A stretch of 26,381 nt of DNA, from positions 1-26,381 of IMG/VR virus record IMGVR_UViG_3300012667_000240. One strand, 5' to 3'. This document shows positions 1-26,381 of the stretch, one piece after another (position 1 is the stretch's first letter; every line of letters starts with the position of its first letter). The notes under the pieces were generated by a model. That model searched no databases and had not been told where the DNA came from. It saw nothing but the letters and a program-made list of their open reading frames with translations. Position numbers and translations under genes: made by a program. This DNA is from a virus. Its lineage: Duplodnaviria; Caudoviricetes.

Positions 1-488
1 CTTTCAATGGTATTTTGAAAGTGTTGGATACTGCTAAGAGTGGTACTCCTGATGTTGACTTCGCTAACGCTTTCACAGCTTCTAACGTAATCGCATCTCT
101 TGAGACTTTGATGGCTGCACTTCCTGCTACATTAATCGGTGATGCTTCTGTTAAGCTTTATGTAAACAGAAAGACTGCTCAACTTTACCGCCAAGCATTG
201 TCTGCTTTGGGTTACTTGCAACAGTTCAACGCTGCTTCTAACTACCCATTGATGTTCGACGGATATGAAATCTATGTATGCCCAGGTATTCCTGACAACG
301 TAGCATTGTTCGCTAAGCCTGAGAACTTGTTTGTAGGTACTGATTTGACTTCGGATTTTAATGAAGTTAAGGTTGTAGACATGTCTGTAACTGACGGATC
401 AGACAACGTAAGAATGGTTATGAAGTTCCGCGCTGGTACACAAGTAGCAGTTCCTGCTGAGGCTATCTTAGGATTCATGAATCCCTAA
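1..488 (+). CDS. Major capsid protein, C-terminal part (5' truncated by window edge)
   Basis: Frame is open from base 3 (FNGILKVLD...). The C-terminus GYEIYVCPGIPDN...NLFVGTDL..D.NEVKVVDM...DGSDNVRMVMKFRAG resembles HK97-fold capsids of Bacteroidota phages. Followed by a hairpin. Confidence 0.75.
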   Translation, partial: FNGILKVLDTAKSGTPDVDFANAFTASNVIASLETLMAALPATLIGDASVKLYVNRKTAQLYRQALSALGYLQQFNAASNYPLMFDGYEIYVCPGIPDNVALFAKPENLFVGTDLTSDFNEVKVVDMSVTDGSDNVRMVMKFRAGTQVAVPAEAILGFMNP

Positions 489-505
489 TTAATACTCCTT
501 TGTTA

Positions 506-539
506 AAAGAGTGGGTTGGCTATGAGCCGCCCATTCTTT
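506..539 (+). terminator. Stem-loop after capsid gene (attenuator/terminator or RNA stabiliser)
   Basis: AAAGAGTGGG..GGCT-ATG-AGCC..CCCATTCTTT inverted repeat; U-tail is weak. Confidence 0.6.
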
Positions 540-582
540 GCAAAGAATATTTCATAATAATAAAAAAAAATTACACACAGAT

Positions 583-1131
583 ATGAGCTGTCTAACTACC
601 GCTGGATTCCAAATTAATTGTAAAGAAGCAATTGGTGGAATTAAAGCTATCTATCTTGGCGCATACGCAACTTTTGCAAATGACGCTACTATTGATGGCA
701 CATCTAACTTAGTTACTGCATTGCCTACAGGTTCAGTTTATGAATTCGAATTGCCTAAGCATACCGGATCATTTACTGAAGAGGCTGCTATCTCTATTGA
801 GAATGGCACAGTATACTATACTCAAACTATCGTTGCCTCTTTCCATGGAATGAGCGCTGCACGTGCACTACAACTTCAAAACATCGCTAAAGGTCGTAAC
901 GTATTATTCGTTCAGGACAATAACGATAACATTTGGATGTGTGGATATAAAGATGGTGTTGAGGTTACTGCATTCACTACTCAAACTGGCACAGCCAAGG
1001 GTGACCTCGTAGGTTATACCGTTACCTTCACAGGCGAAGAGAAAGATAAGGCATACTTACTTGATCAAGATGCTGGAGATACTCCATTTGAAGACTTCTC
1101 TACTGTTACTGTAGTAGCAGGTACATTGTAA
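583..1131 (+). CDS. Virion structural protein, probable tail tube/major tail protein
   Basis: ATG at 583 after an A-rich leader is preferred over TTG 538. Beta-rich 182 aa with MSC..AG...CK...GGIKAIY start and TGTAKGDLVGYTVTFTGEE motif seen in Bacteroidota phage structural genes. Confidence 0.55.
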   Translation: MSCLTTAGFQINCKEAIGGIKAIYLGAYATFANDATIDGTSNLVTALPTGSVYEFELPKHTGSFTEEAAISIENGTVYYTQTIVASFHGMSAARALQLQNIAKGRNVLFVQDNNDNIWMCGYKDGVEVTAFTTQTGTAKGDLVGYTVTFTGEEKDKAYLLDQDAGDTPFEDFSTVTVVAGTL

Positions 1132-1155
1132 ACTAAATTGTGCTATCTTTAAAGC

Positions 1156-1566
1156 ATGATTTATTTACTTAAAAATACAGCAGCACAGCTCCTCTACTTG
1201 ACACTCAAGCAAGGGGAGCTTTTGCTGTCTAATACATACACTCATTATCTGCTTGAGCTAACAAATGAGCAGACACTTCAGAAGCTTTACGCTATCCCTA
1301 CCAAGGTAGCTGAGAATGATAGGTATACTACCATTCGTATTGGCACTAACGCTAATACACCAACAGCTGCAAGCCTACTAATTAACTATCCTGCAAGGTT
1401 TAGTTATATTGTTTACGGGCAAAATAGCAGCACTAATTTAGATCCTACCAACGCGGCAGTAGAAGGGGTAATAGAGAAGGGTTATTTGATAGTAGAAGAT
1501 ATTACTACTCCTCGTTTTACTGAGCCGAATTTAACAATAGATAACGATATTACTTACAATGGATAA
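1156..1566 (+). CDS. Hypothetical virion protein (neck/head-closure candidate)
   Basis: 136 aa ORF between the tail tube-like gene and the portal; overlaps the portal start. Confidence 0.5.
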   Translation: MIYLLKNTAAQLLYLTLKQGELLLSNTYTHYLLELTNEQTLQKLYAIPTKVAENDRYTTIRIGTNANTPTAASLLINYPARFSYIVYGQNSSTNLDPTNAAVEGVIEKGYLIVEDITTPRFTEPNLTIDNDITYNG

Positions 1567-3658
1567 TATAGCACAGCCATCAGTACCAATGTTAGTTAAT
1601 TTGGGTGCAGCAATGCCTCAGGAAGCTACCGAGAAAGAAACACCTAAAGGGTGGGTAACACTTGGCGAGGCTAACTTGTTTAGCAATTATCTCATTGATT
1701 TGTACTATGCCTCTCCTGTGCACTCTGCATTGACGATGAGCATATCTTTCATGATAGCAGGAAAGGAAATTAAGAGCAATAATCCTGCTGCACAACGTGA
1801 GATTGATAGACTTAAATTAAATACCATTCGCAGGCCTATAGCCTTAGATGCTAAGATGCAGGGCGGGTATTACTTAGAGGTGATTTGGTCAGTAGATAGA
1901 AGCACTATAGCTAAGATTAACCATTTACCATACGAGAATTGCCGCTTAGCTGTGGCTAATGAAGAGGATATTATACCCGGTATTTATTATTCTAAAGATT
2001 GGAGCGACACACGTAAGAAGAAAAACATTCCTGTGTTTATTCCGATGTATAACCCAACAACGAAAGCAGATGAGCCATCTCAAGTGCTATTTGTTGGAGT
2101 GATGACGCCAGGTTCTGCTTACTATCCGAAGCCTGATTACTACAGCGCTATTAACTACATCGAAATCACAAGAGATATCAGTGAGTTTTACCGAGCATTC
2201 TTAAGCAATGGAATGGCACCGAGCTATTTCTTGCACATGAATAACGGTATCCCTGATCCTGAGGAGCAGATGGCTATTCGCAGAAATTGGGAGACAATGG
2301 TGGGTGCTAAAAAAGCAGGTAAGGTAGTATTTACTTTCAACGAGTCAGCTGATAGAGCACCGCGTTTAGACCTTGTGCCTATGAGTGATGCAGATAAGCA
2401 GTGGCAAGAACTAAGCGTGCAGTCAAGAGAGAATATTTTAGCGGCTCACCGCGTAACTTCACCTCTACTTTTTGGTATTAGAGATGCAGGCGGCTTAGGT
2501 AGCAACGCTGATGAAATGAAGAGCGCTTATCGCATCTTCAACAGAAACATCATTGAGCCTTACCAACAAATTATAACAGATAGCCTTGAAGAAATTTTTA
2601 AAGGTATGGGTGTTATTGCTGATTTATACATTGAATCTAATGATATATTCGGCGAAGAAATCACTACAACAACTGTTGCACAAAATGCAACAACTCATCT
2701 AAGCGCTCAAAAAAAAAAGACTAATTTAGCCATTCCTGAGTCATTTGAGCCTACTAATGAGATGGCCGCAGAGGCTGAGTTAGGTTTAAAGTGGCGAGAT
2801 GAATATGGCAGAGGTGGTACTGAAGTAGGAGTAGCAAGAGCACGCGACATTAGTAATAAGCGTAACCTATCTTATGAGACCATTACACGCATGTACAGCT
2901 ACTTTGAAAGACATGAAGTAGATAAGGAAGCTACAGGATGGAATCAAGGAGAGGAAGGCTTCCCAACAGCAGGCAGAGTAGCATGGCAGTTATGGGGTGG
3001 TGATGCAGGGAGAGACTGGGCTACTGCTATTTACAATAGATATAAGACTGAATTATCTGCCGATCCGCAAGAAAAGCCGCCAATCTTTACAGAAGATGAT
3101 GAAAATTGGTGGTGTGAATTCTTAGAAGATAAGGGCGAGATTGTAGACGAGGAAGAGTGGGAGCTTATCGAAGCTGAGCCTGTTAATCTTGCTTCAGTTC
3201 GCAGTTATGCTGATCCTGATAAGCCATCTGAAATGGATAGCGGACTTTATAAAATCAGATACAGCTATTCAAAGAATCTAAGCGCTAATAGTAGAAAATT
3301 CTGCAGGCAGATGGTAAGCGCAGCTAATGCAGGTTACGTGTATAGATACGAAGATTTAACTGCAATGAGTGCAGATACTAATGAGCTTAATCCTAAGATG
3401 GGCCACAATGGCTCTACCTATAGCGTATGGTTATACAAGGGCTCAGTCAATTGCAAACACTACTGGGAGCGAAGAGTCTATTTTAGAAAGCGTGAGAAAG
3501 GAAGATTCATTGCAGATAATGGATTAGACTCAAGTAATCCAATTTCAGTGGCTAAAGCTATTCGTGCAGGAATGCCTCTTAAAGATATAGCTAAAGACTT
3601 CGCTACAGCTAACACTCGCACGTATGACTTACCTGATCATGGCAGATATCCAGCATAA
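1559..3658 (+). CDS. Portal protein with C-terminal fused accessory domains
   Basis: N-terminal ~370 aa has portal motifs (FLSNGMAPS, GAKKAGK, ILAAHRVTSPLLFGI, IIEPYQQII). It is followed by a GGTEVGVARARD...AWQLWGGD domain and a Cys/His domain (SRKFCRQM...NCKHYW) reminiscent of Mu gpF/SPP1 gp7-like morphogenesis domains. Confidence 0.8.
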   Translation: MDNIAQPSVPMLVNLGAAMPQEATEKETPKGWVTLGEANLFSNYLIDLYYASPVHSALTMSISFMIAGKEIKSNNPAAQREIDRLKLNTIRRPIALDAKMQGGYYLEVIWSVDRSTIAKINHLPYENCRLAVANEEDIIPGIYYSKDWSDTRKKKNIPVFIPMYNPTTKADEPSQVLFVGVMTPGSAYYPKPDYYSAINYIEITRDISEFYRAFLSNGMAPSYFLHMNNGIPDPEEQMAIRRNWETMVGAKKAGKVVFTFNESADRAPRLDLVPMSDADKQWQELSVQSRENILAAHRVTSPLLFGIRDAGGLGSNADEMKSAYRIFNRNIIEPYQQIITDSLEEIFKGMGVIADLYIESNDIFGEEITTTTVAQNATTHLSAQKKKTNLAIPESFEPTNEMAAEAELGLKWRDEYGRGGTEVGVARARDISNKRNLSYETITRMYSYFERHEVDKEATGWNQGEEGFPTAGRVAWQLWGGDAGRDWATAIYNRYKTELSADPQEKPPIFTEDDENWWCEFLEDKGEIVDEEEWELIEAEPVNLASVRSYADPDKPSEMDSGLYKIRYSYSKNLSANSRKFCRQMVSAANAGYVYRYEDLTAMSADTNELNPKMGHNGSTYSVWLYKGSVNCKHYWERRVYFRKREKGRFIADNGLDSSNPISVAKAIRAGMPLKDIAKDFATANTRTYDLPDHGRYPA
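2709..2724 (+). other. Candidate -1 frameshift/slippage site (A10; A_AAA_AAG) with -1 frame stop
   Basis: CAA AAA AAA AAG ACT AA; the -1 frame reads AAA AAA GAC TAA (stop 2722-2724). Confidence 0.5.
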
Positions 3659-3677
3659 TAATTAAACACTAAACACA

Positions 3678-4250
3678 ATGGCAATAGCACCTGAAATATT
3701 ATTTATTAACGAGGAATTCTTAAAGAAATACACTCAGTTAAATGAGGCTGTAGATACTAACCTTATTCGTCCTGCTATGTACTTGGCACAAGATAAGTAC
3801 ATGACTTTGTACCTTGGAACTGACCTTACCAATAAGATTAAATCTGAGATAGAAAACGGCACATTAACAGGAGTGTATGAGACTCTATTAAATGAGTACA
3901 TCGTTAAGCCAACGGCTTGGTGGTGTATGGTAGAGCTTTATCCTTTCCTAATGTACAAGCATGATAATGGTAACTTAGTTACACGTCAATCTGAAAACAC
4001 TACAGCTATTAGTAAGGGTGAGATGGATTCATTAGTAGAGAAAGCACGTGAGAATGCTCAGTGGTATACACAAAGATTGGTAGATTACTTGTGCGACAAT
4101 AGCAGCAGCTACCCTGAATACAGCTCTAATAACTTTCCTGATATTCACCCATTACGCAAAGTGAACAGGCAGAGCACTGTAGCTTTTAGTGAGGGTAGAA
4201 ATTACGATAGCGCATGGAGTCGATTCAACGTGAGAGATTTCACTAATTAA
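3678..4250 (+). CDS. Head-tail adaptor/connector-like protein
   Basis: Directly follows the portal; mostly helical, with AQDKY..LYLGTDL and YTQRLVDYLC...YPEY motifs. Confidence 0.55.
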   Translation: MAIAPEILFINEEFLKKYTQLNEAVDTNLIRPAMYLAQDKYMTLYLGTDLTNKIKSEIENGTLTGVYETLLNEYIVKPTAWWCMVELYPFLMYKHDNGNLVTRQSENTTAISKGEMDSLVEKARENAQWYTQRLVDYLCDNSSSYPEYSSNNFPDIHPLRKVNRQSTVAFSEGRNYDSAWSRFNVRDFTN

Positions 4251-4256
4251 TAAAGG

Positions 4257-4370
4257 ATGACAAAGGAAGAAAAAACACGCAAGGACTATGAGCGCAAGCT
4301 TAAAGTCTACTTATCTAAACGCGATAAAGAATTAAGAAAGAATGAAAGCACCAACAATCGAAGAGCTTAA
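4257..4370 (+). CDS. Small basic hypothetical protein, 37 aa (not in ORF track)
   Basis: MTKEEKTRKDYERKLKVYLSKRDKELRKNESTNNRRA*; fills the gap between adaptor and lysin. Confidence 0.45.
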   Translation: MTKEEKTRKDYERKLKVYLSKRDKELRKNESTNNRRA

Positions 4371-4887
4371 GGCTCAATTTACCGAGCTTGGCTATAAATG
4401 GCCTACCATTCATATCGTGGGTATCCGCAGCAAAGCTAACGAGCCTAATAAATTTGATGATCTAATAGGATTGGTGCAAGGAGATCAGGTGAATTGGTAC
4501 ACTGGCACTACTAATCCAGGTACTTTTTGGCTGAATAATCCTATTAATAACGTAGGCACAGCTGTTTTAAAGGCAGGACAATACGTAGACACTTATGTTA
4601 TAGGCTTACATCAGGGAAAATACACCGCTTTAAAGCAGGCTAAGAAAGTAACAGTGTTTAGAGATGCTGATAAAGATTCAGTGGCTGAGGAGCAAGGCAA
4701 AGAGGAAACAGGGCTATTCGGTATTAATATCCATCGCGCTAACGAATCTACTGAGTCTCGCAACATTGACAAGTGGAGCGCAGGCTGCCAAGTGTTAAAC
4801 ATTCCTAAGCAATACAAAGAGCTAATCCAAGCATGCATTAAATCAAACAAAAAGGCATTTACTTACACTTTATTACATGAGCAGTAA
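4342..4887 (+). CDS. Putative endolysin, L,D-transpeptidase (YkuD)-like cysteine enzyme
   Basis: GINIHRA...WSAGCQV matches the H-x(n)-S-x-G-C catalytic signature; heads a cluster of membrane-protein genes. Confidence 0.65.
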   Translation: MKAPTIEELKAQFTELGYKWPTIHIVGIRSKANEPNKFDDLIGLVQGDQVNWYTGTTNPGTFWLNNPINNVGTAVLKAGQYVDTYVIGLHQGKYTALKQAKKVTVFRDADKDSVAEEQGKEETGLFGINIHRANESTESRNIDKWSAGCQVLNIPKQYKELIQACIKSNKKAFTYTLLHEQ

Positions 4888-5050
4888 ACAAGAAATAGCC
4901 GAAGGAGTAACCGGTACAATCAGCAGTATTTTGCTTAGTGTTCCTGCATGGATGGTAGATGTAGAATTCGCACTGAAGATTATTTGCTTAATCTTATCAG
5001 GTGTAGCTTCAGTTATTACTATCTATAAGATGAATAAGAAACGTAGATGA
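4877..5050 (+). CDS. Small membrane protein, holin/antiholin candidate, 57 aa (not in ORF track)
   Basis: MSSKQEIAEGVTGTISSILLSVPAWMVDVEFALKIICLILSGVASVITIYKMNKKRR*; two hydrophobic segments, basic tail, ATGA-coupled to the next gene. Confidence 0.65.
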   Translation: MSSKQEIAEGVTGTISSILLSVPAWMVDVEFALKIICLILSGVASVITIYKMNKKRR

Positions 5051-5295
5051 AATGGCTTAAGAGCATATTTAGTAACGAGTCAGATGCGAGCTCTAAGCGA
5101 GTGGCTTCTATCTTAGCGTTACTTGTATGCATTAACTTAAGTTACATTGGAACGTTTACAGATTATAAGACTCCCGAATACATGTTTGACGGCTTATTGA
5201 TTTTAGCAGGGGGTGGATTAGGATTAACTGTTATAGAGTCTATCTTTGCCAATAAAAAGAAATCTAATGACTCAACAAGCCAAGAATCAAATTAA
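5047..5295 (+). CDS. Holin-like two-TM membrane protein
   Basis: SSKRV followed by two hydrophobic helices and a charged C-terminus; lies in the lysis cluster. Confidence 0.6.
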   Translation: MKWLKSIFSNESDASSKRVASILALLVCINLSYIGTFTDYKTPEYMFDGLLILAGGGLGLTVIESIFANKKKSNDSTSQESN

Positions 5296-5623
5296 AGGAG
5301 CAGCAGTTATAGTAGTAGCAGTAACCATCTGCGCTGTTATGCAAATAATGTACATTGCCTTAAAGGATAGCAAGAAAGCCATTGAAGGATATGAGCGCAG
5401 ATCGGAGAGAGCAACTCACGTAATAGATTCTTTAGAGGCTACAAACGTGCAGCGCATGCTTCAGATTGAGGAGTTAAATCAGCAGTTAGAAAGAAATAAA
5501 GAAATTTATGAAGCAAACATTAGCGCTATTGATTCTCTTGATAAGCATGGGCTGCGCAGAGCCATGCACAATCTACTCTCAAGCCTTACCGAAGAGAGAT
5601 ACCCTGGTCAGCTTAACGAGTGA
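5267..5623 (+). CDS. i-spanin-like protein (N-terminal TM + coiled coil)
   Basis: ATG 5267 preferred; one N-terminal TM then a heptad-rich helix; overlapped by the next ORF as in Rz/Rz1. Confidence 0.55.
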   Translation: MTQQAKNQIKGAAVIVVAVTICAVMQIMYIALKDSKKAIEGYERRSERATHVIDSLEATNVQRMLQIEELNQQLERNKEIYEANISAIDSLDKHGLRRAMHNLLSSLTEERYPGQLNE

Positions 5624-5906
5624 GCAAGTAAGAAGCCTGCTTAAGCTCAAGGCTGAGCGTGACTATCTTAAAGGGCAAGTAGTATTATTATCAAAAAGTG
5701 ATAGCATTGCAAGTTTTGTCATTAAGGACCAAGCTAAGACTATAGATGCCTACACTATTCTAAACGAAAAGACTGCTCAGCAGTTAATCAAATCACAGGA
5801 GCAGCTATACAAAGAAGCTGCACGTAAAGAATCATGGCGCAATACAGCGCTTATAGGTATTCCCATCTCATTCGTGGGTGGTATTATCTTCTCTATTATA
5901 TTCTGA
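5508..5906 (+). CDS. Spanin-partner-like exported protein (signal peptide/possible lipobox + coiled coil + C-terminal TM)
   Basis: MKQTLALLILLISMGC signal-like N-terminus; C-terminal hydrophobic ALIGIPISFVGGIIFSIIF; 116 nt overlap with the upstream ORF. Confidence 0.55.
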   Translation: MKQTLALLILLISMGCAEPCTIYSQALPKRDTLVSLTSEQVRSLLKLKAERDYLKGQVVLLSKSDSIASFVIKDQAKTIDAYTILNEKTAQQLIKSQEQLYKEAARKESWRNTALIGIPISFVGGIIFSIIF

Positions 5907-5919
5907 ACTAACATTCTTT

Positions 5920-5928
5920 TGTTAATAA
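5920..5928 (-). promoter_or_regulatory. DnaA box-like 9-mer (TTATTAACA, 1 mismatch)
   Basis: TGTTAATAA on + compared with consensus TT(A/T)TNCACA. Confidence 0.4.
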
Positions 5929-5956
5929 CTTTGCTACATTTAGCAAGGTTTTTTTT
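5929..5956 (+). terminator. Rho-independent terminator ending the structural/lysis operon
   Basis: CTTTGCTA-CATT-TAGCAAGG hairpin followed by T8. Confidence 0.8.
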
Positions 5957-5984
5957 GTTTATGTGAAATTTGCTTGTACATTTG
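5954..5984 (+). promoter_or_regulatory. Bacteroidota primary-sigma promoter (early operon)
   Basis: TTTG (5954-5957), 19 nt spacer, TACATTTG (5977-5984); matches the -33/-7 consensus TTTG...TAnnTTTG. Confidence 0.8.
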
Positions 5985-6006
5985 CTAAAATTAAATCAAT
6001 AAGCAA

Positions 6007-6120
6007 ATGAAAAAAGCACTACTCTTCTTAGCCATGCTAATAGCAGGCCTACTCATCGGAGGATCATTCGATGCAGACACTCAGAAATTAGAATCACAAC
6101 CTAATCACGTCAGCAAATGA
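6007..6120 (+). CDS. Small exported/membrane peptide, 37 aa (not in ORF track)
   Basis: MKKALLFLAMLIAGLLIGGSFDADTQKLESQPNHVSK*; first ORF after the promoter, ATGA-coupled to the next gene. Confidence 0.6.
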   Translation: MKKALLFLAMLIAGLLIGGSFDADTQKLESQPNHVSK

Positions 6121-6389
6121 AACAAGATTTATCATATTTTTTAAATCAAACTTTTGATGAACTTGAGAATATTAACAATAACTTTTTAAACATAAAAAAA
6201 CAGCCTGTGAAAACACTTTTTCAAATTGTAGAAGTAGCCAAGTATGATGGCACTCGTTATTACTTATACGTAGATGGCTCATGCCACAAATCATTCAGCA
6301 CTTATGAAGAGGCTTACTGCGAGTATACGCTGGCCATTAACTTCAGAGAGACTCGCACAGTCTTAGTAAGCAAGGAGGTAGAATTATGA
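6117..6389 (+). CDS. Hypothetical early protein
   Basis: 90 aa ORF, translationally coupled at both ends. Confidence 0.6.
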   Translation: MKQDLSYFLNQTFDELENINNNFLNIKKQPVKTLFQIVEVAKYDGTRYYLYVDGSCHKSFSTYEEAYCEYTLAINFRETRTVLVSKEVEL

Positions 6390-6616
6390 GCTTCGTACTT
6401 AAAGTAACTCCACTACGTGAGGATAGAATCAGCTTATACACCCGCTTAAATATCCCTACCCGCTTTGAAGCAGAGACCTTTGAGGTGGCGCAGCAGATGG
6501 CACTAATGTTATTCGACCTTTACAACTTCAAAGAGACTCTGCCCTTCCAGGAAGAGTTCACAGAATATTCTATTGAAGGTGAAGGATTTTTGATTGAGAT
6601 AGAAAAAGTTTTATAA
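6386..6616 (+). CDS. Hypothetical early protein
   Basis: 76 aa ORF, ATGA overlap. Confidence 0.6.
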   Translation: MSFVLKVTPLREDRISLYTRLNIPTRFEAETFEVAQQMALMLFDLYNFKETLPFQEEFTEYSIEGEGFLIEIEKVL

Positions 6617-6636
6617 ATTAGCAAAAATTAATAATC

Positions 6637-6867
6637 ATGAATAAACCAAACAATCTAACCGGTAAGGTTATCGTAAGTAGGTGGGATGCCGAGGCTTGCA
6701 CATGGAGACTGTACACATCAGCACACTCCTATTCTTTAAATGATTTCTCAATTGCCAAGAAACATGGTGAGGTATTCCCTGAAGATGGGACATTCTTATA
6801 CCAGTTCGAAAGCGAAGATGAGAACAACGTACACGATTACTTTATGAGCGACCGCTATGTTATCTGA
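6637..6867 (+). CDS. Hypothetical early protein
   Basis: 76 aa ORF with A-rich leader. Confidence 0.6.
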   Translation: MNKPNNLTGKVIVSRWDAEACTWRLYTSAHSYSLNDFSIAKKHGEVFPEDGTFLYQFESEDENNVHDYFMSDRYVI

Positions 6868-7024
6868 TCGCGCAAAGAGCAGATTCATCTGCGTGCAGAG
6901 TTCAGTAGCGGGAGAGCAACTGAATTACAATGAAATAGTACAGCATCTTCAATACGCAAAAGGCACAACTGCCTACGAAAATTGGAGAGCGCACTTCATC
7001 AATAATCCACATGAGCTACAATAG
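6857..7024 (+). CDS. Hypothetical protein, 55 aa (not in ORF track)
   Basis: MLSDRAKSRFICVQSSVAGEQLNYNEIVQHLQYAKGTTAYENWRAHFINNPHELQ*; overlaps both neighbours. Confidence 0.5.
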   Translation: MLSDRAKSRFICVQSSVAGEQLNYNEIVQHLQYAKGTTAYENWRAHFINNPHELQ

Positions 7025-7631
7025 AGAGCCTGATTGGAACAAACTCAAGCCTGAGATAGATTGGGATGAGATGGAAGAAAAGTTAGCAGATAAATTAAGT
7101 ACGTATATTAATCAAAACAAAATAAAACAAACAGTTATGAATCAGTCAGTAGTAAAATCACAGAAATTCGTTAGAGATTGGAATGGCCCATCAGGTACAA
7201 TCTATTACTTCGACCTTGTGTTAGAGAATGGAGAGGTAGGCCAGGTAGGTGTAAAGGATATGAACAGCCCAAAGATTGCAGTAGGCGCTACTATTCACTA
7301 CATTGCCGAAGAGCGCACTGGACCAACAGGCCGCAAGTCAACTAATTTTAAATTGCAAAATCCTAATCCATTTAATGGAGCAGGAAAAGGCATAGTGCAA
7401 TCAGCATACACTTCGCGCAAAGAATCACCTGAAGTGCAGAACTCTATCAGCAGATCAGTGGCGCTTAACAATGCAGTGCTATTCTGCAAAGAGACTAAGG
7501 GAAGTAAGCCAGGTGATGTGATAGAGACTGCTGAGATATTCTTAGCATGGCTTAAGGAAGAGGAAGTTAAAGTTAGTTCACCAATTAATACTAAATTAGA
7601 TGAAGCAGCAGACGATGAAATGCCATTCTAA
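7011..7631 (+). CDS. Putative single-stranded DNA-binding protein
   Basis: Beta-rich OB-like core and acidic tail DEAADDEMPF typical of SSBs; alternative start ATG 7137. Confidence 0.6.
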   Translation: MSYNREPDWNKLKPEIDWDEMEEKLADKLSTYINQNKIKQTVMNQSVVKSQKFVRDWNGPSGTIYYFDLVLENGEVGQVGVKDMNSPKIAVGATIHYIAEERTGPTGRKSTNFKLQNPNPFNGAGKGIVQSAYTSRKESPEVQNSISRSVALNNAVLFCKETKGSKPGDVIETAEIFLAWLKEEEVKVSSPINTKLDEAADDEMPF

Positions 7632-7833
7632 GCTTACTCCATTTCACAGCTGGGTACGCAGTCACTTTGTGACTGTGGCTCAGTTCGCTGAAGTGTTAGA
7701 GGTAAGTTACCCTACAGCCCAAAAGTATATTAAGCAGCCTCGCAGTATGAAGGTTACGCACATAGGCAAGCTTGCTAATATTACTGAGGAAGAGATACCA
7801 TATATTTTAGAATTAATGAAAGATAGCAAATGA
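7600..7833 (+). CDS. Cro/XRE-like helix-turn-helix protein
   Basis: TVAQFAEVLEVSYPTAQKYIKQP...IGKLANI HTH pattern. Confidence 0.6.
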   Translation: MKQQTMKCHSKLTPFHSWVRSHFVTVAQFAEVLEVSYPTAQKYIKQPRSMKVTHIGKLANITEEEIPYILELMKDSK

Positions 7834-8423
7834 AAAAACTTAAATTTCTATTACCAAAAGACGTTGAAGAAAAAGAAAGACTTGAGCATTATATTGAAAT
7901 AAATGAAAACCATAAAATTCCAAACAAAGATGTTCAAGTAGAATTTGTTTATGAAATTTTAGATTTAGAGAAAGAACTGGATTATCGCTCTTACATTTAT
8001 AAAAGAGAATATACCGAAGATGAATTTATAAAAGATTACATAAAAAGAAAATATAAAAGATACGTCTTATACAGTTATGAATTTGTTGGTGTATTTGATG
8101 AAAGAAAAAGATTTGTCGGAAAGATGCACGAAGCACAAGGACAATTTGTTGAAGCTTTAGACAAATTAGAATTTCTTAAAAAGATAGAAAGCGAAATGTA
8201 TAACTATTTTTATAATCATTTTAACAATCTTGATTTTAGAAATCTTTATCAAAAACGAGACGGTATTTATTTAGGAACTCGAGGCATACCTTCAGCTATT
8301 GAAGATCCATTATTTGACCAAAGAATGTTAGGCATTTTATTGCGAAGTGATAATAGAATAATGACTACAAAAGAATACCACAATCAAATTAGAAAAATTA
8401 AAAAAGAATTAAAGAAAAAATGA
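7830..8423 (+). CDS. Hypothetical protein, AT-rich (likely accessory)
   Basis: 197 aa, K/E/Y-rich, visibly more AT-rich than its neighbours. Confidence 0.65.
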   Translation: MKKLKFLLPKDVEEKERLEHYIEINENHKIPNKDVQVEFVYEILDLEKELDYRSYIYKREYTEDEFIKDYIKRKYKRYVLYSYEFVGVFDERKRFVGKMHEAQGQFVEALDKLEFLKKIESEMYNYFYNHFNNLDFRNLYQKRDGIYLGTRGIPSAIEDPLFDQRMLGILLRSDNRIMTTKEYHNQIRKIKKELKKK

Positions 8424-8905
8424 GTCAGTTAGAGAAAAAGATAGCAGATTTAATTCTGCTAATACCAGCTGAGCAGCAGCAATACGCACGTAGACGAATA
8501 GATAACTTAGTTAGAGCTGTGATAGAGACGCCCATACCTGAGTTAAAGTGGCAAACCATTAATGGAGAGGTGGAATCTTTAAACGAGCAGCGTGTGAATT
8601 CAATGATGAAGGTAGTATGCAAATTAACTCATGTAGATTGGAGCGAGCTTAAGGGCAAATCTCGTAAGCGTGAGATTAATGACATCAGGCAAACGTCTAT
8701 GTGGATTCTACGCAAGGGCACATCTTTAAGCTTTGCTAACATAGGTGCTATATTCAATAGGCATCACGCTACTGTGCTGCACGCTATAGATTCAGTGAAT
8801 AACATGATTCAAACAGATCGCATGTACAGAGGACACGTGGAGCAGATTCTAAACCACTTAGATAACGAGAATCTAAATAAAGCTTTCGACAAACTAACAG
8901 ATTAA
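8420..8905 (+). CDS. DnaA C-terminal (domain IV) DNA-binding protein without AAA+ domain
   Basis: KSRKREINDIRQTSMWILRKGTSLSFANIGAIFNRHHATVLHAI matches the DnaA domain IV signature (R....RQ..MY......SL..IG..F.RDH.TV.HA). Confidence 0.8.
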   Translation: MSQLEKKIADLILLIPAEQQQYARRRIDNLVRAVIETPIPELKWQTINGEVESLNEQRVNSMMKVVCKLTHVDWSELKGKSRKREINDIRQTSMWILRKGTSLSFANIGAIFNRHHATVLHAIDSVNNMIQTDRMYRGHVEQILNHLDNENLNKAFDKLTD

Positions 8906-8924
8906 TAATTCAATAACTAAACCA

Positions 8925-9308
8925 ATGAAGCAATTAAGTTTAACGTACGATACCGGTAAGGTAACTATAGAGCGCGTAAAGAGCGTGTGTGTTTTAATCA
9001 ATGCTGGCATGACACCAAGTGCAGCCCTGAAACATGAGCGAATGGGTAAGCAATATCTGCAAATCATGCGAGAGGTGGGCATCATTAAAAAGATAGGCTC
9101 ACGCGAATGGGAAGCAGTTAAGCATTTAAGGCAGGATAAATTCAAGCAGTTTATTGACGCTAAGAATAAATATTACAGTGATATTCAGGCATCAAAAGCT
9201 GATACTGATATGCTTGGTTTAGTCAATATGCCTAAGACTGAGCCTATAAAAAAAGCAGTAGCACTACCTTGGTGGAAAAGAATTTTGTTATATTTGGCCA
9301 ATCATTAA
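8925..9308 (+). CDS. Hypothetical protein
   Basis: 127 aa basic ORF with A-rich leader. Confidence 0.6.
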   Translation: MKQLSLTYDTGKVTIERVKSVCVLINAGMTPSAALKHERMGKQYLQIMREVGIIKKIGSREWEAVKHLRQDKFKQFIDAKNKYYSDIQASKADTDMLGLVNMPKTEPIKKAVALPWWKRILLYLANH

Positions 9309-9322
9309 TCAATTAAACCAAT

Positions 9323-9646
9323 ATGACAACAATCTTATTGAAGCGCATTGAAGCGCTTGAAGAGAGGGTAAAAGCACTTGAATCTAAGCGCTCTGCCTCT
9401 ACCAAATTCACCCCTCCATCACTTGCCGATGTAGTTAGCTACTTAGAAGATTTAGTTTTAGCTAAAAAATTCTATTGCCATTACGAGAGTAACGGTTGGA
9501 AAGTAGGTAAAAACTCCATGAAGAGCTGGAGAGCAGCCGCTGATCAGTGGAGAGCACGTGAGATTAACAATAAAAACACTACAGAAAATGAGCAAAGAAT
9601 TGGCCGCATTAGTACAGCAGAGCTTCAGTCGTTCACTAAGCGCTGA
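9323..9646 (+). CDS. Replication initiator/replisome organiser C-terminal-type domain protein
   Basis: FTPPSL..V..Y...FYCHYESNGWKVGKNSMKSWRAA...W motif, familiar from C-termini of phage initiators. Confidence 0.65.
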   Translation: MTTILLKRIEALEERVKALESKRSASTKFTPPSLADVVSYLEDLVLAKKFYCHYESNGWKVGKNSMKSWRAAADQWRAREINNKNTTENEQRIGRISTAELQSFTKR

Positions 9647-10328
9647 GGAAAGAGCTATAGCTGAGTGCATTAGCTCACCTAAGTTACACACGTTATCTGA
9701 ACAGGAGTTTAGAGAGTTAATTGCTCAGGCTGCTGTGATAAATTCTATTAAGGCTTTACCTTCAGACATAGAAGTAACTCTTTTACAGCAACTTACGCAA
9801 AATACGTATCGCAGTACAAGTATTAAAGATTGGCAGAATGCATTCTTATACAATGCAATAGGTAAAGACTTCGAAAGAGTAGAAGCTTTTAATCTATTCA
9901 GCATAAGCTTTATGGCTGATGTATTGAAACGCTATGAGGAATATAAGAGCAAAGTATGGCGAGAGCTTAACAAGGCGCTTATACTGCCTGAATCTGAGCC
10001 GAAAGAATACGCTGTAACCAATCCTATAGATGACTTGCACGCAGATGCTGAGCGCTATAAGAATGGTAAGCACGCTTGGGTAGAAATCTCTGCACCTTAC
10101 AACTGCCAGCGCCTCTTTAGAAAAGGTATCTATAAGAAATCTCAATGGCTACCCGAAGTATGGGAACGCTTTGAAGATATTGCTAAGCAAAAGGTAGAGG
10201 CTAAGTTCAAGTCATCTAACAAAGTTATCTTAGGCGAATCTGCACAGTCAGAATTCGATGCGCTACAAAAGATAGAACTGAGCCGAATAGTTTACATTGA
10301 CATTATAAAACAAATTAACAATGGCTAA
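9588..10328 (+). CDS. Hypothetical replication protein (helicase-loader position)
   Basis: ATG 9588 preferred; overlaps the initiator-like gene in a lambda O/P-like arrangement; no Walker motif seen. Confidence 0.5.
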   Translation: MSKELAALVQQSFSRSLSAEERAIAECISSPKLHTLSEQEFRELIAQAAVINSIKALPSDIEVTLLQQLTQNTYRSTSIKDWQNAFLYNAIGKDFERVEAFNLFSISFMADVLKRYEEYKSKVWRELNKALILPESEPKEYAVTNPIDDLHADAERYKNGKHAWVEISAPYNCQRLFRKGIYKKSQWLPEVWERFEDIAKQKVEAKFKSSNKVILGESAQSEFDALQKIELSRIVYIDIIKQINNG

Positions 10329-10950
10329 AGATTGGACCGTAGAAGAAATAGAATACCTGGTTAATCATTACGCTGATAACTTTACTGAAGATGTAGCCAA
10401 GGCTTTAAATAGAACTGTTAGCGGAGTGTATGGTAAAGCTTATTCTCTCGACATTAAAAAGAGTAAGCTGCACCATGAGAGAGTAATGGCTAAGACTTCA
10501 ATAAAGCTCAGAGAAAATTCTAAGATTCACCGTTACGCTAAAGGCCATGAGCCTGCTAACAAAGGAAAGAAATTAGCTGTATCTACTTACAATAAGTGCG
10601 CTCCAACAATGTTTAAGAAAGGTAATAAGCCTCACAATCATAGACCTGTAGGCAGCGAGCGTATTACTAAGGATGGATATTTAGAGCGCAAGGTAGCAAA
10701 TCCTAAAACTTGGAGAGCAGTACATGTTTTAGTATGGGAAGAGGCTAATGGCCCAGTTCCGGCAAAGCATAAAATAGTATTTAAAGATAACAATCAGCTA
10801 AATTATGAGCTTAGTAATCTTGAATGCCTTTCTTATGCCGATGTAATGCGAAGAAACAGCATAGTTAGATATCCTGCGGATCTAAGATTTGCAATGAAAA
10901 CACTTAAAAAACTAAAAAAACAAATTGAAAATGGCACGCAACAAGATTGA
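10321..10950 (+). CDS. HNH-family protein with (F/Y)xKGxxPxN repeats
   Basis: YAKGHEPANKG and FKKGNKPHN repeats, GSERITKDGY, HVLVWEEANGPVP...FKDNNQLN..LSNL. Confidence 0.75.
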   Translation: MAKDWTVEEIEYLVNHYADNFTEDVAKALNRTVSGVYGKAYSLDIKKSKLHHERVMAKTSIKLRENSKIHRYAKGHEPANKGKKLAVSTYNKCAPTMFKKGNKPHNHRPVGSERITKDGYLERKVANPKTWRAVHVLVWEEANGPVPAKHKIVFKDNNQLNYELSNLECLSYADVMRRNSIVRYPADLRFAMKTLKKLKKQIENGTQQD

Positions 10951-11182
10951 AGATTTAAGAAATCACCTATTCGAAGTGATAGAAGCGCTTAAAGATGGGG
11001 ATATTGAGATGGATAAAGCTAAGACTATAGCAGATGTAGCACAAGTAATTGTGAACAGTGCTAAGGTAGAGGTAGATTTCATGAAGGTAGTACATGGTAA
11101 TGGTAGTGGATTTATCCCATTAGATAACCGAGGCAGCTATGAGACTGCTAAGCAGCTAACTGTAGGAGGTGAAGATGAATGA
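10931..11182 (+). CDS. Hypothetical helical protein partnered with the HNH gene
   Basis: MARNKIEDLRNHLFE.IE.L...AK.IADVAQVIVNSAKVE; ATG 10931. Confidence 0.65.
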   Translation: MARNKIEDLRNHLFEVIEALKDGDIEMDKAKTIADVAQVIVNSAKVEVDFMKVVHGNGSGFIPLDNRGSYETAKQLTVGGEDE

Positions 11183-11393
11183 AACAATAACTCGTGAATG
11201 GCTTTTAGACCATGGTTTTAAAAGTACAGGTACAAGAATATATTTTATGAAGGATAAAGATTTAGGCTATGACTTGGGTATTGTTAAAATGGCCATTGTA
11301 AAAGTCAAATATGGATTTATTCTATTAGAACATATTAAATCAACAAATGAATTGAGTGAGTTACACTACGTATTAACAGGAGAAAAACTATGA
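11169..11393 (+). CDS. Hypothetical protein
   Basis: ITREWLLDHGF...LHYVLTGEKL; start at 11169 or 11175. Confidence 0.6.
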   Translation: MKMNETITREWLLDHGFKSTGTRIYFMKDKDLGYDLGIVKMAIVKVKYGFILLEHIKSTNELSELHYVLTGEKL

Positions 11394-11557
11394 AAAAAGT
11401 AAAATTTATTCATCCTATCACAGGAGAAGCTCATGAGGTCATGTGCGAGAAAGTAGAAGGCTATGAGCAACGAGGTGACTTCTACCATCACTGCACAGTA
11501 GATGAAAAAACTGTAGCTTTAATTCCAATGTCATGGGCAATGATGAGAATAGAATAA
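11390..11557 (+). CDS. Hypothetical protein, 55 aa (not in ORF track)
   Basis: MKKVKFIHPITGEAHEVMCEKVEGYEQRGDFYHHCTVDEKTVALIPMSWAMMRIE*; ATGA-coupled and ends before a terminator. Confidence 0.6.
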   Translation: MKKVKFIHPITGEAHEVMCEKVEGYEQRGDFYHHCTVDEKTVALIPMSWAMMRIE

Positions 11558-11582
11558 GCATTTCTTCCACTAACAATAAGAG

Positions 11583-11608
11583 AGCTCAGCATAACGCTGG
11601 GCTTTTTT
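11583..11608 (+). terminator. Rho-independent terminator ending the early operon
   Basis: AGCTCAGC-ATAAC-GCTGGGCT hairpin followed by a T-run. Confidence 0.8.
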
Positions 11609-11622
11609 ATTAATTATAGCGT

Positions 11623-11973
11623 ATGAATCTATTTAAGAAAAAAAAGGAAGTAGTAGATTTAAATGCGAAGCTGCTGCCTGAGTTATGCAGCACTTATATT
11701 ATTCAGTGGAACTACACCGAGGATATCGGTAATGAGGCTACGTATGCAGAAAACATTCCTTTCATGTTCGATGCGAGAAAGTGTGTCGGCATCCAGGCTG
11801 AAGTAGAGTTTAGATCAGATGGCACTTACTACGTAGGGCAGCGCACAATAGCACTGATGCAGGGCATTGATAATGGAATAGTAATAGACGTGCCTTACAA
11901 CGAATTCAAAAAGCATTTTCAGGAGCTTAAATCTAATATAATAACTAATGATTACATCATCTCGAGAGGGTAG
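11623..11973 (+). CDS. Hypothetical protein
   Basis: 116 aa ORF immediately after the terminator. Confidence 0.6.
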   Translation: MNLFKKKKEVVDLNAKLLPELCSTYIIQWNYTEDIGNEATYAENIPFMFDARKCVGIQAEVEFRSDGTYYVGQRTIALMQGIDNGIVIDVPYNEFKKHFQELKSNIITNDYIISRG

Positions 11974-12826
11974 AAATATAATAATCACAACGTGCAAGAG
12001 TGGGGATAAGTTCCTCATGATTTCGGATGTGCACTGGGACAATCCCCATTGTGATAGAAAACTACTCAAAGCTCATTTAGATAAATGCTTAGCTGAAAAT
12101 ATTTATTTCGCTGTTAATGGAGATTTATTCTGTGCTATGCAGGGCAAGTATGATCCTCGCAGGAGTAAGAATGATATTAGACCTGAGCATAACGTAGCTA
12201 ACTACTTAGATGCGCTTGTGAACACTGCAATAGATTGGTTTAAACCTTACGCTCATTTGATGGTATTCGTGGGCTATGGTAATCATGAAACAGCTATAAC
12301 TAAGAACTGTGAAACAGATTTAATTGAGCGCTTTGTTAGCGGATTAAATAGAGAAGCAGGCAGCAATGTATTAGTAGGTGGCTATGGTGGGTGGTGGATT
12401 CACAGAGTGCTTAAGGGTAAAACTAATGCCATCGTATTTAAAACTAAATACTACCATGGATCAGGAGGAGGTGGAGTAGTAACTAAGGGAGTTATTCAAA
12501 ATAACCGAATGGGTGTTATGATAGATGGCGCTGATTGTATTTGGAGCGGCCACGTTCACGAGCTATATCACCATGCCGATATGGTAGAAGAGTTAGCCTA
12601 TGCGCATAACGGCGGCTATAGAATCAATATGCGCTACGTGCATCACATCAGAACTGCAAGCTATAAAGAGGAATATGATGAAGGGTACATGGGCTTTCAT
12701 GTAGAGCGCATGAGACCTCCAAAACCTTTGGGCGCTTACCTTATGCAATTGAATTTAGAGAGAGTTAGTAAACCTGTTGATAGTACGTACATTGTGCCTA
12801 ACTTTGTACAATGGAGAGACAAATAA
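11948..12826 (+). CDS. Calcineurin-like metallophosphoesterase
   Basis: SDVH, NGDLF, GNHE, YHG and GHVH motifs in canonical order. Confidence 0.85.
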   Translation: MITSSREGRNIIITTCKSGDKFLMISDVHWDNPHCDRKLLKAHLDKCLAENIYFAVNGDLFCAMQGKYDPRRSKNDIRPEHNVANYLDALVNTAIDWFKPYAHLMVFVGYGNHETAITKNCETDLIERFVSGLNREAGSNVLVGGYGGWWIHRVLKGKTNAIVFKTKYYHGSGGGGVVTKGVIQNNRMGVMIDGADCIWSGHVHELYHHADMVEELAYAHNGGYRINMRYVHHIRTASYKEEYDEGYMGFHVERMRPPKPLGAYLMQLNLERVSKPVDSTYIVPNFVQWRDK

Positions 12827-14130
12827 ACTACAATTTCAAGCCTCTAACACGACAAAGCGAGGCACTTAAATTTCTTTCAGTAGATTCAGATGTTGAAACT
12901 ATCTTGTATGGTGGAGCAGCAGGCGGTGGGAAAACTATGCTCGGCTGCATGTGGCAGATATTACGCAGGCTTAAGTATCCAGGTACACGTTCACTAATAG
13001 GCAGAGCTAAGTTAGACACGCTTAAAAAGACTACTATGGCTACCTTTTTTCAAGTAGCTAATGAGATAGGCTTAAAGGCAGGTGAAGATTTTATCTATAA
13101 TCAGCAGAGCCATATCATTAAATTTAGCAATGGCTCAGAGATTATACTTGCCGATTTGTTCCTCTATCCATCTGATCCAATGATGACGGATTTAGGCGGC
13201 TTGGAAGTTACAGATGTATTTATAGATGAAGCTACTGAGATAACTGAAAAGGCTTACAGCATTGTTAGCTCACGTATACGTTATAAGCTAAAGGAGTTTG
13301 GGCTTAAGCCTAAGATATTACTGACGTGTAACCCATCTAAGGGATGGATTTATAATCAGTTTTACTTACCATACAAGAATCAGAATCTGCCTGCTCACAG
13401 AGCATTTGTTCAAGCTCTACCTGGCGACAATATACACTTACCTGATAGCTACGTAACAAGCTTAACACGTTTACCCGAAGCTGACAGGAAGAGACTGCTT
13501 GAAGGAGACTGGGAATTTGATAACAGTTCAGATAGATTATACATGTATGATGAACTCATGCGCTGCTTTCGCGAGCCAATGAATGTAGGAGAGGGATATA
13601 TCACAGCAGATATAGCGCGACTTGGAAAGGATAGAACTGTGCTATGTGTATGGCGAGGCTTAAGCTGCATAGACATTGTAATCTTAAGGCAGAAACGACA
13701 GGATGAAGTTAAGGCAGAGATACAGCGCTTAATGAATCAGCATGGCATAAGACTAAGCAACGTGCTCGCAGATGCTGATGGGGTGGGGGGTGGCTTGGTA
13801 GATAGCCTACGCTGCCGAGAATTTATGAACGGCAGTAAAGCTGTGAGAGGTAATCAATACATGAATCTAAAAGCAGACTGTTACTTTAGGTTAGGCGAGT
13901 TGATAGATAAGAATGAGATTACTCTGCCTATCAAATGGCAAGAAGATATAGTTAAAGAGTTAGAATTGATTCGAAGAGTAGATCCTGATAAGGAAGGTAA
14001 GCTCAGAGTAACATCAAAAGATACTATCAGCCAGCGCACCGGAGGAATCTCTCCCGATATAGCAGATGCTATTATGATGAGAGCTTATTTTGAGCTCAAT
14101 AGAAACTATACTAAGTATGCGTTTATCTGA
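12811..14130 (+). CDS. terL: Terminase large subunit
   Basis: Walker A YGGAAGGGKT, Walker B FIDEATE, coupling motif LTCNP, nuclease DIARLGKD and SPDIADA. Confidence 0.92.
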   Translation: MERQINYNFKPLTRQSEALKFLSVDSDVETILYGGAAGGGKTMLGCMWQILRRLKYPGTRSLIGRAKLDTLKKTTMATFFQVANEIGLKAGEDFIYNQQSHIIKFSNGSEIILADLFLYPSDPMMTDLGGLEVTDVFIDEATEITEKAYSIVSSRIRYKLKEFGLKPKILLTCNPSKGWIYNQFYLPYKNQNLPAHRAFVQALPGDNIHLPDSYVTSLTRLPEADRKRLLEGDWEFDNSSDRLYMYDELMRCFREPMNVGEGYITADIARLGKDRTVLCVWRGLSCIDIVILRQKRQDEVKAEIQRLMNQHGIRLSNVLADADGVGGGLVDSLRCREFMNGSKAVRGNQYMNLKADCYFRLGELIDKNEITLPIKWQEDIVKELELIRRVDPDKEGKLRVTSKDTISQRTGGISPDIADAIMMRAYFELNRNYTKYAFI

Positions 14131-14277
14131 TTAAAGTGTTATTTAGCACACTTTATTATATTAAAATGTGCTTTATGACGGATATTACATACTATAATGT
14201 GTATTTTTATTATACCCTAAAGGGGCAATTAAGGAGTACTCCCTATGTTTTCTATCCCTAATGGGTATAAAACTAAA

Positions 14278-14303
14278 ATAGGCCTGCACGTTTGCAAGCC
14301 TAT
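14278..14303 (-). terminator. Minus-strand intrinsic terminator
   Basis: On -: ATAGGCTTGCA-AACG-TGCAGGCCTAT then TTTAGTTTT; the G-U pair forms only on the - strand. Confidence 0.7.
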
Positions 14304-14349
14304 CTCAGTAATCAATAATCATTGCTAAACCAAAAGCAAATTCATGGCT

Positions 14350-14357
14350 CAAAGATA
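14350..14357 (-). promoter_or_regulatory. Bacteroidota -7 promoter element on minus strand
   Basis: CAAAGATA on + = TATCTTTG on -; points toward the minus-strand terminator; no clear -33 element. Confidence 0.5.
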
Positions 14358-14372
14358 TAGCGCTAAATGCTA

Positions 14373-14393
14373 TGTGAATAAGTATGTTAACAA
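14373..14393 (-). promoter_or_regulatory. Tandem DnaA boxes (one perfect, one degenerate)
   Basis: TGTGAATAA 14373-14381 (=TTATTCACA, consensus match) and TGTTAACAA 14385-14393. Confidence 0.55.
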
Positions 14394-14421
14394 GATGTTT
14401 ATTTCGATTAAGTTAATAGTC

Positions 14422-14429
14422 TAATTTTG
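14422..14429 (+). promoter_or_regulatory. Bacteroidota -7 promoter element (probably leaderless mRNA)
   Basis: TAATTTTG, 4 nt before ATG 14434. Confidence 0.55.
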
Positions 14430-14433
14430 AATC

Positions 14434-14778
14434 ATGAAGAACGAGGAAGCCTTAATACAAGAGGCTGTTATTAACTATATTAACGCTCAATATCCGAGAC
14501 TTCTTTACTGCGCTTCAGCAGGAGGTGTTCGCACGTCTATGAAACAGGCTGTGAAGATGAAGAAAACAGGATACGTTAAAGGCTTTCCTGATATCTTTAT
14601 CTACAACGCTAAGGGCCCATTCTTTGGATTAGCTATAGAGATGAAAACAGCTAAGGGTGTTATGAGTCAGAGCCAAAAAGACTGGCAAGCAAAGTTAATT
14701 AACAACGGCTACCATGCAGTTACATGCAAGAGCTTCGATGAAGCCAAACAAGTTATAGATGACTACATGGCGCAGTGA
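14434..14778 (+). CDS. VRR-NUC domain nuclease (PD-(D/E)xK, Holliday-junction resolvase-like)
   Basis: E..IQ...I, GYVKGFPDI, IEMKT.KG..S.SQK.W...L...GY motifs. Confidence 0.85.
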   Translation: MKNEEALIQEAVINYINAQYPRLLYCASAGGVRTSMKQAVKMKKTGYVKGFPDIFIYNAKGPFFGLAIEMKTAKGVMSQSQKDWQAKLINNGYHAVTCKSFDEAKQVIDDYMAQ

Positions 14779-15259
14779 AATAGATAGATGCTATCCCGAA
14801 TGGCGCAGAGTAGCAGCAACTGTTACGCGCCAAGATTTAGCCGATGAGCTGCTCCACGATACGCTGCTTAAGATATTAGAGAGTGATAAAGATAAATTAC
14901 AAGATATTCACGATAGAGGTAAGCTCAATAACTACGTGAGCAACGCTATTAGACTCTCTGCACGATGCAGTAATAGCTCATTCAATTATACCAGGTTAAG
15001 ATTCGAAAAGATACGCAATGATCTGAAAGATGATATTATAGATGATGTAAACAAGAGCGTAGGCATGCGCTTAGAAAATGAGCAGTTAGATATCTTCATC
15101 AGCAGGCTGCCTTACTTTGAGAGGGAGCTATTCTTTCTCTATGCATTGGATGATTTCTCTTATCAAGAATTAGCTAAAGAGACTGGTATACCTTTGAACT
15201 ATCTTTACCGTACAATTAAGAAAGCTAAAACAACACTTAGAAATTCACTACAGATATGA
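14759..15259 (+). CDS. Phage ECF-like RNA polymerase sigma factor
   Basis: Region 2-like ADELLHDTLLKILE and region 4 HTH LPYFERELF.L...DDFSYQELAKETGIP...LYRTIKKAK. Confidence 0.75.
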   Translation: MTTWRSEIDRCYPEWRRVAATVTRQDLADELLHDTLLKILESDKDKLQDIHDRGKLNNYVSNAIRLSARCSNSSFNYTRLRFEKIRNDLKDDIIDDVNKSVGMRLENEQLDIFISRLPYFERELFFLYALDDFSYQELAKETGIPLNYLYRTIKKAKTTLRNSLQI

Positions 15260-15777
15260 TGATAAACAGCACAGACTTCGAAGCACGCGTTAAGGTGTGT
15301 AAAGAGTGCCCTGTCTATAACAAGCAGTTTGGTACTTGTGGGCCTCCTGTAAATGCCATTAATCCATTTAAACGGCCTCATCAAATTGGTGAGGTAATCT
15401 TTAAGCCTTGTGGCTGTCCGGTAGATCACTTAGCAAGCTATGCAGCTACTGACTGCCCAGCTAAGTTATGGCCAAAGCTTGAAGAGAAAGATTGGAAGAT
15501 GCCAACGCTTGAACACATCAGAGAGATCAGAAAGCGCGGCAGGTTAGCACCTGGTGAGATGGCTAAGTTATTTAAGCTAAGAAAAGAATATTTAGGTATT
15601 CGCGATGGTAAGAACTTCACGAGCTGCACTCCATGCATGAACGAGCTGCTGAACAAATTAGAGAAGCAGTTAGAGGGAGACTTGGCTGCAATAGAAGCAG
15701 AGATTACTCCCGAACCAATAATAGAGGTAACTAATACACCAATAAAAAAACGTAGAGCTAAACGTAAAAAACTATGA
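15256..15777 (+). CDS. Cys-rich metal-binding hypothetical protein
   Basis: CKECP, TCG, PCGC, DCP..LW and SCTPC motifs; basic tail. Confidence 0.65.
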   Translation: MMINSTDFEARVKVCKECPVYNKQFGTCGPPVNAINPFKRPHQIGEVIFKPCGCPVDHLASYAATDCPAKLWPKLEEKDWKMPTLEHIREIRKRGRLAPGEMAKLFKLRKEYLGIRDGKNFTSCTPCMNELLNKLEKQLEGDLAAIEAEITPEPIIEVTNTPIKKRRAKRKKL

Positions 15778-15965
15778 CACTATTAACAATCTATTTAGTA
15801 GGCTTCCTACTGCACTTTGCAATCTTATCTACTAACATTTACAGACATCAGAGGCACTTATCTTCTTACCATTGGTATGCTTATGTGGGTGTGGCTTTTA
15901 CAGGGCTTGTATGGCTGCCTTTTTGGATATACATCACAGTGCTCAGATTTAAACAGCCCAAATAG
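15774..15965 (+). CDS. Small two-TM membrane protein
   Basis: Two hydrophobic segments; ATGA-coupled. Confidence 0.6.
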   Translation: MTLLTIYLVGFLLHFAILSTNIYRHQRHLSSYHWYAYVGVAFTGLVWLPFWIYITVLRFKQPK

Positions 15966-15974
15966 TTTTCCACA
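15966..15974 (+). promoter_or_regulatory. DnaA box (consensus match)
   Basis: TTTTCCACA = TT(A/T)TNCACA. Confidence 0.55.
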
Positions 15975-16001
15975 ATAGTGAGTGTAATTAATTTACATTT
16001 T

Positions 16002-16009
16002 TATATTTG
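16002..16009 (+). promoter_or_regulatory. Bacteroidota -7 promoter element
   Basis: TATATTTG in AT-rich intergenic DNA. Confidence 0.65.
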
Positions 16010-16012
16010 TCT

Positions 16013-16098
16013 CATGCGCAAGATTACTGTTAGACATAAGATTGATTTAAGGTTTAATAATTCCCCTCTGAACGGGCGCATACGTTCTTTGGGGTTTT
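16013..16098 (+). ncRNA. Candidate leader/sRNA with terminator-like hairpin and 5'-loop pseudoknot
   Basis: CCCC-tct-GAACG[GGCGCATA]CGTTC-ttt-GGGG-TTTT; loop GCGCAT is complementary to ATGCGC at 16014-16019. Confidence 0.45.
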
Positions 16099-16239
16099 AT
16101 TGTTTTAAGAGATGAGTAACATCCATTACCTGAGTAAGTCAAAGCTCAGTAACCAATGACTACACTTGCATCACATCAATGCTTGGAACGAGCAATTACT
16201 CTTTTAAGAGTGAGGCAGTTTGTTTTTCTTGGGGGAGCT

Positions 16240-16293
16240 TTTTCTTTTCTTTCTTTTTCTTTTTACCTTTTTTCTTTTTCTTTCTTTTCTTTT
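16240..16293. repeat. Perfect homopyrimidine mirror repeat (25 nt arms, 4 nt spacer), H-DNA/triplex-forming type
   Basis: T4CT4CT3CT5CT5 - ACCT - T5CT5CT3CT4CT4, read directly from the sequence. Confidence 0.9.
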
Positions 16294-16297
16294 GTTT

Positions 16298-16771
16298 ATG
16301 ATTAAATCTACTGCTAACAATAAGCTAAGAGCTGCTAAGAAGCAGATATTTAGTATACTGCTAAAGCAATATGCTATTAAAGTTAAACCTGGTATAAAGC
16401 AGAAGGTTTATCTTAAAGAGTTCTTATCTTTAAATAATTTGACTGCTCCAACAAATAATAAACTAAATGAGTACATTATAGAATTATTTGATAGTGCTGA
16501 TTTTGATGTGATAGGTGCTAACTATGATAGAAATTATAGCCCATCTGATTTAAAGAAATTGAGGGTGCGATTAGTAAAAATGTATGGAGAAAAATGCATG
16601 TGCTGCAATTCAACTGAGCGCATATCAGTAGACCATATTAAACCTTATTCATTGTACAAAGAATTATCTTTAGATTTGGATAACTTACAACTACTATGTA
16701 AGTCATGTAACAGTAAGAAGTCTAATAGGCATTCTACTGATTACAGGCCATTAACTAAAGCTAAAAGCTAA
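16298..16771 (+). CDS. HNH endonuclease
   Basis: CMCC...VDHIKP...LDNLQLLCKSCNSKK; ATG 16298 preferred over TTG 16220. Confidence 0.85.
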   Translation: MIKSTANNKLRAAKKQIFSILLKQYAIKVKPGIKQKVYLKEFLSLNNLTAPTNNKLNEYIIELFDSADFDVIGANYDRNYSPSDLKKLRVRLVKMYGEKCMCCNSTERISVDHIKPYSLYKELSLDLDNLQLLCKSCNSKKSNRHSTDYRPLTKAKS

Positions 16772-16808
16772 TTACACTAATAGTTATAACTAATAAAGAT
16801 TAATATAA

Positions 16809-16958
16809 ATGAGTGACAATAACTATAACTTTTTAAAAGCTCAAGTAAAAGCATTTCATCCTAACTGGACTGAAGAGCAAGTTAACAAAGAATGTGAGCG
16901 CATCTTAAATGATGGTGAGGGTGGAGAGGATGAGAGCTGCCTTTATTGTGGATCGTAA
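16809..16958 (+). CDS. 49 aa acidic microprotein ending CxxCGS (not in ORF track)
   Basis: MSDNNYNFLKAQVKAFHPNWTEEQVNKECERILNDGEGGEDESCLYCGS*; A-rich leader. Confidence 0.65.
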   Translation: MSDNNYNFLKAQVKAFHPNWTEEQVNKECERILNDGEGGEDESCLYCGS

Positions 16959-16997
16959 TCCAAAATTATTGTAGTTTTTTTCGATTGTAATCCAAAA
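16951..16997. repeat. 15 bp imperfect direct repeat
   Basis: GATCGTAATCCAAAA (16951-16965) and GATTGTAATCCAAAA (16983-16997). Confidence 0.6.
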
Positions 16998-16999
16998 AT

Positions 17000-17353
17000 A
17001 TGATATTAATACCAGCACAACTTGAAAGCGTAGGCACAAGAAAAGATAAGACTCTTAAGCTTACCTTTGGTACTAATGAGCTTTCACCGGCACAAGCTGC
17101 TGAACTGTTCGGTACAGCCAATCAGTTCGGTTATCTTGCATTTAAAGATGAGAGCTTTAGACGTGAGGAGTTAGATGCAGTAGAATCGCTTAAATCAGAG
17201 TTAGAAGATACACTTAAGAAACCATCACAACGGCTACGCGGTATAATGTTTAGAGTTTATGAGGTTGATTCAGAGGGATTTACTACATTTGCTAAATACT
17301 ATGACAGTAAGATGGAGCAGTTAATAACACACTTTAAGAATAAGTTAGCATGA
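17000..17353 (+). CDS. Hypothetical phage protein
   Basis: TRKDKTLKLTFGTNEL...KPSQRLRG...YYDSKME; coupled to TerS. Confidence 0.65.
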   Translation: MILIPAQLESVGTRKDKTLKLTFGTNELSPAQAAELFGTANQFGYLAFKDESFRREELDAVESLKSELEDTLKKPSQRLRGIMFRVYEVDSEGFTTFAKYYDSKMEQLITHFKNKLA

Positions 17354-17793
17354 GTGCCAAGGTCGGAAGTAAAACAGAGCCAAACTCGGAAGGAGATAAC
17401 TTACAAAGTCTTACCATTAAAAAGGCTGCTATGTATGAGGCACTTACAAAGAACTTAGGCAACGTAACTAAGTCAGCTGAGGATATCGGAATACATAGAC
17501 AGACGCATTACGATTGGATGAATGATGATCCTGAATACAAGGCAGCGGTAGACTCACTTAAAAACGTAGCACTTGACTTCGCAGAGGAGCAGTTACGCAA
17601 GCTGATGGAAGGAGCAGAGCGCCAAGCCTTAACGCACGATGGTGAGGTAGTAACTATTAAAGATGCACCTAATACATCAGCTGTTATCTTCTACCTTAAG
17701 ACGCAAGGTAAGCAGAGAGGGTATATCGAAAGGCAAGAGCTGAGCACAGAGATAAAGAGCATTAACATAACTATAGACGGTACAAATATTTAA
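17350..17793 (+). CDS. terS: Terminase small subunit
   Basis: N-terminal HTH (GNVTKSAEDIGIHRQTHYDW..DDPEY) and AVIFYLKTQGKQRGY.ERQE motif. Confidence 0.7.
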   Translation: MSAKVGSKTEPNSEGDNLQSLTIKKAAMYEALTKNLGNVTKSAEDIGIHRQTHYDWMNDDPEYKAAVDSLKNVALDFAEEQLRKLMEGAERQALTHDGEVVTIKDAPNTSAVIFYLKTQGKQRGYIERQELSTEIKSINITIDGTNI

Positions 17794-17796
17794 GCT

Positions 17797-18006
17797 ATGA
17801 CACCAGAATATAAAGCTCAAGAGCTATTTGATAAGTATTGGAAATATCTAAGGGCTAATTTACTTTATGATGAAGAAGCTAAAGAAGACGCAAAACAATG
17901 TGTTATTATAATGGCAGATAGTATTTTAACAAATTCAACAAAATTATTATCTTTTGAAGATATTTATTTTTGGAATGAAGTAAAGAAAGAAATAGAAAAG
18001 CTATGA
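17797..18006 (+). CDS. AT-rich hypothetical protein (moron-like insert)
   Basis: MTPEYKAQEL...AKQC...FWNEVKKEIEKL; flanked by AAGCTATGA direct repeats. Confidence 0.65.
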   Translation: MTPEYKAQELFDKYWKYLRANLLYDEEAKEDAKQCVIIMADSILTNSTKLLSFEDIYFWNEVKKEIEKL

Positions 18007-18587
18007 GCGACAAGATAATAAGCACTAAGTATTCAGACCAAACGCTCGGCACTTACGTAGACTTTATGGCTGCAGGTGAAGATACTGTTTCTCAGATTCA
18101 AGCTATCACAGGGCTAAAGCGAGACGATATCAGGAAGATAGACATGGCTACAATCGAGAAGATAGTGAGTGCCTATGCTAATGGATTAAAGAATGATGAG
18201 AAGGTATTTAAGCAGTTCATAGAGATAGATGGTATTAAGTTTGGCTTTCATCCTAACCTAAAGAGCATGACGTTTGGAGAGTGGTTAGATCTATCAGAGC
18301 TGAGTAAGAACTTCCCTCACCAACTGCCTGAGCTCATGTGCATCCTCTATAGACCTGTTACGGCTGAGATTAATATGCAGTACAAGATAGAGGAGTATGA
18401 CAGTGATGTGCACCTTAAGTACGCACCTCAAATGAGGAAGATGAACTTAGCTAATGTGAATGCTGCGCTGCTTTTTTTTTCGACACTCAGAAACGATTTA
18501 GTGAACAATACACCCGAATATTTAGAGAAGGAGCTGGAGAAGCTGAAGAGGGAGATCAGTCAGTTAGCAGACGAGGTGAAACATTAG
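18003..18587 (+). CDS. Tail assembly chaperone (gpG-like, unshifted product)
   Basis: FGFHPNL..MTFGEWLDL...LMCILYRP motif; T9 slippery run at LLFFS. Confidence 0.6.
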   Translation: MSDKIISTKYSDQTLGTYVDFMAAGEDTVSQIQAITGLKRDDIRKIDMATIEKIVSAYANGLKNDEKVFKQFIEIDGIKFGFHPNLKSMTFGEWLDLSELSKNFPHQLPELMCILYRPVTAEINMQYKIEEYDSDVHLKYAPQMRKMNLANVNAALLFFSTLRNDLVNNTPEYLEKELEKLKREISQLADEVKH

Positions 18588-18742
18588 CAAGTGTTTATCA
18601 GTGGTGGCATGTGATAGAGGAGATGGCTGAGCGAGATATAACTAAATTTGATGCCATCACTAACACAAGAGCTTCAACAATCTTCACCCATTTAACCTAC
18701 GCGATGGACTACGCTAACAGCATGCAACAAAAGCTCACTTAA
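18473..18742 (+). CDS. -1 frameshift extension of tail chaperone (gpGT-like; not in ORF track)
   Basis: The -1 frame is open from T_TTT_TTT/T_TTT_TTC to TAA 18740-18742: FDTQKRFSEQY...YQWWHVIEEMAERDITKFDAIT...QKLT*. Confidence 0.7.
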   Translation, partial: FFFDTQKRFSEQYTRIFREGAGEAEEGDQSVSRRGETLASVYQWWHVIEEMAERDITKFDAITNTRASTIFTHLTYAMDYANSMQQKLT

Positions 18743-18757
18743 TTTCCACTATAAGAT

Positions 18758-20578
18758 ATGAGCACAATTAACTACACATACAACGTAATAGTAGATAGGT
18801 TTAGACAGTTCGCAGCAGGGCATTTCCAACTGCGTAGGTTTACGCATGGTGAGATTAGCCAAGCCGATTTAGAGAAAGAGGCAGAGTGGCCATGGCTGCA
18901 CGTTAAGCCTCGCGCTATTAACTATTCGCCAGGTACTCGCAGCTTCAGCTTTGAGATATTCATTTCAGACCTTCCTCGCGATAAGGAAGATAAGACAGGC
19001 TATCAGGCTGAGTCTATTACTGACTGCTCATTAATCTTCCAAGACTTAATTAACGAGATTTATTTGGGCAATATGTTTGGGGATCAGGTGGTGCTTAGCA
19101 GGCCTGTTAACTCTGAGCCATTTGTTGAGCAGTATACTCACACCTTAACGGGTGTAACAGGAATTGTTGAGCTTAACTTAGATTACGATTGGTCAGCATG
19201 CAGCATTCCTGCAAGCTGGAACTATAACACTCCTACTGATTCGCCCTCAGATGGATGGGGAGCACTTCAATTTATTGAGAGCTTAGATCAGAATGGGGTA
19301 TTCGTTAGCTTGCTTAATGACGAGGAAGCACCGGGCAATAGTTACTACTATGGTACTAATGCTGAGGGAGTAAAAGGATGGTATGCTATAGTGGATAACA
19401 TCGGTCTTACTTGTGAAACTTTACCTGAATGCGCTACCATTATCTCTATAGTAGATGACATTTCAAGCCTTCAGTCTGACATGCTGCTTAAGGCTAATAC
19501 AGCAGATTTAGGAGTAGTAGCATTTAGCAACGATTATAATGACTTAGACAACAAGCCTACTATCCCTGCTGCTCAGATTCAGAGTGATTGGACTCAGGCT
19601 AACAACGCAGCTTTAGACTTCATTAAGAATAAGCCAACGATACCAGCAGCGCAAGTTAATTCAGATTGGAACGCAACGAGCGGAGTAGCTGAGATACTTA
19701 ACAAGCCTACCATTCCATCTATCGCAGGCTTAGTACCTGAAACGCGAACGCTGACCATTAACGGCACAACGCAAGACTTAAGCGCCAACAGAACATTCAC
19801 GATCGCGACAGGCTTAACCGTAGGCACTACACCAATAACAAGCGGAACGGTAGGGAGAGTGTTGTTTGAAGGGACAGGCAATGTGTTGCAGGAATCAGCG
19901 AACTTCTTTTGGGACAATACGAATGCAAGGTTAGGTATTGGTACGGCTTCGCCAACATTTAGATTGGAAGTACAAGGTGGTGATGTTCGATTTTCGAATG
20001 CTTTAACAATAGGAACTGCTGGTGGAACTGGATTTCAATTTAGTAGTAATACTATCACAACTATTCAAAATGGTTTTTTAACTATTGATACTGCAAGTGG
20101 AAGACATTTTAATATCACAAATGCTGCTATTTCTTCATATTATTTCAGAGTCGCTCCAACAACTGGAAATGTTCTCATCGGCACAACAACAGACGCAGGC
20201 TATAAGCTCGATGTGAATGGGACGGCTCGTATAAGTGGAACATCACTTACATTAAGTGCAAATAATCCGCAAATAATTTGGAATACTGGAGCATTTGGAT
20301 TATATAATGGAACAACAAGATTAATGCGTGTTGATTATCTTGGTTCTTATCAATTGCAACAAAGTTTAATCGTTGCAGCATCTTCTGGAACTGCTATTAA
20401 TGCTTCAGCAATTTTAGAAGCGAATAGCACAACACTTGGCTTTTTACCTCCTCGCATGACCACAACGCAAAAGAATGCAATTGCTTCACCAGCGGCAGGG
20501 TTGGTAGTTTACGATACAACTTTGGGTAAACTTTGTGTAAGAGGAGCAGCAGCGTGGGAAACAATAACTTCAGTATAA
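18758..20578 (+). CDS. Tail completion/terminator-like domain fused to tail fibre/receptor-binding region
   Basis: N-terminal ~150 aa alpha/beta domain, then NKPTIP repeats and the fibre motifs RLGIGTASP, GNVLIGTTTDAGYKLDVNG and GFLPPRMTTTQ. Confidence 0.65.
   Translation: MSTINYTYNVIVDRFRQFAAGHFQLRRFTHGEISQADLEKEAEWPWLHVKPRAINYSPGTRSFSFEIFISDLPRDKEDKTGYQAESITDCSLIFQDLINEIYLGNMFGDQVVLSRPVNSEPFVEQYTHTLTGVTGIVELNLDYDWSACSIPASWNYNTPTDSPSDGWGALQFIESLDQNGVFVSLLNDEEAPGNSYYYGTNAEGVKGWYAIVDNIGLTCETLPECATIISIVDDISSLQSDMLLKANTADLGVVAFSNDYNDLDNKPTIPAAQIQSDWTQANNAALDFIKNKPTIPAAQVNSDWNATSGVAEILNKPTIPSIAGLVPETRTLTINGTTQDLSANRTFTIATGLTVGTTPITSGTVGRVLFEGTGNVLQESANFFWDNTNARLGIGTASPTFRLEVQGGDVRFSNALTIGTAGGTGFQFSSNTITTIQNGFLTIDTASGRHFNITNAAISSYYFRVAPTTGNVLIGTTTDAGYKLDVNGTARISGTSLTLSANNPQIIWNTGAFGLYNGTTRLMRVDYLGSYQLQQSLIVAASSGTAINASAILEANSTTLGFLPPRMTTTQKNAIASPAAGLVVYDTTLGKLCVRGAAAWETITSV
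19550..19717 (+). repeat. Three NKPTIP protein repeats (two followed by AAQxxSDW) in fibre shaft
   Basis: NKPTIPAAQIQSDW, NKPTIPAAQVNSDW, NKPTIP. Confidence 0.8.
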
Positions 20579-20596
20579 TAAATAAATATAAATACA

Positions 20597-20866
20597 ATGG
20601 CTAAAATACAACCAATAGTCTTTCCTTTAAATCAAGGAACAGCAACCGAGATGACAGTTCTAATCTTGAACTTCGAAACATCTGCAACAACTTGCACTAC
20701 CTACTACGAGTTAAAATCTGAGGCTACTGAGGAAGTGCCTTCAAAGGTTTTAAGCAATGGAAATTACACATTGACCGAGCAAGAGTTCGCAGCGTGGGGT
20801 GAAGATAATTCGTGGGTGGAGCAATGCGTGGCTAACGCGATAGGAGTAACAATTTTATCTTTCTAA
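20597..20866 (+). CDS. Small fibre-associated protein (tail fibre chaperone-like)
   Basis: 89 aa directly after the fibre gene; GNYTLT...AAWG.DN motif. Confidence 0.55.
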   Translation: MAKIQPIVFPLNQGTATEMTVLILNFETSATTCTTYYELKSEATEEVPSKVLSNGNYTLTEQEFAAWGEDNSWVEQCVANAIGVTILSF

Positions 20867-20868
20867 AC

Positions 20869-20991
20869 ATGAACTTAACAGAGGAACATTTGAAGCAACT
20901 TGACGCTTTCATCCAAGAGATGCCTGTCAAATTTGGCTTACCATTAATCCAATTCTTTAACAAGATAAAAGAGGAAGCTGAAAAGGAATGA
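20869..20991 (+). CDS. 40 aa hypothetical protein (not in ORF track)
   Basis: MNLTEEHLKQLDAFIQEMPVKFGLPLIQFFNKIKEEAEKE*; ATGA-coupled to the next gene. Confidence 0.6.
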   Translation: MNLTEEHLKQLDAFIQEMPVKFGLPLIQFFNKIKEEAEKE

Positions 20992-21611
20992 GCATACTTG
21001 CTGAGCTATTTGAACAGGGAGCGCTTTACGATGTGCTTTTAGATTTCGGAGAATCCGTTACTGATCGCGCACGCTCTAACATTCGCATTCAGCAGACAAG
21101 ATACGGCAAGAGGCGCAGAGCCAACACTACAGGTACGCTTGCAGCTTCATTGTATTACGACATGGATGTAACCGGTACTACTCCATCTATCTCATTCAAC
21201 TCATCAGCTGACTACGCTAAGTGGGTGGAATACGGAAGGCAAGGTAAGGAGAGTAATTATAAGGGAATAGATACACGCTTCGCAGCCAGCGCAGCTAAGC
21301 CTCCTGTGGATGCTATTCTTAATTGGATGAATCTAAAGAAGATTAAGTTACGCAGCATAGGTGAGACAGGGCGCAGAACTAAGTTCGCTAAGAGCTCAAT
21401 AAACAAAGATGAAAAGCAACGATTAGCAGTAGCTACTGCTATGGCTAAGAGCATTGAAAAGAAAGGTATTGCTCCGCTCTACTATTGGAGAGATGCATAT
21501 CTTGAAACATTACCTGAATATGGAGCGCAGCTTAACGAAGCAATGGGGGATGCGGTGTATATCTACATCTTAAATCAAACAAGAAAACTAACTAATATTA
21601 AACCTGTCTAA
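20988..21611 (+). CDS. Neck/tail completion protein (HK97 gp10-like)
   Basis: TGTLAASL, DYAKWVEYGR and GIAPLYYW motifs; basic. Confidence 0.65.
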   Translation: MSILAELFEQGALYDVLLDFGESVTDRARSNIRIQQTRYGKRRRANTTGTLAASLYYDMDVTGTTPSISFNSSADYAKWVEYGRQGKESNYKGIDTRFAASAAKPPVDAILNWMNLKKIKLRSIGETGRRTKFAKSSINKDEKQRLAVATAMAKSIEKKGIAPLYYWRDAYLETLPEYGAQLNEAMGDAVYIYILNQTRKLTNIKPV

Positions 21612-21613
21612 TA

Positions 21614-22894
21614 ATGGCAATAACAATACATCAGCAGCCATACGTATTCACTGCGCTTAAGCAGAAGCTTATCGTAGTGGCTACATCTTCAAACATAGGA
21701 CAGCCTGGCTTTCGCTATGTGATAACTGTTAGCAATGGCACTACTTCTAATGTCTTTTACGTGCAGCCTAACATCAATGGCGCTTTAGTGTTTGACCTTA
21801 ACCCTGTAGTAAGTTCTGCAATGGATTTGGGAGTAAATAGCACTGACTCAGTTCCTTCATTATTTGCATCTATAACGGTGCAAGATGCGGATACATCGCG
21901 TAATGTTTTAGGCATTAGCACAATTATTCAAGAAGGTTATGAGGTGCTTGGTGTGTTCACTGTGCAAGCTACTGAGTACCCATTAGATGGCAGCGCTTTA
22001 ATCAATGCAGCGTTTCAGATTAGTGACGGCTTTAATCCTAATCCAGCTACTCACTTTGCACTTACATCAGGCACAAGCTACATTATGAGTGACTTAGTAC
22101 GTAGCACCTATGCAATGGATGACGTATTAACTCAGTATAGCTTAGGCGCTAATACCATAGGCATAACAGGATATAATGATGACTGGGGAGTGCTTACTCT
22201 TCCTGCTGATGACGGCACGGGATTAACAGGTAATGCAATAGACGAAGTTCAGATAGTGCAATTCAATGCAGCAGGCTCACCTGTTCAGACCGACACTTTA
22301 GCGTGTGTAATTGCGGCAGGAACAATTAACCATCTTCCTCTCTTACCGGCTAACATCAATGACATCTTCGGATTAGATAGCACATGGCATCATTACCTAA
22401 TTAACTTTAAGACATCATTAGGCGCAGCATGTGCACGATCCATAGCTGTATTCAAGGCAGCAGACGAATGCAGATTCGATAAGGTAAGATTAGGTTGGAC
22501 AAATAGCAGAGGCGGATGGGATTACTTCAACTTTACTAAACGCTCTGAGGAAAGTTACTCAGTGGAGCGCAAGAGATATAGAAAAGTAGTGGGTAACTAC
22601 GGCACAGCAGATGAAACTACAGCGTTCGGCTTTAACACTTATGATAGAGGGTTAACCGAGCGCAGCCCATTTGTTGAGAAGATGATGCGTATACGCACTG
22701 ACTATTTAACTGAAGGGCAGTTTGAATATCTTAAGAATCTTATTTACTCCGAATCGGTTTACATGATTGGAGCAGATGGAAGCGCTACACCAGTAGTAAT
22801 TGAATCTAATAACTACGTAGCAATCAAGACTCGAAGTTACGCAAAAACAGACTTAGAATTGACATTGAAATTTAGCAACGATTACACAGCATGA
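21614..22894 (+). CDS. Tail structural protein (distal tail/baseplate-like)
   Basis: Beta-rich; C-terminal W.NSRGGWDYFNF...YLKNLIYSE.VY motif typical of Bacteroidota siphovirus tail genes. Confidence 0.6.
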   Translation: MAITIHQQPYVFTALKQKLIVVATSSNIGQPGFRYVITVSNGTTSNVFYVQPNINGALVFDLNPVVSSAMDLGVNSTDSVPSLFASITVQDADTSRNVLGISTIIQEGYEVLGVFTVQATEYPLDGSALINAAFQISDGFNPNPATHFALTSGTSYIMSDLVRSTYAMDDVLTQYSLGANTIGITGYNDDWGVLTLPADDGTGLTGNAIDEVQIVQFNAAGSPVQTDTLACVIAAGTINHLPLLPANINDIFGLDSTWHHYLINFKTSLGAACARSIAVFKAADECRFDKVRLGWTNSRGGWDYFNFTKRSEESYSVERKRYRKVVGNYGTADETTAFGFNTYDRGLTERSPFVEKMMRIRTDYLTEGQFEYLKNLIYSESVYMIGADGSATPVVIESNNYVAIKTRSYAKTDLELTLKFSNDYTA

Positions 22895-25800
22895 AGCCAT
22901 CAGTAATTCTAACAGTTAAGGCAACCAATGGAGCTGCTGTAGTAGTAGACTTATACGAGAATGAGAGCATTAGTTACTCATCTAACTTTAACAGCATCTC
23001 TGAGTTTACTACCAGGGGTGCTTTCTCGCGTGAGTTTAGAATCCCTGCAACGAAGGCTAACGTAGATTTCTTTGGTCAGCAGTATAACGCTAACTTGCTT
23101 AATGATGACACTACGCAAATCAATGTGCTTCGCAAGATAGAGGCAACGCTTTCAGTGGATACCTTACCCATTGCAGAAGGGCACATACAATTCAAGCAGG
23201 CCATTACTCAGCAAGGCAAGATGCATGAGTTCGTTATAGCATTCTTTGGAGAGACTGTAGACTTAGCGCGAAGCATTGGAGATAAACTGCTGAAAGAATT
23301 AGATTACTCTGATTTAGACCATGACAATACTTTTGAGAATGTTAATGCTATAAATGACAGTACGTTATTTGATGGCGCTGCATGTTACACTTTAACTGAT
23401 AGAGGGCAGAATTGGAGTGAAGATACAGCCATAGGCAGCAGAAGGATATTCAGCTCAGTTAATCCTATCTATACAGGTGAATTAACCTTAGCACTTCAGG
23501 CTAAATGGCTTCTAAATAAGATAATTACTGAGGCAGGCTTTACTTGGAGCGGAACTACAATAGACGAAGAACTTCAGCGCATGTACGTGCCTTACATTAC
23601 AGGGCCACGAACTGAAGGATTAAGCAATGATGAGGCTAAGTTTAAGGTAGAATTTGCTACAGACACTGCATTTAATATCAATGTTCAAGGTGACCAAAGT
23701 AATTATTTCAAGCAGCTTACAGGATGGACTGAGATAAGTGATCCATCTAACAGCTGGGCATCTAATGCTTACACTGCTCAAGGTAGTTTTCAGGCTAATT
23801 TTGAGATAGACTTAAATATTGAAGTAGATACTACAGGCTATTCTTCAGATACTCAGCACGTGTATGATATTATGTGGAAGAGAGTAAGAGGCGGAACTGA
23901 GTTATTCTTTCCATTTCCGCTATCTATGGGAGTGGGACCTACATCTTTGCAATACACACAAGGCATAGGATGGCAGCCAACTACTCCTGTTAATCCATTC
24001 AATGTATCTTCTAACTTTCAGTTAGACGTGCAAGATGGTGACGTGTACACGCTTTACATTTTTGCTCATCAGGGAAGTTCTCAGAGTGTTGAAATTAAAG
24101 CAGATAGTTACGCTGCCTTCTCTTATGTTAGTGGATTAAGTTATGCTTATCCAGTTCAGATTGCTAACAACGCACCTGAGATGAAACAAGTAGATTACTT
24201 GCGCGACATTCTTAAGATGTTCAATGCAGTGCTTGTGCCTAATCCTAACATGCCTAACGCAGTAGAGATTATTCCAATGGTGGAATATTTGGGAAGCGGT
24301 GAAGATTACGATTGGACAGGCAAATTAGATCTATCTAAAGACATTGTCTTAACTCCTGCTGCTGACATCAGAAAGAGATTATTGAAGTGGAGTTACAAAG
24401 AGCAGGGAGATTTCTTCAATGCTAAGTATAAGACAGGAGCACAGCGCATCTATGGTGAGTTAAGGTTAACTGATCCAGGCAATGACTTCAGCACAAGTGA
24501 CTACACTGTTGAATTAACTTTTGGCGCTTCACCTTGTGACCTTATACCTAACACTAACTACATCATCCCAAAGTACTTTAACGAAAAGGGTGAGTTTATG
24601 ACACCTGGGCCGCGCATTCTTTACAGAAGAGATTTCGCAGAGAGCGCTGTAGTTATGGTATATGATGAAGTAGCAGAAGATGCAAGCTTTACAGTCATCC
24701 CACTACTTAGCCATTACAAATCTATTCCAACAGAGATAGGTACAGATGACCTAAATTTCGGGCAAGAAATTCCTCCGCATCCAATTGAGGCTATGCCATT
24801 GCATACGCTTTTTGATAGATATTGGAGAGATTATATCGCAGAGCTTTACGATTCAGAGCAGAAGATAATGGAGGCTTATTTTAAGTTATCTGTAACCGAT
24901 GTATTTGGGTTAAAATTTAATGATAAGATTTGGGTTAAAGATTCATGGTGGAGAGTAATAGAATTAACCGATTATATTGTAGCAGATGAGCAAGTAACAA
25001 AGTGCAAGCTTATTCGTTTACTTGACATCGGAGCGCTATGTGAGTTTACACCATCTACCATTAACGTAAGCACAGGAGCAGTAGAGTTTTTAGATTACGA
25101 TGGAGATACAAGTTATGGCTCACAAACATGCTGCGAATATTACGGCTATACTTGGAGCGGAGTAAAAGGCAGATGTTATGCATCTACTTTAACGAATGGC
25201 ACAGGCGGTATAATCGGCTCACCAAATAACTCAGGCGGTAGCAATATCACTAATACAAGTGGTAACCAAAAGAGTGCTACCGGTATGGGTAACGTAGTTC
25301 GTGCTGAAATTGAGAATAATAACGAGCGCATCTTTGTTAGTGGCTTAGGCCATGGCATTAGCCCTAACAATAACTACAGCCAAGCCATGGGCTATCGTAA
25401 TTTCATCAGGCCTAACTTAGAAGGTACTACTGTGATGGGCCGATGGGCAGAAGCAGATGTAAGAGGGGTGCACTTTGGCGGGGGTACTTGGTACGATGGA
25501 GCAAGTGACTTTGGAACAACTATACCAGGGCGAAGCCAACATGGCTTTATTCAACTGATGGGAGTAGGTGAAATGGCATCTAATCCAACTGATGTAGACT
25601 TGTTTATAGATGGCATTAACAACGGTGTAATAACCATGCCTACTGAGACTGTATGGGCTGTTAAGGTATACATCTCAGTCATGGAATATGATTACGGTGT
25701 TTCTGATTTCACAGGCAAGGTGGCATCTGTTGAATATAGCTGCATGGTATGGCGCGATAAGGTAACTCATTACTCGGCTACACCACATAAGATACATGAA

Positions 25801-25962
25801 TTCGTTAGCGGCTTTTCATCTAACACATTTGTACTGCATTTACCTATTGTTAGCAATAAGATAGCACCGTATTTAGAGTGCAAGCACACTGGTAAAACAG
25901 CTGTAATCAGCGCGACATTCCAATACACTCAAACTAAATTCCAACGTACACCTATAATATGA
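22891..25962 (+). CDS. Large tail tip/baseplate hub protein
   Basis: 1023 aa; DLYENESI..S...FSREFRIPAT..N N-terminus, LRDILKMFN, DWTGKLD, and a Gly/Asn-rich C-terminal region. Confidence 0.65.
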   Translation: MKPSVILTVKATNGAAVVVDLYENESISYSSNFNSISEFTTRGAFSREFRIPATKANVDFFGQQYNANLLNDDTTQINVLRKIEATLSVDTLPIAEGHIQFKQAITQQGKMHEFVIAFFGETVDLARSIGDKLLKELDYSDLDHDNTFENVNAINDSTLFDGAACYTLTDRGQNWSEDTAIGSRRIFSSVNPIYTGELTLALQAKWLLNKIITEAGFTWSGTTIDEELQRMYVPYITGPRTEGLSNDEAKFKVEFATDTAFNINVQGDQSNYFKQLTGWTEISDPSNSWASNAYTAQGSFQANFEIDLNIEVDTTGYSSDTQHVYDIMWKRVRGGTELFFPFPLSMGVGPTSLQYTQGIGWQPTTPVNPFNVSSNFQLDVQDGDVYTLYIFAHQGSSQSVEIKADSYAAFSYVSGLSYAYPVQIANNAPEMKQVDYLRDILKMFNAVLVPNPNMPNAVEIIPMVEYLGSGEDYDWTGKLDLSKDIVLTPAADIRKRLLKWSYKEQGDFFNAKYKTGAQRIYGELRLTDPGNDFSTSDYTVELTFGASPCDLIPNTNYIIPKYFNEKGEFMTPGPRILYRRDFAESAVVMVYDEVAEDASFTVIPLLSHYKSIPTEIGTDDLNFGQEIPPHPIEAMPLHTLFDRYWRDYIAELYDSEQKIMEAYFKLSVTDVFGLKFNDKIWVKDSWWRVIELTDYIVADEQVTKCKLIRLLDIGALCEFTPSTINVSTGAVEFLDYDGDTSYGSQTCCEYYGYTWSGVKGRCYASTLTNGTGGIIGSPNNSGGSNITNTSGNQKSATGMGNVVRAEIENNNERIFVSGLGHGISPNNNYSQAMGYRNFIRPNLEGTTVMGRWAEADVRGVHFGGGTWYDGASDFGTTIPGRSQHGFIQLMGVGEMASNPTDVDLFIDGINNGVITMPTETVWAVKVYISVMEYDYGVSDFTGKVASVEYSCMVWRDKVTHYSATPHKIHEFVSGFSSNTFVLHLPIVSNKIAPYLECKHTGKTAVISATFQYTQTKFQRTPII

Positions 25963-26156
25963 CAAATCCACAGCAAGACATTATATTTAGTATGACTTTA
26001 CTACGCTCAGGAGTACCTGGCAAGAGTAAAGAATTTCACCAAGCAAGTGGCATCCATCACGCGAGGCTAAAGGTGTGGCAAATAAGGGCTATTAATTACA
26101 CTATACTATTAGGAGTAATAGGTTTAATCGGATTAACAATTTATAGCGTAATATAA
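25959..26156 (+). CDS. Small protein with C-terminal TM helix
   Basis: 65 aa; coupled to both neighbours. Confidence 0.55.
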   Translation: MTNPQQDIIFSMTLLRSGVPGKSKEFHQASGIHHARLKVWQIRAINYTILLGVIGLIGLTIYSVI

Positions 26157-26381
26157 TGGCTACACAAGAGATGATATTGAAACTCTCGTTTGACGATGAG
26201 GGTACATTTGTAGGTTTAGAGGATATCAATCAGGAGCTTCAGAAAGTAAATGATTCTACAGCGCAGGTAGAGAAAACTACCAAGACTTTAAAGGCTCAAT
26301 ATGCTGAACTGAAAAAGCAGCAAGACCAATACGATCCAGGTACTAAGAAATTCCAAGAGCTATCCGTTCAGATGGGTGAGC
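26156..26381 (+). CDS. Tape measure protein N-terminus (3' truncated; not in ORF track)
   Basis: ATG 26156, open to the window end: MATQEMILKLSFDDEG...TLKAQYAELKKQ...DPGTKKFQELSVQMGE; coiled-coil character. Confidence 0.6.
   Translation, partial: MATQEMILKLSFDDEGTFVGLEDINQELQKVNDSTAQVEKTTKTLKAQYAELKKQQDQYDPGTKKFQELSVQMGE

Follow-up and report, generated by a model that had tools for sequence, protein, structure and literature searches.

The H-motifs of H-DNA (H-y3/H-y5) are homopyrimidine/homopurine mirror repeats with a short central hinge, and H-DNA was established by second-site reversion, in which symmetry lost through a change in one arm is restored by a compensating change in the other (as outlined in the excerpt of PMC11667243). 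According to the excerpt of PMC12214015, the long H-motifs known to date are mostly simple tandem repeats and represent harmful by-products. Another triplex-type motif of prokaryotic intergenic DNA is the BoxC/PIT/TMECO intrastrand triplex repeat, which has three tracts on one strand, is G/C-rich and multi-copy, and is not found with phages according to the section of PMC4666352 that describes it. Lastly, the R-loop origins oriF(uvsY) and oriG of phage T4 consist of a promoter followed by an A+T-rich unwinding region and need no iterons; their unwinding elements are not sequence-specific, and the excerpt of PMC3016281 describes no mirror in them.

The window, by which we mean the whole stretch of 26,381 nucleotides analysed here, is a 26.4-kb tailed-phage record that is about 90% complete and carries all of its long genes on one strand. 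In line with the earlier note, positions 16240-16264 are the exact reverse of positions 16269-16293 across a 4-nt loop, and the T runs follow the pattern 4,4,3,5,5 and 5,5,3,4,4. Both arms are purely C/T and the 25+4+25 layout is symmetric about its short hinge; judged by its letters, the element is an H-motif. It is the sole mirror in the window with an arm of more than 10 nt (the next-best arm has 10 nt), and the 54-mer is intergenic, being located between a small membrane-protein-like gene that ends at 15965 and an HNH gene. Unlike the known H-motifs, however, the phage mirror is non-periodic, single-copy, under purifying selection and embedded in a module with a promoter and hairpins. Unlike BoxC/PIT, it has no purine tract on the same strand and is present once per genome. 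Identity with BoxC/PIT was therefore rejected, the more so as, of the 10 genomes examined, those with a long mirror have just one. Our search of the open-access literature yielded no publication that describes a conserved phage module with an H-motif, and the module is uncatalogued.

What had previously been described as a stand-alone element is the 3' part of this larger single-copy module, which comprises, in this order, a predicted Bacteroidota-type promoter, a covarying stem, a short extra mirror, a G-run, the mirror and an A+T-rich flank (Table 1). The earlier note had missed this module as well as its replacement by a different module in close relatives.

Table 1. Positions of the module parts and of associated genes in the window.
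Feature	Position	Strand	Remarks
Protein with DnaA C-terminal helix-turn-helix	8420..8905	+	Pfam Bac_DnaA_C 5e-19; outside module
107-aa protein, C-terminal domain of phage replication initiators only	9323..9646	+	Outside module
DnaA-box-like 9-mer	15966..15974	+	Directly after upstream stop codon; one of two in window
Bacteroidota-type -7 promoter element TAnnTTTG (predicted)	16002..16009	+	55/55 distinct syntenic regions
Terminator-like hairpin and U-tract between promoter and core	16063..16106	+	Window's phage group only; predicted function
Hairpin, invariant in close relatives	16130..16149	+	Compensatory changes in stem
Predicted pseudoknot	16137-16140 (hairpin loop) with 16158-16161	+	By eye
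Conserved core	16160..16195	+	Stem 16168-16171/16179-16182, ACTT bulge, flanking stem 16160-16163/16183-16186, conserved tail
Small hairpin between core and T0	16197..16212	+	Compensatory changes
Short extra pyrimidine tract T0	16219..16228	+	Mirrors start of 5' arm (16238-16247) across G-rich loop
G-run in loop of short mirror	16231..16235	+	G5-G7 in many variants, short G-containing loop in others
5' pyrimidine arm	16240..16264	+	T runs 4,4,3,5,5 with single C between; identical in 29/29 distinct type-A regions
Hinge loop, 4 nt	16265..16268	+	
3' pyrimidine arm, exact mirror of 5' arm	16269..16293	+	Covaries with 5' arm
Free-standing HNH endonuclease gene, inserted behind mirror	16298..16771	+	Pfam HNH 1e-12; outside module
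Remnant of A+T-rich, AGCT-rich tract	16757..16800	+	Directly follows either module in HNH-less relatives

One isolated mirror of this kind is modestly unlikely, at about 1% given its run lengths, and the relatives decide the matter. An arm of 25 was obtained in 0 of 20,000 shuffles of the 54 letters, in 287 of 20,000 (1.4%) when the T-run lengths alone were shuffled, and in 110 of 20,000 when the runs were drawn independently. Under the run-preserving null, the single copy is thus weaker evidence than had been implied by the argument that slippage would not produce so irregular a spacing. A coding explanation for the tract was rejected, since both arms show changes of a single base, which shift any reading frame, and the frame across the core differs between groups; a TTG-started upstream extension of the HNH frame (16220) is missing in HNH-less relatives.

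To look at close relatives, 116 IMG/VR loci were retrieved with TerS and the gene at 15256, and 82 sequences (the window included) spanned the intergenic region, 55 of them distinct. The identical 54-mer was present in 29 of these 55 regions (type A), although their flanks diverge to mean identities of 71% just upstream of the first hairpin and 58% just downstream of the mirror. When loci were fetched by the upstream hairpin alone, 42 of 47 assembled IMG/VR contigs had the same 54-mer and in the remaining 5 the contig ended before or inside the tract, which shows that the 54-mer is not an assembly artefact. Altogether, 7 of the 47 type-A contigs end inside the tract or within ~40 nt behind the mirror; these ends may represent assembly breaks, library drop-out or true DNA ends.

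The other 26 of the 55 distinct close relatives (type B) have no mirror in this slot, but a different and longer structured module; the mirror is therefore replaceable. The type-B element (L001, L008, L016, L026 and others; syntenic with window 16060-16300) is a ~370-nt multi-hairpin element, the 3' part of which has a stem ending in letters like those of the type-A core. It weakly resembles the Betaproteobacteria-1 RNA of Rfam (RF02932), with 29-38 bits and an E-value of 1.5e-5 at best, which is below the gathering score of 49.4; the module of the window itself has no RF02932 match. Both types start with a Bacteroidota-type -7 box (55/55) and a terminator-like hairpin, and both finish in the AGCT-rich tract. 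For early and replication-related genes, the identity ranges overlap between the 20 type-A and 17 type-B loci that reach them, indicating that the modules are swapped without an evident partner protein. An invariant ATG follows the terminator-like hairpin in both types (window 16112-16159); in type A, it starts a frame of 15 codons, and the first of these codons vary but show no indels.

More distant relatives were identified by a degenerate pyrimidine scan of 8 of the 64 parts of IMG/VR (123 loci), which revealed further non-periodic mirrors with a common upstream hairpin. A follow-up search used this hairpin alone as the query, with the mirror excluded. Among the matches listed, the 119 viral loci comprised 66 with a short-loop mirror, 4 with a G-run mirror and 49 with neither, and the 117 metagenome loci comprised 53 with a short-loop mirror, 4 with a long-loop mirror, 10 with a G-run mirror and 50 with neither; a T/C mirror thus followed the hairpin in 66/119 and 57/117 loci of these overlapping sets. 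Many of the loci with neither appear to be chance matches or to combine the core with some other element behind it, and in about eight of them, inspected by eye, the T-rich tract is short, cut off or degenerate. Both hairpin searches were then pooled with a third scan whose pattern included part of one arm, giving, among the matches listed, 60 distinct arm variants with a score of 12 or more and 38 run-length patterns. As these variants were chosen for scoring as mirrors, the counts from the unbiased hairpin searches are the fairer measure of how frequent symmetry is.

The run-length patterns are symmetric in 36 of the 38 cases, while arms cross-paired between variants agree in only 47 of 1406 (among the matches listed). 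The T-run lengths therefore change on both arms together, a natural counterpart of second-site compensation. In a tree of 117 rows for which the flanks alone were used, the run pattern changes repeatedly, in clades apart from one another, and the clade that includes the window has three states of the inner run (4, 5 or 6, alike on both arms). The earlier note's view that the symmetry is selected is borne out by co-ordinated changes in many variants and clades. Neither chance nor shared descent can account for the diversity of the symmetric patterns, and selection is left as the explanation because no templated mechanism besides simple-repeat expansion readily makes mirrors, as far as the excerpt of PMC12214015 goes.

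The variation within the arms was examined further for what it says about structure. Among the 60 variants from the matches listed, 208 arm positions are other than T/T; these are C/C in 176 cases, C with G in 18, G/G in 6, A/A in 3, C with T in 3 and involve A in 2, and T is never opposite G or A. The T-run register is strict, more strictly held than the spacer letter, and the spacers are mostly C, single and separated, which is the most stable pattern for a parallel triplex according to the excerpt of PMC5814803. The loop sequence is free (26 sequences among the 60 variants from the matches listed), and some loops reach 15-24 nt; the long-loop variants L667, L682 and L703 retain 20-nt arms. 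The excess of C-to-G over C-to-T changes would fit G.G-C triads being tolerated in the third strand. Both arms are pure C/T in 44 of the 60 variants and one arm is pure in 8 more (among the matches listed). A fixed third-strand arm was rejected, and no isoform can be assigned, because non-C spacers occur on either arm. There is no purine copy in cis, and the best match elsewhere in the window (19-20/25) is far off. A search of 10 genomes found no second copy of the purine target, so that the partner is most naturally the complementary strand. In 14 loci with the core (among the matches listed) the place of the T/C mirror is taken by a G6-7/3-nt/G5-7 mirror, with a short C-rich tract before it and a small hairpin after it in L309, L312, L324, L368, L602, L606 and L694. 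If these G mirrors are analogues, they point to DNA, because purine-motif triplexes do not form in RNA according to the excerpt of PMC4666352. The T/C mirror fits a pyrimidine-motif triplex, and a triplex is very probably the structure for which it was selected. Against a strict triplex stand the 8 of 60 variants (among the matches listed) with purine interruptions on both arms, which neither isoform avoids, as well as the dependence of C+ triads on acid pH or strong supercoiling reported in the excerpts of PMC11667243 and PMC5814803.

The -7 box matches the Bacteroidota-type consensus given in the excerpt of PMC6847099, and of the 89 distinct members of the wider family, 54 have a consensus match 5-45 nt ahead of the core (among the matches listed). 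A host among the Bacteroidota is suggested by the promoter motif together with one Muricauda-named homologue of the gene at 17000. GTDB genomes gave 0 matches with the strict pattern and 7 with the core pattern, none of them with a mirror, and hence no named host; in annotated GenBank phages neither the region nor the module was matched. A consensus scan gave no report of the terminator-like hairpin at 16063..16106. The inner helix of the core has changes on both sides in 4/4 pairs, with 93% of cells paired, and 0 of 500 shuffles scored as high, a figure that is inflated by relatedness. The outer helix varies on one side only, some pairs of the core are G.U, and the letters of bulge and tail are invariant. 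Rfam returned nothing meaningful for the core, for the window as a whole or for 14 family loci, and folding of the whole transcript is unremarkable (z -1.13). T0 forms a second, overlapping mirror, with a median score of 9 in 60 variants compared to 3 for a control downstream of the 3' arm; the score reaches 16 in L317. Over the 40 nt behind the mirror, the median A+T content is 85% versus 71% for the locus, and it was higher in 92 of 96 cases (among the matches listed). The mirror is thus followed by the A+T-rich flank characteristic of R-loop origins, in intergenic DNA that is A+T-rich anyway. Counted per 70 nt, the AGCT-rich tract has 3-9 of its 4-mers in 44 of the 45 relatives, as compared to a genome average of 1.1. 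In L293, L302, L348, L387, L393 and L605 the same core leads into a long structured tract of higher GC content that lacks a mirror, an additional uncatalogued variant. Of 16 loci scanned, two have a tRNA gene immediately before the core (L294:2370-2447 and L315:2559-2633).

In all of the 10 genomes the module occurs once, in the sense orientation relative to the genes transcribed behind it, and at the start of an operon. In the window's group it lies ahead of late genes; in G001, G002, G006 and G009 it precedes NinG, Erf and a helicase-like gene, and in G003-G005 it is near a strand switch. The operon behind the module encodes a helicase domain in G002, while G001, G006 and G009 have weak helicase-family matches only. 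The window's 107-aa initiator-like protein has no N-terminal part, whereas the five homologous loci examined have longer genes with one, and G004 and G005 have similarly short open frames of 135 and 141 aa. No mirror of more than 9 nt was found inside the full-length initiator genes of 5 loci. The DnaA-like protein and the 9-mer at 15966..15974, which we take to be DnaA-box-like, are possibly a regulator-site pair, but only 34 of the 55 distinct relatives fit the pattern at this site; a second such 9-mer is found on the minus strand near 14381. Elsewhere in the window, TerL (12811-14130) is located among early-type genes, ~3.2 kb upstream of TerS (17350-17793) and not directly after it, and is followed by a 300-bp non-coding gap (14130-14434) with several short palindromes and a -7 box at 14422. 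The portal protein (1559-3658) is fused to a long C-terminal extension matching a separate PHROG (2859), and for the gene at 9558 the Atlas gave no family beyond a DUF6633 lead.

Our best guess for the module is a transcription-activated replication origin; the case is circumstantial, and we put this forward as possible rather than probable. Transcription would supply negative supercoiling, and the pyrimidine strand, either that of the DNA or a transcript of the same sequence, would fold back onto its own complementary purine strand to form a triple helix with T.A-T and C+.G-C triads, as H-DNA chemistry suggests. The displaced purine half-strand and the A+T-rich flank could then load a helicase or primosome, as in R-loop origins. 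The layout of a single copy, a promoter-like box and an A+T-rich flank suggests such an origin by analogy to T4 oriF and oriG. The G-runs of ColE1 RNA II and mitochondrial CSB II likewise belong to systems in which a promoter is followed by A+T-rich unwinding without iterons. An origin is also suggested by the genes, in that these phages encode the initiator C-terminal domain alone or, in G002, a helicase domain behind the module. Type-A and type-B phages having the same early gene set is as expected if the module needs no sequence-specific phage protein.

Several observations speak against an origin. In the window's group, a terminator-like hairpin comes between the promoter and the core, and late genes follow the module. 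The HNH gene can sit between the mirror and the A+T-rich tract, G003 carries the module alongside its own primase-helicase and integrase, and the core is also found where mirrors of both kinds are missing, just as close to half of the near relatives are mirrorless. Moreover, H-motifs are best known for polymerase stalling and, according to one review, can antagonise origin firing in mammalian cells. On balance, that the triplex serves replication initiation has, in our estimate, somewhat less than an even chance, and the complete reading, in which a selected mirror folds as a triplex and holds DNA open at a promoter-driven module where replication would start, is marginally more doubtful than this single step.

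Nearly as good a fit as an origin is a terminator or attenuator that closes a small RNA at its 3' end. Here, the triplex would end or attenuate a short structured promoter RNA, the nascent U-rich RNA clamping the purine template and thereby gating the downstream operon. The constant sense orientation at the operon head, the covarying core with its G.U pairs, the tRNA genes just upstream in two loci and the likeness of the replacing module to RF02932, which is listed as an sRNA, all agree with this, and transcription is known to be impeded by H-motifs (excerpt of PMC11667243). However, the genes behind the module belong to the early class in some groups and to the late class in others, a U-tract terminator has no need of mirror symmetry, and an RNA of the G-mirror variant would not adopt the same triplex (excerpt of PMC4666352). 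We consider such a transcription element rather unlikely as the module's actual function.

Less likely again is a polar replication barrier, in which copying of the pyrimidine strand would let the arm not yet copied fold onto the newly made duplex and stop the fork, with the consequence that replication may become one-directional or may switch to a recombination-driven mode. Arrest in the middle of H-motifs is well documented (excerpt of PMC11667243), NinG and Erf genes lie downstream of the module in several genomes, and the contig ends at the tract would agree. This would leave the promoter and the conserved core unexplained, however, and contigs can also break off at such a low-complexity, mosaic junction for reasons of assembly. 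It is also improbable that the mirror acts in RNA alone, by clamping an A-rich RNA in trans through ENE-like U.A-U triples or by binding a protein. The precedence of T-run register over spacer letter and the long loops, which contain hairpins and so suit a single strand, are in favour of this, whereas the C/C pairs at 176 of 208 spacer positions are what a cognate purine strand requires, and a matching purine target is absent elsewhere in the 10 phage genomes.

The earlier note had also linked the mirror to packaging or nicking by the HNH protein or the terminase. The distances that it gave are correct: the HNH start codon lies 4 nt downstream, at 16298, and TerS begins ~1 kb away, at 17350; the clustering of contig ends at the tract would be in keeping with a packaging site. 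Nevertheless, the HNH gene is an occasional insertion, present in 6/29 type-A and 0/26 type-B regions, and TerL is 8-10 kb from the module in G001, G002 and G006, the three genomes checked. There is thus no constant linkage to HNH and terminase of the kind expected for an HNH-assisted cos or pac site. The variable position of the module and the distance to TerL argue against a packaging site, as does the exchange of modules A and B beneath near-identical terminases, and we consider this function very improbable. A neutral (T)nC microsatellite or assembly artefact can be dismissed despite the roughly 1% chance for one copy and the description of long human mirror repeats as products of simple-repeat expansion (excerpt of PMC12214015), as the tract is non-periodic, is invariant in 42 independent assemblies with diverging flanks and has dozens of different symmetric variants, the covariation of which already contradicts this view.

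Expanded simple repeats are where H-DNA is chiefly known, as a source of damage, and it has long been an open question whether natural H-motifs are retained for a function. In these phages, evolution has in effect repeated the second-site-reversion experiment many times, in small genomes, and the module, being short and single-copy, offers a test system for which symmetric variants, tolerated mismatches and replacements already exist in nature. With more reserve than for the single locus, we suggest that it could exemplify a widespread class of origins in which a promoter-driven structured RNA core and an interchangeable opening device replace iterons and the initiator DNA-binding domain, and which would provide the first H-DNA selected for a positive function in a prokaryotic virus. 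Such a device may be a large folded element or a mirror, either of T/C, forming a pyrimidine triplex, or of G, forming a purine triplex or a quadruplex. If the origin proposal is true, it would also suggest a job for the unexplained Betaproteobacteria-1-like element that replaces the module in sister phages.
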